From a candidate division FCPU426 bacterium (GTDB lineage: Bacteria > Oederibacteriota > PGYV01 > Palsa-1178), in NCBI GenBank assembly GCA_963840035.1, contig CAWIXE010000002.1:1600001-1664000 (forward strand): DNA of 64,000 bases, given 5' to 3'. The position numbers and the translations under genes were made by a program. Below, piece after piece: positions 1-64,000 of this stretch (positions are counted from its first letter, which is position 1; every line of letters starts with the position of its first letter). Under the pieces are notes generated by a model. That model searched no databases and was not told the DNA's origin. It saw nothing but the letters and a program-made list of their open reading frames with translations.

Positions 1-38
1 TATGTTAGGCAATTAAATACGGGAAGGTGTCTAATTAT

Positions 39-224
39 TCATGAATTATAACAATTAAACAAAGGAATAAAATTTGTTCCATCATCATTGCAGTTTCCTA
101 AAACAATAACAACATCGGTTAGCGAACAAGTGCCAAATTCCACTTTTTCATTTAGAGCATATACAAAATTATAAACAAAAAATATAAAGAATGTTATAAT
201 GAAAAATTTGAAGAACCTTTTCAT
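39..224 (-). CDS. Short secreted protein, possibly truncated or frameshifted
   Basis: Signal-peptide-like N-terminus MKRFFKFFIITFFIFFVYNFVYA; ATGA overlap with the upstream gene stop; AT-rich region at the window edge. Confidence 0.5.
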   Translation of the reverse strand: MKRFFKFFIITFFIFFVYNFVYALNEKVEFGTCSLTDVVIVLGNCNDDGTNFIPLFNCYNS

Positions 225-1264
225 GATTTAATTGCTCCATTAGAATATTTAATAATTAAACCTGAGTTTTTGCCTAACCACAACTGGAAAATATTACCAT
301 CTTTACTTATATATATATCTTTGCGTGGTTTATAAGTAAATTCTTTCCTTAATTTTACGATATTAACAATATTTCCTTTTTTATTTATAACCATAATCAA
401 TCTCTCTTGTTTTGCTGATTCATAAAATTTATTCTCGGGTTTCATTAATTCCCATAACAAATATATAGTTCCATTTTTATCAATTCCAGAAAGAGAATCC
501 TTAGCCAAATAATATTCGCTGTTAATATCATTTACTAATGAATTTATGTTTAATTCAATCCAATCGTAACAATTTCCACTAATACACTTTTGTATTATTT
601 TTTTACTGTTGTTTTTAGCCGCATCTACAGGTATTATGATTTTATAATCTAATTTATCATCATTGTTATAATATCTTTCTTTTGTTTGTCTAACTTTATT
701 GCTTATTTCTTCGATTTCATTTTTTTCTTTTAACTTTTTGATTTTATTTTGTTTTTCTGTAAATAAATTATATGATTCCTTTTCGGTAAGTTTACGACTT
801 TTAATTTCAAAATCTGAATATGGTTTTACAACTACGATATTGCCATCATTTGTATCAATCAGATCATTACCATATCGGTCCCCTTCAAAATCAATTGGAA
901 AATTCTGACTTGTTTTTTCTTTGCTAATTTTTACAATACGACTATTAACGCTGTCCAATATATACATAGCATTATCCTTAACAATAAATGCGCTTGGACA
1001 AAAACTTCCACCCTTTACCCCCAATTCATTTTCTTTGGAACCATATTGTATTTCTGCAACTATAACACCTTTATCCTTGGCGTTTTCTTTGATCTTATTT
1101 ATTACAATTTTGGAAATATCAAGTTTGCTAACGGTGTTTTCATTGTTTGATTTAATGTTAGAATTTTCTTGTGCGTTGTTATATTGTGCTAAAACCAAAA
1201 TTAAAATAGAACAAATTAAGCATTTCTTCATCTTCCCCTCCATTATTTTTTCACCTTTATCCAT
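221..1264 (-). CDS. Secreted hypothetical protein, NHL/beta-propeller-like; likely start at MKKCLIC (~1231)
   Basis: 347-aa ORF, signal peptide, NHL-like segment PSAFIVKDNAMYILDSVNSRIVK; very low GC. Confidence 0.7.
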   Translation of the reverse strand: MDKGEKIMEGKMKKCLICSILILVLAQYNNAQENSNIKSNNENTVSKLDISKIVINKIKENAKDKGVIVAEIQYGSKENELGVKGGSFCPSAFIVKDNAMYILDSVNSRIVKISKEKTSQNFPIDFEGDRYGNDLIDTNDGNIVVVKPYSDFEIKSRKLTEKESYNLFTEKQNKIKKLKEKNEIEEISNKVRQTKERYYNNDDKLDYKIIIPVDAAKNNSKKIIQKCISGNCYDWIELNINSLVNDINSEYYLAKDSLSGIDKNGTIYLLWELMKPENKFYESAKQERLIMVINKKGNIVNIVKLRKEFTYKPRKDIYISKDGNIFQLWLGKNSGLIIKYSNGAIKS

Positions 1265-1387
1265 GTAAAGGCTGCTGGTTGGTTTATCGCTACATTACTA
1301 ATTTTTGTATTTGTGTATTGAGCGCGATTTGTTTGGACATTTTACCCCTTTAATTGCCTTACATATTTTAACCCTCTGTTAATTCAA

Positions 1388-1416
1388 ATTATAGCAGACA
1401 ATTCTTCTCTTTTCAA
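1388..1416 (-). promoter_or_regulatory. Sigma70-type promoter
   Basis: Minus strand TTGAAA-17 nt-TATAAT with extended -10 TGn. Confidence 0.65.
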
Positions 1417-1824
1417 CCCGAAAGATAAATTATTTTAAAAATTTTGAAATTTAACCGGAATTTTTGCATTCATTTCAAAAATTCACAAATTTTCCCGGAG
1501 TTCAGGGGCCTTATGCTCCTATAAAAATTTATAAATATCGTTTTTTCTATAAATAATTCTATAATTTTATGAAAAGCTGATAGACCCGGGGACAATTTCT
1601 GTACATTATAGCGCTATGCTAAACAATAAACGCAAATAATTGGAAAACCATGCGCGGAATGGATATTGATTTTTTTACATCACTTGCTTGATAATCTAAA
1701 CAGGTTCACGGTATATTTACATTTTGAAAACATTTTCAAATAACGATTTATTTCCCCGCTTTACTTCACCACAGAGGCGGTCTGGTTTGAGCTGAGCCCC
1801 GGCATAAAGATTGGATTTCCCTGT

Positions 1825-1977
1825 CGCGGGCGAGCCATCGGCTCGCCCCTACGAACCTAAAATTAATCTCACCGTTGCGGGCCGCCACATGGGGCGGCCC
1901 CTACAGGGGTTGTAAATATTTATGACAACACAAAAACAAATCCAACCTTGCGGGCGGACACATATTCCGCCCCTACG
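1825..1977 (-). repeat. Three GTAG-type REP palindromes
   Basis: Minus strand GTAGGGGCGAGCCGATGGCTCGCCC, GTAGGGGCCGCCCCATGTGGCGGCCC, GTAGGGGCGGAATATGTGTCCGCCC. Confidence 0.8.
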
Positions 1978-2009
1978 GGGTTAGTAATTTTGGTTTGTAC
2001 TTCCGGCTT

Positions 2010-2140
2010 CATCCCCTCTCCCTCGATGGGAGAGGGTGCTGCAGCAGCTGATACCTTGGCAATACCTCGAGGTTGTGCCGCAGGGATAGCCGCTACAGCA
2101 CCCCCCATCCCATCCTTCCCCCTTGAAGGGGGAAGGGGAA
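2010..2140. repeat. CCCTCTCCC/GGGAGAGGG-family composite palindromic element
   Basis: Hairpins CCCTCTCCC-tcgat-GGGAGAGGG and CCTTCCCCC-ttgaa-GGGGGAAGG plus an inner inverted repeat GGTGCTG..CAGCACC; resembles 48279-48575. Confidence 0.65.
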
Positions 2141-2159
2141 GATCTGTTTAAATCTAAAA

Positions 2160-2190
2160 TAAAAAGGCGGGGTTTATCCCCGCCATTTTT
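2160..2190 (-). terminator. Intrinsic terminator after the 2213..3037 gene
   Basis: GGCGGGG-ataaa-CCCCGCC followed by a T-run on the minus strand. Confidence 0.7.
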
Positions 2191-2212
2191 ATTTTTTGTA
2201 AATAGCAAATTT

Positions 2213-3037
2213 CTACTTTATTACAACATCAAACGATATACTGTCCTGTATGGCAAATCCCCCGTCCGGGTGGTTGTAGTAGGCCCTGACTTCGTATTTG
2301 CCGGCTGCCTGTCCCGGGACCGGGAAGACTCCGTCTTTTGCCCCGTTTATGTACTGCCAGTTCCCCCAGTAATTTGCAGGCACGCCTGCAGGTACCACGC
2401 TTATCCAGTCTGACTGGTTTCCCGGCATGTCATGGAACCTCACGCTGAAGCCCTCGCCCACTTCATATACTTTTTTATCCAGTTCAAAATGTTTGGTCCA
2501 GAGCCCTTTTTCATGGCCGTGATTTTCCCTGTGCTGCGGAGCCTGCTCTACGCGTTCCCCTGATTGACCGCCGATGGTTAAATCCCTCTGCTTTTTTGCC
2601 TGGAACTTTACCGACCACATGGTGCCGCCTTCCTCATACACTGTCATCTTTATGTACGCGTCAATTTCGGCGTCTTTCCACAAAAGCGGTATCTCGCCTT
2701 TAAAATCCTCTTCGCCGTCCTGGGACAGTACTACCTTTGCGCCGACAGGCTCTAAAATCTCAACCTTCGGGTAAGGAAAAAGAGCCTTATTGTAACTTAC
2801 CGGGATTACCCTGCCGTCTGATAATTCTATCCCGTCCTCGGCCATAACCGCCTTTAACGTTTTCCAGCCCTTTGAAACCTGTTTCTTAACATGCTTTTTC
2901 TGTACCGGCCGGTCCTCCATCTGAAGCGCGCTGTCCATTCCTTCCACTCCAAGGTTCATGTTGATGCTTACCTGCTTTCCGTACGAAAACACTGCCAGAG
3001 CTACTGATAAAACAACTGCAATTCCGGTCTTTTTCAT
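2213..3037 (-). CDS. Secreted protein with C-terminal Ig-like domain
   Basis: Signal peptide, AAGGAGG RBS, C-terminal DWISVVPAG..WQY..GKYEVRAYY beta-sandwich pattern. Confidence 0.75.
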   Translation of the reverse strand: MKKTGIAVVLSVALAVFSYGKQVSINMNLGVEGMDSALQMEDRPVQKKHVKKQVSKGWKTLKAVMAEDGIELSDGRVIPVSYNKALFPYPKVEILEPVGAKVVLSQDGEEDFKGEIPLLWKDAEIDAYIKMTVYEEGGTMWSVKFQAKKQRDLTIGGQSGERVEQAPQHRENHGHEKGLWTKHFELDKKVYEVGEGFSVRFHDMPGNQSDWISVVPAGVPANYWGNWQYINGAKDGVFPVPGQAAGKYEVRAYYNHPDGGFAIQDSISFDVVIK

Positions 3038-3075
3038 CTTCGTCCTCCTTTAGTATATTGAAAACCTATATTTCA

Positions 3076-3089
3076 TTTTACCGGTAAAA
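3076..3089. promoter_or_regulatory. Putative LacI-family operator
   Basis: Perfect palindrome TTTTACCGGTAAAA with central CG; repeated at 4204. Confidence 0.7.
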
Positions 3090-3154
3090 CAAAAGCTTAA
3101 AAAAAACATTTTTATTGCTCTTATATGATTAGACGCTTAGCCCGGCTAATTTGT

Positions 3155-4183
3155 TTACGCTGATTCCCTTACTATTAATTCAGGATTAAAAACAACATCT
3201 TTATCCTTATCCAGCCCGCCGTCTATGGCGGCTATGGCTATGTCAAAAGCCTCCCTGCCCATCTGAATTATAGGCTGCTTAACGGTCGTTAAAGCCGGCT
3301 TCACAAGCTTTGAAAAAATAAGGTCGTCATACCCGATAAGTGAAATATCTTTTGGTATCTTTACACCGCGCGCGGCCGCCTGCTCCATGAATCCCAGCGC
3401 AGTCATGTCGCCCGCCGGACAGAAAACCGCGTCAGGCTTTAACCCGCGGTCAAGATAGCTGTTCAGCGCGTCCTTACCTTCCTCATACGAAAAAGTATGC
3501 GCGGGCATGAGAAGCGCCGGGTCGTGCTTTATACCGTAATCCTTTAACGCCTTCATGTACCCGTCATAGCGCTCAGCAGCTGACGTATAAACTTCTACAT
3601 CCTCAAACATCGGCGTTAAATCCGCGGAAATCAGCCCTATCCTTTTCTTTCCCTTTTTTATCAGGTACTCCGTGGCCTTATATGCCCCCGCAAAACTGTC
3701 CGTTTTTATGGAATGGGCGCCTTTCACCTTTTGTTCAACAACAATCATGGGAACGCCTTTATTCTTAAAATCCTTTACCATACTTTCAGATGGCTTTATA
3801 CCAAGCAAAATTATGGCCCTTGCCTGCTTTCCGTAAAGTATTTCCTCGAGCATGTTTTCACCTACCCGCGGGGATTTTCTTGTGGATACCGGCTCTATGG
3901 AGTAATCATACCTGTTTAAATCATATGCCTGGGTTTCAATGCCTTCGAGTATACCCGAAATAAACGGCGAGACAAGCATAACGCTGACCACGCTAATGAC
4001 ATTTGAACTGCCTTTAGCAAGCCCGCGTGCCGCGGCGCTCGGATGGAAATTCATGTCCTTAATGACCTTCGTGACTTTATCGCGTGTCTCAGGGGTGATT
4101 CGCGGGTCATTATTAAAAACCATGGAAACGGTGGTATGTGATACACCGGCTTTTTTTGCCACATCCCTGATTGTAATTTTCAT
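3155..4183 (-). CDS. LacI-family transcriptional regulator
   Basis: TIRDVAKKAGVSHTTVS HTH, hinge AARGL, IPKDISLIGYDD, PALTTVKQP, LIVRES. Confidence 0.95.
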   Translation of the reverse strand: MKITIRDVAKKAGVSHTTVSMVFNNDPRITPETRDKVTKVIKDMNFHPSAAARGLAKGSSNVISVVSVMLVSPFISGILEGIETQAYDLNRYDYSIEPVSTRKSPRVGENMLEEILYGKQARAIILLGIKPSESMVKDFKNKGVPMIVVEQKVKGAHSIKTDSFAGAYKATEYLIKKGKKRIGLISADLTPMFEDVEVYTSAAERYDGYMKALKDYGIKHDPALLMPAHTFSYEEGKDALNSYLDRGLKPDAVFCPAGDMTALGFMEQAAARGVKIPKDISLIGYDDLIFSKLVKPALTTVKQPIIQMGREAFDIAIAAIDGGLDKDKDVVFNPELIVRESA

Positions 4184-4203
4184 TTTTTCTCCCGCTTTTT
4201 ATG

Positions 4204-4215
4204 TTTACCGGTAAA
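4204..4215. promoter_or_regulatory. Putative LacI autoregulatory operator
   Basis: TTTACCGGTAAA palindrome about 20 nt upstream of the lacI start. Confidence 0.7.
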
Positions 4216-4300
4216 ACAACAATTCAAAAAAAAACTTAAACCATAAAATTTAGACGCAATTGACTCAAAAAAGTTACGCATTAATTTTGCGCCGTATGCC

Positions 4301-5536
4301 CTATTGCACTTTGGGTTTCCTTCCAAAGAAATTGATTACCCCATATAAAACCAGCGCCAGGCCGGCTATCAGCATCACGTCTTCTTCTATCATGAACTTT
4401 ATGAGGAACCCGGCTATGGCCGAGGCTATGAGCGGGCCGATGTTTCTGAATATGTAATATGAGGAAAATATCCTGCCCCTCATGTCTTCGGGCGTGTCCC
4501 TCTGGACCACGGTCTCCGCAATGCTTAAAAGCATGACTCCTGCCATACCGCCCAGAAACGCGCAGCACAAAAGGTAATAGTAATTATTAAAAAAGTACAA
4601 TCCCACTATAAAAAACCCCATCACCGGGAACACTGTCCTGATCAGGACAGTATCGGATACTTTTTTCAGCACTTTTTCTATGACTATCACTCCCAGCACA
4701 AGCCCCAGGCCGAGCGCGCCCTGCATAAACCCGAGTGCCGTGATTGTTTTTATGCCTATTTTGCTCGCCTTCATTATCTGCTCCAGCACGCCGCCGGTTA
4801 AACTTATGTAGAAGACTATGACGCTTATCATCATGATGAACACCCTGCGTGTTACGAACATCACACTTTCCTGCTTCCACATGAACTTAAAACCCGTAAC
4901 CAGCTCCTCGATAATCTTGCCGAAAGACTCTATCTGCTTGCGCTCCACCAGCGTTTCTTTGGCATTAATAAATATTATAAAAAGCGTGGCGGGCAGGTAA
5001 AGAATGGCGGAAAGTAAAAGCACGCTGTCCGCGTCAAATTCCGCGATAAGCAATCCTGCAACCGCGTATGAAAGTATCTGGGTGATTATCATTGCCGTGG
5101 CTGATATGGAGTTCGCGCGCACAAGATCCTCTTTGTTGCCGACGACATCCGGGACATATGATGATTTCGCTGGTATAAAAAACTGCGTGGCAAAAGACTT
5201 CATAAAAACAAGAGCGTAAAGAACGGGCATCCTGCCCGGTTCATGCAGGAAAAGAAATATGAAAAATATGAATGAACCCTTCACTGCGGTCGCTATCATG
5301 AGAAGGTTTTTCCTCCTGAACCGGTCTATGATGACCCCTGAAAACGGGGCAACGAGGATGATGGGTACGCCAATCCAGAAAAGCAGGATGGTCATGTTTG
5401 TGGTGGAGGAGTGTGCGCCCGGCATGGCCATAACCCAGGCAATCAAAGCCATCAGCGTTAAGCTGTCGCCTATCTGCTCTATGGTCTGTACAAGCATTAA
5501 AAACGAAAAGTTCCTGTTAATAAGAGGGTTTTTCAT
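4301..5536 (-). CDS. MFS transporter (DHA3/MFS_3-like)
   Basis: About 12 hydrophobic segments, motif A GVIIDRFRRK, QRDTPEDMRGRI. Confidence 0.9.
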   Translation of the reverse strand: MKNPLINRNFSFLMLVQTIEQIGDSLTLMALIAWVMAMPGAHSSTTNMTILLFWIGVPIILVAPFSGVIIDRFRRKNLLMIATAVKGSFIFFIFLFLHEPGRMPVLYALVFMKSFATQFFIPAKSSYVPDVVGNKEDLVRANSISATAMIITQILSYAVAGLLIAEFDADSVLLLSAILYLPATLFIIFINAKETLVERKQIESFGKIIEELVTGFKFMWKQESVMFVTRRVFIMMISVIVFYISLTGGVLEQIMKASKIGIKTITALGFMQGALGLGLVLGVIVIEKVLKKVSDTVLIRTVFPVMGFFIVGLYFFNNYYYLLCCAFLGGMAGVMLLSIAETVVQRDTPEDMRGRIFSSYYIFRNIGPLIASAIAGFLIKFMIEEDVMLIAGLALVLYGVINFFGRKPKVQ

Positions 5537-5624
5537 AGTTTCCCTTCCAAAAAGTTTTATACTTTCCGTTCGAGAATAATATCATATAAATGGTAATATA
5601 TCCATATTATTTTGATTTTGACAC

Positions 5625-6467
5625 TTAAACGGTGTATTTTGCTATGGATATTATTGTTGAAAGCAGGAGCGAGACAAAAAGGTATATGCTGATTGCGTAA
5701 CCCACGTCAGAGAACATTTCCTTCCTTATTTTTAGCCTGGCATTAAGTATCTTGTCCAGAAAAAGCGGTATTACCACCACAAAGGCCGTGCCGCACACTA
5801 TAAATGCCAGCCATGTAAGGAAAATGGATTTCTCAAGCCCCGCCGGCAGTTTTGGAAGCAGCGGGTAAATGACAACATTGCTTAATATAATGAAAACAAT
5901 TATTGAAACAGGCAGTATGAGGAAAAAGTACAGTTTTTTAATTATCGTCTTGTTCGCTTTTTTCGCGTCGACTATGGAATCGGCCGAGCCGGTCCTGTTT
6001 AAGGATTTATACTGCTTTAAAAAGAGGTTTGTCGCCCATATCTCAAACTTTATAAATGTCCCTGATACTTCGTTATACATATAAACCCCGTAAGCCACAG
6101 CCCAGAAGAACAGCCAGAAATAATCCTTCAACACCCAGGCTGAGTGGGCAAATATCACGGTGGCGATGGAAACGCAGAATAATATGACCGTGTCAACCTG
6201 GGTTAAGTATACGGAGATCCTCTCGCAGAAGCGGTAAAAAACATACTGGCCCATGATGTCCTCAAGTTCCTGTTTCTGCTTGTTTAAAGTCTTAACCAGC
6301 AGTTCATCCTGCCCGTAGATGGCGGAGTCAGTGGTGTAGCGCTCAATCCTCTCGGTGATCCTGTCATAATAGCCCCAGAACCCTTCCTTGAGGTGGTCAA
6401 AAACACCCATAATAATCTCGTATATCATTATGAAGAGAAGCCAGAGAAGGAAAAAATAAACCGCCAA
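5625..6467 (-). CDS. Hypothetical multi-pass membrane protein
   Basis: 280-aa ORF, TTG start after AGGGG, several hydrophobic segments. Confidence 0.7.
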   Translation of the reverse strand: MAVYFFLLWLLFIMIYEIIMGVFDHLKEGFWGYYDRITERIERYTTDSAIYGQDELLVKTLNKQKQELEDIMGQYVFYRFCERISVYLTQVDTVILFCVSIATVIFAHSAWVLKDYFWLFFWAVAYGVYMYNEVSGTFIKFEIWATNLFLKQYKSLNRTGSADSIVDAKKANKTIIKKLYFFLILPVSIIVFIILSNVVIYPLLPKLPAGLEKSIFLTWLAFIVCGTAFVVVIPLFLDKILNARLKIRKEMFSDVGYAISIYLFVSLLLSTIISIAKYTV

Positions 6468-6485
6468 TTTAAAACCCCTTGTTGA

Positions 6486-6570
6486 TTTTCAATTCTGAAT
6501 TTTCAATTTTCAATTAAAATCGAAAAATACCGGCTTCAATTGAAAATTCAAAATTGAAAATAGAAAATTT
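6486..6570. repeat. Inverted pair of heptamer arrays (TTTTCAA / TTGAAAA)
   Basis: ttttcaa ttctgaa ttttcaa ttttcaa ... ttgaaaa ttcaaaa ttgaaaa tagaaaa; abuts the stop of 6569..6886. Confidence 0.75.
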
Positions 6571-6886
6571 ACTTACACGGCACATCATATAAATCCCTTA
6601 AATACTTCACAGCCTTTACCCGTTCTTCTTTTGTGGCTTTTTCCATGTAGCATACCGCCACCGCTACCGTTCCTATGCCGTGGCATCCTTTGGTCCAGCA
6701 CACCACATTTTTGCTTGTCGTCGCGTGCGTCATGACTTTGTCAGACTCCTGCACATCAAGCAGATAGTACCTGGCGTCAACTTTGATATCCTTGCATAAT
6801 ACTATGTAAACGCCCGCCATATCGCGCATCTGCCTTGTAGAGCTGTATGGGCCTTCAAAATCGTAAGTTCCGAATTTTAATGACAT
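6569..6886 (-). CDS. Small protein, degenerate GIY-YIG-like
   Basis: AGVYIVLC...YYLLDVQES pattern; co-oriented with neighbours. Confidence 0.55.
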   Translation of the reverse strand: MSLKFGTYDFEGPYSSTRQMRDMAGVYIVLCKDIKVDARYYLLDVQESDKVMTHATTSKNVVCWTKGCHGIGTVAVAVCYMEKATKEERVKAVKYLRDLYDVPCK

Positions 6887-6898
6887 TTTATCCCCCGC

Positions 6899-7312
6899 CT
6901 ATTTGATCTTTCCCCTTAAAAATACGGCCAGCCTGCTGTCCGTAACCTTCATGTGTTCAAAAAACACTTCAGCTACCTTATTGCTTTCCTCATATACTTC
7001 GGAGGCTTTTATCTTGCCTTCGTTAAAAAGACCCCTGACACGCGCCATATCAGTCATGATAGCGTCGTGTATTTTCTTGTGGTTTAAGTACTCCGGGTAC
7101 CTGTAAAGCGTCATGTATCCCTCTTCCGTCTTAAAGTGTTCCTCGGAATAGACCTCAAAGAACTTTATCGCTTCTATTATTTCTTCCTTTGACTTTTTCG
7201 CCTCCACAGCCTCGCCTATCTCATTTATCTTCCTGATCATCTTCCTGTGCTGTACATCTATCTCCCCTATGCCAACCGAGAGGTCCGGCGTCCATTCCAT
7301 ATGCATGTACAT
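6899..7312 (-). CDS. Bacteriohemerythrin
   Basis: WTPDLSVGIGEIDVQHR, HFKTEE, HKKIH, HMKVTD iron-ligand motifs. Confidence 0.9.
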   Translation of the reverse strand: MYMHMEWTPDLSVGIGEIDVQHRKMIRKINEIGEAVEAKKSKEEIIEAIKFFEVYSEEHFKTEEGYMTLYRYPEYLNHKKIHDAIMTDMARVRGLFNEGKIKASEVYEESNKVAEVFFEHMKVTDSRLAVFLRGKIK

Positions 7313-7316
7313 ATCA

Positions 7317-7766
7317 TCACTCCTTGAATTTTCTTAAAAGCCTGTAGCCTGTAAAAGGCATGTCCGAACTGTTCAGCGACGACACAGTATAACCGCCCTT
7401 TCCGTCGCTTGAAAGGGTTATTTTCTGGTAGGTAATACCGGTGTCAAAAAGCACGCTGTAAAACACCTCAATATCACGGGAGCCGCCGTCAAAAAAATAG
7501 GCTTCCGGCTTGACACCCTGGAATTTTCCATATTTTTTAATAAGGGTCATCTGCTGCTTTTTCAGCAAACCCTCTTCCGTGTGCTTCCTGTAATTTTCAT
7601 TTGTCATGCGGTAACACGCGTCAAAATCCTGGATCCTGTAAAGGTACGCGAAGAAATTATCCGCTGTCTGCCTGGCTTTTTCCGGGTTGTGCATGAATAT
7701 CAGCCCGCAGCCCGCGATTAAAAAACACAACAGCGCTATGATGCCCGTAGTTATTGTCCGTACCAT
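7317..7766 (-). CDS. Lipoprotein, NTF2/DUF4019-like
   Basis: Lipobox IAGC; overlaps the upstream gene stop. Confidence 0.6.
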   Translation of the reverse strand: MVRTITTGIIALLCFLIAGCGLIFMHNPEKARQTADNFFAYLYRIQDFDACYRMTNENYRKHTEEGLLKKQQMTLIKKYGKFQGVKPEAYFFDGGSRDIEVFYSVLFDTGITYQKITLSSDGKGGYTVSSLNSSDMPFTGYRLLRKFKE

Positions 7767-8755
7767 ATGTCCCTCTTTATCTTTCTTTCATCCCTGCCGC
7801 AGATGAACCATATTTTTTCCTGAAACGCCACGGCGGCGTGCCCGTACCTCGGCCCAAACTCCGCCTTTGCCGTGGTTGAAACCCAGTAATAACCGTTCAC
7901 GCTCCACCACATATCGGAAAAAGGCCTGCCCTTGTCGTCCATTCCGCCTGAGACCCACATCCTGTCCTTATAAACAAACGGCGTGAAATCATATCTGGGG
8001 GTTATGCCAGCGTTTACCGTGGCCGCGCTCCAGTCAACGCCGTTATCGGAATTCCATACGTCAGTCCTTAATTTTCCGTCCTTATCCTTGCCGAAGAAGA
8101 CCCACATTTTATTCTTGTAATAAAGCGCCCCATGTCCGCTGCGCGGCGTCCATCCTTTATCATTATCTTCCTTTAACTTTTTCCATGCCTTTCCATCCTT
8201 TGAAGACCAAACGTCATTATGAGGTTCCTTCATATCACTGCCGCCCGTGGCAACAATAGCCGCATTTCCCACAAAAATTCCCGCGCCCGACCTGCCGCCG
8301 TAAGGAAGCGCCGCAGCTGCGGTCCAGCTTACAGCGTCGGCGGAATACCATACGTCGTCAAGGTAGCCAACAGTTTTATCAAATTCACCAATACCGCCAA
8401 AAATCCAGAGCTTTTTATCATATTCAAAGACGGAATGATTTGACCTGGCTTTAAACGGCATTACCGCCTTTACATTTTTCCAGCGCTCGCAGTCATCGGT
8501 ATACCAGACGTCGTTTGCCGTCCCTGAAACGGTCATGCCGCCGATGACATATATCCTGTTATTAAACGCCGCAGCGCCGATATCATACCGGGGTGAAAAA
8601 TCACAGTACCTCTCGCCCTGTGTAAACACGGACATCTCAGGAGCCGGAGTAGGAACAGTACCGACATAACTGTTAGCCTGTGTGGGGTTATTAAGCTTAG
8701 AACACCCGCAAGCCACAAGGCAGAGTAAGGCTATTATGTATATGGTTTTTTTCAT
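7751..8755 (-). CDS. Kelch-repeat beta-propeller lipoprotein
   Basis: Lipobox-like ACGC; six repeats of R..H....(Y/W)V.GG......DVW. Confidence 0.9.
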   Translation of the reverse strand: MKKTIYIIALLCLVACGCSKLNNPTQANSYVGTVPTPAPEMSVFTQGERYCDFSPRYDIGAAAFNNRIYVIGGMTVSGTANDVWYTDDCERWKNVKAVMPFKARSNHSVFEYDKKLWIFGGIGEFDKTVGYLDDVWYSADAVSWTAAAALPYGGRSGAGIFVGNAAIVATGGSDMKEPHNDVWSSKDGKAWKKLKEDNDKGWTPRSGHGALYYKNKMWVFFGKDKDGKLRTDVWNSDNGVDWSAATVNAGITPRYDFTPFVYKDRMWVSGGMDDKGRPFSDMWWSVNGYYWVSTTAKAEFGPRYGHAAVAFQEKIWFICGRDERKIKRDIWYGQ

Positions 8756-8817
8756 AGTGATGTATTATATAACAATTAACTACAATTGGCAATTGTCGAT
8801 TGCACCTTAGGGTTTTA

Positions 8818-9121
8818 GTAGAGAGGGGGCTTGCCCCCTCTCGCCTTTCAACGTAGAGAGCCAGCAAGCCGACTCTCTACAAAAACCAGCACCGGAACAT
8901 ACAGGTTAACTCAGTTTTAGTAGTCGCAGGCCTGCGTTTTACCGGCCTGCGCCTAAAGACGGCATTCATCGTAACAAACCTTCGACAGTTCGCTCGAGGG
9001 TGCGTCAATGGTATGCTTGCAGGCAATCCTTATATAGGCGCACCCCGGTGGGGCGAAGGGGTGCGACTACGAAAGACCAATCAACCGCCAACCTCTGAGC
9101 CGCAGCAAGCAGCGGCTCTAC
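8818..9121. repeat. Cluster of GTAG/CTAC-ended REP-like hairpins
   Basis: GTAGAGAGGGGGcttgCCCCCTCTC, GTAGAGAG..CTCTCTAC, GTAGTCGCAGGCC..GGCCTGCG, CGCACCCC..GGGGTGCGACTAC, GAGCCGC..GCGGCTCTAC. Confidence 0.7.
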
Positions 9122-9162
9122 GAAAGGTTAAGAGCAGGATTTTTTTGGGATATGTGATTGCC

Positions 9163-11017
9163 TTAAACCTTTTCGAACTCAAACCCCTTCTCTTTCAGCA
9201 ATTCCTGGCATATGTCCACCACTTCCGCGTCAAACTGTTTCCCCCTTTTGCCCACAACCTCTTCCAGCGCCTTGTCTATGCCAAAGGCGGCCCTGTATGG
9301 CCTGGCGAATGTTATGGCTTCCACTACGTCAGCCACCGCCAGAATCCGCGACTCAAGATATATTCTGTCTTCTTTTAACGCGTACGGGTATCCTGAGCCG
9401 TCGAGCCTTTCATGGTGCTGGAGTATGATGTCGGCAATCGGCCAAGGGAAATCTATGGTCTTTAAGACCTCATACCCCGCTTCGGGGTGTTTCTTTATGA
9501 TATCGTATTCTTCAGCCGTGAGCGGGCCAAGTTTATTCAGGATGGAGCCTGAGACAAATATCTTGCCTATGTCGTGTATCAACGCCGATATATAGATGCA
9601 GTTTACCTGCTCGGGCGGCAGCCCCATTTCCTGCGCTATGGCCTTTGCCAGCTGGGCTGTCCTGTGCTGGTGTCCCACGGTATAAAGATCCTTCTTTTCC
9701 ACAAGTTTTTCCATGGCGTTTATGATGCCATCCATGACTTTCTTAACCACCGCATTGCTCTTCCTGGCTTCTTCCTCGATTTTTTTCCTCTCCGTTATGT
9801 CGCGCACGGTTACTATGGCGCCCTTTATTTCGCCGGAAGCCCCGCGTAACACCCTGGCGCTCGCCTCCCCTGTCATCTTTTCCCCGCTGTACCTTAAAAG
9901 GCTGAATTCCTGCCCATGCATGACGCCTTCGGTAAAAACGCGGTTGAATAATTGTGTTGTTTTTTCCCTGTCAGCGGGCGTGATAAGGTCAAAAACCGAC
10001 CTTCCCACGAACAGATCCAGGCTCGGCGCCCCGTTCATTTCAAGGGCTCTGTCAGAGGCGTATATTATCCTGCCTGATGTATCCATGACAAAAACCGCGT
10101 CCGGAGAAACATCAATCAGGCTGCGGTACATTTCTTCCGATTCCTTCAGCTCATTTTCGGCTTTTTTGCGCCGTGTTATGTCCCGCGCAATCGAAACCGC
10201 AACGGTCATCCCGTCAAGTCCGATGCTGTGGGAACTTATCTCACAAAGCAGTTTGTCTCCATTTGACCTTATCAGGCACGATTCATAAACGGCGTGCTTT
10301 TCTTTCCGGAGTTTTTCCTGCGCTTTTATGTCAATATCCCTGCATTCAGGGGATTCAATATCCGAAAGCCGGAATGAAAGCAATTCATCCTTGGAGTATC
10401 CCATCATAGAACATGCCAGGTTATTGACCTCGATGAATTTTCCCGGTACGCCGTCGCCCATGGAGTGGATAAAAATGGCGTCATTCGCGTTGTCAAAGAG
10501 TATCCTGTACTTATCCTCCGTGATTTTCAGCGCGGACTCGGTGAACTTTGATTTTGTTAGGTCCCGTACAGCGTACATGACGGCCGAAGGTTTTCCCGAC
10601 GGTGTTTTTATTATGGTCGCGCTTATATCCCCGTAGAACCTCGCTCCGCCGAGCTTAAGGAATTTATACTCTACATTATTCACAAAGCCTTCAGATACGG
10701 CCCTTTTGAAATAGCCGAGGGCTTTTTCCCTGTCCTCGGGCGCGATGAATTCTATCAGGTTCCTTCCGGTAAAATCGCGCTGGCTCTCCCCGCCGTGCAT
10801 TTCCACAGTGTGTTCGGAGACATAGGTAATATTTGCGTCAAGGTCGGTTATGGTTATGGCTTCTTTAGAGGCCATGGTGAGTTTTTTATAAATTTCCTCT
10901 GATTTTTTAAGGCCTATAAGCGCGGCTTTAAGCTTTTTCCCGCCGGGGACAGCAGCCTTTTACGGGCCGGCGCTTTAGCAACCTTCTCTGTTTTTTTCTT
11001 TCTTTTTAAAGGCTTCA
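9163..11017 (-). CDS. PAS x3 + HD-GYP phosphodiesterase; the N-terminus joins via a frameshift near 10958 (intact ORF 9163..10875)
   Basis: HDIGK, HHERLDGSGYP, RPYR; frame extends upstream as LKKSEEIYKKL; GGAGG RBS + TTG near 11017 in another frame. Confidence 0.9.
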
Positions 11018-11055
11018 AAAAAACCTCCGGATACGACTCTGAATTTTAAGTTTTT

Positions 11056-11117
11056 GTAGGGGCGATTCATGAATCGCCCGCCTTCCGACGTTTGGGCAAT
11101 TCGTGAATTGCCCCTAC
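11056..11117. repeat. Inverted doublet of GTAG REPs (REPIN-like)
   Basis: GTAGGGGCGATTCATGAATCGCCC ... GGGCAATTCGTGAATTGCCCCTAC. Confidence 0.85.
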
Positions 11118-11159
11118 AAGTACCGGGCACAATAGCTTTCAACTAAAACCATGTTACAT

Positions 11160-12089
11160 CTATCCAATTGTAACATTATTCCTTCCATTATCCTTGCTCA
11201 TGTACATAAGTTTATCCGCCCGCTTTACGAGCTCATCTGCGTCATCTTCCCTTTTGGCCATTGTGGCGCCTATGGAAATGGTCACGTTTAAATTTTCATT
11301 TTCCACTGTCAGATCCGACTTCTCCACCAGGTTCCTCAGTTTTTCGGCTATTGCATAAAGCGACTTGTTGTCCACGGATGAAACAAGGGCCACAAACTCC
11401 TCGCCGCCCCATCTTCCTATAAAATCTTCCTCACGTATATTTGACATGATAGTCTTTGCCACCATTTTCAGGACCTTGTCACCGATGTCATGTCCGTGCT
11501 TGTCGTTAAAATCCTTAAAATGGTCCACATCCACAAACAGTACGCCAAAAGGCTCGACCCAGGCGTACCTGCTCATCTCAGCCAGTTTTCCGCCCAGCTT
11601 TATTTCGGTATAACGCCTGTTGCCTACGCCGGTTAAAGCGTCGATAAATGCCAGCTGCTCAAGCTTTTCTATCTTCTGGAAGGCTGAAAGCCTGGATGAA
11701 TTGTCGCTGAATATTTCCACAGCGCCTATTATTTTTCCCGTGTCATCCTTAATTGGGGATATCCTGGTCACAACAGGAAGCCTGTAGCCGTCCTTGTGCT
11801 TTAAGTATACTTCCTCTTCCACAAGTTTTTGTTCCTTCATGGCCCTCATGGCGGGACAGTTCTCGGACTTACAGAGGTTTTCGCCTTTTGAATTGGTGTG
11901 GGTGAGGATATTTGCCCAGCAGTGGCTTCCTATGATCTCTTCCTTTTTATACCCGGTGAGTTTTTCGGCGGCTGTGTTCCAGTATGTGATCTTGCGCGTC
12001 CAGTCGCAAAAGTAAACGCCTTCATACAGGTTGTCCAGTATGTTTTTGTAAAAATCCTTTTCGTATTTATTGGTTTCGTCTTCGGGCAC
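11160..12089 (-). CDS. PAS-GGDEF diguanylate cyclase
   Basis: PAS domain, DALTGVGNRR, DVDHFKDFND, RWGGEEF, I-site-like REED. Confidence 0.95.
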   Translation of the reverse strand: MPEDETNKYEKDFYKNILDNLYEGVYFCDWTRKITYWNTAAEKLTGYKKEEIIGSHCWANILTHTNSKGENLCKSENCPAMRAMKEQKLVEEEVYLKHKDGYRLPVVTRISPIKDDTGKIIGAVEIFSDNSSRLSAFQKIEKLEQLAFIDALTGVGNRRYTEIKLGGKLAEMSRYAWVEPFGVLFVDVDHFKDFNDKHGHDIGDKVLKMVAKTIMSNIREEDFIGRWGGEEFVALVSSVDNKSLYAIAEKLRNLVEKSDLTVENENLNVTISIGATMAKREDDADELVKRADKLMYMSKDNGRNNVTIG

Positions 12090-12195
12090 CGGCGCGACCT
12101 TCCTTGTCTGTTTTATTTATTATACCTTAATAAACACATCAGTCAAGGAGGTTAAAAAACATGACAGGATAGGAAGCATATGGCAGAGGCAGGGC

Positions 12196-12233
12196 GGGCG
12201 ATTCATACGAAGTCCCGTGGAAATCGCCCCTAC
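12196..12233 (-). repeat. GTAG-type REP
   Basis: GGGCGATT....AATCGCCCCTAC. Confidence 0.65.
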
Positions 12234-12258
12234 AAACACCGTAGTGAATTCAACAACG

Positions 12259-13074
12259 TTAAAACAGCGGCCCGCCGGAAACCGCGTCATTGCATTTTAC
12301 GCAGGCAGGGTCCCCGCAGTGTGTTGTGTCTGGCCTTGTAATAATAATATTGGAAGTAAGCGTCAGGAATTTACGGGCCGGAAATATGCGCCAGAGACTG
12401 CGTCCCACAACCGCATTTTTCTCCACCTTCCAGTAAAAAGCATCAAACCTTTCAAAACCCCTGTTGTAATTGAATATTTCAACCATCAGGGGTTTTCCGC
12501 TTATGTCCCTGGCCCACCTCACAAAAAGATTCCTGCCGGCCAACTGCTCCGCGTAACCCATGGCAGCCATTTTATCAAGGCCCGTGCCCATCAAAAGCAG
12601 GTATCCGTCAAACTGTATGAGGTTTTTTATAGGCGCGAATGTATCCATGGACTGCTGGGTCATTATAAGGTCCCCGGCGAACGGGCCTATGCCGGCGAAG
12701 GAACACAACTGGTGCTTTCCCCTAACCCGGCCTTCCCTGCTTAATACTTCCCGGGAAATCGCGCCGGCGTCATCATCCACGTCATTTTCCAAAGGGTCAA
12801 AAACCGCGTTAGCGGCTTCAGGATTTATAAAAATTTTCGAATAATCAAGGCCGTTATTTTTAGGCCTGAATTTTTCAGGAGGGGTAACCATGTATTTAAA
12901 TGAAAATGCCGGCGTTATGATGGTGCATCCGGCTTCCAAAAAGGCGTCAACAACGGTTTTAGCCCCGCCATCCACGGTGCCAAACGACTTTAATGAGGCG
13001 TGCATGCATACACATTTCTTGCTGAGGCCTGCCATATCAATGGCGGCTATTATCTGATTTTTTGTTACATCCAT
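12259..13074 (-). CDS. AAC(3)/YokD-family acetyltransferase paralog lacking the catalytic TxxH motif
   Basis: HASLKSFG.VDGG; AAMGYAE in place of TALHLAE; C-terminal HC...C..C. Confidence 0.85.
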   Translation of the reverse strand: MDVTKNQIIAAIDMAGLSKKCVCMHASLKSFGTVDGGAKTVVDAFLEAGCTIITPAFSFKYMVTPPEKFRPKNNGLDYSKIFINPEAANAVFDPLENDVDDDAGAISREVLSREGRVRGKHQLCSFAGIGPFAGDLIMTQQSMDTFAPIKNLIQFDGYLLLMGTGLDKMAAMGYAEQLAGRNLFVRWARDISGKPLMVEIFNYNRGFERFDAFYWKVEKNAVVGRSLWRIFPARKFLTLTSNIIITRPDTTHCGDPACVKCNDAVSGGPLF

Positions 13075-13142
13075 ATATACCCCCTTACTGCGACATACAT
13101 AGTATATACGTGGTTTTTGTTAAAAGCAAGTTGGGGGAATTA

Positions 13143-13895
13143 ATCACAAGTCCCAAGTCACAATCCCAAATCACAATTCCCAAATCACAATTCCCAAAAC
13201 AAGACAATATATTATCAGTCAAAATCCTAATTAGGATTTGGGACTTGGGACTTGGGCTTTGGGACTTGGGCTTTGGGACTTGGGCTTTGGGACTTGGGCT
13301 TTGGGACTTGGGCTTTGGGACTTGGGCTTTGGGACTTGGGCTTTGGGACTTGGGCTTTGGGACTTGGGCTTTGGGACTTGGGCTTTGGGACTTGGGCTTT
13401 GGGACTTGGGCTTTGGGACTTGGGCTTTGGGACTTGGGCTTTGGGACTTGGGCTTTGGGACTTGGGCTTTGGGACTTGGGCTTTGGGACTTGGGCTTTGG
13501 GACTTGGGCTTTGGGACTTGGGCTTTGGGACTTGGGCTTTGGGACTTGGGCTTTGGGACTTGGGCTTTGGGACTTGGGCTTTGGGACTTGGGCTTTGGGA
13601 CTTGGGCTTTGGGACTTGGGCTTTGGGACTTGGGCTTTGGGACTTGGGCTTTGGGACTTGGGCTTTGGGACTTGGGCTTTGGGACTTGGGCTTTGGGACT
13701 TGGGCTTTGGGACTTGGGCTTTGGGACTTGGGCTTTGGGACTTGGGCTTTGGGACTTGGGCTTTGGGACTTGGGCTTTGGGACTTGGGCTTTGGGACTTG
13801 GGCTTTGGGACTTGGGCTTTGGGACTTGGGCTTTGGGACTTGGGCTTTGGGACTTGGGCTTTGGGACTTGGGCTTTGGGACTTGGGACTTGTGAC
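13143..13895. repeat. Heptamer element: short left arm plus inverted right arm containing 45 perfect copies of TTGGGACTTGGGCT (13245-13874)
   Basis: Counted directly; left arm ATCACAA GTCCCAA.. 13143-13197; right end TTGGGAC TTGTGAC. Confidence 0.95.
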
Positions 13896-14713
13896 TAAAG
13901 CAGTACCGGCCCGCCCGCCACCGCGTCATTACAGCGCAGGCACTTTACGTCGGCGCAATGCGTTATTTCTGGTTTTAGCTGTATCACCCTTGCCGCCTGT
14001 TTTAAAACTTTATTCACGGGAAAAGCCCGCCAGACGCTCTCGCCGCACTGTTCTTTTTTATCAAGGTGGTTTATGTACGGGTCCAGATTCACAAATCCGG
14101 CCGAATCGCCTCCAACCTCTGCCGTAATTATTTTACCCGTTGAGTCCATTGCCCAGCGGACAAACATGTTCCTTCCGGCCATCTGTTCCGCAAGGTGCAG
14201 TGCCGTCATTTTATCAACACCTACGCCCATGAGCAGCACATGCCCCTGAAACAAAGCGAGTTCCCGCAAAGGCGCGTATACATCCATTGGCGACTGGGAT
14301 TTTATGAGTTCATGCGCGTATGGGCCGATGGCTGTGAAAGAGCAAAGCGGGTGATTACCCCGGACGCTGTTATTTTCCGCGAGCACGGCCAGTGGCAGCG
14401 CCCCCATGTCGTCGTCTATTTCCTTTGAACCCGCCGTGAAAACCGCGTCACCCGCGTTTTTTATCCATGATAAATCCGCGTAATCAACACCATTCCTCTT
14501 AAACCTCATGCCCTCCGGCGAAAACACGGCGTATGAAAATGAAAACGTCGGCACCATTACAGTGCACCCCGAATCAAGGAACGCTTTTATGACGGTATCA
14601 GCCCCGCCTTTTATCCCGCCAAAGGAACGCAGCGAGGAATGGATGCAAACCGATTTTTTAACAAGCCCGGCTTTTTTAATGGTTTCTGATATGTCTTTGA
14701 CGCTGACTGTCAT
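13895..14713 (-). CDS. AAC(3)/YokD-family N-acetyltransferase
   Basis: HSSLRSFG, TVMVPTFS, RGNHPLCSF, TALHLAE, C-terminal Cys cluster. Confidence 0.9.
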   Translation of the reverse strand: MTVSVKDISETIKKAGLVKKSVCIHSSLRSFGGIKGGADTVIKAFLDSGCTVMVPTFSFSYAVFSPEGMRFKRNGVDYADLSWIKNAGDAVFTAGSKEIDDDMGALPLAVLAENNSVRGNHPLCSFTAIGPYAHELIKSQSPMDVYAPLRELALFQGHVLLMGVGVDKMTALHLAEQMAGRNMFVRWAMDSTGKIITAEVGGDSAGFVNLDPYINHLDKKEQCGESVWRAFPVNKVLKQAARVIQLKPEITHCADVKCLRCNDAVAGGPVLL

Positions 14714-15498
14714 TGTTTCATTTTCTCCTTAACGCGGATCCTGGCGCGTATCTTCTCATTTAGAAGCTCCCTTATAGCGTCAGCCGCAATCCAGCGCGCG
14801 GACTTTGAATTGATGCGGGCTATTTCTCGCGCCGTCTTGAGCGCCTTCGCGTTTAACTTCATGGACTTTTTGCCTATGTTTCGCAGCGCCCAGTTAACGG
14901 CTTTCCTGACAAAGTTCCTTTCATCCACCGAGTATTTCTTTATTACCGGAAGGAACTTTTCAATTTCCGCGTCTGTCCTTCCCTTGCCAAACCAGCCTAT
15001 CATTGCCATAAGCGTAAAACCCGCGCGCCTGACAAATTCTTCCTTCCTTTTCGCCCACTCAAAGGCTTTTTTATAGGCGAACGGAGTATCGGATATCAGG
15101 TTATCACATACCTGGTCGCAGACATCCCACGAATCAAACCCGGATACCCAGCGCTCAAGCTGCGCGTCCGTTATCTTATCCTTTTCATCCACCATGGACG
15201 CGAGTATTCTCGCTTCGTGTATCCCTGAATCCCATAACCGCGCGGCAAGGCTGTGGTTGGGGGTCAGGCTTTTTGCCATGCCCCGGAGCGCCGGTATGGA
15301 AACGCCGATAGCCCGGTCTGCGCGTATGCCAAAACGCTTCATGGCTGAAACGTGTTTTTTGTCGGATTTGGATTTGAGCGCTTTCATCAGGGAGGAAAAA
15401 GTCACAGCCGCCTGCTTTCGTTTTTCATTTGAGGAATTTATTGGGGCAACAGGATGCAGAAAACAGAGCCTTTGTTCTCGCCTTCGGATGAGGCCCAC
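14710..15498 (-). CDS. AlkD-like DNA alkylation repair protein (true start probably ~15387-15405)
   Basis: LWDSGIHEARILA, FDSWDVCD, DERNFVRKAVNWALR. Confidence 0.9.
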   Translation of the reverse strand: MGLIRRREQRLCFLHPVAPINSSNEKRKQAAVTFSSLMKALKSKSDKKHVSAMKRFGIRADRAIGVSIPALRGMAKSLTPNHSLAARLWDSGIHEARILASMVDEKDKITDAQLERWVSGFDSWDVCDQVCDNLISDTPFAYKKAFEWAKRKEEFVRRAGFTLMAMIGWFGKGRTDAEIEKFLPVIKKYSVDERNFVRKAVNWALRNIGKKSMKLNAKALKTAREIARINSKSARWIAADAIRELLNEKIRARIRVKEKMKQ

Positions 15499-16610
15499 AT
15501 CACACCGCCATGCGCGTTGATGATGTTTTTCGCTATAAGCAGCCCCAACCCTATGATTTTCTGGGGCGGAGGTACGCTTATTTCAGAACTAAAGAATGGA
15601 TTAAATATGGACTTTATGACATCCGGCGATATTCCCATGCCGGTGTCTTTTATTGAAATCAGCGCGTATTTCCCGCCTGCAGGGCTGGCGGAAACCGCGT
15701 ATGCCGGGGCTCCGGCAGGAGCTTCCGCGCGGTTCTCAACCGAGACAAATATATCGGACTTTTCCCCGGAAAACTTTACCGCGTTAATCAGCAGGTTTGT
15801 TACCGCCTGTGATAACCTGTAAAAATCAGCCTGAGCGAAGACGTTGGCGCCTTCCGGCGCATAATTAATCCGGACCTGTTTTTCATCCGCAAAAGCCGCT
15901 GTGTCGGCTATGTCCCTTGTCATCAGCCTGGTTATGTCACAGTCTTTTTTCTTCACCAGAAAGTTTCCGGCTTCAATCTCTGATACGTTTATAAGGTCGT
16001 CAAGAAGCGTAAAAAGCTTTTGTGTGTTATTTTTAATTATTTCAGAATATTTCATGTCGCCTTTAAAGCCGCTTTGCGCACGGCTTTTGTCTATGAACGA
16101 AAGGGCGCTTTTGATTGATGACGCCGGTATTAAAAGCTCGTGAAATACCATGAGTATAAAGTTATACTTGATCCTGTCCTGCATCTCCAGTTTTTCTTTC
16201 TTGTCCTCTATCTCAAACTTAAGCCTGTTCCTCTCTATGCCGTAAAGCAGCGCCCTTTTTAAAAGGTCAGAATCTATGCGCCCCTTTACGAGGTAGTCCT
16301 GCGCGCCTTCCTTTAACGACTTCATGGCTGTCATTTCATCGTCCAAGCCGGTTAAAATGACTATGGGCACGTCAGGCGCCTTATCGCGCACCCTGTTTAA
16401 TGTGTATATCCCGTTTGAATCGCCCAGGCTTAAATCAAGGAGTATTACGTCGGGTTTGTCCTTTGTAATCGCGTTTAATCCGTTTAAAAGGGAATCCGCC
16501 ACATTAAGGTAGAACGGGGAATTCCTTACTTCCGAAAGTATTTCCCAGATAAGCCTGACATCCCCAGGATTATCCTCTATGAGAAGGACTTTAATATGCG
16601 ACTTTCCCAT
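15438..16610 (-). CDS. Hybrid response regulator-histidine kinase
   Basis: REC domain (LLIEDN, LLDL, GAQDYLVK), H-box FHEL, NLLINAVKF, DTGMGI, GLGL. Confidence 0.9.
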   Translation of the reverse strand: MGKSHIKVLLIEDNPGDVRLIWEILSEVRNSPFYLNVADSLLNGLNAITKDKPDVILLDLSLGDSNGIYTLNRVRDKAPDVPIVILTGLDDEMTAMKSLKEGAQDYLVKGRIDSDLLKRALLYGIERNRLKFEIEDKKEKLEMQDRIKYNFILMVFHELLIPASSIKSALSFIDKSRAQSGFKGDMKYSEIIKNNTQKLFTLLDDLINVSEIEAGNFLVKKKDCDITRLMTRDIADTAAFADEKQVRINYAPEGANVFAQADFYRLSQAVTNLLINAVKFSGEKSDIFVSVENRAEAPAGAPAYAVSASPAGGKYALISIKDTGMGISPDVIKSIFNPFFSSEISVPPPQKIIGLGLLIAKNIINAHGGVMWASSEGENKGSVFCILLPQ

Positions 16611-16619
16611 GTCCCCGCC

Positions 16620-17063
16620 TTATTTTGATTTTTGTATTATTGTAAACCAGAAATCTTCTATGGACTGAATGGTCACCACAAATCTGTCTAAGTCTATCGG
16701 CTTGGTAATGTAACAGTTGGCGTGGTTGGCGTACGCGCTTGTGATATCATCCTCGGAAGCAGAAGAAGTCAGCACTATGACAGGTATGGACTTAAGATCG
16801 TCATTATTTTTAATCTCTTTGAGCACTTCAAGCCCGCCTTTTTTCGGAAGCTTAAGGTCAAGCATGATAATATCGGGTTTGGATACTCCCGCAAAATCCC
16901 CTTTCTTCATAAGATAATTCAGCGCCTCTTCGCCGTCTTTGGCTATGTTAATATTATATTCTTTTTTGCCTTCCTTTAATGTCTCGACGATAAGACGCAC
17001 GTCTCCGGGATTATCTTCAACGAGCAGAATATTCAGCTTTCCCGACGGCCCTGTTTGAATCAT
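16620..17063 (-). CDS. Rcp1-like single-domain response regulator
   Basis: ILLVEDNPGD, LDLKLPK, ANCYITKP, FW. Confidence 0.92.
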   Translation of the reverse strand: MIQTGPSGKLNILLVEDNPGDVRLIVETLKEGKKEYNINIAKDGEEALNYLMKKGDFAGVSKPDIIMLDLKLPKKGGLEVLKEIKNNDDLKSIPVIVLTSSASEDDITSAYANHANCYITKPIDLDRFVVTIQSIEDFWFTIIQKSK

Positions 17064-17187
17064 TTTTTCCTCCTCATATCATGAAACATATTATATTACA
17101 GAAAATCTTTTTTTCAAGGTATTTCATTGCCCCGAAAAAAGCCTGAAGCCGCATGCAATCCTCGCCGCTATTAATGCGCGAGCGGGG

Positions 17188-17637
17188 TTATTCGCCCGGA
17201 AGTTTTACCACGCTCAGCCAGAAATTCTCGATTGACATGACTATCTTTATAAATTCATCAAGCCCCACCGGCTTTGTCACAAAGCAATTTGCGTTTAAGT
17301 CATAAGACTTCATAATATCGCTCTCCGAATCCGATGTGGAAAGGACCACAACAGGGATCCGTTTTAAGCTTTCTACGGAGCGTATTTCCTGAAGTACCTC
17401 AAACCCGCTTTTTTTCGGCAGGTTCAGGTCAAGCAGCACCACATCAGGACGCGGCGCGTCCGCGTACTTGCCCTCCCTTTTCAGGAAAGCCACGGCCTCA
17501 GCCCCGTCAACAGCCACGCTTAAGTTGTTTTGTATCTTAAAATCCTTAAATGTCTCCCTGATAAGGCGCACATCGGCGCTGTTATCCTCCACCAGCAGTA
17601 TCTCCACAGTTTTAACGCCGTCCTTTGATGCGATCAT
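17188..17637 (-). CDS. Rcp1-like single-domain response regulator
   Basis: ILLVEDNSAD, LDLNLPK, ANCFVTKP, FWLSVV. Confidence 0.92.
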   Translation of the reverse strand: MIASKDGVKTVEILLVEDNSADVRLIRETFKDFKIQNNLSVAVDGAEAVAFLKREGKYADAPRPDVVLLDLNLPKKSGFEVLQEIRSVESLKRIPVVVLSTSDSESDIMKSYDLNANCFVTKPVGLDEFIKIVMSIENFWLSVVKLPGE

Positions 17638-17656
17638 ATCCGCCTCCCATACTTTT

Positions 17657-20600
17657 TTATGCCGGAATACTGAAGTAAAAAACAGAGCCCCTGCCCTCTT
17701 CAGACTCCACCCACATTTTACCGCCGTGTGTCTCTACAATTTTTTTGCATATGGCAAGGCCTATCCCGGTCCCCGGGTATTCGGCGCTGCCGTGAAGCCT
17801 CTGGAATATGACAAATATTTTTTCATGATACTGTTTATCTATCCCGATGCCATTATCCTTTACAGAAAACACCCACATGCCTTTTATTTTTTCCGCGCCT
17901 ATTTCCACCTTCGGGGGTTTACCTTCAGTCCTGAATTTAATGGAATTGGCAATGAGGTTCTGCAGAAGCTGCCCCATCTGAAGCTCGTCCGCCTGGATTA
18001 CCGGCAGTTTTCCGCATGATATCTCAGCGCCAGTCTCAGCTATAACCGGCTGCAGGTTGTTTTTTACAGCTTCCATTACTTTTCCCATGTCCACATCGGC
18101 GTTTTCTTTTTTCTTGGTACCCACCCGCGAAAATGCCAGCAGGTCCTTAATGAGCTTTTGCATCCTGTCAGCCCCGTCAACCGCGTAACCTATAAAATCA
18201 TCAGCATCTTTACCCAGCTTGCCTTCGTACCGCTTCTTTAAAAGCTGGACATAACTTGACACCATTCTTAATGGTTCCTGCAGGTCATGCGAGGCCACGT
18301 ACGCAAACTGCTCGAGCTCTTCATTAGACCTCTTCAGATCGCCTATAGTCAGCCGCAGTTTTTCCTCTGTTTCCTTCAGTTCCGTGATATCCGCTTCTGT
18401 CATAAAATCAGCCGGTCTGCCATCATAAATAATTGACTTCGCGTAAACGTCCACCCATATCACCCTGCCGGCCGGCAACAACATCCTGCACTGGTAATTT
18501 TTTTCGTTTCCTTCCGCCCCGGACTGCCGTTTTTTTGCCATTTCCATTACCATTTCCGCGTCGTCAGGGTGAATAAACCTGACGAACTCGCCGGGTTTCC
18601 ATGAAAGCACATCCTCCCTGTCGCATCCGTTAATCTTAAGGAATGCCGAGTTAAAATACTTAAAGACGCCGTCCTGTATGATGCCGATTCCCAGCAATGA
18701 CTGATCTGAAAGCGTCCTGAATTTTTCCTCTGATTCCTTCAGGGCGTTTTCCGACTTTTTCCTGTCGGTTATGTCCTTCATGACACCTATGAACTTATGG
18801 GCCTTTCCGCTTTCGTCCGGCAAAAACACGCCGGTATCCTCTATGTACGCGTATAAACCGTTTTTCAGCCTGAACCTGTACTCCGCAAAAAACGCGCCGC
18901 ATTCTTCCTGGGCTTTTTCCATGGTGTCAAATGTTTTTTTCCGGTCGTCAGGATGTATCATCTGCCCCCATATGTCAATACTTACTTCCCTGTTAAACTC
19001 GTCCTCAGTAAAGCCGGTTATCTTGTATACCGCGCCGCCCCAGGTTATAACGCCGGTATTGATCAAATGCTCGTATACTAAAAGCCCTGTCTGGCTGACA
19101 ACGCTTCTGTACCGTTCCTCGCTTTCCTTCAGCGCCTGCTCTGCCGCGTGCCTGGCAGTGACATCCCTTATAGTGGCAATAATGGATTTGGGCCTGCCTT
19201 TAGCGTCCTTAAGCATTGAAGAATTTATTTCCGCGGTGAACTTAGTTGAATTCCTTTTTCTCGCGGTATATTCCCTCGCCGCCGCGGTATCACCGGTGTC
19301 AAACCCCGCCAGGTTCCTGGCTATGGCTTCCCGTGACTCGGCGGCGACAAAATCATAGATGGACATGCCAATAAGCTTTGAGCCGTTTTCATACCCGTGT
19401 ATGCGCGCCATCCTGTCCGAGGCAAAAATAATTTCACCGTCCAGGCTCACCATAATTACCGCGTCCGGGGAAGTGCTGACAAGCGTCCTGTAAAGCTCTT
19501 CCGACTCTATGATTTCATTCCTTGATTTTATCCTCTCCGTAATATCCCTCATGACCGTAAGGACGATAGGCTTTCCCTTCATCATGAATTTATGCGAATT
19601 ATTTTCAACCGCTATTTTCACCCCGTCCTTCCTTAACAGTTCCTGTTCATAAGTTGCTTTCCCAGTTTCGGCAAGCGACCTTCCTATCCCGGGATAAGTT
19701 TCCAGGAACTCTTTTGTTGACAGGTCTCTCGGGGTCATGCGGGTAAGTTCATTCCTGCTATATCCCGTAATCCTGCACGCCATTTCATTCAGTTCAATAA
19801 ATCCCTGTATCCTTCCTTCGCCGTCCATTTCGTTTATAAAAACACCGTCATTCATATTGTTATAAAGTTCCCTGTATTTTTCCTCGCTTTCCTTCAGCTC
19901 CTGCTCCGCCTTAGCCCTGAAGGAAATATCCCTTGCCACTGAAAGGATGAAAGTCTTTTCCTCAAACCTGAAGATTCTGGTCCTTAATTCGGCCGTTATT
20001 TTTTTCCCTTTTTTAGTTGTCATCTCAAAAATATCCGAGGAGGCTTCGGCAGCGCCGGCTTTTGCCATCATGCCCCTGATGCGTTTCATGCCGCCTTCTC
20101 CAACGAACTCATCAAGCCTCGTTTTAAACATTTCCTTCCTGGATATCTCGAACATTTCACATGTTACGTCGTTGAAGTCAACTATTCTGGCAAACGGCGG
20201 GCCTTCAGCCGGTTTTTTTTCCATTTCCATCAGAACGACCGAATCATTTGAGTTGTTAAAAAGCTCCCTGTAGAGTTTTTCGCTCTCCTCTATCTTCTTC
20301 TCGGCCTTTATCCTCGCCGTTGTCTGTGAAATGATATTCGCAAGGTCCAGAATAATCGCCTTTTTGTCGTTGTCAAAACCTTTAAACCCGGCGTTTACCG
20401 CTTCGACATCCATTGAGAGCACGCCTTCTATCCTGCCGTCTATGAACACCGGCATGGCAATGACAGACCTTAACCCGAATTTTTTTATGAGATCCTCAAG
20501 GATACCGGACACAACACCCTGCACGGCTACGGGAATAAAATCCACCTTAATCTGCCCGCCAAACTCGTAGAAAGCCCCTTTTTTCATAAAATTAAGGAGC

Positions 20601-23600
20601 ATTGACGGCACGGTATACTCCCTGCTCGGCTTTACCCCGGTATTATTCCATTGGTTGCGGGACACAATATTCTGTCCGTCAGAAACACCATAGGACGCCC
20701 TGCTGACGCCAAACTGCGGCCCTATCCTTTCAAGCAGCCTTTGTATCATTACGGATTCATTTTTTCCGCTTTCAGCGGCTATTTTCCATATGTCTGCGCG
20801 GAGTACATCAAGCATGTTTTTCATGACTTCTTCGTCGGCAGCTGCTTTCCTGTATGAAATATCCCTGACAGTCCAGAGAATTGCCCGCTTTCCTTTATAC
20901 TCCATATGGCTGGCGTTTACCTCCGCGTAAACCTTTCTGCCGTCCTTTGTTATTAAAATATCCTCATAAACTCTGGATACTGCTTTTACGTTCTGCCTGA
21001 CCTTCTTATTCTTTGGTTTTTCTTTTATCAACTCCAGCCCTTTTTCAAGCAGTTCCTGCCTGGAGTAGCCGAGCATTTCGCACGCAGTTTTATTTACCTC
21101 AAGCAGCCGCATGGGCGAGCCCAGCACTGAAATTTCCATCAATAAAACCGCGTCATTTACCCCTTCAAAAAGCGCCCTATATCTGGCTTCACTTAACGCT
21201 ATTTCAGCCTCAGCCTGTCTGCGTTCTATGCTGTTTGATATTATCTGGGCCGCTTCCAAAACCAGCTGTTTTTCCACGTCAGCCCATTCTTTTTTATCAC
21301 CTGCGGGGGTACACATTATAATCCCCTGCCTTACTCCGTGGATAAAATACGGGGTCATGAGCGAGGGTTTGTCGCCATACCGCGCCGCGATGAGCTTTAG
21401 CACGGGAGCCAGCAGGAACCTGATCATTTTAGGCGCGTCCTGTATAACGGAGGACATAGTCACAACCTTCTGGCTTTCTATTTTATAATTATCAAAAATA
21501 TCCTTGGGGAAAGTAAATCCCTTGAATTTTCTTAATCCGTCAGCCTTCCACTCATGGGTGATCATGAATTTATCCGACGCCGCGGGAGCCCCGTAAGATA
21601 CGCGCTCCGCCGACATTGCGGGCCCTATTTTTTCCAAAAGTCCCTGAATGAGCTGCTCCTGGGTAATTGACGCGTCCGAGGCTATCTTCCATATTTCCGC
21701 CCTTGCAACCCCTATAACAGCCTGCTTGCGTTCCTTTTCATCCCTGCGCCTCATTTCAGAGATATCGCGGGAATTTGACAGAACCGTGGGCTTTCCGCCG
21801 TAATTTATGAGGACAGCGTTAACTTCAACGGGTATCCTCCGGCCGTCTTTTGTAATATGCACTGTTTCCAGCCTGACCCTGCCTTCCTTCATAATCGTTT
21901 TGACCGCGTTTACAGGGTTCTGCCTGGCTTCCGGCGCGTTAATGTCAACAAGTTTCAGTTTGAGGAACTCTTCCTCCGTATACCCGAACCTGTCGCAGGC
22001 AATTTTATTTACCGCAATAATCCGGCCGGGTTTTCCGCCCTGATCAGGCTGGTGCGCTATCACCGCGTCAAGGGAACTTTCAAAGAGTGTCTTGTATTTG
22101 GACTCGCTTTCCTGTATCTCCTCTTCCCACCGCTTGTATTCAAAAGCCTGGGCTATTATATGCGCGGCTTCAAGTACGAGTCTTCTTTTCTTCCGTCCAC
22201 ATACCCCGCCTGCTTAAAACACAGGTTATCGCGGAGAACTTCCTGCCTCCCACAACCACATTTGTTGACAGCGCTTCCTTGTCCGGGCTTGCTGTTCTGC
22301 GGAGCAGTTCGGCAATAACGCCTGTCATAACACCCTTTTTGACTTTAGGCAAAAACGACATTATGTTATCCCTGTTAATTACTTCCTGTTCAAAAAACTC
22401 AAAAGCATTAAAGAGGTCCAGGGGCAGTTTAACGCCAATGGAGCTGCCTTTCACTCCGGCCGCCCTCCATTCAAACTCCGCGGTCATGCTTTTGTCTTTA
22501 ACGGAACTGTAAGCCACCCTTTCCGCGCCAAGGGCTATGCCAATCTTTTCTATAAGCCCGGAAATAAGCCCGTGTTCCGTGATGTTTTTATCCGCCGCCA
22601 TTTTCCATATCTGCGCGCGCAGCTCTTTGTACCTGCCCTGCTGTTTTACCAGCTCCAGCGCCCTGTGGCGTTCTATAGCGCCGGAAATAATATTGGCCAC
22701 TTCAAGGACAAGCTGTTTTTTTTCGTCCGGCCAGTTTCTTACCGAATCGCCTTCACAGACGCAACTGACCAGCCCTTCCTGCCTTCCGTTTATGACGCAC
22801 TGGGTCACAAGCGCGGAGTTCTCCCCGATAAGCCTTATCAATAAGCCCGCTATATTTTTAGCCATTTTCCTGTATTTTTCGGCAACCAGGGATAAAAACA
22901 GTTCCTTGTCCAGCACTGACTGACTCATGAACTTAATTCCCCTGAAAAACTCCTCGGGCACGCCGAAACCCAGGACCGACCCTTTTGCAGAACTGCCTTT
23001 CCACTCATACAACCCGGTAAATTTCCCGTCCTTTACCGCGCTGTATACCGTGCGCTGGCATTTGAACGAAGCGCCCAGGGCTTCCAGCAGCCCTTTTATA
23101 AGTTTTTCTTCGTTAAAACTTTTTTCAGCAGCCAGCTTCCAGATCTGGCCGCGCAGTTCCTTATATGACAGCTGTTCCCGCTGGAATTCCTCGGATTTTT
23201 TCCTTTCGCTGATGTCCCTTGCTGACACTATTATTGTATGCTTTCCCCTTAGCTCAAAAACGTTCGCAGTTATCTCAACAGGAAGCAGAGCCCCGTTTTT
23301 TGCCCTGTGAAATGTCTCAACTTTAACATTTTTGTTTTTTCCGACATCCCTTACCGACTTACGCACTATTTCCCTGTCCTGCGGGCTGTGGATGTCCTCG
23401 GGTGTCATCTGCATCAGTTCTTCCCTGGTATAGCCCAGCCTTTCGCACGCTACGCGGTTGACTGCGATGAATTTTCCGGGTTTCCCGGGCTTTATGACAG
23501 GAAATACAAAAACAGCGTCATTTGTAGAGTTGAACATGACGCGGTACTTTTCCTCGCTCTCGCGAAGCACCGTCTCCATGTAGTTCCTCTCAGTTACGTC

Positions 23601-24074
23601 CTCAAGAACAGATATTGTCCTTAAAAACCTGCCGTTTTCATCCCTGACCGCCGCGGAACTTACGACAACATCAATTATCTTTTTATCCTTTGTTATCATT
23701 TTATATTCCCCGCCGTACGCATAACCCTTCTTCTTAACAATACCGATCTTTGTCACCGCCTGGATATAAGACTCCGGCCTCATGATCTTCATCATGCTTT
23801 TGCCAAGCATTTCCGTCCTGTTGATGCCGAACAATTCAGCTGCGGCCTTATTGTATTCTATGATTTTACCGTGTTCATCCACTGAGGCAATCGCGCTTAA
23901 GGCAGCGTCAAAAGTGGCGGCATACTTTTCCTGGCTTTGTTTGAGGAGTTTCCGGAGCTCATCGACTTCCGCTGCGGCATTATTGTATGACGGATTGTTT
24001 TTAGGCTCAGGAATAGACGCAGGCTGCTTTTTGTTATTTATATTGGTAGTTTTATTAGTTTGATTAAATTTCAA
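17657..24074 (-). CDS. Giant multi-PAS/GAF sensor histidine kinase (~2140 aa) split by a single-base frameshift near 22185
   Basis: ORFs 22170..24074 and 17657..22063 join as WTEE-RLVLEAAHIIAQ, matching internal repeats WPDEKKQLVLEVANII and WADVEKQLVLEAAQII; kinase core SHDLQEPLR, NLIANSIKF, GTGIGLAIC. Confidence 0.9.
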
Positions 24075-24176
24075 AATACACCCCTTAATTCCCTTGAAAT
24101 TATATCAAAATAAGTATATATCAGTAAAATTGTCATGTAAAGTGAATTTTGTTTTAATTACAATCAAAAATAGTAA

Positions 24177-24220
24177 AACCCGGGTTTGTCCCGCCAAGCG
24201 GCACAAAACACCCGGGTTCT
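24177..24220 (-). terminator. Putative terminator hairpin
   Basis: AACCCGGG...CCCGGGTT inverted repeat downstream of the 24238 gene. Confidence 0.45.
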
Positions 24221-24237
24221 AAAACAAGCGTATTATA

Positions 24238-24831
24238 TTACTTCATCTTCTTTACCGGATACCTGATAATAGTCATGTATTTTTGCGGGTCGCCTTTACC
24301 AAACATACCCGGGCCTTTTAAATATATCTCTTCATGGGCCCCGTTAATCTTATAACCTTCCGCTTTTATAAAGCTCTTTAATTTATCCACCGTAGGCGTC
24401 TCGCCTTCGTAAGGCCCTTTGTAAAGTATTTCTGCCGTGTCTCCATACTCCCAATAACCGATCTTTACATCCACCGCGGTTTTTTTCTTCATTTCCGGAA
24501 GGACTGTGACGGATTCAGGTATTTTTATCCCGAATACGCCTTTCCAGGTGGTGCCTTCTTTTGGTATTTCAGCCGGCCAGCGTCCATGGGGCGGCTCCAT
24601 CAATTTTCCGCTGAACTTCAGGCCGAAATAAACCTGATAAAGCGACATGATGCAATCCCCTGATATTTTTTCTGGTGTCCCTGACGCTTCGGCAACAAGC
24701 ATCTTCTGTTTCGGAAGGTTAATGATATGCGGTTCTTCAGAAAGGCTGTAGGACGTGTCAGGCTTCATGCACCCCGACAGCATCACAACAAGTACCGCCG
24801 TAAAAATACACGCCAACTTTTTCATACCCAC
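24238..24831 (-). CDS. GyrI-like small-molecule-binding lipoprotein
   Basis: Lipobox LSGC, YKGPYE, HEEIYL, TIIRYPV. Confidence 0.8.
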   Translation of the reverse strand: MGMKKLACIFTAVLVVMLSGCMKPDTSYSLSEEPHIINLPKQKMLVAEASGTPEKISGDCIMSLYQVYFGLKFSGKLMEPPHGRWPAEIPKEGTTWKGVFGIKIPESVTVLPEMKKKTAVDVKIGYWEYGDTAEILYKGPYEGETPTVDKLKSFIKAEGYKINGAHEEIYLKGPGMFGKGDPQKYMTIIRYPVKKMK

Positions 24832-24880
24832 CCCCCATCACGATTGAAAATATAAAATTCAAAATTGAAAATTATTTTTA

Positions 24881-25582
24881 TCACCAGCTTCCGGCAGCGC
24901 CCCCGCCAAAACCTGACGGCTGCGCCGGTGCCGTGTTCTTTTGTGTACTCTTCTTTTCCGCGGGCGCTTCTGAAATTGCCCGCGCTTTTCCCTTAACCCT
25001 GATTTGCAACATTAATAAAACCGCAGCAAATATAACCAGCGCACCGAACAGTATCCATAAGAACGGCCCGGAGAGCAGTGAGTTCTTTGTTTCCATCATT
25101 TTCGACATGGCCCTGGCGCCCTCATAAATACCCCGGGAATAATCGCCCTCCCTGAACTGCGGGATGATTTTTGACTTTACCACATTCTTCATGATATCGT
25201 CATAAACCCCTGATTTGGCCTGTCCCAGTTCAAGCGCTATCTGCCTGTCATTTATGGAAATTAAAAGCAGCATCCCCCTGCCCGCCTTTGAGCCTATGCC
25301 CCACTGGGAAAAAAGCCCGGAAGCAAATTCCTCAATGTCCACACCGGGGAAAAAATCATTTACAGAACTTATACATACAACCTGTATCTCCGCTTTCTGG
25401 TCATAGTCTATCTTACGCAACATTTCCGCAATGGATGTCCTGTCGGTATTTTTAAGTATTCCGGCGTAATCGTTTACATACTCGTCAACCTTCACCGGGA
25501 AAGCGCCTTCGGCGCATATGGCGACAACAGATAATACAAGGACAGCCGCAGTCATAAAGATTTTTTTCATATTATTCCTCAA
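24881..25582 (-). CDS. TPM-domain protein (YgcG-like) with TM helix and Gly-rich tail
   Basis: VNDYAGIL, WGIG, IIPQFREGDY, SGFGGGAAGSW. Confidence 0.85.
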   Translation of the reverse strand: MRNNMKKIFMTAAVLVLSVVAICAEGAFPVKVDEYVNDYAGILKNTDRTSIAEMLRKIDYDQKAEIQVVCISSVNDFFPGVDIEEFASGLFSQWGIGSKAGRGMLLLISINDRQIALELGQAKSGVYDDIMKNVVKSKIIPQFREGDYSRGIYEGARAMSKMMETKNSLLSGPFLWILFGALVIFAAVLLMLQIRVKGKARAISEAPAEKKSTQKNTAPAQPSGFGGGAAGSW

Positions 25583-26012
25583 AAGTAAGCGCTTCAGGAT
25601 TTTCTTTCAGTTCTATCTTCTCGTCAGGGTAGCTTTCAGCCAGCCTTTCAGCCACCATGTTTATGCCGCCGATTAACCCTATCGCATACTGTTTTTCCTT
25701 AAACTTAACCGTGACAGCCTCTAAAACGCGCGTCCAGAAAGGCTGCCCGACTTTATCATTAATGCCGTCGTCGCCGATAATCGCGAGTTTCCTGTCAAAA
25801 ATCGAGACATAAAAAAGAACGCCGTTTTGCATGGGATTTTCCCTCATGCCGAGTTTCATAAAAGCATTACGCGCGGCTGTTAAGGCATCGCGGCCGGCTT
25901 TACGCTCAAAACGCACCCGTATCTCGCCGGTGGTCTTGTAGTCAGCGTTTAACATGGCGCTTTCAATCTCTTTTTTATCATTTTCGCTTATGAAGTCCCT
26001 GATATCCGCCAT
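25572..26012 (-). CDS. TPM-domain protein (DUF477-like)
   Basis: TTGEIRV, NGVLFY, IIGDDGINDKV..FW. Confidence 0.85.
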   Translation of the reverse strand: MADIRDFISENDKKEIESAMLNADYKTTGEIRVRFERKAGRDALTAARNAFMKLGMRENPMQNGVLFYVSIFDRKLAIIGDDGINDKVGQPFWTRVLEAVTVKFKEKQYAIGLIGGINMVAERLAESYPDEKIELKENPEALTFEE

Positions 26013-26120
26013 AATTCTCCCCGTAATATATTTGTAAGATTATAGCATAAAACAGGATAATTCAGTTTAAAGTTTTAAGTACAGTGTACTTATAATATGT
26101 TTTGTTTGCATTTTTATGCT

Positions 26121-26235
26121 TGTCATTGCGAGGAGGCGTTTTTGTTACTTGCCGACGAAGCAATCTCGCTGTTCCAGAAGGAGAAAACGAGATTGCTTCG
26201 TCGCCATAAACCAACTGCGGCTCCTCGCAATGACA
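26121..26235. repeat. GTCATTGCGAG palindromic element
   Basis: TGTCATTGCGAGGAG..GAAGCAATCTC..GAGATTGCTTC..CTCCTCGCAATGACA; second copy at 41046. Confidence 0.9.
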
Positions 26236-26321
26236 AACTGTAAACACATCTTCTTAAAAGCACAAGTACCGGAATTGTCCGCTTTCCGCCACACACTACC
26301 CACCACCCACTACACACCATC

Positions 26322-26783
26322 TTAAAAACCGGATTTTTTACCTGTCATTGAGCTCAATTTTATTCTTATTATCTTTATTGCCTCAACCTTGGACTCGCGG
26401 AACTTATTAAAGAGCTTTCCGGTTGCCTGCTTCATTATAGCCTTCAGGGCCTTTATTTTTTCAGCCCGGTTATCAACTATAGAGGCCTTTCCAAAAGCCA
26501 CAACACTCTTATACCGGAACCCGTATTCGCACGGCTCCTGCGCCTCCACAAGAGAACCCTCCGTGTCTATTTCAACGGCCACAAGCGGATTCTTTCTTAT
26601 AATTTCCAGTTTTCTGCCTTCAGCCGCGCAGTGGATGTAAACAAACCCAGCCTTATAGCCGTAATTAAAGGCAAGCACATATGGCTGATTTCCATCCGCA
26701 AAACCTATCCTGCATACTTTCGCGGCCTTTATGATGTTTTCGATCTCTTTTTTGCTTTTGATTTCCTTGTCGCTTCTTCTCAT
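26322..26783 (-). CDS. Pyridoxamine 5'-phosphate oxidase-like (Nim-like) flavin-binding protein
   Basis: MRRSDKEI, PYVLAFNY, IHCAAEGRK, YKSVVAFG, MTGK. Confidence 0.88.
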   Translation of the reverse strand: MRRSDKEIKSKKEIENIIKAAKVCRIGFADGNQPYVLAFNYGYKAGFVYIHCAAEGRKLEIIRKNPLVAVEIDTEGSLVEAQEPCEYGFRYKSVVAFGKASIVDNRAEKIKALKAIMKQATGKLFNKFRESKVEAIKIIRIKLSSMTGKKSGF

Positions 26784-26791
26784 ATATTCCC

Positions 26792-27436
26792 CTACAGTTT
26801 GAAGAGTTCTGCCTGGCCGCCTTTGATTTCCTTTTTCGGAGCCACTTTGCCTTTTTCGCCCTTTTCCGCCTTTACAAGCTGGTCGCCTTTTACAATGGCG
26901 TGCATCTTCGAATCACGCACTTTACCTGAAAAGGTCACAATGCTTTTCCTCAGTATTCCTTCATATTTCATCCCCGCTTTTACCAGGACCTTTGCGGAAG
27001 CCTTATTTTCAACATCACAATATGCCTCAACCCTGTTCGCGTCGAGTTCCTTAAAGGCAAATTCCACGATTTTAATTACGGCTTCAGTAGTCAGCCCCTG
27101 GTTCCAGTAGTATGGCGAAATCGCGTAGCCCAGCGTGGCGCATTTGTCCTGGCCGTTGAATTCCTCTATACCCGCGGTTCCGATCATCTTTTTATCTTTT
27201 TTATGCGATATCGCCCATGATACCGGGAGGCCTTTCTTCATACGCGAGACGGCAAACGCCAGGAATTTTTTTGTTTCTTTTACGGACCTGTGAAAGTCCC
27301 AGATCGTGTATTGAGTGACTTCAGGCCGCGAGGCGTATTCAAACATCTCATCAGCGTCGGTTAACTTCAAAGGCCTTAAAATAAGACGCTTTGTCTCAAG
27401 CTTGGGAAGGTGTTTAAATATCTTTTCTGTTGTCAT
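26792..27436 (-). CDS. RimJ/RimL-family GNAT acetyltransferase with Lys-rich tail
   Basis: LETKRLILR, YWNQGLTTEA, NKASAKVLVKAGM..EG. Confidence 0.9.
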   Translation of the reverse strand: MTTEKIFKHLPKLETKRLILRPLKLTDADEMFEYASRPEVTQYTIWDFHRSVKETKKFLAFAVSRMKKGLPVSWAISHKKDKKMIGTAGIEEFNGQDKCATLGYAISPYYWNQGLTTEAVIKIVEFAFKELDANRVEAYCDVENKASAKVLVKAGMKYEGILRKSIVTFSGKVRDSKMHAIVKGDQLVKAEKGEKGKVAPKKEIKGGQAELFKL

Positions 27437-27493
27437 ATAAAACCTCCATTAATTTCTTATTCCTGATTTCCGATTCAACGACAGACCGCCTTA

Positions 27494-27517
27494 CGCAACC
27501 TGAAGGTTGCGGCTGCC
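27494..27517 (-). repeat. REP of the GTAGCCGCAACCTTCAGGTTGCG family (variant)
   Basis: CGCAACCTGAAGGTTGCGGCTGC; same family as 39963-40034. Confidence 0.75.
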
Positions 27518-27557
27518 AACATCAGTCCGCCACCCACCACTCACTACCCACCACCCA

Positions 27558-28196
27558 CTACTCTTCCCCTTCTGTTTCCATATCCAGCCTTTTAAAAAAC
27601 GCCTCCATATAATCATGCCGTTTTTTTGCCAGCCTTTTTCCCTCTTTTGTCAGCATCCTTGACCTTACATGCCTTAACTTTACCATATATTCCCTGTACG
27701 CGGTGTCTTCCTCCGTATACGGTTTTGTTTTTGATATGTCAACGCCCTTATTGTGAAGCTTCGCGCCGACTTCACCCGCGAAGAGAAACGCCCTGCCTAT
27801 ACCCACCGCGCCTATGGAATCCAGTTTGTCGGCGTCAAACAATACTTTAGCCTCCGGTGACTTTGGTCTTAATTTTCCCCTGAACCTATGGGTCTCAATA
27901 CAGTGGCATACCTGCGCTGTTTTATCACTACTTAAGCCAAGGCTTATTAAGATACCGAAGGCCATTTTACCGCCTTCCAGGGCGTGGTCAATCTTACCTC
28001 CGGATTTATCCTCAATACCGCGGGCGATGTCGTGAAGGTACGCGGCTATGCTAACTATTTCAGCCTGAACTTTTTCTTTTTTTGCGATATGAACCGCGAG
28101 CTTATACACCCTGCCGGTATGCTCCCAATCATGCGAGCCTTTTGAAGAACCATGTATATGCATCGCTTCTTTTTTAACTTTTTCAAGTATCCCCAT
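27558..28196 (-). CDS. HD-domain phosphohydrolase (YedJ-like)
   Basis: HDWEH, LHDIAR, DADKLDSIGAVG; start MGILEK after GGAGG. Confidence 0.9.
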   Translation of the reverse strand: MGILEKVKKEAMHIHGSSKGSHDWEHTGRVYKLAVHIAKKEKVQAEIVSIAAYLHDIARGIEDKSGGKIDHALEGGKMAFGILISLGLSSDKTAQVCHCIETHRFRGKLRPKSPEAKVLFDADKLDSIGAVGIGRAFLFAGEVGAKLHNKGVDISKTKPYTEEDTAYREYMVKLRHVRSRMLTKEGKRLAKKRHDYMEAFFKRLDMETEGEE

Positions 28197-28357
28197 ATTG
28201 CCTCCATTAAATAGTAAAGGGCGGGTTTTCACCCGCCCAGCATTATAATATTTCAATTAACAATTTACAATTAAGAATTATTGAGCGCTGTTGCGCTTTT
28301 TATTATAATATTGCAAGGGCCGACGTTTTACCGGCCCGCAGCAATTTGCCCTTAGCC

Positions 28358-28918
28358 CTACAAAGCCCACTCTATTTCATATCTTGTATGCGCGTCCCTG
28401 TTAAGCAGCGACTTAGCCACCTTAATTTCAACCTTTTTACACCCGCATATTTCCAGGGCTGCTTCCATCCATCCCGCTATCCTGTGCTCAATGACTTCAC
28501 TGTATTCTTCAAATTCGGTTATATAAACAACAAACTTGTTCTTCTCCGCTTCCTCGCCTTTCATTGAACTGGGTTTATAATATGTGGGGAGTATTGTGCC
28601 TGCTTTACCCAGGATAAACTGCGGCGATCCGAGTTTTACAAAAAGTTTATAGATCCCGCGCAGGCCGTGCTCCGCGCTGTGGCGGCCCACATCACGGTAG
28701 GCTTTTTTGTCGCCATTGTAAAGGACCCTGGCTATCTGAATGCATGGTTCTGTAAGCATCATTTTAAGGTCATACCACTGATTTGTAAGAATCGCCCCGC
28801 CGTACAGGTTCTTTGCAGCCGGAGAAAGCGACGCTATCCACTTCGCCAGGCCCGGTTCCCCGAACTTTGACTTAACAAATTCCCTGGTCGCCATTATAGC
28901 AGTGCCTTTTACATCCAT
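28358..28918 (-). CDS. HNOX/V4R-like (DUF2378-like) cytoplasmic protein
   Basis: VKGT start, WY motif, GW..ALEICG, C-terminal W. Confidence 0.6.
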   Translation of the reverse strand: MDVKGTAIMATREFVKSKFGEPGLAKWIASLSPAAKNLYGGAILTNQWYDLKMMLTEPCIQIARVLYNGDKKAYRDVGRHSAEHGLRGIYKLFVKLGSPQFILGKAGTILPTYYKPSSMKGEEAEKNKFVVYITEFEEYSEVIEHRIAGWMEAALEICGCKKVEIKVAKSLLNRDAHTRYEIEWAL

Positions 28919-29011
28919 GATAATACCTCCGTTTAGATAATGTATCCCCTAATGTAAATATTATACATTATATAAACGCAATATCAAGTTTTATCCGACC
29001 GGAATTCGGTT

Positions 29012-29416
29012 TTACGCGAAAAAGTATTTTTTCATAGGCTTAAAATAGTAATCAACCCAGCCTTTTTTATACCCGGCCGCCTGGCCGTCCGGGATGTTTG
29101 TATGCGTAATAGATACCAGTGTCCCTCCTTTTGCCTTTCTAAACGTAACAACAAGTTTTGAATCCGCCGCGTCTTCAGGAAATTCAGTGGTTCTCCACGC
29201 CTGGACAATTTTTTTACCCGGAACCATTTCCAGGTTTGTGCCGGTTATATATTTGTCCCATGCCGAGAATTTTGCCCCGGCTTTTGCAGTGCCTGACGCG
29301 CCTGCTCCTGTCATTTTCGAGTGTTTTTTTCCGTCAAGCCAGGAAGCGTAAATTTCACCGGGTTCTGCCGGGATGATATCTTTTACCACGCATTTTTCAG
29401 CCATTTTACCCTCCAC
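29012..29416 (-). CDS. SRPBCC/AHSA1 domain protein
   Basis: WDKYITGTN, KIVQAWR, GWVDYYFKPM. Confidence 0.88.
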   Translation of the reverse strand: MEGKMAEKCVVKDIIPAEPGEIYASWLDGKKHSKMTGAGASGTAKAGAKFSAWDKYITGTNLEMVPGKKIVQAWRTTEFPEDAADSKLVVTFRKAKGGTLVSITHTNIPDGQAAGYKKGWVDYYFKPMKKYFFA

Positions 29417-29420
29417 ATTT

Positions 29421-30623
29421 TTAAAAAACTTTTTCTCCGGCTTTATAAACCATTAAAACCTTCAGCCCGGGGTCAAATACCGTAAAATCAGCCAGCGCCC
29501 CGGTTTTTATGACGCCGATATCCCCGCGTTTCAGGACTGCCGCCGGGTTTGATGTAACCATCCTTAATACTTCCGTCTTTTTTGCGCCCGTCCACTTCAT
29601 ATAATTCCTGCACATTTGCGGCAGAGTGACAGCGCTCCCTATGAGCCTGCCTTCCTTAAAATACGCCGCGCTGTTTTTTATGAAATACGCGCCAATTACC
29701 TTATCATGGTAACTTCCGTCCGCTGCGCCCAGCTCAGGCACGGAATCGGTTATCAGCACGATCCTCCCGCTGCCTATGTCCTTATGCGCGGTTTTAATTA
29801 CATCCTGAGGGACATGGCTTCCGTCAGCGATAATTTCAACACTGGTGATTTTTGATTCAACTATGGCCCGATACGGGCCCGTCACCCCGTGAAGTGATTT
29901 GTCCATTGCATTAAAAAGATGGGTTACATGAACGACTCCTGCCTTCAGTATTGCTTTTGCCTGCTTATACCCCGCAAGCGTGTGCCCAAAGGCGGCTATG
30001 ACCTTGCTTCCGGCTGCTTTTTTTACGATACGCATGGCCCCGGGCAATTCCGGGGCTATGGTCATGATCTTCAGGATTCCCGGTATTTTTAAAATTTCAC
30101 CGGCAACCGCTCCCGGTTTTAAGACATATTTACTGTCAATCATTCCTCTTTTTTGAGTATTTATAAACGGCCCTTCCAGGTAACAGCCCGCAGGCACGGC
30201 GCGCAGCCCCTGCCTTTTTATAAATTTTTTCAACGATGAAGCCCTGTTTAAAAATGTTTCGTCGTAAAACGAAGTTAAAAGCACAGTGGTTACTCCGGTT
30301 TTCAAGTATGCTTTTGAGATTTTTGAGAATTGCGCGGGGGTTAAAGCTTTCATGGTATTTATGCCGGCGGCGCCGTGGGTATGTAAATCAATGAGACCCG
30401 GTGAAAGCAGCGCGCCCTTTAGGTCATGTATCACAACTCCGCGGAAATCCCGCAGGCACGCGCTGCCACGGGCTATTTTTTTTATTATTCCATTTTCAGA
30501 ATAGACATAACCGGTTCCGAGAAGATTAATGCCGTTGAATATGCCGGTGTTAACTAAAAGCAGCTTGCTTCCCACACCACACCCGTCAGTCCTGGCCAAC
30601 CAGCCATTCTTTTGCCTCATCAA
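29421..30623 (-). CDS. nagA: N-acetylglucosamine-6-phosphate deacetylase-like amidohydrolase (start likely ~30575)
   Basis: PGLIDLHTHG, LEGPF, TIAPE, GHT, THLFNAM, DGSH, LITD. Confidence 0.8.
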   Translation of the reverse strand: MMRQKNGWLARTDGCGVGSKLLLVNTGIFNGINLLGTGYVYSENGIIKKIARGSACLRDFRGVVIHDLKGALLSPGLIDLHTHGAAGINTMKALTPAQFSKISKAYLKTGVTTVLLTSFYDETFLNRASSLKKFIKRQGLRAVPAGCYLEGPFINTQKRGMIDSKYVLKPGAVAGEILKIPGILKIMTIAPELPGAMRIVKKAAGSKVIAAFGHTLAGYKQAKAILKAGVVHVTHLFNAMDKSLHGVTGPYRAIVESKITSVEIIADGSHVPQDVIKTAHKDIGSGRIVLITDSVPELGAADGSYHDKVIGAYFIKNSAAYFKEGRLIGSAVTLPQMCRNYMKWTGAKKTEVLRMVTSNPAAVLKRGDIGVIKTGALADFTVFDPGLKVLMVYKAGEKVF

Positions 30624-30951
30624 CAGAATTTTTAGCGATTAAGTTCTTACGGCCAGTGAATTTGATAATGGCCGACATAATTATTCCTTTTACTCCTTCG
30701 ACGCCGACAACCGCAGTCATTTTCATAAATGGTTTATTGTGCTCGGAAAACGCCTTAAGTGAATCCGCAAGCTGTTTGTCAAAACTCGATTTGCTTACAT
30801 CGACAAGCCCGAGGATAGAAAGCGGAGGCTGCTGATCTATGACCTTTGCGGCTTCTTCGATTGCCTTTAATACGTCCTCTATCTGCGAATATGAAAAATC
30901 CATCAGAAAAATCTTTTTCCCCTTATGTTCGATGAATTTGCATGAAGCCAT
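30586..30951 (-). CDS. SpoIIAA/STAS-like small protein, paralog 1
   Basis: HKGKKIFLMDFS...AVVGVEG; similar to 36277 and 36962 genes. Confidence 0.75.
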   Translation of the reverse strand: MASCKFIEHKGKKIFLMDFSYSQIEDVLKAIEEAAKVIDQQPPLSILGLVDVSKSSFDKQLADSLKAFSEHNKPFMKMTAVVGVEGVKGIIMSAIIKFTGRKNLIAKNSVDEAKEWLVGQD

Positions 30952-30968
30952 AGCCGCCTCCTTATGAT

Positions 30969-31397
30969 TTATACTATCGCCACGAGCTGAATTTCAAAAG
31001 TAAGGTCTTTACCGGCCAGCGGGTGGTTTCCGTCGAGGGTTACCTTAGTTTCCGTCACATCGACCACCGACACCATCATGGGCACGCCGTCAGGAGTCAT
31101 TAACTGGAGCATGAGCCCTTTTTCAGGTTTTATGTGAGGCGGTATCTCAGCCTTTTCCACGCTGATTATATTCTCTTCCATTTTTGGGCCGTATGCTTCG
31201 GCAGAAACTATTTTTACCGTTTTTTTATCACCTGCGTTTAATCCCACAACCGCGGCTTCAAAACCGGGGATTATCATTCCGGCGCCAAGCGTGAATTCCA
31301 GCGGGTCTTTTCCTTCCGATGTATCAAAAACACTTCCGTCATCAAGGGTACCCTTGTAATGAACTTTTACTTTATCGCCGTTTTTTGCCTGCGCCAC
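30969..31397 (-). CDS. FKBP-type peptidyl-prolyl isomerase (SlyD/SlpA type)
   Basis: VHYKGTLDDG, IIPGFE, AYG, LDGNHPLAGKDLTF. Confidence 0.95.
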   Translation of the reverse strand: MAQAKNGDKVKVHYKGTLDDGSVFDTSEGKDPLEFTLGAGMIIPGFEAAVVGLNAGDKKTVKIVSAEAYGPKMEENIISVEKAEIPPHIKPEKGLMLQLMTPDGVPMMVSVVDVTETKVTLDGNHPLAGKDLTFEIQLVAIV

Positions 31398-31609
31398 GAA
31401 TGGCCTCCTTTTTTGCCCGTATATTGACCGGGAGTCAAATTATAGCATGACTTATGGCAAGTTTAAAGTTTAAAATTGAAAACTTAAAGTTGAGTCATAA
31501 AAACCCACTTGTTTAAATAAAACGTTGTAATATAATAAATTACGGCACACGCACAGCTTTAATTTTAAAATTTCAACTTTAAATTTTAAGTTGCCTTCCC
31601 GGGGGTCCC

Positions 31610-33631
31610 ATGAAATGCACAGCCTGCAAAAAAAATGATTTAAAACAGGTCCTGACAAAGAACGGCGTAATGATAGATTACTGCCCAGCCTGCAGGGGCA
31701 TATGGCTGGATAAAGGCGAAATATATTATTTCACCTCCAAGCCGGAACTGCTGAAAAACGAGATTTCTTCCGCGCTTGGCAGGTCAAAGCCGTCACTGCG
31801 TTTAAACCCGAAAACCGGCGATACCCTCGTGGAACTTGCCCTGTTCTCGGGAAACCTTGTCATAGATTATTGCGCCAAAAGCGGCGGCATATGGCTTGAT
31901 GCCGGCGAACTTGAGGCCATCTCCTCCATGTCAGGCACGGGAATCTCGATAAAAATTGACAGGCCTTCCGCGGAAACTGATGAAAACAGCGGGAAAAAGG
32001 AACAACCGCGGATACCCTCCACGGTCCTGCCAAACCTCACCCTCGTTTCAGCCGCTACCCTCTTTTCCCTTTACGCCATGTTGACCGCGGTGCTATTCGC
32101 GCTTGTCCACTTCGAAGTCATTACCGTGGATGTATCGCTTTATATCGGGTTCGGGTTCGCCATAGTACAGTTCATACTTTCCCCTTTCATCATGGACTTT
32201 ACCCTGCGGTGGTTTTATAAAGTGGAATGGGTTACAACAGACTCCTTAAGCCCCCGCCTTAAAAAATTCCTGGAGGACACCTGCGCCGCGGAAAATATTG
32301 ATATCCCCCGCGTCGGGATGATACCTGACGGCGCGCCAAACGCCTTCACTTACGGCCACACGCCCAATAACGCCAGGCTCGTTTTGACCCACGGCATCAT
32401 AAGCCTCTTAAACGAGGAAGAGGCCGAAGCTGTGGTCGCGCACGAACTCGGCCACATAGTCCACTGGGACTTCCTTGTTATGACCATCGCCTATGTAGTC
32501 CCGCTTATCCTTTATTATATATACAGGACCTTAATCAAGGTTAAGTCCCGCGGCAATGACAAGTCAGCCGGTTACAGGGTCATGATAGCAGTTTCATCCT
32601 ACATACTTTACCTGATATCCGAATATATCGTCCTTTTCTTCTCGCGTGTCAGGGAATACTACGCCGACAGGTATTCAGGCGCCGTCACAAAAAATCCGGC
32701 CACGCTTGCGTCAGCGCTTATTAAGATAGGTTACGGCCTTGCCGGACGCGAACAAAACAAGGATGAAAAAAGGGAAAGCGAACCTGACGCGGTAAAAGCC
32801 CTGGGAATATTTGACGGGTCCGCGGCAAGAGCGCTGGCTGTCACAACTTACTCTACTGCTTCCATGGGCGGCGAAATCGACAAAGAATCCCTCAAAAACT
32901 CCATGAAGTGGGACCTATGGAACCCCTGGGCCGCCTTTTATGAGCTTGGCTCCACCCACCCGCTGATTGCAAAAAGGGTCCTCGCTTTAAGCCGCCAATC
33001 GCAAATCATGGGCAAAGAGCCTTTTGTCACCTTTACCGAACAAAAACCGGAAAGTTACTGGGATGAATTTTTAGCCGACCTTTTCATGATGTACCTGCCA
33101 GCGATACTGGCGCTCGCATGTGTTGCCGGTTATTTTGCCCTTGATCACGGATTAATTTATTTAAAAGCGGCTGTAACAGCTTTCGGCCTCGGGTATTTTC
33201 TGCAGGTCCTTTTTTCATACAACATATCATTCTTTCCGCAGATGCCGGTCTCATCGCTTTTAAAAAAAATAAAAGTCTCTTCAGTCAGGCCGGTTCCCTG
33301 TGAAGTAACGGGCACGCTTGTGGGGCGCGGCGTTCCGGGCCTTATCTGGAGCGAGGATTTTGTTCTGCAGGACAAGACGGGTATCATATACCTGGATTAC
33401 AACCAGCCCCTGGCCATTTGGAACTTCTTTTTCGGCCTTTTAAGGAGCGGTAATTACATAGGAAAACAGGTTATTATTTCAGGCTGGTTCCGCAGGTCGC
33501 CCATCCCCTATGTGGAGATAAAGGAAATGCGGGTGGACGGCAAGGATATCTACTGTTACGTTTATCAGGTAAAACTGGCTGTTGCCGTTATCATAATGGT
33601 TTTCGGGATATTCTTTATTTTGAAGCCATAA
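31610..33631 (+). CDS. HtpX/M48 zinc metalloprotease with N-terminal zf-TFIIB-like ribbons and C-terminal extension
   Basis: CTAC, CPACRGIWLDKGE, GGIWLDAGE; PNAF, AHELGH, SRVREYYAD, STHP. Confidence 0.9.
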   Translation: MKCTACKKNDLKQVLTKNGVMIDYCPACRGIWLDKGEIYYFTSKPELLKNEISSALGRSKPSLRLNPKTGDTLVELALFSGNLVIDYCAKSGGIWLDAGELEAISSMSGTGISIKIDRPSAETDENSGKKEQPRIPSTVLPNLTLVSAATLFSLYAMLTAVLFALVHFEVITVDVSLYIGFGFAIVQFILSPFIMDFTLRWFYKVEWVTTDSLSPRLKKFLEDTCAAENIDIPRVGMIPDGAPNAFTYGHTPNNARLVLTHGIISLLNEEEAEAVVAHELGHIVHWDFLVMTIAYVVPLILYYIYRTLIKVKSRGNDKSAGYRVMIAVSSYILYLISEYIVLFFSRVREYYADRYSGAVTKNPATLASALIKIGYGLAGREQNKDEKRESEPDAVKALGIFDGSAARALAVTTYSTASMGGEIDKESLKNSMKWDLWNPWAAFYELGSTHPLIAKRVLALSRQSQIMGKEPFVTFTEQKPESYWDEFLADLFMMYLPAILALACVAGYFALDHGLIYLKAAVTAFGLGYFLQVLFSYNISFFPQMPVSSLLKKIKVSSVRPVPCEVTGTLVGRGVPGLIWSEDFVLQDKTGIIYLDYNQPLAIWNFFFGLLRSGNYIGKQVIISGWFRRSPIPYVEIKEMRVDGKDIYCYVYQVKLAVAVIIMVFGIFFILKP

Positions 33632-34067
33632 CAAGGTCCGCGATTATAACGGAACGCGTGTAATTTACAAAGGCGACACCTTCTTTTATGATACCCCTGA
33701 CTTTTACCGTCCTGCCTTCAAACACAGAAAGATCAATATTTTTTGGATTTTCAATCTGCATTACATTCACATTAAGCAGTTCCGGTTCACCCACGGTATC
33801 CTTCGGGCCCGCATTTACCGGGGTATCGAGCTCAAGCGCGTAGTAAAGCGTCACCCCTCCCGGCGGTTTTAATTGCCCCTGCTGTATTCTGCGCTGCCTG
33901 TATACTATTTTTCCTTTTATATCGGCCACATCGCCGAACTTCACCTCTTCCCTTCCCTTTATGATGCTATACGGGTCTTTTTCATCATTATTCCCGCAGC
34001 CCGTAAAAAAAAGCATGATGACGGGCATCATCACCAGCGCGGTCACCCACAACTTGTTTTTTCTCAT
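33615..34067 (-). CDS. Lipoprotein, DUF4431/OB-fold-like
   Basis: Lipobox FTGC; GRTVKVRG. Confidence 0.55.
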   Translation of the reverse strand: MRKNKLWVTALVMMPVIMLFFTGCGNNDEKDPYSIIKGREEVKFGDVADIKGKIVYRQRRIQQGQLKPPGGVTLYYALELDTPVNAGPKDTVGEPELLNVNVMQIENPKNIDLSVFEGRTVKVRGIIKEGVAFVNYTRSVIIADLVMASK

Positions 34068-35165
34068 TTAAAACCCCCTGACTGAAGCCTTAACCTGTGA
34101 TGTAAAATCTTCCGCTATCCGCCTTGCCCCTTTTTCATTAGGATGCCAGTCACACCCTAGTTCATCATTTGAAAGGGAGCCAATGTCAACGCGCACCACT
34201 TTCTTATCCTTAATGGTATCCATGACATCGGTGAAGTATTCCGGGAACGGCGGCGCCTGCGCCGGCCCGTTAACGCATACAATCCAAGCCGAGGGGTAAT
34301 TTTCCCTGACACGTTTAATCAGCCCCAGGTAGGCTTTCTTAAAAGCATCCCCGTCAGGGACGGGCTGTGCTGAGTAGTCATTAGTCCCCAGATTTATGAC
34401 AGCCATGTCCGGCACCCACTTCTTAAAATCCCACTTTATGGAAGGGTCGTTCTGAAGCGTCCTGTCATAATAAAACGGGAGCGGCTCGGCTGATTCCTTC
34501 TTTTGCTCGCCCCAGTTCTTCAAAAGCCCCCTTCCCGAGATGGCTACAATATGGTACTCAGCGCCAAGCGCTTCAGCCGATAATGCGGAAAAAGCCTTTG
34601 AGTTATTCTTGTATTCCCTTTCAGACGGGCATTTGACGCCTATGCCTTCCACGCCGTATCCCACGGTAATGGAATCGCCTATGTATTCTATTTTCTTTTT
34701 TGGCCTCTCAGGAGGCGCAAGGAGTTTTCCTGATTTTTCAAGAAGCAGCCCTTTAAAAACCCCAATCCCCTGATAGCCTTCGCCCCTGCGCGCAACGGTG
34801 AGCAGGTGCCTGCCCTCGGCAAGGTTATCCGCCAGCGTGTATTCCTCAACGCCCGTTTTTGTGACGATTATCGCCTCAGGTTTTCCGTCAATAAATACAT
34901 TATAATCATTATTCCCGTCTTTTATGACAGCTCCGATGTACTTGCCTTCAAAATTCGCCTGTATAAGTATTCCGGGCCAGTCAAACCTCGGTGCGGCGGG
35001 ATCGGTAAAGTCAATCCTGCCGGTGTACTGTATTGCCGGGTCATTCGCCGGAACTGCCTGGCTCCATTTTTTTCCCATTAATGTCGCGCATCCGGCGGCA
35101 ATTACCGCAAACCCCGCGATAGCCAGTGATATCAATAATATTCCCGTCATTTTCCACCTCATCAT
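34068..35165 (-). CDS. SGNH esterase lipoprotein (CE2-like)
   Basis: Lipobox AAGC, IGDSITVGYG, SGRG, NLGTND, CDWHP. Confidence 0.88.
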   Translation of the reverse strand: MMRWKMTGILLISLAIAGFAVIAAGCATLMGKKWSQAVPANDPAIQYTGRIDFTDPAAPRFDWPGILIQANFEGKYIGAVIKDGNNDYNVFIDGKPEAIIVTKTGVEEYTLADNLAEGRHLLTVARRGEGYQGIGVFKGLLLEKSGKLLAPPERPKKKIEYIGDSITVGYGVEGIGVKCPSEREYKNNSKAFSALSAEALGAEYHIVAISGRGLLKNWGEQKKESAEPLPFYYDRTLQNDPSIKWDFKKWVPDMAVINLGTNDYSAQPVPDGDAFKKAYLGLIKRVRENYPSAWIVCVNGPAQAPPFPEYFTDVMDTIKDKKVVRVDIGSLSNDELGCDWHPNEKGARRIAEDFTSQVKASVRGF

Positions 35166-35722
35166 AATATATGCTCCAGCAATATTTTTGTGCCGATTCC
35201 TATAAGTATCAGCCCGCCTATAAACTCGGCTTTATTCTCAAAAAATTCGCCTGTCTTTTTGCCGACTATCACACCCAGTATCGGGAACGCAAAAGAAGCC
35301 AGGCCGATCATTAAAGCCGGCATCAGGATTGACACTTTCAGGAATGAAAAACTTACGCCGACGGCGAGCGCGTCTATGGATGTGGCAAAGGAAAGAAGTA
35401 TCAGCGCCTTAGTGGATGAGTAGTCTGTCTTATGACAGCCGTCCTCGCATTTTTCAAAGGATTCCAAAAGCATCTTTCCGCCGACTATGAGAAGAAGCCC
35501 GAACGCTATCCAGTGGTCAAAGCTGCTGATGAATTTAGCGAAACCGGTGCCGAGCCCCCAGCCTATTAGTGTCATTCCTGTCTGGAACCCGCCAAAAAAC
35601 AAGGCAATTTTAAAAACATGTCCGGGCTTTATGTCCTTTACTGTTACTCCGACTGTAATGGCCACGGCAAAGCAATCCATGGCAAGGCCTACCGCTATTG
35701 ATAAAACCGTTAATAGGTCCAT
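35162..35722 (-). CDS. mntP: Manganese efflux pump MntP family
   Basis: GLAMDCFAV, DHWIAF, ATSIDALAVG, GGLILIGIG; start MDLLT after AGGAG. Confidence 0.9.
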   Translation of the reverse strand: MDLLTVLSIAVGLAMDCFAVAITVGVTVKDIKPGHVFKIALFFGGFQTGMTLIGWGLGTGFAKFISSFDHWIAFGLLLIVGGKMLLESFEKCEDGCHKTDYSSTKALILLSFATSIDALAVGVSFSFLKVSILMPALMIGLASFAFPILGVIVGKKTGEFFENKAEFIGGLILIGIGTKILLEHIL

Positions 35723-35738
35723 GAGTCTCCTTTTGTGT

Positions 35739-35810
35739 TTAGTGGGCGGTGGGTAGTGTTTAGCTGCCATAGATTGACTGCTACTCACCAACCACTGCCC
35801 ACCACTCACT
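35739..35810. repeat. Inverted heptamer arrays (TAGTGGG / CCACTCA family)
   Basis: tagtggg cggtggg tagtg ... ctactca ccaacca ctgccca ccactca; same family as 26288-26320 and 27528-27562. Confidence 0.7.
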
Positions 35811-36153
35811 TTTTCTTAACTCCCTTACAATACCCCTGTATATGCTTAAGTTCCTCGTCCGACTCCAGTACATGCTTCCAGTACGGAAAAGTAACACACT
35901 GCGAAGGCCTTACCGGGTATATGATGCACCGTCCGTCAATGAGGAATGCGCATCCGTCAGCGTCGGTCTCAATAACCCGCCCCTGCATAAGCAGGAACCT
36001 CGTATATTTTTTCTTGAATTCCGCGTAAGATATCTGCAGGTATCCGGCGATTTTTCTGCCTTCGCCCCATTTCAGGTAAACATACCCGTCAACCCTGCAG
36101 CACTCCCCGCATTTTAAACAGCCAAACGTGATATCTTCCTTTTTAAGTTTCAT
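35806..36153 (-). CDS. YkgJ-family cysteine-cluster protein
   Basis: CLKCGECC, CAFL...CIIYPVRPSQCVTFP. Confidence 0.9.
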   Translation of the reverse strand: MKLKKEDITFGCLKCGECCRVDGYVYLKWGEGRKIAGYLQISYAEFKKKYTRFLLMQGRVIETDADGCAFLIDGRCIIYPVRPSQCVTFPYWKHVLESDEELKHIQGYCKGVKKK

Positions 36154-36165
36154 AAGCCTCTCATT

Positions 36166-36264
36166 TAGTCTCAACAATCTCAGAAGTCTCAACGATCTCA
36201 ACAGCCTGGTACGTGGTGTTTAAAACTTTTGAGATCATTGAGACCTCTGAGACTACTGAGACTT
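36166..36264. repeat. Inverted pair of 9-mer arrays (GTCTCAnnA / TnnTGAGAC)
   Basis: agtctcaac aatctcaga agtctcaac gatctcaac ... ttgagatca ttgagacct ctgagacta ctgagact. Confidence 0.75.
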
Positions 36265-36276
36265 TACTGCCTTCTA

Positions 36277-36639
36277 TTACTGTAAAACCAGCCAATCCTT
36301 TGCCGTTTCAAGCTTATCAAACATGTAGAGGTTTTTCCTTCCGGTAAACCTCTGCACTGCCATGAAAATCATCTTTTTCAGGCCTGTCACGCCCACTACG
36401 GCCGTTACTTTCATATATGGCCTGTCATAGCTGGCCAGGTCTTTTAATGCCGCGAACAGTTCGGTGTCAAAGCTGGAAAACCGCACATCCACCAGTCCGT
36501 ATATGGACTTCTCCGGGTATTTTCTGACAGTCTTTTTTGTTTCCTCTATTGCCCCGAGTATTTCTTCCACCTTGGTGTAGGAAAAATCCATAAGCAGAAT
36601 CTTCCTGCCTTTGTGGTTTATGAACCCTACTTGTGCCAT
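36277..36639 (-). CDS. SpoIIAA/STAS-like small protein, paralog 2
   Basis: HKGRKILLMDFS...AVVGVTG...FTGRKNL. Confidence 0.75.
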   Translation of the reverse strand: MAQVGFINHKGRKILLMDFSYTKVEEILGAIEETKKTVRKYPEKSIYGLVDVRFSSFDTELFAALKDLASYDRPYMKVTAVVGVTGLKKMIFMAVQRFTGRKNLYMFDKLETAKDWLVLQ

Positions 36640-36961
36640 ATATATGCTCCCTTTAATGTAATGGAAACGCGCAGGCGTTTTTACGGCTTATATGATTATA
36701 TTTTAAAGGCTGAAAAAGTCAAACAGGAATTACAAATGTTTTTCTTGATTTGGGTGCTGTGGAATACGCAAAATACCGGCTCGCAAACTGAAATAATCTT
36801 GCACCGCTGTTCTTTTGACCTGAACTTTATTTCATTTCCCCTGCATAACGTTTGTTTTTTCACGCGACAACCATGTGCTTCCTGCTGTCCATACAGTTTT
36901 TATTTTTTAATTGATTTATACCCCTCAGATATTATAATGAAAAAAATTAACGGAGGTTTTC

Positions 36962-37324
36962 ATGGCATATTTCACGTGGATGGAGCACAAAAACAAGCGG
37001 ATAATGTATATTGAACTTGCAAGCCAGAGCAAGGAAGAACTGGCGGTTAAGATCGCGCAGATCTCCCCGGTCATAGAAAAAGAACCCCCGGGCTCGCTTC
37101 TGTGCGTCGCGACCACTAAGGGAGGCAGGTTCAGCCCGGATATAATGAAAATGCTTCGCGAATTCACCACACACAACCTGCCATTTATGAAAGCCACGGT
37201 GTTAATCGGGCTGGAAGGGCTTCAGAAACCTTTATATGAGTCATTCATTATGGTCACCCGGCGTAAAAACTTGTATGTAAAAGATACCCTGGACGAAGCC
37301 CTCGACCTGCTGGCGGAATTATAA
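36962..37324 (+). CDS. SpoIIAA/STAS-like small protein, paralog 3
   Basis: GGAGG RBS; HKNKRIMY...HNLPFMK...GLEG...TRRKNL. Confidence 0.75.
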   Translation: MAYFTWMEHKNKRIMYIELASQSKEELAVKIAQISPVIEKEPPGSLLCVATTKGGRFSPDIMKMLREFTTHNLPFMKATVLIGLEGLQKPLYESFIMVTRRKNLYVKDTLDEALDLLAEL

Positions 37325-37330
37325 CGGCCG

Positions 37331-38263
37331 CTATAAAAAGGTTTTCTTTTTCATTATGGAATTATAAATTCTTTCAGTTGTTTCAGCCTTTACCCCGGCT
37401 AAAACCGCCATCCTTAATATCGCGCCGCCGAAGATGTCCCTCTCATCAGGTTTTTCAGGTATCTCATAATCCCTGTGGAAAGATGTCTTTGTGTCGCGCG
37501 GAAAACCTTTTCCCTTATTAAAAGAATCCTCGATTATTGACGGCGGCAGATTGATATGCCTCTTGGACGCTATCTCAGCTATCTCCTTCATAATACCCTT
37601 AACATATCCGCTCAGTTCCCCGGAGGAAATAACCTCCCCGATGGTTTTGCCGGCATCCGCCGTAACAAGGCCGAAAGCCGCGATGAAGATGAATTTGCCC
37701 CATATTTCAGGATACGGGTCCTCACTCCACTTGTATTTTATGCCCGCCCTTTTGAATAAGTCAAAAATAATTTCCGGGACCAGATTATTTCCCGGGTCCT
37801 TGCCGAAAATAATGGTGCTTGCGCCTCCCCGCTGCGTTACCTTGCCCGGACGCTCAATGTATGTACCCACATATACGCATGAAGGGAAAACAATCCCGTC
37901 ATGTATTACGCTGCGTATCCGCTCATATATGTCAACTCCGTTTAAAAGCGGCAAAATAAGCGTCGTATCTTTTATCTTAGGCTTAAGCTGATTTAAGACT
38001 TCGCCAAGGCTGTATGATTTGACGCATATAAGGCACAGGTCGAGCCCGGGCAGTTCAGCTATGTTTGACGCGGCCATAGTGGGTTTGCATACATACTGCC
38101 CGTCATCGCTGTCAAGGATAAGCCCGTGCGCCTTTATCTCGTGCAAGTGCTGCCCTCTGGCGATAAAATAAATTTTCAGATTTTTATCCGTGGATAACAG
38201 CTGCGTGAGCTTGCCTCCAAAATAACCGCCAACCCCGCCCGTGCCGATAATTGCGATGTTCAT
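37331..38263 (-). CDS. panE: Ketopantoate reductase family
   Basis: GTGGVGGYFG, CVKSY, LNGV, WGKF. Confidence 0.85.
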   Translation of the reverse strand: MNIAIIGTGGVGGYFGGKLTQLLSTDKNLKIYFIARGQHLHEIKAHGLILDSDDGQYVCKPTMAASNIAELPGLDLCLICVKSYSLGEVLNQLKPKIKDTTLILPLLNGVDIYERIRSVIHDGIVFPSCVYVGTYIERPGKVTQRGGASTIIFGKDPGNNLVPEIIFDLFKRAGIKYKWSEDPYPEIWGKFIFIAAFGLVTADAGKTIGEVISSGELSGYVKGIMKEIAEIASKRHINLPPSIIEDSFNKGKGFPRDTKTSFHRDYEIPEKPDERDIFGGAILRMAVLAGVKAETTERIYNSIMKKKTFL

Positions 38264-38313
38264 TGACTGAACTCCTTTTTTGCTTCGTTAAATTTTTAGA
38301 CCTTTGAACATTC

Positions 38314-39198
38314 TTACCTGTAAACTGAATAAATTATCCTGTTTTTACCGCCGTGCTTTGCCATGTACATCATGTCGTCGGCTTTTTTTATCATGTCATC
38401 GACATTATCCGGCGCCTTTAAAAAAGTCACCACGCCGAAACTGAAAGTAATCGCGTGTCTTTCCTTTCTCATAAGGTCGTTTAAGATCCTGTTTATCTTT
38501 TCAATGGTCCTCTTCGCCTGCTCCGGCCTTGTTTCTATAAGAAGTATCGCGAACTCATCGCCGCCGAGCCTTGCAACCACGTCTGTAGGCCTTAAAGACC
38601 TCCTGATGGTATACGCAATTTCCATAAGCACATGATCGCCTGCCTGATGCCCGTAAAGGTCATTTATGGCCTTAAAATTATCTACATCAAAATACGCTAT
38701 GGTAAAGGGATCCTTATAGCGTTTAAGCCTTTTCAGTTCCATACCGGCGTAATTAAAAAAAGCCCTGCTGTTTGAAATTTTTGTAAGAAAATCTTCGTTG
38801 GCTGATTTTGTCTCACCGGTCACATATTTCCTGACAGTCAGCGTCAGGAGGGTAATTACCAGGAACAGGATAGCCCTTGCGGCAGCGTTTATGTAAGGTA
38901 TAAACGCCGCGGTGTAATTCCTCCCGCCAAGCAAATCACCTGCCAGCCACGTCAACGCGGCAAGAATACAGGTAGTAAAAGCGCCTCTTTTACCTCCGTA
39001 CCAGGCCGCTGTCATGACAGGAATTATGTAAAATATGGCAAACGAAAACTCATTGCCTATAAATATGCCCAGCCAGCCCAGACACACACACATAAAAACG
39101 CATATGGCCATAATAATGCCGCGGTTGGTTTTTTGGAGCATTCTGTCAACATCGGATAATTTATACATGCTCACCCCGGAAAATGGATGAAACCCCAT
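38314..39198 (-). CDS. Membrane-bound diguanylate cyclase (start likely 39168)
   Basis: Four TM segments, DVDNFKAIND, RPTD, RLGGDEF. Confidence 0.92.
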   Translation of the reverse strand: MGFHPFSGVSMYKLSDVDRMLQKTNRGIIMAICVFMCVCLGWLGIFIGNEFSFAIFYIIPVMTAAWYGGKRGAFTTCILAALTWLAGDLLGGRNYTAAFIPYINAAARAILFLVITLLTLTVRKYVTGETKSANEDFLTKISNSRAFFNYAGMELKRLKRYKDPFTIAYFDVDNFKAINDLYGHQAGDHVLMEIAYTIRRSLRPTDVVARLGGDEFAILLIETRPEQAKRTIEKINRILNDLMRKERHAITFSFGVVTFLKAPDNVDDMIKKADDMMYMAKHGGKNRIIYSVYR

Positions 39199-39403
39199 TT
39201 ATAATCGTGCGGAGCCTTCCAATACTTTCCACATCTATTATAGCAAATACCGGAGACGGCAATGTATTTATTTATGCAGCTTGAATAAGCGGCATATTTT
39301 AATGCCAAATATCCGTGAAACTTGCTATCTGCGTATTTCATGTATATAATTAGTAGGTAAACCTTCTAAAAACTCAGACCCCAAATTCAAGAAATTTTCA
39401 CCA

Positions 39404-39931
39404 TTGGGGGTGATTATTTTGAAACATGTTGAATACTACGAAAACTACCCGCTTTCAACCGTACTTACGGCAAGCCTTCTACAGTTGTCCATATTTTCCA
39501 TGGGCGCGTACATAATCAGCCTGACAGGCTTAATCTGGATGGCGGTATATATCATTTTCATCTTATGGATGGAAATACGCCTCATGACAAAGAGCTGCGT
39601 TAACTGTTATTATTACGGGAAAACGTGTTTTTCCGGCATGGGCAGGCTCGCCCCGCTTTTCAAAAAAGGCGACCCGGACAAATTCATCAATGGCGAAATA
39701 AGCCTTGTGGATGTTATCCCGGATTTTATCGTATCTTTCGCGCCTGCTGTTGCAGGAATTATTTTACTGGTTAAAGATTTCAGCGTGCCGCTGCTGGCAG
39801 TGGTGCTGTCATTGATAGCGCTGACAACCTGGGGAAACGGCTTTGTCCGGTCCACCCTCGCGTGCAAAAACTGCAAACAAAGGCTGCTCGGCTGCCCGGC
39901 TGAGAGGATGCTCAATAAGAGGAAGTCATGA
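39404..39931 (+). CDS. Small membrane protein with two Cys clusters
   Basis: Four TM segments; CVNCYYYGKTC and CKNCKQRLLGC. Confidence 0.75.
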   Translation: MGVIILKHVEYYENYPLSTVLTASLLQLSIFSMGAYIISLTGLIWMAVYIIFILWMEIRLMTKSCVNCYYYGKTCFSGMGRLAPLFKKGDPDKFINGEISLVDVIPDFIVSFAPAVAGIILLVKDFSVPLLAVVLSLIALTTWGNGFVRSTLACKNCKQRLLGCPAERMLNKRKS

Positions 39932-39962
39932 AAATATTTTTTTGTTGTTGTCTTAATTTCTG

Positions 39963-40034
39963 GTAGCCGCAACCTTCAGGTTGCGTAAGGCGGGGTTAAC
40001 GTCCTTCCTTGCGCAACCTGAAGGTTGCGGCTAC
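39963..40034. repeat. Inverted REP doublet between convergent genes
   Basis: GTAGCCGCAACCTTCAGGTTGCG ... CGCAACCTGAAGGTTGCGGCTAC. Confidence 0.85.
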
Positions 40035-40052
40035 CAATGCATTTTTAATAAA

Positions 40053-41018
40053 CTACACCGTTATAACAACTTTTCCCTTCGCATGCCCGGCGCCAAGATA
40101 CCTGAAAGCCTCGGCAGTCTCGCTTAAGGGATAACGCCTGTCAATAATTGATTTAACTTTACCCGCTTCAATAAGCCCTTGGAGCAATATCAGCACCCTT
40201 TTCTCCGGGTTCGAAGTCAGGGCAAATACTTTCTTGCCTCCCGTAGAATAAAAAGCCCCCAGAAGCACAGCCTGAAATATCTGCTGCATTGTACCCCCGG
40301 CCGAGACGTAAATTCCTCCCGGGCTTAATGACTTCATATAATCCGGGATGGAATGGTAGCCGTTAGCGCCTAATATCAGGTCATATGTTTTGCCGCTTTT
40401 GGTAAAATCTTCCATTGTGTAATCTATTACATGGTCCGCGCCCATGGACTTTGCCATTTCCACATTTCCGGCGCTGCATACCGCCGTGACTTCAGCGCCG
40501 AATGATTTGGCTATCTGCACCGCGAAAGTCCCAACACCGCCTGAGGCGCCGTTGATCAGGACTTTCTGCCCGGCTTTTATATTCCCCTTGATAAGCCCTT
40601 TATACGCTGTGACGCCGGCTAAAGGCACTGCCGCCGCTTCCTCATAGGACATATTTGACGGCATTATCGACAGCACTGATTCCTTCGCGCATACATACTC
40701 GGCGTAAGCGCCGAAAGGCCGGTCAAACAGGTCACCGTAAACATCATCGCCTGCTTTAAGCTCTTTAACGTCTTTCCCGACAGCCTCTACCCTGCCTGCT
40801 ACATCACATCCGAGAATGGCGTTTTTAGGCCTGAACAGACCATAGCCGGCCAGCCTTATGAGGAAAGGCTTTCCCGCGAGCATGTAATAGTCAGCCTTGT
40901 TTACGGATGACGCGAGTACTTTTACAAGTACCTCGTCATCCTTCGGCACAGGCTTTGCGACTTCCTGAAGTGAAACGTTGTCCGGCGTCCCATATTTTGT
41001 GTAAATGACAGCTTTCAT
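40053..41018 (-). CDS. NAD(P)-dependent MDR oxidoreductase (Zn-independent)
   Basis: NGASGGVGTFAVQIAK, GADHVIDY, GHAKGKVVI. Confidence 0.92.
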   Translation of the reverse strand: MKAVIYTKYGTPDNVSLQEVAKPVPKDDEVLVKVLASSVNKADYYMLAGKPFLIRLAGYGLFRPKNAILGCDVAGRVEAVGKDVKELKAGDDVYGDLFDRPFGAYAEYVCAKESVLSIMPSNMSYEEAAAVPLAGVTAYKGLIKGNIKAGQKVLINGASGGVGTFAVQIAKSFGAEVTAVCSAGNVEMAKSMGADHVIDYTMEDFTKSGKTYDLILGANGYHSIPDYMKSLSPGGIYVSAGGTMQQIFQAVLLGAFYSTGGKKVFALTSNPEKRVLILLQGLIEAGKVKSIIDRRYPLSETAEAFRYLGAGHAKGKVVITV

Positions 41019-41045
41019 ATAACCCCCTCTTAATTATTTTTTAGT

Positions 41046-41159
41046 TGTCATTGCGAGGAGGCGTTTCAATTACTTGCCGACGAAGCAATCTCGCTTTTCG
41101 TCTGTTTTAAACGAGATTGCTTCGTCGCCGTAGTGCAAATACGGCTCCTCGCAATGACA
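41046..41159. repeat. GTCATTGCGAG palindromic element, copy 2
   Basis: Closely similar to 26121-26235. Confidence 0.9.
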
Positions 41160-41188
41160 GACAGTACGGTTCTTAACAGTTCATGTAC

Positions 41189-41485
41189 TTAAAGCCCTGC
41201 CATTCCGAGCAGCTTATAAACAAGCAGCACCGGCCATACTATCGCCTTCAACAGCCCGAGAACGCCCACCCAAAATCCTGTTGCATGCGATATAAAATAT
41301 ATCGCCGCGCCGATGAACCCAAGCCCGTATACCGCATTGCCGCCGTTGTTGGTATGATGGTGCCATTTCTTATCCTTGCACTCGCCGTTTTCCATTTCTT
41401 TTTCTATTTCTTTTCCTATAGCGCTGCCTATTGCCTTTCCAATTTCTCCGCCCTTTACGCTTGCTTTTACTTTTGCCTTTGCCAT
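41189..41485 (-). CDS. Small membrane protein
   Basis: GGAGG RBS; AVYGLGFIGAAIYFI..ATGFWVGVLGLLKAIVWP. Confidence 0.75.
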   Translation of the reverse strand: MAKAKVKASVKGGEIGKAIGSAIGKEIEKEMENGECKDKKWHHHTNNGGNAVYGLGFIGAAIYFISHATGFWVGVLGLLKAIVWPVLLVYKLLGMAGL

Positions 41486-41535
41486 GATGTTGCCTCCTTA
41501 ATTTTCGGGTGTTTGGCCCGTGGTTGTAGTTCTTG

Positions 41536-41731
41536 GTCTCAGATAAGGCGTCTCAGATAAGGCGTCTCAGGTGAGTCGTCTCAGGTGAGTCGTCTCAGGT
41601 GAGTCGTCTCAGGTGAGTCGTCTCAGGTGAGTCGTCTCAGGTGAGTCGTCTCAGGTGAACCGTCTCAGGTGAGCCGTCTCAGGTGAGCCGTCTCAGGTGA
41701 GCCGTCTCAGGTGAACCGTCTCATGTGAACC
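41536..41731. repeat. 14 tandem copies of a 14-mer GTCTCAG-(G/A)TnAnnC
   Basis: 2x GTCTCAGATAAGGC, 6x GTCTCAGGTGAGTC, then AACC/AGCC variants. Confidence 0.95.
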
Positions 41732-41803
41732 GTCCTACTATCATAACCGTCGCGAAGCGACTCCTTAATTAGTAATTGGTGATTAGTCATTAGTAATTGC
41801 CCT

Positions 41804-42010
41804 TCAGTCCTTCTCATACTCCAGTATCTCTCCCGGCTGACAATTGAGTTCCCTGCATAGCGCGTTCAACGTCTCAACCCTTACAGCTTTTGCCTTTCCT
41901 GTCTTTAATATCGACAGGTTTGAGTCTGTCAGGTCTATCCTCTTTGCCAGCTCGCCTAAGGATATCTTCCTGTCAGCCATTACCCTGTCCAGCCTGAATA
42001 TTATACTCAT
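41804..42010 (-). CDS. YozG-like Cro/C1 HTH regulator
   Basis: LDRVMADRK..NLSILKTGKAKAVR..CQPGEILEY. Confidence 0.9.
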   Translation of the reverse strand: MSIIFRLDRVMADRKISLGELAKRIDLTDSNLSILKTGKAKAVRVETLNALCRELNCQPGEILEYEKD

Positions 42011-42052
42011 ACACGCCTCCGCATCATTTATTAGTAATTGGTAATTATTGTA

Positions 42053-42568
42053 TTAAACGGTTAAGTCGTGCTCTTCCTGAAGAGCAGCGCCGTTCTTGAA
42101 TATTTCGCCGAGCATGTAAAGCAGCACACAGGTCAGCAGGCCGCTGAAGTTGAAGGTAATAATTGAAAACGGTATCAGCAGTTTGTTTATGTTCGAAATA
42201 ATATCCACATTGCTTTTGTTAAATACTATCTCATTCTTAAAATTATCAAACAGGACAGCCGACCTTTTTATAATCATAAGCAGAAGCACTACAACAGCCG
42301 CGACATAAGGGAATGCCAGCATCTTTAAAGCCAGCGGCGCCTGGTTAAACATCTTCCACTCTTCGAGGTCATGGCGGTTTTCTTCCGAAGGATTTATCCT
42401 CTGGTCTTCCGCTATCTTCTCCCCTATGAATAACTGAACCTTATCTGATGATATGACCGCGGTAAAGAACAAAGCTCCGCAAATAGCCCCCACAAGAACC
42501 AAATACCACATCACTTTCAACAACACGCTGAACACCGACGACACTGACTTTTTTCCAAAATTTTTCAT
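42053..42568 (-). CDS. DUF2975 membrane protein
   Basis: C-terminal IFKNGAALQEEHDLTV; paired with a YozG-like HTH; GGGAGG RBS before ATG 42568. Confidence 0.85.
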   Translation of the reverse strand: MKNFGKKSVSSVFSVLLKVMWYLVLVGAICGALFFTAVISSDKVQLFIGEKIAEDQRINPSEENRHDLEEWKMFNQAPLALKMLAFPYVAAVVVLLLMIIKRSAVLFDNFKNEIVFNKSNVDIISNINKLLIPFSIITFNFSGLLTCVLLYMLGEIFKNGAALQEEHDLTV

Positions 42569-42650
42569 TGCTAATACCTCCCATTTTTTTGAACTTCTTT
42601 TTTCATCATACCGCGGGGCCCTTCCCGGTATGATTTCTCCTGCTGATGCA

Positions 42651-42749
42651 AATATACAAAATCCAATGCCGAAAGTCAAGTATTATTTATTGTAATTCAA
42701 TAAATAATATCCGATTTTTAATGTTATTTTATTAAATACCAATAAAATA
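42651..42749 (-). promoter_or_regulatory. Sigma70 promoter with two upstream AT-rich palindromes (putative HTH operators)
   Basis: TTGACT-17-TATATT (42679-42651); TATTATTTATTG-N5-CAATAAATAATA at 42681-42709; TATTTTATT-N7-AATAAAATA at 42725-42749. Confidence 0.6.
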
Positions 42750-42841
42750 TAGGGGTTTTTAAAGGGGGCAAAATATGAAAATAAGATAAAAACTTATTAT
42801 ATTTAGTCTCTAACATCAGCAAAACAATATCAAACAGTTAT

Positions 42842-43462
42842 TTAGTATATAAAAGGAATATATCGCTTTGTATGTTTCATGTATTCCGCGTACTTTTTAC
42901 CGTGCAGTTTGAGCAGGAAATCCTCTTCGCATCTTACCTGCACTTCAAGGAAAAGATAGAAGCTGTAAGCGAACAGAAATACGGCCCAGCACGGGAATAT
43001 CATCCACACGCCGGCGTTTAAAGCGAATAATCCGAGGTATGTGGGATTCCGTATGAACTTATACAATCCCGTGGTTATCAACGCCGTCTTTTTCTTTTCA
43101 TCAATCCCCACGCGCCAGGACCTTCCCATTTTCAGCTGCGCGTAAAGGCAAATACTTAACCCCGCCAACCCGAGCAGGAACCCGGCCGCGTCAAATTTTA
43201 CGGAATCCAGATAAGCCAGTTCATTGAACATGGAAAAAAACTTCAGGTTAAAAACTTTAACCACGAGCATCAGCGTGATAAATATGGTAAGCACGAATGT
43301 AAAATAGGACATGAATTTCTGAAGGCTGCTTTTTGACTTGGCCATTACCTGCGGGTCTATGCCGGACTGCTTCATCAAAGTCCGCCTCTTTATGGCCCAT
43401 AGCATAAGATAAACCACGAACAAAGCGCCTATCAGTATGGCTTCAAGAATGTTTTTTTGCAT
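42842..43462 (-). CDS. ICMT/PEMT-family membrane methyltransferase
   Basis: SWRVGID, LITTGLYKFIRNPTY, EEDFL...Y..Y...RY. Confidence 0.88.
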   Translation of the reverse strand: MQKNILEAILIGALFVVYLMLWAIKRRTLMKQSGIDPQVMAKSKSSLQKFMSYFTFVLTIFITLMLVVKVFNLKFFSMFNELAYLDSVKFDAAGFLLGLAGLSICLYAQLKMGRSWRVGIDEKKKTALITTGLYKFIRNPTYLGLFALNAGVWMIFPCWAVFLFAYSFYLFLEVQVRCEEDFLLKLHGKKYAEYMKHTKRYIPFIY

Positions 43463-43552
43463 ATACTCCTCCTCTCCCCTGTTTATTTATCTAAGGCCAT
43501 CCGCATCCCGCGCGCTTATAATATAACCGCGCCGCGCAGTCAATTACGCATT

Positions 43553-44227
43553 TTAATCGTCAAGCCCCTTACCGTCAAGTATCTTATCCATATATTTTTC
43601 AACCCTGTCTTCCCTGGTTTTGGACTGCTTAGCCTGGGAGAAATAAAACAGGTATGCCCGCTGGCGGCCGGGTGTGAGGTTTTCAAAGGCGACTTTAAGT
43701 CCCGGCACGCTGTCGAGTTTTTCCTTGAACTCACCCGGAACCTTAAAGTCAGAGGTCTTCTTGTGCGGCACTTTCAGCCCTGCTTTTTCCGCCGCTATGG
43801 CTTCCTTTATATAAGCCTTTATCGTGCCCTTCAGCTTCACTATTTCCTTCAAGCCTGTAAACCGTATCTGTCTGGCCTCCTGCACATTCTCAGTCTGCCG
43901 GATCAGCACGCCTTTGGAATCCTTTAAAAGCGCCCCCTTGACAAAAAGCACAGCGCAGTATTCCTTAAACCCGTGTATTATTACTATGTTATTCCCCTCA
44001 AAAGTGTAGCAAGGCTGCCCCCATTTCATCTCCTCGGTCACCGGGCATTCCCGCACAATCTTTCGCAGCTCTTTCATTTCAGCCTGCCACTTATCAAGAC
44101 CTTTGATAAACGCATCTACTCCGGGATTTGCTTTGCCCGGTACTGCCGACCCTGCAGATTTCGTTTTTTTCAAGATGAAACCCCCTGAAATGTATAGAAT
44201 CATTATATAGATAAGTATACCAAACAT
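43553..44227 (-). CDS. YdeI/OmpD-associated (DUF1801) protein; start probably nearer 44173
   Basis: KWGQPCY, FKEYC, RQIRF, LTPGRQRAY, GKGLDD. Confidence 0.9.
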   Translation of the reverse strand: MFGILIYIMILYISGGFILKKTKSAGSAVPGKANPGVDAFIKGLDKWQAEMKELRKIVRECPVTEEMKWGQPCYTFEGNNIVIIHGFKEYCAVLFVKGALLKDSKGVLIRQTENVQEARQIRFTGLKEIVKLKGTIKAYIKEAIAAEKAGLKVPHKKTSDFKVPGEFKEKLDSVPGLKVAFENLTPGRQRAYLFYFSQAKQSKTREDRVEKYMDKILDGKGLDD

Positions 44228-44388
44228 CCTAATATAAGCAAGGAACAGACAAATGTACGCTTCCCCGCAGCAGAGTCAAAAACGCAACAAAAATGGAAAA
44301 TCCCCGCAAATATTATGTAAGAGAAGTGTTGACATTGCCATACCAATATGATAAAAATATTAGTCCGTGCTGCTATTATAAGATACGT

Positions 44389-44464
44389 TCCCTGGTAGCT
44401 CAGTCGGTAGAGCATGTGACTGTTAATCACATTGTCGCAGGTTCGAGTCCTGCCCGGGGAGCCA
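44389..44464 (+). tRNA. tRNA-Asn(GTT)
   Basis: 76 nt; acceptor stem TCCCTGG/CCGGGGA, anticodon loop CTGTTAA, GGTTCGAGTCC T-arm, encoded CCA; TTGACA upstream. Confidence 0.97.
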
Positions 44465-44507
44465 AAAATGCAAAAAGCCCATCGAAAGATGGGCTTTTTG
44501 CATTTTT
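44465..44507 (+). terminator. Terminator hairpin after tRNA-Asn
   Basis: AAAATGCAAAAAGCCCATC-gaaa-GATGGGCTTTTTGCATTTT. Confidence 0.85.
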
Positions 44508-44527
44508 GAGCCCTTGGCATGGCCCTC

Positions 44528-44553
44528 GTAGGGGCCGCCCCATGTGGCGGCCC
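44528..44553 (+). repeat. GTAG REP identical to the copy near 1880-1904
   Basis: GTAGGGGCCGCCCCATGTGGCGGCCC. Confidence 0.85.
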
Positions 44554-44658
44554 GGCCATTGTCTTAATCCTATAACCCAATCGCCCTCTCGTACTGTTTA
44601 TACTTGCCAACGGTAAAAAGGGTGATAAAATATAAGCGTAAAAATATGGGAGGCTAAA

Positions 44659-45228
44659 TTGATACTTATTCTGTGTTTGTTTTTAATATTCCCTTTATTA
44701 ATTTTAAGTGCAATATATCTGTTCTTTATTAAAACATCAAAAAACATTATGTCCAAAAGTGTAAATTTGAGCGTTTGGATTTTTTTAGTTATTTTGCTTT
44801 CGTTTGTGTCAGGATTTATAACCTTACAAAAATTCATACCATACATGATTGTATTTACACCTACTTTGATAATCGCAATTATTACCTATATCCAATTTGA
44901 GAAGGAATTGTCAGACGATAAGTTTCTTTTCCTGTTTACAATGGTGTTTTGTTCCGTTATTTTAACCGTGTTTATTAGCGACATTTTTCACGCCAAATTT
45001 CTTGAAATTGCTCTTAATAAATTTGATTTAAATCACGACGGTGTGTTTTCAGGCAGTGAAATTACCCCGGAACAGGAAGAAGCAATGTTTCGTTTGACGA
45101 ATGACTCATACAGGGCATTTTTACCAATTACAGGCAGCATTTATGGCTTTATTATTACAGTATTGGTTGTAATTTCTGCAAATGTCATTAAATTATTCAA
45201 AGGTAAAAATACAAAAATTATTAAATAG
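44659..45228 (+). CDS. AT-rich membrane protein with an EF-hand-like loop
   Basis: GGAGG + TTG start; TM segments; FDLNHDGVFSGSE..D..R motif. Confidence 0.7.
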   Translation: MILILCLFLIFPLLILSAIYLFFIKTSKNIMSKSVNLSVWIFLVILLSFVSGFITLQKFIPYMIVFTPTLIIAIITYIQFEKELSDDKFLFLFTMVFCSVILTVFISDIFHAKFLEIALNKFDLNHDGVFSGSEITPEQEEAMFRLTNDSYRAFLPITGSIYGFIITVLVVISANVIKLFKGKNTKIIK

Positions 45229-45274
45229 ACACCGTCTGTTTATAAAGGTCTTCAACCTCCCCTGAAATAAGGAA

Positions 45275-45383
45275 GGTGCGAGAATTGTATTGTCTGGTGA
45301 GCCAAAAATGCAAAAGGCTCAACTAAAGCTTGCCTTTTGCATTTTTAAGCCTTTGGTATGACCCTCGCAGGAGCCACCCCATT
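45275..45383 (+). repeat. Degenerate direct repeat of the tRNA-Asn 3' end, terminator and REP (att-like)
   Basis: GAGCCAAAAATGCAAAA..TTTTGCATTTTT.AGCC.TTGG.ATG.CCCTCG.AGG.GCC.CCCCAT matches 44459-44543. Confidence 0.8.
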
Positions 45384-45409
45384 TTACGACCAGTTCATTA
45401 CACCAGTTC

Positions 45410-45982
45410 CTATTTTCCCATTTTAGACGGGTCTTTTACATATTCATTAATCAGGCTCTTCAGCTTTTCTATTGCCTGTTTTTTCTCGGTTTCAGATACT
45501 CCGTCCTCAATTGTCTCAACCACAACTCCCTGCCCGTTCTTTCCCGTTACATTGCCGGTATATAATACGCCCATTTGGCCTTTTATTATCTTCCAGCGGT
45601 CGTCATATCTGTATTTCATGGTGAAATTCCTGCTTTTAACGATAGTATCAACAACTTTTTCAGTATTCTTTTTCCCGCCTATCATATTTGTTATAATTGT
45701 ATCCTTAAGCCTGTCTCCTTCACTCCGTTTTTTATATGACTCTCCTATAAGATTCATCGGAAAGGCACTCAGAGAATCGTGGACAATTGTCAGCCCTTCG
45801 TCCTTTAGTATCTTCTTTGCCGCGTAATAAGCTTCCGTATAATATCCGCCCGTTAATACTATCCTGCCTTCCGCTTCCTGCGATTCAAGATTCTTCTTAA
45901 TTGCATACTCTTCAAACTCCGCACACCCTGTAAAGGCAAAAACAAGTAACAACACAAAAATAACAACCATCAATTTTTTCAT
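45410..45982 (-). CDS. Hypothetical lipoprotein
   Basis: Lipobox FTGC; GGAGG RBS. Confidence 0.7.
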   Translation of the reverse strand: MKKLMVVIFVLLLVFAFTGCAEFEEYAIKKNLESQEAEGRIVLTGGYYTEAYYAAKKILKDEGLTIVHDSLSAFPMNLIGESYKKRSEGDRLKDTIITNMIGGKKNTEKVVDTIVKSRNFTMKYRYDDRWKIIKGQMGVLYTGNVTGKNGQGVVVETIEDGVSETEKKQAIEKLKSLINEYVKDPSKMGK

Positions 45983-46153
45983 GTTTTCCTCCCCTGTTAT
46001 TTATATGATAATTCTACTAGACCCCCCCACCTCTGTCAATACGCTTATCATATCAACGCAACCCGCGTTACAAAAACCCGTTTATGATATAATTAGGTAT
46101 ATTCAAACTAGCCTTCGGGACGCATATATGCTTCCCCTAAAAAAGGAGAAAAC

Positions 46154-47053
46154 ATGAAAGACGTTTACTGCTACGGCCTTGTTGAACTATCCTCAATATT
46201 TACCCTTTCCGGTAAGTTCCCTTCAGCTGACTCTTATAAGGAAGTGGAAACCTTAATCGAAGTCCCTGGCGGTGAGGCTACTAATGCGGCTGTGGTGCTC
46301 AGTAGGCTTGGGTTAAAAACTAAAATAGCGGGCACATGGCTTGGTGAGGATGTATATCATAAGGTAAAGGGCTACTTTGAACAGGAACATGTTGATACTT
46401 CCTCCCTTGAGCGCAAGGCCGGATATTCCGGGCCTCGGGACCTTGTCTTTGTCAGCGATGAGGGACGGACTGTTTTCGGGTGGTTTGGCAAACTTTGGTT
46501 CCAGGGACGAAAATGGTCCAAGCCAAAGGCGAGCGACATCAAGAACTGCCGCGTGGCGTGCATAGACCCCTTCATGCCTGAAGGGTCTGAACTGGCGGCA
46601 AAACTGTGCGTTAAATATAAGAAGAAGTACGTGACCCTGGATGAAAAACCCGAGCATTATGTCATTAAAAATTCAGAAGCCGCGGTTATTTCAGGCGAGT
46701 TCATGGAGCGCGAATACCGCGGAGTTGATATGGACAAGCTTTATAAACAGTACACAAAGAACTATAAAGGACTGGTTATATTTACATCCGGCGCTGATAA
46801 GATCATTTACGGCAGGGCAAATACGGCTAAAAAGGTATTTAAGCCTTTAAAGATAAAGGCAGTAGATACGCTTGGCGCGGGCGATACTTTTAGGGCTGGC
46901 ATTGCTTTTGGGCTGCTTAACTGCTGGGACGACGATAAGACCGTGGTATTCGCCAGCCTGCTGGCTTCAATGGTTTGCATGTCCGGACCCGGGGTAACTA
47001 AGTCGCCGAACATTAAAGATGTTTTGAAATTCCTTAATAAGGCCACGCTTTAA
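46154..47053 (+). CDS. PfkB-family carbohydrate kinase
   Basis: PGGEATNAAVVLSRLG, VDTLGAGDTF. Confidence 0.9.
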   Translation: MKDVYCYGLVELSSIFTLSGKFPSADSYKEVETLIEVPGGEATNAAVVLSRLGLKTKIAGTWLGEDVYHKVKGYFEQEHVDTSSLERKAGYSGPRDLVFVSDEGRTVFGWFGKLWFQGRKWSKPKASDIKNCRVACIDPFMPEGSELAAKLCVKYKKKYVTLDEKPEHYVIKNSEAAVISGEFMEREYRGVDMDKLYKQYTKNYKGLVIFTSGADKIIYGRANTAKKVFKPLKIKAVDTLGAGDTFRAGIAFGLLNCWDDDKTVVFASLLASMVCMSGPGVTKSPNIKDVLKFLNKATL

Positions 47054-47070
47054 TCACATATCCCAAATCA

Positions 47071-47904
47071 TTAAAGCAAAGTCCCCTGCTGAGCATCCAT
47101 CATCTGCTTCATCCGCTTCGCGTTTTTAACCGCCGACCCCGCGTGGCAATTATTTAAAAATATAAACATCTTCTTTGACTGCTCAGCCATCTTTTTCACA
47201 TCCGGTAGGAAGGACTTCAGTTCCTCGTCCGTATATAAGTAATCATACCTGACCTCAGATGGCGCGTTGAACCAGTTCTTGTTCCTTCCGTGGAGGCGGA
47301 AGTACGCCACATCAGAGGTCACTTCCGGCTTAAACGGCATAAGCCTTTCAAGCGGCGGCTCGTCCACGGCGCAGTATCCCAAGTCATATGCCTTTAAAAA
47401 CGAGAACGTCTCATCCTTTGCCCAGTGGCTGTTGCGAAACTCAATAATCAGGGGCATGCCTTCAAAGGCTTTTTTGCAGTTTATTATATAGGCTTCTGAC
47501 TCTTTTGACGGATAGAAAAACACCGGGAACTGAAGGAGTATGCCGCCGAGCTTGCCGGCTTCTGAAAACGGTTTAAGGGAGTATTTGAATTTCTCAATGT
47601 CGGAAAATGCCCTGTCCATAGAAGGCTGCTTTTCACCAAGCCTGGTGTCAAAGGGGTCATGGGTAAATCCCCTGAACCCCTTTACAACAAATTCAAAACC
47701 TTTTGAAGTCTTCTGCTCCATGGCAAAAGCGGTCTTGTCCGACAGGAGGGCGTAGTAGGTGGCGTTGACCTCAAGCGTGTCAAAACCAAGTTCTTTCTGG
47801 TAGTATATGAGTTCTTCTTTTTGAGGCAGGCCCTGGGGGTATATAACCCCTTTTCTCCAGTCAGGGAAGGAAAAGCCTGAGGTGCCAATTTTTACTACTC
47901 CCAA
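47071..47904 (-). CDS. DUF72 (YecE/UPF0759) protein
   Basis: IGTSGFSFPDW, EVNATYY, LLQFP, EFRN..W, YFRLHGRN, RYDYLY, NNC; tail QQGTLL. Confidence 0.93.
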   Translation of the reverse strand: MGVVKIGTSGFSFPDWRKGVIYPQGLPQKEELIYYQKELGFDTLEVNATYYALLSDKTAFAMEQKTSKGFEFVVKGFRGFTHDPFDTRLGEKQPSMDRAFSDIEKFKYSLKPFSEAGKLGGILLQFPVFFYPSKESEAYIINCKKAFEGMPLIIEFRNSHWAKDETFSFLKAYDLGYCAVDEPPLERLMPFKPEVTSDVAYFRLHGRNKNWFNAPSEVRYDYLYTDEELKSFLPDVKKMAEQSKKMFIFLNNCHAGSAVKNAKRMKQMMDAQQGTLL

Positions 47905-47931
47905 ACGCTACCTCCTGTATACATTTTATTA

Positions 47932-48267
47932 TTATACAAAAATTTCCTGCCTGACAACCTCAAGTATGCTTTCAGTATACTTCAAAGCATCATTATCCCA
48001 AAATCTTAGCACTATATAACCACAACCCCGCAAATAATTGTCCCTGATTTTATCATTGCCGGCCTTTTCTGCGTGCTGTCCCCCATCAAGTTCAATTATA
48101 ATACTTTTTTCATAACAAATAAAGTCCGCAATGTATTTCCCTACGGGTTCCTGCCTTTTAAATTTCAGGTTAAAGAACCTCCTTCCCCTTAAATAATTCC
48201 ATAATTTCCTTTCAGCGTCTGTCTGTTTCTTTCTTAAATCCCGCGCATACTCAACCAGTTTATCCAT
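47932..48267 (-). CDS. DUF559 (Vsr-like) endonuclease
   Basis: ARDLRKKQTDAE..LW, FKRQEP, IADF, IELDGGQH, VLRFW. Confidence 0.93.
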   Translation of the reverse strand: MDKLVEYARDLRKKQTDAERKLWNYLRGRRFFNLKFKRQEPVGKYIADFICYEKSIIIELDGGQHAEKAGNDKIRDNYLRGCGYIVLRFWDNDALKYTESILEVVRQEIFV

Positions 48268-48278
48268 TATCCCCCCTG

Positions 48279-48575
48279 TCCCCTCACCCTACCCTCTCTC
48301 CCCCGCAAGGGGGGACTATAAATAGCCGGGGGAGAGGGATAAAAAGGCGTTTTGTCTTTTACCTTCCTCCCCTCTCCTCTTAGGAGAGGGGGCTGGGGTG
48401 AGGTGAAACAAGTACCTACTTCCCCTCACCCTACCCTCTCCCGGGGGGAGAGGGATGAAAAGACGGTTTGTCTTTTACATTCCTCCCCTCTCCTCTTAGG
48501 AGAGGGGGCTGGGGTGAGGTGAAACAAGTACCTACTTCCCCTCACCCTACCCTCTCCCGGGGGGAGAGGGATAAA
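48279..48575. repeat. Array of CCCTCACCC/CCCTCTCC palindromic elements next to DUF559
   Basis: 3x CCCCTCACCCTACCCTCTC..GGGGAGAGGGAT alternating with 2x inverted CCCCTCTCCTCTTAGGAGAGGGGGCTGGGGTGAGG. Confidence 0.9.
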
Positions 48576-48596
48576 AGAACAACTCCAACTTACAAC

Positions 48597-49826
48597 CTAC
48601 TTTATAAGACGTGTGCTCATTATTCCACACCGTTCCAAAATCCCGTGCTTTTCGGCCTTTATTATAGATGACGGTTTTAAAGTAAACGCCCCGTACTTGT
48701 TGTTTATCTCGTCCATTACCTCCATCAGTTTCTGTTTCCTTTCCATGTTCTCAAACAGATACTGCTGCCCGTGCCCCGTTGCCGTGTTTGATATACTCAC
48801 CCCAAGCAGCCTCACTTTCTTCTTCAACGGCATCAGCTTCTCGAATATCTTCCACGCCTCCTCAAAAAGTTCCACCCCGGAGTTGAAGTAGTGGTGCAGC
48901 GTGGCGCGGCTGCAGTGCATCTCAAAATCCTCAAAACGCACAGCCAGGAACGCAGTCCTGCCCAGGAGCTTGTACTCGCGCAGCCGGACGGCTGTTTTTT
49001 CCGACAGCATCAAAAGAAATGACCTTATCACGCTTATATCCATGGTATCAGCAGGCAGGGTGTGGCTGTGGCCCACTGACTTTACCGGGCTCTCGTAGTT
49101 ATATCCTTTTACATCCGATGAATCTTTACCCAGGCCTATGTTCTTATACATCCTGCCCAGTATGCCAAAGTTATCCTTGAGCATGCGTTCGTCCGCCATG
49201 CCGAGTTTTTTGGCGGTATCAATGCCGAGCGACAAAAACTTCCTTTCCAGCTGCCTTCCTATGCCAACACCCTGCAGTTTTGAGACCGGAAGGTTTTCCA
49301 TGAATGCGGGAACATCCGCTTCCCGGACAATGACAAGGCCGTCCGGCTTTTTTGACTTTGCCGCTATCTTTGCCACCACCTTATTGGGGGCTATGCCTAT
49401 GGAACACAGAAGCCCCAGTTCGTCTTTAATCCTTTTTTTCATCTCCATGGCGGCTTTTTCCCCTCCACCAAAGAGCTTCTCGGTAGTTGTCAGGTCCATA
49501 AAGCATTCATCTATGGAAAAAACCTCGACCTTGTCCGTGTAATCAAGGAGTATCTTGTGTATGCGTATGGATGTGTCCACGTATTTATCCAGGTTGCCGA
49601 CGACAGGAATGAGCCGCGGGCACAGTTTCCTTGCCTCGGGTATGGTCATGCCGGTCTTTACCCCATACGCGCGCGCTTCGTAGGAAGCGGTGGTGATTAT
49701 AGTACGGCCCTGGCCGCATACGCCAATAGGCTTGCCGCGTAAAGACGGGTTGCAGTTCTGTTCGACAGAGGCAAAATAAGCATTCATATCTATAAGGAAG
49801 ATTGTGCGTTCCGGGGATTGGGTCAT
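48597..49826 (-). CDS. dinB: Y-family DNA polymerase IV
   Basis: DMNAYFASVE, SYEAR.YGV, SIDECF, KPDG, KSVG; clamp-like motif QQYLF. Confidence 0.95.
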   Translation of the reverse strand: MTQSPERTIFLIDMNAYFASVEQNCNPSLRGKPIGVCGQGRTIITTASYEARAYGVKTGMTIPEARKLCPRLIPVVGNLDKYVDTSIRIHKILLDYTDKVEVFSIDECFMDLTTTEKLFGGGEKAAMEMKKRIKDELGLLCSIGIAPNKVVAKIAAKSKKPDGLVIVREADVPAFMENLPVSKLQGVGIGRQLERKFLSLGIDTAKKLGMADERMLKDNFGILGRMYKNIGLGKDSSDVKGYNYESPVKSVGHSHTLPADTMDISVIRSFLLMLSEKTAVRLREYKLLGRTAFLAVRFEDFEMHCSRATLHHYFNSGVELFEEAWKIFEKLMPLKKKVRLLGVSISNTATGHGQQYLFENMERKQKLMEVMDEINNKYGAFTLKPSSIIKAEKHGILERCGIMSTRLIK

Positions 49827-49853
49827 GTGGTTTCCTTGCTTTCAATATTTGGA

Positions 49854-50105
49854 TTAAGCTATAAGTTCCGTTTTTTCAAGCATCCATTCCAGGGTTTTTT
49901 GGTTAAATGAAAGTTCATAGTAACCGCCATCCCCTGAGACTGAAAAATGCAGTATCATAGCCGCGCCTTCCGCCGTGTTCCAGCAGTAGGATACGGTCTT
50001 TACATCTACCTTCCGTTCCTTCCACTTGAACCACTTGGGCTCTATCCTGTTCTTTGAAAAAACAGCGCCGACCTTTATCTTCTCGTTTATAACTGTCACG
50101 CTCAT
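49854..50105 (-). CDS. Small beta-rich protein between lexA and dinB (DUF6504-like)
   Basis: ATGA-coupled to the lexA stop; P.WF.W...V...W......F.V....YEL.F.....W.L pattern. Confidence 0.75.
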   Translation of the reverse strand: MSVTVINEKIKVGAVFSKNRIEPKWFKWKERKVDVKTVSYCWNTAEGAAMILHFSVSGDGGYYELSFNQKTLEWMLEKTELIA

Positions 50106-50686
50106 TTTATCTTCCTTATGACGCCGACTACCTTGCCCATGACGCTGGCATCCCTGGAAACTATGGGGGAATACTTGGGATTTTCAGCTTTGAGTTTTAC
50201 CCCGTCATCTGTCATATAAAATGTTTTTACCGTGGCCTCGGAACCCAAAAGAGCCGCGACTATCTCGCCGTTCTCGGCTGTTTTTTGTTTCCTTACGATG
50301 ACGGTGTCTCCGTCATATATTCCGGCGCCCGTCATGGAGTCCCCGGCCACCCGCAGCGCAAATAGGTCCCTCAACCCGAAAATATCAGTTATGCTGCTTA
50401 TGCGTTCCTCTATATTTTCTATGGCATCTATGGGAAGGCCGGCGCTTATGCGTCCTAAAAGGGGTATCCCCGCGGATTGATTTAAAAGCTCGATCCCTCT
50501 GGAGACATTTTTGTTCAGTTTAATATAACCCGCATCCGCCAGTTTTTTTAAATGGTGCCTTATGGTCCAGGTCGATGACAAACCCGACTGTTTTGCAAGC
50601 TCCCTTAGTGTCGGCGGAGCCCCATGTTCCTCAAACCAATCTGTGATTTTTTCCAGGACCTTGCTTGTCTGCGCTGTGAGTTTCAT
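50102..50686 (-). CDS. lexA: LexA repressor
   Basis: PPTLRELA winged HTH, SAG cleavage site, GDSM Ser, TVKT Lys, ENP. Confidence 0.93.
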   Translation of the reverse strand: MKLTAQTSKVLEKITDWFEEHGAPPTLRELAKQSGLSSTWTIRHHLKKLADAGYIKLNKNVSRGIELLNQSAGIPLLGRISAGLPIDAIENIEERISSITDIFGLRDLFALRVAGDSMTGAGIYDGDTVIVRKQKTAENGEIVAALLGSEATVKTFYMTDDGVKLKAENPKYSPIVSRDASVMGKVVGVIRKIK

Positions 50687-50701
50687 GTGGCCTCCTTCTT
50701 A

Positions 50702-50815
50702 TTAGTCTCAAGACCCAGGACTCAAGACCCAAGTAAAGACAAGTCCTACTTGGGTCTTGGGTCATGAGTCTTGAGACTAACATGACCCCTACTTGTGTCC
50801 TAAGTCTTAAATCTA
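50702..50815. repeat. Heptamer-based hairpin element in the lexA leader, copy 1
   Basis: TTAGTCTCAAGAC...GTCTTGAGACTAA; homologous to 51490-51611. Confidence 0.85.
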
Positions 50816-50830
50816 TATCTTGCATATACA

Positions 50831-50859
50831 TTTATAGCACAAATGTGCTAACGTGTCAA
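50831..50859 (-). promoter_or_regulatory. lexA promoter with overlapping palindrome (candidate SOS box)
   Basis: TTGACA-17-TATAAA with extended -10; palindrome TAGCACA-AA-TGTGCTA at 50835-50850. Confidence 0.8.
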
Positions 50860-50941
50860 GATAAAGAAAAATCACTTGATATTAAAGGATTTTTCATCTA
50901 AACTTAAATGCAAGTTGACATATATAATTAGGAGAACAAAA

Positions 50942-51523
50942 GTGGATAAAAACAGCAAAGGATTTCTGTACTTAATAAATACGGCGCTTGAAGCAGCGAT
51001 ACTGGCAGGCGCCATAATCATGTTTGTCGTGGGAAAAGTACCTCTGGTAAAAATATTAAACCAGGCCCAGCCGGTCTGGATACAGGCAGGCGCAGGCATA
51101 CTTGCGGGAGTTTTAACAGGAGTCCTGTGCGGGATGCTTGTGACAAAAGTGAAATTCTTCAATCCCGTGCTTGAGATGATAGGCGAGCTGGTATCAAAAT
51201 ACAAATTTAACACGCTTGATATCATTATCATATCCTTAACCGCCGCCGTGTGCGAGGAATTCCTTTTCCGCGCCGGGCTTCAGAGGATATGGGGCATATG
51301 GCCGGCATCAGTGCTTTTCATACTCCTTCACGGATATTTTAACGTAAGGAATTTGAAGATAATGGCATACGGGATAATAATGCTTTTATTAAGCGCGGCC
51401 ATAGGGTATTCATATCAGTACCTGGGATTGTATGCGGCAATTGCTTTCCACTTTATTTTTGACGTAGCGGCGTTGATGGTTGTTTCTAATAGTCTCAAAA
51501 CTCAAGACTCAAGTCCCAAGTAA
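50942..51523 (+). CDS. CPBP/CAAX intramembrane protease
   Basis: EEFLFR, FILLH, H..FD; GTG start after AGGAG. Confidence 0.88.
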   Translation: MDKNSKGFLYLINTALEAAILAGAIIMFVVGKVPLVKILNQAQPVWIQAGAGILAGVLTGVLCGMLVTKVKFFNPVLEMIGELVSKYKFNTLDIIIISLTAAVCEEFLFRAGLQRIWGIWPASVLFILLHGYFNVRNLKIMAYGIIMLLLSAAIGYSYQYLGLYAAIAFHFIFDVAALMVVSNSLKTQDSSPK

Positions 51524-51611
51524 AAACAAGTCCTACCTGTGTCTTGGGTCATAGATCTTGAGACTAACACGACTCCTACTTGGGTCTTGGGTCATGAGTC
51601 TTGAGACTAAA
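51490..51611. repeat. Heptamer-based hairpin element, copy 2
   Basis: Overlaps the last codons of CPBP and the stop codon of def. Confidence 0.85.
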
Positions 51612-52098
51612 ACTTCTTCCTCTCAAACAAATCCCTCTTCGCGTTCTTAATGCGGTCCAAAAACAGCACTCCATCCAGATGGTCCACCTCGTGCTGCACC
51701 ACTACCGCCTCGAAACCAGACGTCTCCAGAAGCCTGTCGTAGCCGTCCGTGTCCACATACTGGAAGCGGGTGCCCCAGTAGCGCTCCACATTGCCGGTAT
51801 AGTCAGGGACGGACAGGCACCCTTCCCTGTTCGTGACCGACCCTTCCCTGATTAGAAGGACGGGATTAATAAGCACCATCAGCCCCCGCGACTGCTCGGC
51901 TTTTTTATGGCCGGTGACATCCACCACAACTATGCGCGACATGTTTCCCACCTGGGGCGCGGCAATGCCCACACAGCCTTTATTTGTATACATGGCTATT
52001 TTTAAGTCTTCAATAAAATCTTTTACCCTGGAATCTATTTTGGCAACAGGCAGGCACTTCTGCCTGAGCCTCTCATCGGGAAATTTTAAGATGTTCAT
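51607..52098 (-). CDS. def: Peptide deformylase
   Basis: GIAAPQVG, EGCLS, QHEVDHLDG. Confidence 0.95.
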   Translation of the reverse strand: MNILKFPDERLRQKCLPVAKIDSRVKDFIEDLKIAMYTNKGCVGIAAPQVGNMSRIVVVDVTGHKKAEQSRGLMVLINPVLLIREGSVTNREGCLSVPDYTGNVERYWGTRFQYVDTDGYDRLLETSGFEAVVVQHEVDHLDGVLFLDRIKNAKRDLFERKKF

Positions 52099-52640
52099 AG
52101 GATGGCTTTTATAACCTCATTAACCGAGACGTGCACACCGAGCTTTTTGGCTTCCTCAGAGAGCGTCTTCTCCAGCGCCTTTACCCCGTCCTTGCCCGGC
52201 ATGCTCACTTCCAGGAACATATAATAAGCGTGAGGTTTTACCTTTTCAGAGCTTTTTGTTTCAAGGTCTATGATGTTTGCCCCTGATTTATACAATTTTT
52301 CAGTTATGGCGTTTACTATGCCGGGCTTGTCGGCGCCAGATATTGATATGGTATAGGTGCTTCCTTCGCCGGGGTATTCCTTCATCTCTTTTTCGGTTAT
52401 CTTTTTGATATCAAGGGTCATGGAATACTTTTTTGAAAAAGCTTCCATTTCCTTCTGCAGTTTCTGCGGGAGCGCGCCTTTTTCGCCTGATAAAAGCATG
52501 ATGACTGAAAAAGTCCTCCTGAGCATGACCATTGATGAATCCTCAATGTTGAATTTGTAGTTTTTCAGGATTTTTGTCAGGTTAAAAACTATCCCCTTCT
52601 GGTCCACGCCTCCGGCTATAAGCAGATATCTTGTTTTCAT
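52095..52640 (-). CDS. Tandem ACT-domain protein (GcvR-like)
   Basis: GVDQKGIV..NIEDSSM; GADKPGIV..NIIDL; ATGA overlap with def. Confidence 0.88.
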   Translation of the reverse strand: MKTRYLLIAGGVDQKGIVFNLTKILKNYKFNIEDSSMVMLRRTFSVIMLLSGEKGALPQKLQKEMEAFSKKYSMTLDIKKITEKEMKEYPGEGSTYTISISGADKPGIVNAITEKLYKSGANIIDLETKSSEKVKPHAYYMFLEVSMPGKDGVKALEKTLSEEAKKLGVHVSVNEVIKAIL

Positions 52641-52725
52641 AGATGCCTCCGTTTTATTGGTATTACGCCCTTACCTACAGACATAATAATACCACGAAAG
52701 GATAATAACAAGGTTTTTTTGATGA

Positions 52726-55700
52726 TTATTGCTTATATAGGACCGAGAATTTAAGGGTCTCCATCTTTATCTCGCCCGTATCCTTAATGGCCCTTACCAC
52801 CGCGACATACACCCCTACCGAAACAGGTTTATCTGTGGCGGTTTTCAGGTTCCACTGCATGGATCCTGACTGAATGGTTCCCTCTAAGCCGCGTACCAGC
52901 TCTCCCGCTTCATTATATATATCGGCCCGTATCTTGCCTGAAGCGGCGGAAGCCCATGCTATATTTATAAACCTGCCGGCCGCCGGATTTACATAAACCG
53001 GATTCGGGAATGATTTAAAACCGCTAATCCAGTCCGCATTACCGCTGTTTAAGACTGTTATTTTCTTGGCGGCGGAAGTGTAATAGCCTGAGCCTGAATT
53101 CAGCTCCACCCTGACTTCATATACCCCGGAATCCACAAGCCTTCCTCCGTCATTTTTCCCATCCCACTGTACAACCGCGCCCGGCGCGTATTCTATGTCT
53201 ATGGGCGAGCTGCCTTTACCTATGCCGGCCGTTTCTAAAAGGCCGAGGTCCCCAAGCGTGTGCGGCACATAATCCGCGGTTATCCTGCGCACAGCCTCGC
53301 CCGCGCTGTTATAAATGCTTACCCTTAGTTTCTTATCAATCCTTACCACCTGCACATCTTTTATCGTGGTCTGAACGTGGTCATACGTGTCGATAAACGA
53401 TACTTTTATATAATATAAGCCAGGCGTTATATTTTGGCCGCCGTCATTATCCCCGTTCCATGTGAATTCCGCGGTCATATCCCCGCCTTCCTGTCCCGGT
53501 GTCTGAATTCCCGGCAGGATCAGTTTTAATTCATCCTGGGACGCGTTAAAAACGGATTCTTCCAGATCATTGATGAGCATCAGGACATTCACGGGATTGT
53601 CCGTAACCGGGGCTTCGACTATGAGCTTAACCAATTCACCCGCTGAATTAAAAGCCTCGATTTTCATTATATACGGATATGGAACCGGGGTCGGGGACGC
53701 AGTCGGTGACAGCGTATTTGTGGGCGAAGCAGTCTGGGTATAAGTCCGGGTGGCAGTAGGTGTCGCCGTCATAGTGCATGTCCGGGTGGGTGTGGATGTC
53801 CTGGTATAAGTCATGGTAAAAGTCGGCGTCGCGGTATTTGTAGCGCTGTATGTCGGCGTGTGCGTAAAAGAAGGAGTTGGCGTGGCCGTATAAGTAGGTG
53901 AAGTGGTATAAGTCACGGTTATAGTACCCGTGTATGTGGGCGTGGCCGTTGATGATGGCGTCATGGTGGATGTTGCTGTATAAGTCGGCGTGTTTGTCAT
54001 GCTTGATGTAGGCGTGGCCGTTTCCGTCGCGGTAAAAGTAAATGTGGGTGTGTTCACCGGAGTGTCTGTAAATGTCGGCGTGCAGGTGGGAGTATTTGTC
54101 ATGGTCTGTGTATTTGTTTTTGTCAATGTGAAGGTATACGTGGCAGTTTCCGTGTAAGTGTAAGACTGTGTGGGTGTATAAGTCATGGTCTTTGTCTGGG
54201 TATATGTAGGCGTTTCCGTATAAGTGAAAGACTGCGTCGGGGTATATGTCATGGTCTTTGTCTGCGTATAAGTGGGAGTTTCCGTGTAAGTAAATGACTG
54301 CGTCGGCGTAAACGTCATGGTCTTTGTCTCGCTGTATGTGGGTGTGGCCGTATTAGTGCTTGAAGGCGTCGGCGTGAATGTTATAGATTCCGTCACGGTA
54401 AACGTCGGCGTCGGAGAAGAAGTCAGCGAAGGCGTCGGGGTAAAAGTTACCGATTGCGTGGCTGTAAAAGTGGATGTGCTTGTATATGTCACCGTATGCG
54501 TGGGCGTATTTGTATTTGTGTATGTTCCCGTAAAAGTCGGGGTCGGCGTGTATGTCAATGTCGCTGTCGGAGTTGCCGTAGCCGTGTTCAGTGTAGTAAT
54601 GGTATAAGTCAGGGTAAGCGTTGCCGTAGATGTCATGGTATAAGAAGGCGTCGCCGTGTAAGTAAATGTCTGCGTGGGCGTAAATGTAAACGTCGGCGTG
54701 CTTGTATTTGAGGAAGTCGCGGTAAATGAAGGCGTCATGGTCGGAGTATGCGTGGGTGAAGTCGTATATGTATAAGTGGATGTGGGCGTGGCTGTATACG
54801 ATTGTGTCGGGGTCGCCGTCATAGTCGGCGTATAAGTCTGTGATTGCGTTGCCGTATAGGTGGAAGTATTTGTCGGGGTGGGCGTGCGCGTATAGGTAAA
54901 TGTCGGCGTGGGAGTTGCAGTATAAGAGAAAGAAGGCGTCGGCGTCGCTGTATAAGTGAAAGTAGGAGTGTGCGTCTGCGTGGCCGTATAAGAAAATGAC
55001 GGCGTAGGTGTGGCTGTATAGGTGGAAGTAGGCGTACGGGTCGGCGTGGCCGTATAAGAGAACGACGGCGTAGGCGTTGCCGTAAATGTCAAAGACGGCG
55101 TGTACGTCGGCGTGGCCGTATACGAGAACGACGGTGTGGGAGTTGCCGTATATGTTAAAGTCGGCGTGTACGTCGGCGTGGCAGTATAAGAGAACGACGG
55201 CGTGGGCGTTGCCGTAAATGTCGAAGTCGGCGTACGGGTCGGCGTGGCTGTATACGAGAACGACGGCGTGGGAGTTGCCGTAAATGTCAAAGTCGGCGTG
55301 TGCGTCGGCGTGGCCGTATACGTTAACGACGGAGTAGGCGTAGCCGTCTTTGTCGCCGTAAAAGTGGACGTCTCTGACGGTGTAATGGTACGGGTGTACG
55401 TAGACGTAAATGTTATTGTCGGTGTTGATGTCCGCGTCGCCGTATAAGTCGCGGTCGGACTTTGCGTAATTGTATAAGTAGCAGTATATGTCATGGACGG
55501 CGTTGATGTCCTTGTAAAAGTCTGGGTATTTGTCCTTGTCGCGGTCCTGGTTGCAGTCGGCGTCGGCGAAGCGCATATGTTCGTCATCGGCACAATCGAT
55601 TTGATTGCAGGCGTTGTCTGGTAATTCAGTATCCCGTCATTATGCCAAGTACAGCTGCCCACTGTGCCAAGGGTAAGGGTTAAGGGCAGGTCCACACAAG

Positions 55701-57557
55701 TGTCAAATCCCGGCGAAGTGAAATGTATAACGTATATAAATTTTTTATTTGCCATATCATTGGTCAGTGAAACGCCTGATATGCCCGGGGACGAGCCTAT
55801 ATAGTAAGGACCGTCGAAAGTCCAGGTGTCAAGCGAGGAAGAATAATCATCAGTTATTGTAAGGTCGCCGGAAGATACATACCCTCCCGTGTTGCATACA
55901 TGAAGATTAAACGTGAGCTTATCCCCCGAGACCAGGTTTGTTGTTTTATTCGCGGTTTTTAATATTGTAAAAACAGGCGGCATGGGCGTTGGCGTGCACA
56001 GGTCTGTCATGGGCACGGTTGATACTATTACCGGTGATGCGTAATAACTCAGCGTTGCGTCATTATGCCACGAACAATTCCCCACGGTCCTTGACGTAAT
56101 ATGCGTATTAAGCGGCAGGTCCATGCAGCCTTTAAAACCTGGCTGTTTAAAAACAATTGTATACGTCGCTTTTCTGTTGCCCACATCCTGGTTCAGCGAA
56201 ATACTATTAACGCCAGCCGGCGCGGTCCAGCTGTAGGGCCCGTCAAATGCCCAGTTGTCATTATTATTAGACCAATCATCGACTATGGTCATAGTCCCCT
56301 GATATGCCTCCCCCCCGGTATTGCAAACACGCAGATTATAAGTTAATTTATCATCCTGCAATATGTCCGTGGTCTTATTAGCCGTTTTTAAAAGCGTAAA
56401 TGCAGGGGCAGGCGGACAGTAGTTTGTCACCTGCACTGACGCTACAGGAGTCGGAAAAGCAAGGTACTGCAGCCCGGCAACATTATGCCAGGTGGAACAA
56501 AACGTAGGCGACTCGCCCCAGTCAAGGCCCAGGGGAAGAGTAAGGTTATAACATAAAGGGCCCATCGGAAACCCGTCGACAAAAGTTACATCAACGCCCT
56601 TCGTAGTCTGTGTAAACGTAATTTTTCCAAGTACCGGGTCTGTGTAATCCCCACCCCTGAAATGCCATTCATCCGGCGAGTCGGTCCACACATCATGGAT
56701 CACCACCGGCGTCCCTGCCGAACCTCCCGCACCGGCGGCATTGCACACGCGCACGACAAATGTAACGGAATATGGCGTCGACTGCCCGAGCGGGGTCGTG
56801 GGCGTTACGAATTTCTGGATGGTAAAGGTCGGAGGCGGAAGAGTCGGCTGCGGTGTCATGTTAAAAGGCTGCCTGAAATAAAGCGTGTGGCATGTGGTTG
56901 TAGGATAAGCAGCTGCCCAGCTGAGCGCGCGAAGAACGGTCCTTGTGCGCGGATCCTGTATCCTTTTCCCCCATTTCTGCGTAGTCATATCAACGGGGTC
57001 CACCCAGGATAGGCCGGAGCCTGCCTGATTATATGCCTTTTCATACCAATTAAGGCCGCCTGTAGGAGGCGGAGTAAGCGCCGGATTCGCGCATGTCGGG
57101 TCGTCATACATCTTTACCCCCGCGTCATCGCTGCCGACATAAACATGCGCGCCTGCGGGGGTCGAGCAGGTAATATCAAGCGACCATGACGCCCACACCT
57201 CGTCATTTGCCGTATTCTGATTTTTAACCGCGATGTAATTGTTTGTATCTGTCAATAAAGCCATCGTAGCGGCGTCAAGGTTTACGCACAAAGGCAGGCA
57301 GCGGCGCCGCCGGGTTCTATATTACAGTATGGAAAATAACCATCACCGACCCCGGTGGGTATCTGCACGCCATTTATCCAGATATACGCAAAGTCATCTA
57401 CCGCGGCGCATAGCCTGGCCGCAGTTGGAGCGCATGCTGAAGCGGCGGACAGGTTTAACGTGAAGACCGGTACGAGGAGGACAAGCACTGAAATAAAAAC
57501 AAAAAACTTTAGCGAACTATGGGTCATAGAATCGCAGCCCGCTTTGCTTTGATTCAT
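52726..57557 (-). CDS. Giant secreted protein: signal peptide, N-terminal domain, 3 DUF11-like modules, ~630-aa Thr/Pro linker, 3 FlgD-Ig/CTD-like domains; frameshift near 57295
   Basis: ORF 57282..57557 holds the signal peptide and overlaps 52726..57291; KTANKT..LT.NL..CN..G modules; FPNP near the C-terminus. Confidence 0.85.
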
Positions 57558-57781
57558 TCTTTCCCCGATTTTGGAGTTTTTAAGGCGCTTTGCTCCTTTA
57601 AAATTATAGAATATAAGGCGATTATGTCAACGATAAAAGGCTGGTTAAAACGATATAATTTAAACCGGTTTTATAAGGTGATTAATCGGTTAATACGGTT
57701 TTTATTATGGGGTAAAGCCTTAAAAACCGGGAATCGGGAATGGATTTCTTGCAGGAATGCAATATCACCTACAGCGGCCTT

Positions 57782-60700
57782 TTAGAACTTCCTGATCACC
57801 GACACTTTTGTTGTAACAATTTCAGTCTCTCCCGAATCCTTTTGGGCATGTATTATTATAATGTATAAACCGCTTGAGACTTTTTCACTGCTGCTGTTTG
57901 CCAGATCCCACAAAGCCATACCCGGCGTTAAAGGCGCTTCAATCCTCGCTACAAGCTCAGCCGTCTGGTTATATATATCTATGCGCGCCTTTCCTGCCCC
58001 GTTCGGCACCCACGTAATTTTTATGGGTTTAACCAGGCCGTTTACGACATATACGGGGTTTGGATATGCCTTCACCCCGGTTATGATGTCCTTCGCATCC
58101 AGCCTTAGCACTGTTATGGTCTTTGCCGATGTTGTCTCAAAACCCGTCCCGCTGTTTAGCTCCACCCTGACCTCGTATATTCCGCTGTCAACGAGCCTGC
58201 CCTGCGAATTCTTCCCGTCCCAGTCCATTGACACTCCGGCGGCATATTCAATGCTTATCAATCCCGCGCCTTTTCCCACTGCAACCGTATCCATCATGCC
58301 GAGTTCCTGCAGTTTATCGGGAACAGTCGGCGCGTTCATCCTCCTGATTACTTCCCCCGCGCTGTTATATATGCTGATCCTGAGGTATTTATCCTTATAC
58401 AGCACCTGTATTTCCTTTATTACCGAAACCTCATGGTCATATTCATCCACGTATGAATATTTTATGTAATATGTGCCGGCTTTGATAACCTGGTTGTAAT
58501 TATTTGTACCGTCCCAGTTAAACTCCGATGTCAGGTCCCCGCCTTCCTGTCCAGGCGACTGTATTCCCGGGAATTTTATGTTAAGAAGCCCGGCTGTCGG
58601 GTCAAAAGTGCCTGTTGCCTGCCCGTTTTCAGTCATGACTACCCCGTTGTCCTTGAACTGTTCGGATATTAGAGACTTGGCAATGAGCTTAACTATTTCT
58701 CCAGCGGAATTATACGCCTCAATTTTCAGTATGTACGGATATGGCACCGGAGTCGGTGTAGCGGTTGACGTGAAAGTTATTGTGGGAGTGGCTGTGAACG
58801 TGGACGTGGCCGTATATGTAGGCGTGGCTGTCTGAGTGGAGGTCTTTGTGGGAGTGGATGTGAACGTGGATGTTGCCGTGAACGTCGGCGTGGAAGTCCT
58901 CGTCACTGTATATGTATATGTGGCCGTGTTTGTATAGGTGGGTGTCGCCGTATATGTCGGTGATGTGGTGAACGTATGTGTGAACGTCGGCGTGGCGCTG
59001 GGAGTGGCTGTGGATGTAGCGGTATATGTCCCGGTAAACGAAGGCGTGGGAGTGTTTGTTCTTGTCGGCGTATCCGTATAAGTATCAGTGGAAGTGCGTG
59101 TCGGCGTTGCGGTCATGGTCGCCGTTTTTGTCTGTGTCTGAGTGTAAGTTCCTGTGGCAGTGCGCGTCTCCGTCACGGTTTCGGTAAAAGTACCCGTAGG
59201 AGACGCCGTCCTGGTGTCGGTCGGGGTCGCTGTGGAAGTCGGGGTATCCGGGGCAGTATCCGTCACAGTGGGTGTCGCAGTTTTAGTGTCGGTAAAAGTG
59301 GGTGTTGCAGTGAACGTCGGCGTCGGAGTATGGGTTTCAGTGGCCGTCCTGGTGTAAGTATAAGTGGCTGTTGCCGTAAATGTAGGAGTATGGGTGTATG
59401 TAAAACTTTCAGTAGCGGTAAATGTCTGTGACATTGTGGGCGTATATGACGGTGTTTCAGTAAATGTCTCCGTCGCCGTTCTTGTCGCCGTATATGTGGG
59501 CGTATATGTCATGGACTGTGTTTCCGTATAAGTATCGGTCGCTGTCCTGGTCGCCGTGTAAGTGGGCGTATATGTCACAGACTGTGTTTCCGTGTAAGTA
59601 TCAGTCGCCGTACTTGTCGCTGTATATGTGGGCGTATATGTCATGGACTGTGTTTCCGTGTAAGTATCGGTCGCCGTCCTGGTCGCCGTGTAAGTGGGCG
59701 TATATGTCACAGACTGTGTTTCCGTGTACGTATCAGTCGCAGTCCTTGTCGCCGTGTATGTGGGCGTATATGTCACAGACTGTGTTTCCGTGTACGTATC
59801 AGTCGCCGTCCTTGTCGCCGTGTATGTGGGCGTATATGTAACAGACTGTGTTTCCGTGTAAGTATCGGTCGCTGTCCTGGTCGCCGTATATGTGGGCGTG
59901 TATGTCGTGGATGGTGTTTCCGTATTTGTGTCGGTCGCTGTCCTGGTGGCCGTATATGTGGGCGTGTATGTCATGGACTGTGTTTCCGTGTAAGTATCGG
60001 TCGCCGTCCTTGTCGCCGTGTATGTGGGCGTGTATGTCATGGACTGTGTTTCCGTAAACGTCGCGGTTGATGTCGCGGTATATGTGTATGTCGGTGTAAA
60101 AGTCATGGTCTGAGTTCCCGTATAAGTCGGAGTTGACGTATAAGTGTCCGTCGAAGTCGGTGTCGCGGTTACTGTCACTGTATAAGTGGAAGTGGCTGTG
60201 GACGTGTATGTAAAGCTTGGCGTAGGCGTAGCCGTAAATGTGGATGTGGCTGTGTTCGTCGATGTTGGCGTATAAGTCGATGTCGGTGATGACGTCACAG
60301 TATAAGTCGGCGACGGCGTGGATGTATATGTCGATGTCGGCGTATTGCTTGCGGTGTTGGTCCCCGTAAAGGTGGGTGTCGCGGTAAATGTCTGTGTGTC
60401 CGTAAAAGTTGGCGTGGCCACCGTGTTAGTACTTGTCGGTGTGGACGTGGGCGTCGCCGTCATGGTAAATGTAAATGTCGGCGTCGAGGTGGCTGTATAT
60501 GTTGGTGAAGGAGTATACGTGGAAGTGGGCGTCGGCGTATAAGTGGCAGTATAAGTGCTTGTTGGGGTCTGCGTATATGTAAAAGTCGGCGTCATGGTAT
60601 ACGTCGAGGTGTAGGTCGGCGTCGCGGTAACCGTTGATGTCGGGGTGTATGTCACCGTGGGAGTCGGCGTGGAAGTGCTTGTATATGTGCTTGTCGGCGT

Positions 60701-62591
60701 CTGCGTGGATGTAAAAGTCGGCGTCATGGTATACGTCGATGTGTAGGTCGGCGTCGCGGTAACAGTTGATGTCGGGGTGTATGTCACCGTGGGAGTCGGC
60801 GTGGAAGTGCTTGTATATGTGCTTGTCGGCGTCTGCGTGGATGTGAAAGTCGGCGTCATGGTATACGTCGATGTGTAGGTCGGTGTCGCGGTAAAAGTTG
60901 ATGTCGGGGTGTATGTCACCGTGGGAGTCGGCGTGGAAGTGCTTGTATATGTGCTTGTCGGCGTCTGCGTGGATGTGAACGTCGGCGTCATGGTATATGT
61001 CGATGTGTAGGTCTGCGTCGCGGTAACCGTTGATGTCGGCGTGTATGTCACCGTGGGCGTCGGCGTAGAGGTGCTTGTATAAGTGCTCGTCGGAGACTGC
61101 GTGGATGTGAACGTCGGCGTCATGGTATATGTCGATGTGTAAGTGTTGGTTGCTGTGGATGTCGGCGTGTATGTCACGGAAGGAGTCTGCGTGAACGTGA
61201 CCGAATACGTGGGTGTCATGGTCCTGGTGAATGTGGATGTGGGTGTCACGGTCGCGGTCGGTGACAGTGTCGGTGTAAGCGTCGGTGTTGCGGTTATCAT
61301 GATGAACGCAACGTCATTTGAGGCGCCAAAATTATACCAGGCCATATTATGGACCCCGGTCGGCGTTGCCGACGGCGAAGGCGTTATTGTTGACGTCGGT
61401 GTAAATGTCTTTGTGGCGCATCCGCTTGAACCGCACGGTTCCTCGCCGGTATTCGGGTCCGTTGTGACGACGCTAGTGTATTCGCAGAGCAGAGTATTGC
61501 GCCAGTAAAGGGTCGCGTATTTTACGCTGGAGAAACTCCCTGTCCAGTCGCACGGCCTGGAGTACCAGTTTGAAGTGGCCGGGTTCCAAGCGGGCGTAGT
61601 TGTCAGCTCCCACGCCTGGTTTTTCTGCAGGTAGCCCCCGTTCGGCCCTATCATAAGGTAAGGCCACGAACCGCTGTTCGTCCATCCAAACTGAAAATAT
61701 TTGTTGGCAACCCTCGTGCCTGCTTCGCACGATGCAGCAGCCGCGTTATTAAATGTAGCGCTCTGGTTTGTCGTATTTATATTGCCGTTGGGTATGGAAC
61801 TGCCGTAGGAGTCCTTGCCCGAGTCGTCAAAATTCGACCAGTTCCATGTGTTTGAATCATTTACATAGAAACGAAAATTAACATCTGACGCGAAAACCCC
61901 TGATTCGGACCAGTTTGTTACCTTATACCTCATATTCCATTTATTTCCCGTGCCTCCCGTGCTGGAACACGCTCCGGAATTGAGGAGCTCAAGGTTTAAC
62001 TTATAAGGAGTTGCCGCGCCAACCACGGAAAACTGCGCGGATACGCCGGTGGTGTCTATGTTTGAAGTTGAGTTCGATGAGCACTGGTATCTCGGCCCGT
62101 TCCCCGAGTCTCCGGCATAAGCCGGTATCAGGATGTAATAATTGCCACTTTTTTCCGGCGGTATCTGTGTGATTATCCTTACGTTGTGCCACGCCCCGTC
62201 GCCGTTTACCCCGGGATCAAGGCTGTCGCCTGTATTGGGTCCGTCTACATCAGTGATTGAAGCGCCCGTCGCCGCTTTTGCCACACCGTCATACCACCAT
62301 GTTGTCTGGTTCTTGTATATTCCCCTGGTTTTTGACGCGAGAAAGTCCTGGCTGCACAATGCCAGGCTGCTCCTGTCGGATAACGCAACAACAAACCTCG
62401 GACGCTTTCCGGCGTCGACCATGATCTGAAAGTCAATTGTTATTACCTGACCGGGCGCCGGCGAAGCCGGTGTTATTACGATATTCTGTATCTGCGCGGC
62501 GCCGAAAACCGAGCCCGGAATTAAAAACGCAGACATGAAAACAAACAAGCCTATCCCCGCTTTAAGGGAGAAGCTGCCTGAATTTTTTCAT
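57782..62591 (-). CDS. Giant secreted protein: Ig-like + CBM3-like domain, ~890-aa Thr/Pro linker, 3 FlgD-Ig/CTD-like domains; extra A just after ATG 62591
   Basis: CBM3-like VTN..DVNFRFY..NKYFQFG..NWYS..TLY..GEEP; YPNP; removing one A gives MKNSGSFSLKAGIGLFVF..VFGA. Confidence 0.85.
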
Positions 62592-62609
62592 GTCCGCGCC
62601 TCTTTTCTC

Positions 62610-64000
62610 TCAGATTTTATCCATGCAATCCGCGGGATTACCGCGCGCCGTGGCATATATGGTTATCATGTCGTTCATCCACGCAAGGTATTCGTCAAAC
62701 CTTAAGAACGGCAGCCTCGCGGCCTTGACATAAAAACATATGGTCCCGGCGCCGTTATTGGGTATATTTGCAAGGTCCCAGTAAATTATGGAATAACTTC
62801 CGTCCGGCACTATGGTCTGCCCTGCTGTATCCGTCCCGACATAATCGCATACAAGCGGGATTGTGTCCCATATCCTGAAGCTGGCTGTGCTGCCGGTGGT
62901 ATTTTTGTAATTAAGACAGTAAGTAAATGTCTCCCCGAGCATAATTGTATTTTTGGAGATTGTCTTCGTCAGCTGGACCACTATCGGAAGCGGCGTGCTG
63001 GTTAAAGTCGGCGTCAGCGTCGGGGAAACCGTTATTGTCGGGGTGATGGTGGGCGAAGCGCAGATGCCCCCCGCGTTAATCATATCCACCGTGGAAACCG
63101 CGGCAGGCGTCGCCTGCAGTATGCTCGCATTATTGTGCCAGGTACAGCAGTTCTTTGTCGTCTCGTGCAGGCGCATCGGTATATCCAGGCACGCGCCATT
63201 GCCGAATCCGGGAGATTCAAAGTATATCGTGTAAGTCACTGTATTTCCGGAATTATTGTTGACATAATGGTTGATTCCCGCAACTCCCGGGTTTGTCCAG
63301 TTTGGGCCATCATATTGAAAAACGTCGGTCGAAGACGAAAAATCGTCAAGTACATCTATGGTCCCTGACGTCACTACGCCTCCGGTATTACAGATATGGA
63401 GGGTAAATGTAAGCAGGTCTCCGACGGCGATATTTGATGTTTTATTTGCCGTCTTGGATATAGACCATACCGGAGGAAGCGGTGTCGGGGTGCAAAGGTC
63501 AGCCATATTAACGGAGGTAAATACCGTGGGTGAGGCGAAATAACTGAGCGAGGCGTTATTCACCCAACTGCAGCTCCCGATGTTTTTTGTCTGCATATTG
63601 GCGCCCAGTGGTATGTCCACGCAGCCCGTGAATCCCGGCTGTTCAAAAACAATATCGATTGTCGCCTGCCTGGTCCCCCTGTTTATGTTGATATGGTCAA
63701 TCCCGGGGGCGGGGTCGCCGTAATAAGTATTATAAAGCCAGTTCCAGTTGTCGTTGTTGGAGGAAAAATCATCAAATATTTGTGCCGTACCTGACCATGC
63801 GGGGCCGCCTGTATTGCACAGGTGAAGGTTATAGGATATATTGTCACCCTGCACGATCCCGGTTGTCTTGCTCGCTGTCTTTATAAGCGTCAGGTTAGGC
63901 GGCGGCGGGCAGTAATTATTCAGTGTCACCGTCGCCTCTTTTATCGGTTCAGCTAAATATGCGAGGTCAGCCACGTTATGCCATGTGGCGCAGAATGTAG
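62610..64000 (-). CDS. Paralog of the 52726 protein, 5' end outside the window: DUF11-like modules, short Thr/Pro linker, terminal incomplete DUF11
   Basis: YCPPPPNLTLIKTASKT..CNTGG..CSWVNNASLSY aligns with YCPPAPAFTLLKTANKT..CNTGG..CSWHNDATLSY. Confidence 0.85.
   Translation of the reverse strand, partial: TFCATWHNVADLAYLAEPIKEATVTLNNYCPPPPNLTLIKTASKTTGIVQGDNISYNLHLCNTGGPAWSGTAQIFDDFSSNNDNWNWLYNTYYGDPAPGIDHININRGTRQATIDIVFEQPGFTGCVDIPLGANMQTKNIGSCSWVNNASLSYFASPTVFTSVNMADLCTPTPLPPVWSISKTANKTSNIAVGDLLTFTLHICNTGGVVTSGTIDVLDDFSSSTDVFQYDGPNWTNPGVAGINHYVNNNSGNTVTYTIYFESPGFGNGACLDIPMRLHETTKNCCTWHNNASILQATPAAVSTVDMINAGGICASPTITPTITVSPTLTPTLTSTPLPIVVQLTKTISKNTIMLGETFTYCLNYKNTTGSTASFRIWDTIPLVCDYVGTDTAGQTIVPDGSYSIIYWDLANIPNNGAGTICFYVKAARLPFLRFDEYLAWMNDMITIYATARGNPADCMDKI

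Follow-up and report, generated by a model that had tools for sequence, protein, structure and literature searches.

The truncated last domain of the 62610 protein and an orphan tag in the neighboring protein probably dock and bond covalently, which would place a cargo on a CTD-bearing stalk. The scaffold gene and the 3' part of the cargo gene lie in the window, i.e., the whole 64,000-nucleotide stretch of a candidate division FCPU426 contig (CAWIXE010000002.1) that was analyzed (Table 1). Docking of the truncated domain (the catcher) with the tag is very likely and, once docking is granted, a covalent bond is likely as well.

Table 1 Features of the catcher-tag locus (positions in the window)
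Feature	Position	Strand	Remarks
Cargo (catcher) gene, 3' part	62610..64000	-	ORF runs past the window to coordinate 65063
Truncated terminal DUF11/CLIPPER domain (catcher)	62709..62993	-	Seven predicted strands, without Asn hairpin
Candidate isopeptide Lys	62964..62966	-	First strand; aligns to Lys715 of CLIPPER 9IFR
Putative catalytic Asp	62865..62867	-	Middle Asp; aligns to the 9IFR Asp
32-residue C-terminal tail	62613..62708	-	Predicted helix
Scaffold gene, about 1600 aa	57782..62591	-	Signal peptide, Ig-like, CBM3-like, tag, Thr/Pro stalk, FlgD-type C-terminal domains
Ig-like N-terminal scaffold domain	62018..62503	-	
CBM3-like scaffold domain	61412..62023	-	Foldseek and homolog Pfam match
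Orphan two-strand tag, 21 residues	61295..61357	-	Thr/Pro linker on both sides
Tag Asn	61346..61348	-	
Thr/Pro-rich stalk	58751..61294	-	
FlgD_ig-type C-terminal domains (likely sorting signal)	57785..58750	-	Pfam FlgD_ig, E 3e-12
Fused paralogue	52726..57626	-	Same cargo modules joined directly to stalk and FlgD-type C-terminal domains

The terminal domain of the 62610 protein

Cna-type Ig folds form autocatalytic Lys-Asn isopeptide bonds with an acidic catalyst, and the SpyTag/SpyCatcher pair was engineered by splitting such a domain. The 62610 protein consists of a signal peptide, an N-terminal beta domain, three complete DUF11/DUF7507-like modules, a short Thr/Pro linker, the truncated domain and a tail, in this order; a domain scan revealed no FlgD-type sorting domain in it. 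With 817 aa from stop to stop (805 aa as called) it is not the giant protein of the original prediction. A homolog search found only two other proteins.

The terminal domain keeps the Lys and the Asp and lacks the Asn strand, as had been proposed: Pfam DUF11 (PF01345) covers only profile positions 2-84 of 114 (2-83 for the domain alone, at 24.8 bits, cut-off 24.6). Its best PDB sequence match is CLIPPER (PDB code: 9IFR; E 1.3e-6), in which a Lys715-Asn806 bond forms within one domain (PMC12617251). The domain also fits a CnaA-like Ig sandwich; its fold match to 9IFR (Z 8.9, rmsd 2.7, 90 aligned) is tied with other Ig folds, and the fold search with the catcher domain gave many such ties, with integrins ranked first. 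The equivalents of Lys715 and of the 9IFR Asp are conserved in the 62610 domain, the latter being aligned 34 residues past the Lys (33 by the numbers of the paper, Asp 748). In contrast to CLIPPER, the 62610 domain stops just before the Asn806 equivalent and the Asn segment resides in another protein; the 9IFR alignment, the Pfam span and the AlphaFold2 (AF2) model (pLDDT 91-98 for the domain alone) agree that the Asn strand and the last strand are missing from the same chain. The Asn strands that close the complete modules, described earlier, are present in both neighboring proteins. A 228-base short-read contig, from a sequencing run possibly made on the source sample, is identical to positions 62648-62875 with zero differences, which rules out an assembly error at the truncation point; this run, a small-share DNA run with no RNA counterpart listed, covers neither of the two frameshifts mentioned below.

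The protein was originally thought to end at its last strand. The domain indeed stops without an Asn hairpin, but a 32-residue tail follows, which contains an Asn (62673-62675). AF2 models the tail as a helix at residues 99-116 of 127, and this Asn is replaced by Lys and Asp in the two closest orthologues. In relatives the tails range from 0 to 57 aa with no sequence conservation (an aromatic motif occurs in 37/58), five of the seven members of this genome have practically none (0-2 aa), and none of 57 tails exceeds 3 bits on the hairpin profile of complete domains. The tail was therefore rejected as the missing Asn strand, being a modeled helix with an unconserved Asn and absent in some members.

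The orphan tag and the scaffold

The isolated Asn segment flanked by Thr/Pro linkers was confirmed in the next gene, where a single tag sits about 400 residues into the gene, after the signal peptide and two other domains. The tag region is unstructured in the model of its own protein (pLDDT 33-36, in a weak model) and the two pre-tag domains also occur without a tag in other proteins; on both grounds the tag was rejected as a part of the scaffold's own domains. The scaffold ATG (62591) and the ORF starting at 62587 are in different frames, which amounts to a frameshift in the signal-peptide codons, hence the scaffold copy here may be broken or mis-assembled. That a frameshift has broken a single fused protein was rejected, since a separate signal peptide and two domains precede the tag in the scaffold, as in relatives.

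The assignment of the second domain as CBM3-like agrees with the closest Foldseek match, CBM3a (PDB code: 1NBC; E 2.6e-6), obtained with a model of mean pLDDT only 60, and with a weak Pfam CBM_3 match in one homolog. CHU_C and Por_Secre_tail matched the C-terminal domains of the scaffold below the cut-off only. Four PorV-like matches were found in the genome, all below the cut-off, and the SprA_N search gave zero matches anywhere, with positive controls silent too. Downstream, the fused paralogue (59% identity to the cargo modules over 586 aa) is frameshifted near 57300 and possesses neither catcher nor tag.

Co-occurrence of truncated domains and tags

This genome encodes seven truncated domains and six tags; contig C3 alone has three of each (405103-412000), and one catcher has no tag-bearing gene behind it. 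Judging by class, the catcher gene closest to the C3 scaffold would pair with the first tag, the middle one and a stand-alone catcher (C1:911471) with the second, and the most distant one with the third. When a tag profile built from relatives only was run against the 19,446 ORFs of the genome, five tag segments ranked first, all inside four genes directly behind truncated-domain genes. Thr-rich proteins encoded directly behind a truncated-domain gene carried a tag in 4/4 cases vs 0/108 of the others (Fisher p 1.6e-7), a test not fully blind, as its seed patterns were written after viewing the genome's own tags.

The co-occurrence foreseen by the original prediction extends to relatives, with matching numbers and classes. 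Among 61 truncated domains, 46 had a tag in the adjacent gene cluster, 5 had none and 10 were at contig ends. Catchers and tags match 1:1, 2:2 or 3:3; there are three of each in locus L041 and two of each in six loci (L037, L038, L042, L053, L054 and L071), four of which (L037, L038, L042 and L071) encode a middle protein with both a catcher and a tag. The tag search of 61 whole genomes gave 51 matches, namely 42 seeds, one seed-identical segment and eight new ones; seven of the latter are clustered with a truncated-domain gene, and one is at a contig end. At least 19 of the 61 genomes searched show the arrangement. In two nearly complete genomes with catchers (G022 and G023, 99% and 96%) the tag search gave no match, and this search also missed tags visible by eye in G020 and G029.

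The Lys and the Asp are the only invariant columns in 68/68 truncated domains, which share 18-49% identity with the domain of the window; this invariance may be partly structural, because complete domains also keep the Lys (20/21) and the Asp (19/21). A strand-like Asn motif follows 26/30 internal domains vs 4/69 terminal ones, and one of these four is a frameshifted complete domain. A Pro closes the truncated domain in 59/68. In a control set of giant tandem-DUF11 proteins the Asn motif follows 1990/2667 internal domains; such proteins were the sole type among the best 150 from a search of 1.84 billion representatives, so these 150 are silent on how widespread the truncated form is. The tags lie inside their proteins, some 170-720 residues from the beginning of the ORF, with Thr/Pro linker on either side, and every tag found carries an Asn where its first strand starts, partly by selection: the alignment was anchored on the Asn, which makes its invariance (47/47) circular. 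The distance from the Asn to the second-strand motif is 9-10 residues in 39 of 40 matching tags, shorter than in most complete domains.

Similarity among catchers follows similarity among tags (rho 0.82, 29 pairs, 0/5000 permutations), whereas its correlation with the C-terminal domains of the same scaffold is 0.25, and the partial correlation of catcher with tag is still 0.82 (21 pairs); all these correlations are inflated, because neighboring genes are inherited together and related genomes are not independent samples. Loci L053 and L039, which lack the third catcher class, likewise lack the first tag class. Catchers can be 84% and 91% identical although their cargos are 26% identical or unrelated (a propeller vs a GH5). 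The FlgD-type motif was found in 0/61 catcher proteins vs 18/22 complete scaffolds.

In sequence the tags resemble the hairpins of complete domains weakly. As a group they score above their shuffles and above the tails of the catchers on the complete-domain hairpin profile (22 of 42 tags over 3 bits; shuffles: 373/2100), but the tag of the window is not above its own shuffles (6/50 and 9/50 equally high). The hhalign probabilities were 0.8% and 1.5% (P 0.07 and 0.035; not significant). Prediction of the catcher-tag complex from 68- and 47-row alignments reached scores of 0.02 and 0.22 (mark: 0.32) in a setting where the controls did not fold, so that these scores speak neither for nor against docking.

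Proposed mechanism and alternative explanations

We propose that the orphan tag folds as a hairpin into the gap left by the two missing strands of the catcher, and that a Lys-Asn isopeptide bond forms spontaneously, catalyzed by the conserved Asp. Both proteins would leave the cytoplasm through Sec, encounter each other in the periplasm or on the cell surface, and become ligated with no enzyme involved. This would give the cargo a stalk and a C-terminal sorting domain that the cargo gene does not encode, a union that the fused paralogue has in one chain. With different catcher and tag classes one scaffold could hold up to three distinct cargos, and unrelated cargos could use the same dock. The helical tail, the unstructured tag and the co-occurrence of truncation and tag all fit the split domain originally envisaged.

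All the genomic pairing evidence would fit equally well if the tag completed the catcher as a donor hairpin in a non-covalent or slow-reacting complex, as in chaperone-usher pili. The tag loop, shorter than in complete domains, is compatible with this, as are the stability of BsaA oligomers without the bond until heated (10.1101/2024.11.04.621531) and the fact that some DUF11 domains are described as devoid of an isopeptide bond (PMC12617251). However, the Lys and the Asp as the sole invariant columns of the truncated domains and the Asn that opens each tag found (again, partly by selection) argue for a reactive pair, and we consider such a non-covalent or slow-reacting complex unlikely. More doubtful still is that the truncated domain, tail included, acts by itself as a C-terminal signal for sorting or processing by an export or anchoring machine, the tag being a separate, operon-inherited element. 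Such a signal would account for the strictly C-terminal position of the domain in place of an FlgD-type domain (0/61), the closing Pro, the aromatic motif of the tails and the existence of orphan catchers, but it leaves the one tag per catcher, the class matching and the joint class loss unexplained; moreover, catchers vary with the tag and not with the C-terminal domains of the scaffold, and most members of this genome hardly have a tail.

Completion of the terminal domain by its own tail, or a stable seven-stranded sandwich that needs no partner, could be read from the Asn in the tail of the window's protein and from the confidence of AF2 on the domain alone. The modeled helix, the orthologues without that Asn, and tails of variable length and unconserved sequence, none above 3 bits on the hairpin profile, make it very improbable. 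Least credible is that both halves are left over, without function, from an ancient gene fission or from the decay of repeat-rich surface genes. The frameshifts in the scaffold gene and the 52726 gene would be in line with decay, but the tag lies deep in a gene that encodes a separate signal peptide and two further domains, and the recurrence of the arrangement with invariant catalytic residues largely refutes it.

Comparison with known systems

A closer engineered match to the covalent catcher-tag pair proposed here than SpyTag/SpyCatcher is DogTag/DogCatcher, made from RrgA domain 4, with a beta-hairpin tag of 22-23 residues that works at internal sites (PMC8878318). R2Tag/DogTag sets the precedent of a split Lys-Asn domain reconstituted from an internal hairpin (PMC8878318). 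DogTag/DogCatcher and the proposed pair share a catcher with the Lys and an acid, a hairpin tag with the Asn, and internal placement; DogTag/DogCatcher, as described, is artificial, belongs to another domain family, and has a Glu catalyst and an Asn late in the hairpin. In the pair of the window the split is natural, Asp is the putative catalyst and the Asn lies at the beginning of the hairpin; several classes of pair exist side by side.

BsaA of Clostridium perfringens undergoes donor-strand exchange that is locked by a self-catalyzed intermolecular Asn-Lys bond (N35/K74/E56, mutation-tested; 10.1101/2024.11.04.621531). The BsaA described there has a TasA-like fold, a single N-terminal donor strand and a homopolymeric structure, in contrast to the CLIPPER fold, internal two-strand tag and proposed heteromeric cargo-to-scaffold pairing of the window. 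Archaeal threads (Saci_0406) and chaperone-usher pili are similar in that an incomplete Ig-like fold is completed by a strand of another chain, but their donor strand is N-terminal and the filament consists of one subunit (PMC9715654). The bond of the archaeal thread is reported to join an Asn to the N-terminal amine, and usher pili require a chaperone and an usher (PMC9715654). The terminal domain of 62610 thus shares the incomplete beta-sandwich acceptor with donor-strand fibers (BsaA, archaeal thread); however, in these the donor is at the mature N-terminus and resides with the acceptor in one homopolymer subunit, while here the tags are internal and the two elements are divided between two proteins.

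A cellulosome scaffoldin is a CBM3-bearing, linker-rich protein with several docking sites, and its cargos end in a small docking module. The locus resembles it in its CBM3-like, linker-rich scaffold, its interchangeable cargos with a small terminal docking module and its adaptor-like chains. The polarity is reversed: the scaffold bears the short tag and the cargo the folded domain. No more than three tag sites were seen per scaffold (in other loci), and a catalytic glycoside hydrolase, a GH5, turned up in one of 65 Pfam scans of catcher proteins (21 + 44, with one protein scanned a second time), although Pfam matched nothing in many cargo domains. The cellulosome-like character originally proposed therefore applies to the logic of assembly and not to function. 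The absence of cohesin-dockerin was upheld, with 0 matches in the 98% complete genome by a search whose controls matched in 2/14 genomes.

Biological significance

Tag-catcher pairs that form isopeptide bonds spontaneously rank among the most widely used tools of protein engineering and, to our knowledge, the known natural intermolecular isopeptide bonds are those of homopolymer fibers. In those parts of the literature that were surveyed, tag-catcher pairs are domains split in the laboratory. No natural split DUF11 pair was found in the mainly open-access literature searched, and the main text of the CLIPPER paper (PMC12617251) uses none of the terms "split", "donor" and "truncated". The phylum (Goldbacteria) is reported to degrade cellulose (PMC7031533).

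A broader scenario, to which we give somewhat less than an even chance, is that Goldbacteria and their kin possess an expandable set of mutually orthogonal, covalent CLIPPER-split pairs that build branched or chained surface complexes without a ligase, each scaffold holding as many as three cargos. Stand-alone cargos may compete in trans for a dock, tip-adaptor-anchor chains may form in which the middle protein might polymerize like a pilus shaft, and ligation may enable cargos that lack a sorting signal to ride on the CTD scaffold via a type IX-like export.

If the proposed pairing is true, it would be a natural heteromeric version of such systems, in which the hairpin tag is placed internally and several classes have co-evolved, and would constitute a new route of surface-complex assembly and anchoring. 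It would provide engineers with some 50 evolved small pairs (about 90 + 21 residues) that may be orthogonal and suited to loops, and would represent a covalent counterpart to cohesin-dockerin.

The terminal domain and its tail

The gene ending at 62610 (window C2:1600001-1664000 of G000, the genome under study, 3.46 Mb and 98% complete) encodes a cargo protein. Its last DUF11 domain, the catcher, retains both the Lys of the first strand and the middle Asp, and a tail of 32 residues comes after it. The gene that follows encodes a scaffold in which an orphan Asn-bearing island, the tag, accompanies a Thr/Pro stalk some 850 residues long. The top PDB match of the truncated-domain profile is the intramolecular Lys-Asn isopeptide structure CLIPPER (PDB code: 9IFR), the Lys being aligned to Lys715, and when 16 complete domains of the clade are profiled, their conserved Asn falls on 9IFR chain position 101, equal to Asn806 if numbered with the same offset. 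The CLIPPER report gives the triad as Lys715, Asn806 and Asp748 (PMC12617251); by alignment count our Asp lies one residue later than the published Asp748. Truncated domains end a few residues short of the Asn806-equivalent position in the alignment to 9IFR, hence an intramolecular CLIPPER was rejected, and a strand-like Asn motif stands behind 26/30 internal domains versus 4/69 terminal ones. The original observation that the last domain of the 62610 protein lacks an Asn strand is borne out.

Coordinates of the features (window positions unless a contig or locus is named)
Feature	Position	Description
Catcher (cargo) gene	ends at 62610	(-) strand; 817 aa stop-to-stop
Truncated last domain	62709-62993	Pfam DUF11 match, positions 2-84 of 114
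Catcher tail	62613-62708	
Scaffold gene	57782-62591	(-) strand; Ig-like domain, CBM3-like domain, tag, stalk, FlgD-type C-terminal domains (CTD)
Tag	61295-61357	21-residue non-linker island containing Asn
Scaffold ATG	62560-62591	out of frame with its ORF
Fused paralogue	57282-57626 + 52726-57321	two frames, break near 57300
LexA-like repressor, DinB-like polymerase, DUF72-like gene	47071-50686	consecutive; named from translations
C3 scaffold	G000:C3:409735-426015	three tags, separated from the C-terminal domains by about 4500 residues of Thr-x repeats
DUF11 protein	G000:C3:265931-268767	apparently frameshifted inside last hairpin; overlaps next ORF
Two-Cys tags	L002:1958-2065, L002:11655-11762	two Cys in all, flanking the hairpin turn

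Could the tail supply the missing Asn strand? AlphaFold2 models the window domain with seven strands and the tail as a helix, the two nearest orthologues have Lys and Asp where this tail has its Asn, tail length varies from 0 to 57 residues across members, and 0/57 tails exceed 3 bits against the hairpin profile. This candidate was rejected on these grounds; the modelled domain does not appear to fold with its own tail. A conserved Pro precedes the catcher tails, in the window and in relatives, and an aromatic motif occurs in 37/58; the tail is possibly a placeholder helix or a processing signal. The C3 DUF11 protein of the table was dismissed as a true catcher in favour of the apparent frameshift.

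Catchers and tags in relatives

Relatives were sampled as 40 stretches around the best matches plus ten short loci, selected from 331. The predicted co-occurrence was found: a tag lies in the adjacent cluster for 46 of 61 terminal truncated domains (three of these tags were identified by eye, below profile threshold), while five have visible context and no tag and ten lie at contig ends or gaps. Catcher to tag numbers per cluster are mostly 1:1, 2:2 in six clusters and 3:3 in L041; L056 has three alternating pairs. At L039 there are two tags with a single intact catcher gene and a broken one of the second type. A gene trio in L037, L038, L042 and L071 consists of catcher only, tag plus catcher, and tag plus stalk; the middle protein makes a chain, which resembles a tip, an adaptor or shaft, and an anchor.

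A reverse search for tags across 61 whole genomes yielded 51 hits, in 19 genomes; eight were new tags, seven inside catcher clusters and one at a contig end. The hits come mainly from the same order (17/23 other genomes), and a single one falls in a different order; tags present in genomes G029 and G052 suggest that this search misses distant ones. Orphan catchers occur, and the whole-genome search returned no tag in two near-complete genomes. Metagenome loci have the same layout, many being from the same organisms. Two giant tandem-DUF11 proteins (P0014, P0111) have a last domain without an evident Asn hairpin, and comparable splits are possible in other lineages.

Within G000, seven proteins end in a truncated domain. 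Three catcher genes on C3 precede a 5426-aa scaffold bearing three orphan Asn islands, two more at 1.2 Mb on C2 each have a one-island scaffold behind, and the seventh (C1:911471) stands alone; its catcher is 84% identical to that of the middle C3 gene, the cargo only 26%. With a tag profile built from relatives, five of the six islands rank first among 19,446 ORFs, the first C3 tag not being among the best 25 matches listed. Of the Thr-rich proteins encoded immediately after a catcher gene, 4/4 have a tag, versus 0/108 others. The genome encodes 112 Thr/Pro-rich proteins, of which many have a CTD-like domain of roughly 95 residues at the end; inserted domains interrupt several of its DUF11 domains.

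Specificity of the proposed pairing

Across 68 truncated domains no column is invariant except those of Lys and Asp; complete domains keep these residues too. Tags show a weak, statistical likeness to in-chain hairpins. Catcher and tag similarities correlate with rho 0.82 (29 one-to-one pairs). Because adjacent genes travel together, the C-terminal 320 residues of the scaffold served as control: they correlate with the catcher at rho 0.25 and the partial catcher-tag correlation stays 0.82 (21 pairs), though stalk recombination could still uncouple the scaffold end from the catcher. Catcher and tag classes are kept between genomes in three-gene loci, and two loci without the third catcher also lack the first tag, which suggests nested pairing. 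In genome G010 the catchers of a beta-propeller and of a GH5 cellulase are 91% identical, each protein preceding a scaffold with a near-identical tag. The two-Cys tags of L002 make up one tag class; they are likely disulfide-closed hairpins, and their partner is a distinct catcher class.

Proposed function of the split pair

No catcher protein (0/61) bears the FlgD-type motif, versus 18/22 complete tag scaffolds; of the other four, two look frameshifted and two have a shorter CTD-like domain at the end. The first two scaffold domains are found elsewhere before a catcher instead of a tag and therefore do not need the tag, which is unstructured in a weak model of the N-terminal 410 residues; completion of a domain of its own protein by the tag is thus disfavoured. 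The gene at 52726 joins cargo modules like those of the 62610 protein (59% over 586 aa) straight to stalk and CTD, with neither catcher nor tag. On this evidence the split pair appears to stand in for gene fusion.

Frameshifts lie near the start of the scaffold gene and of the gene at 52726, one in each. The L040 orthologue of the scaffold is intact with a continuous signal peptide, and the out-of-frame start reflects an assembly indel or recent decay; the upstream piece of the fused paralogue holds a signal peptide and the beginning of the first domain. The LexA-like, DinB-like and DUF72-like genes form what we take to be an SOS mutagenesis-type cassette.

The predicted pair would work like DogTag/DogCatcher (PMC8878318). 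It would share donor strand and self-catalysed bond chemistry with BsaA (10.1101/2024.11.04.621531) and, more loosely, with an archaeal thread (PMC9715654). A homopolymer fibre was rejected as the class of the split pair. The proposed cellulosome-like assembly without cohesin-dockerin held in part: the scaffold logic is similar and a CBM3-like domain is present, but it is not a cellulosome. No natural split DUF11 system was found in the literature searched.

The split catcher-tag arrangement is a real feature. Judged from sequence, docking of cargo to scaffold through catcher and tag is highly probable and its covalent nature probable, while the full reading as an orthogonal toolkit is tentative. 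Cargo that has no CTD would thereby be joined to a stalk bearing the likely sorting signal, which may serve a type IX-like route. The analysis adds a tag placed internally, scaffolds with more than one tag, matched classes, swapped cargos and a paralogue in which the parts are fused.
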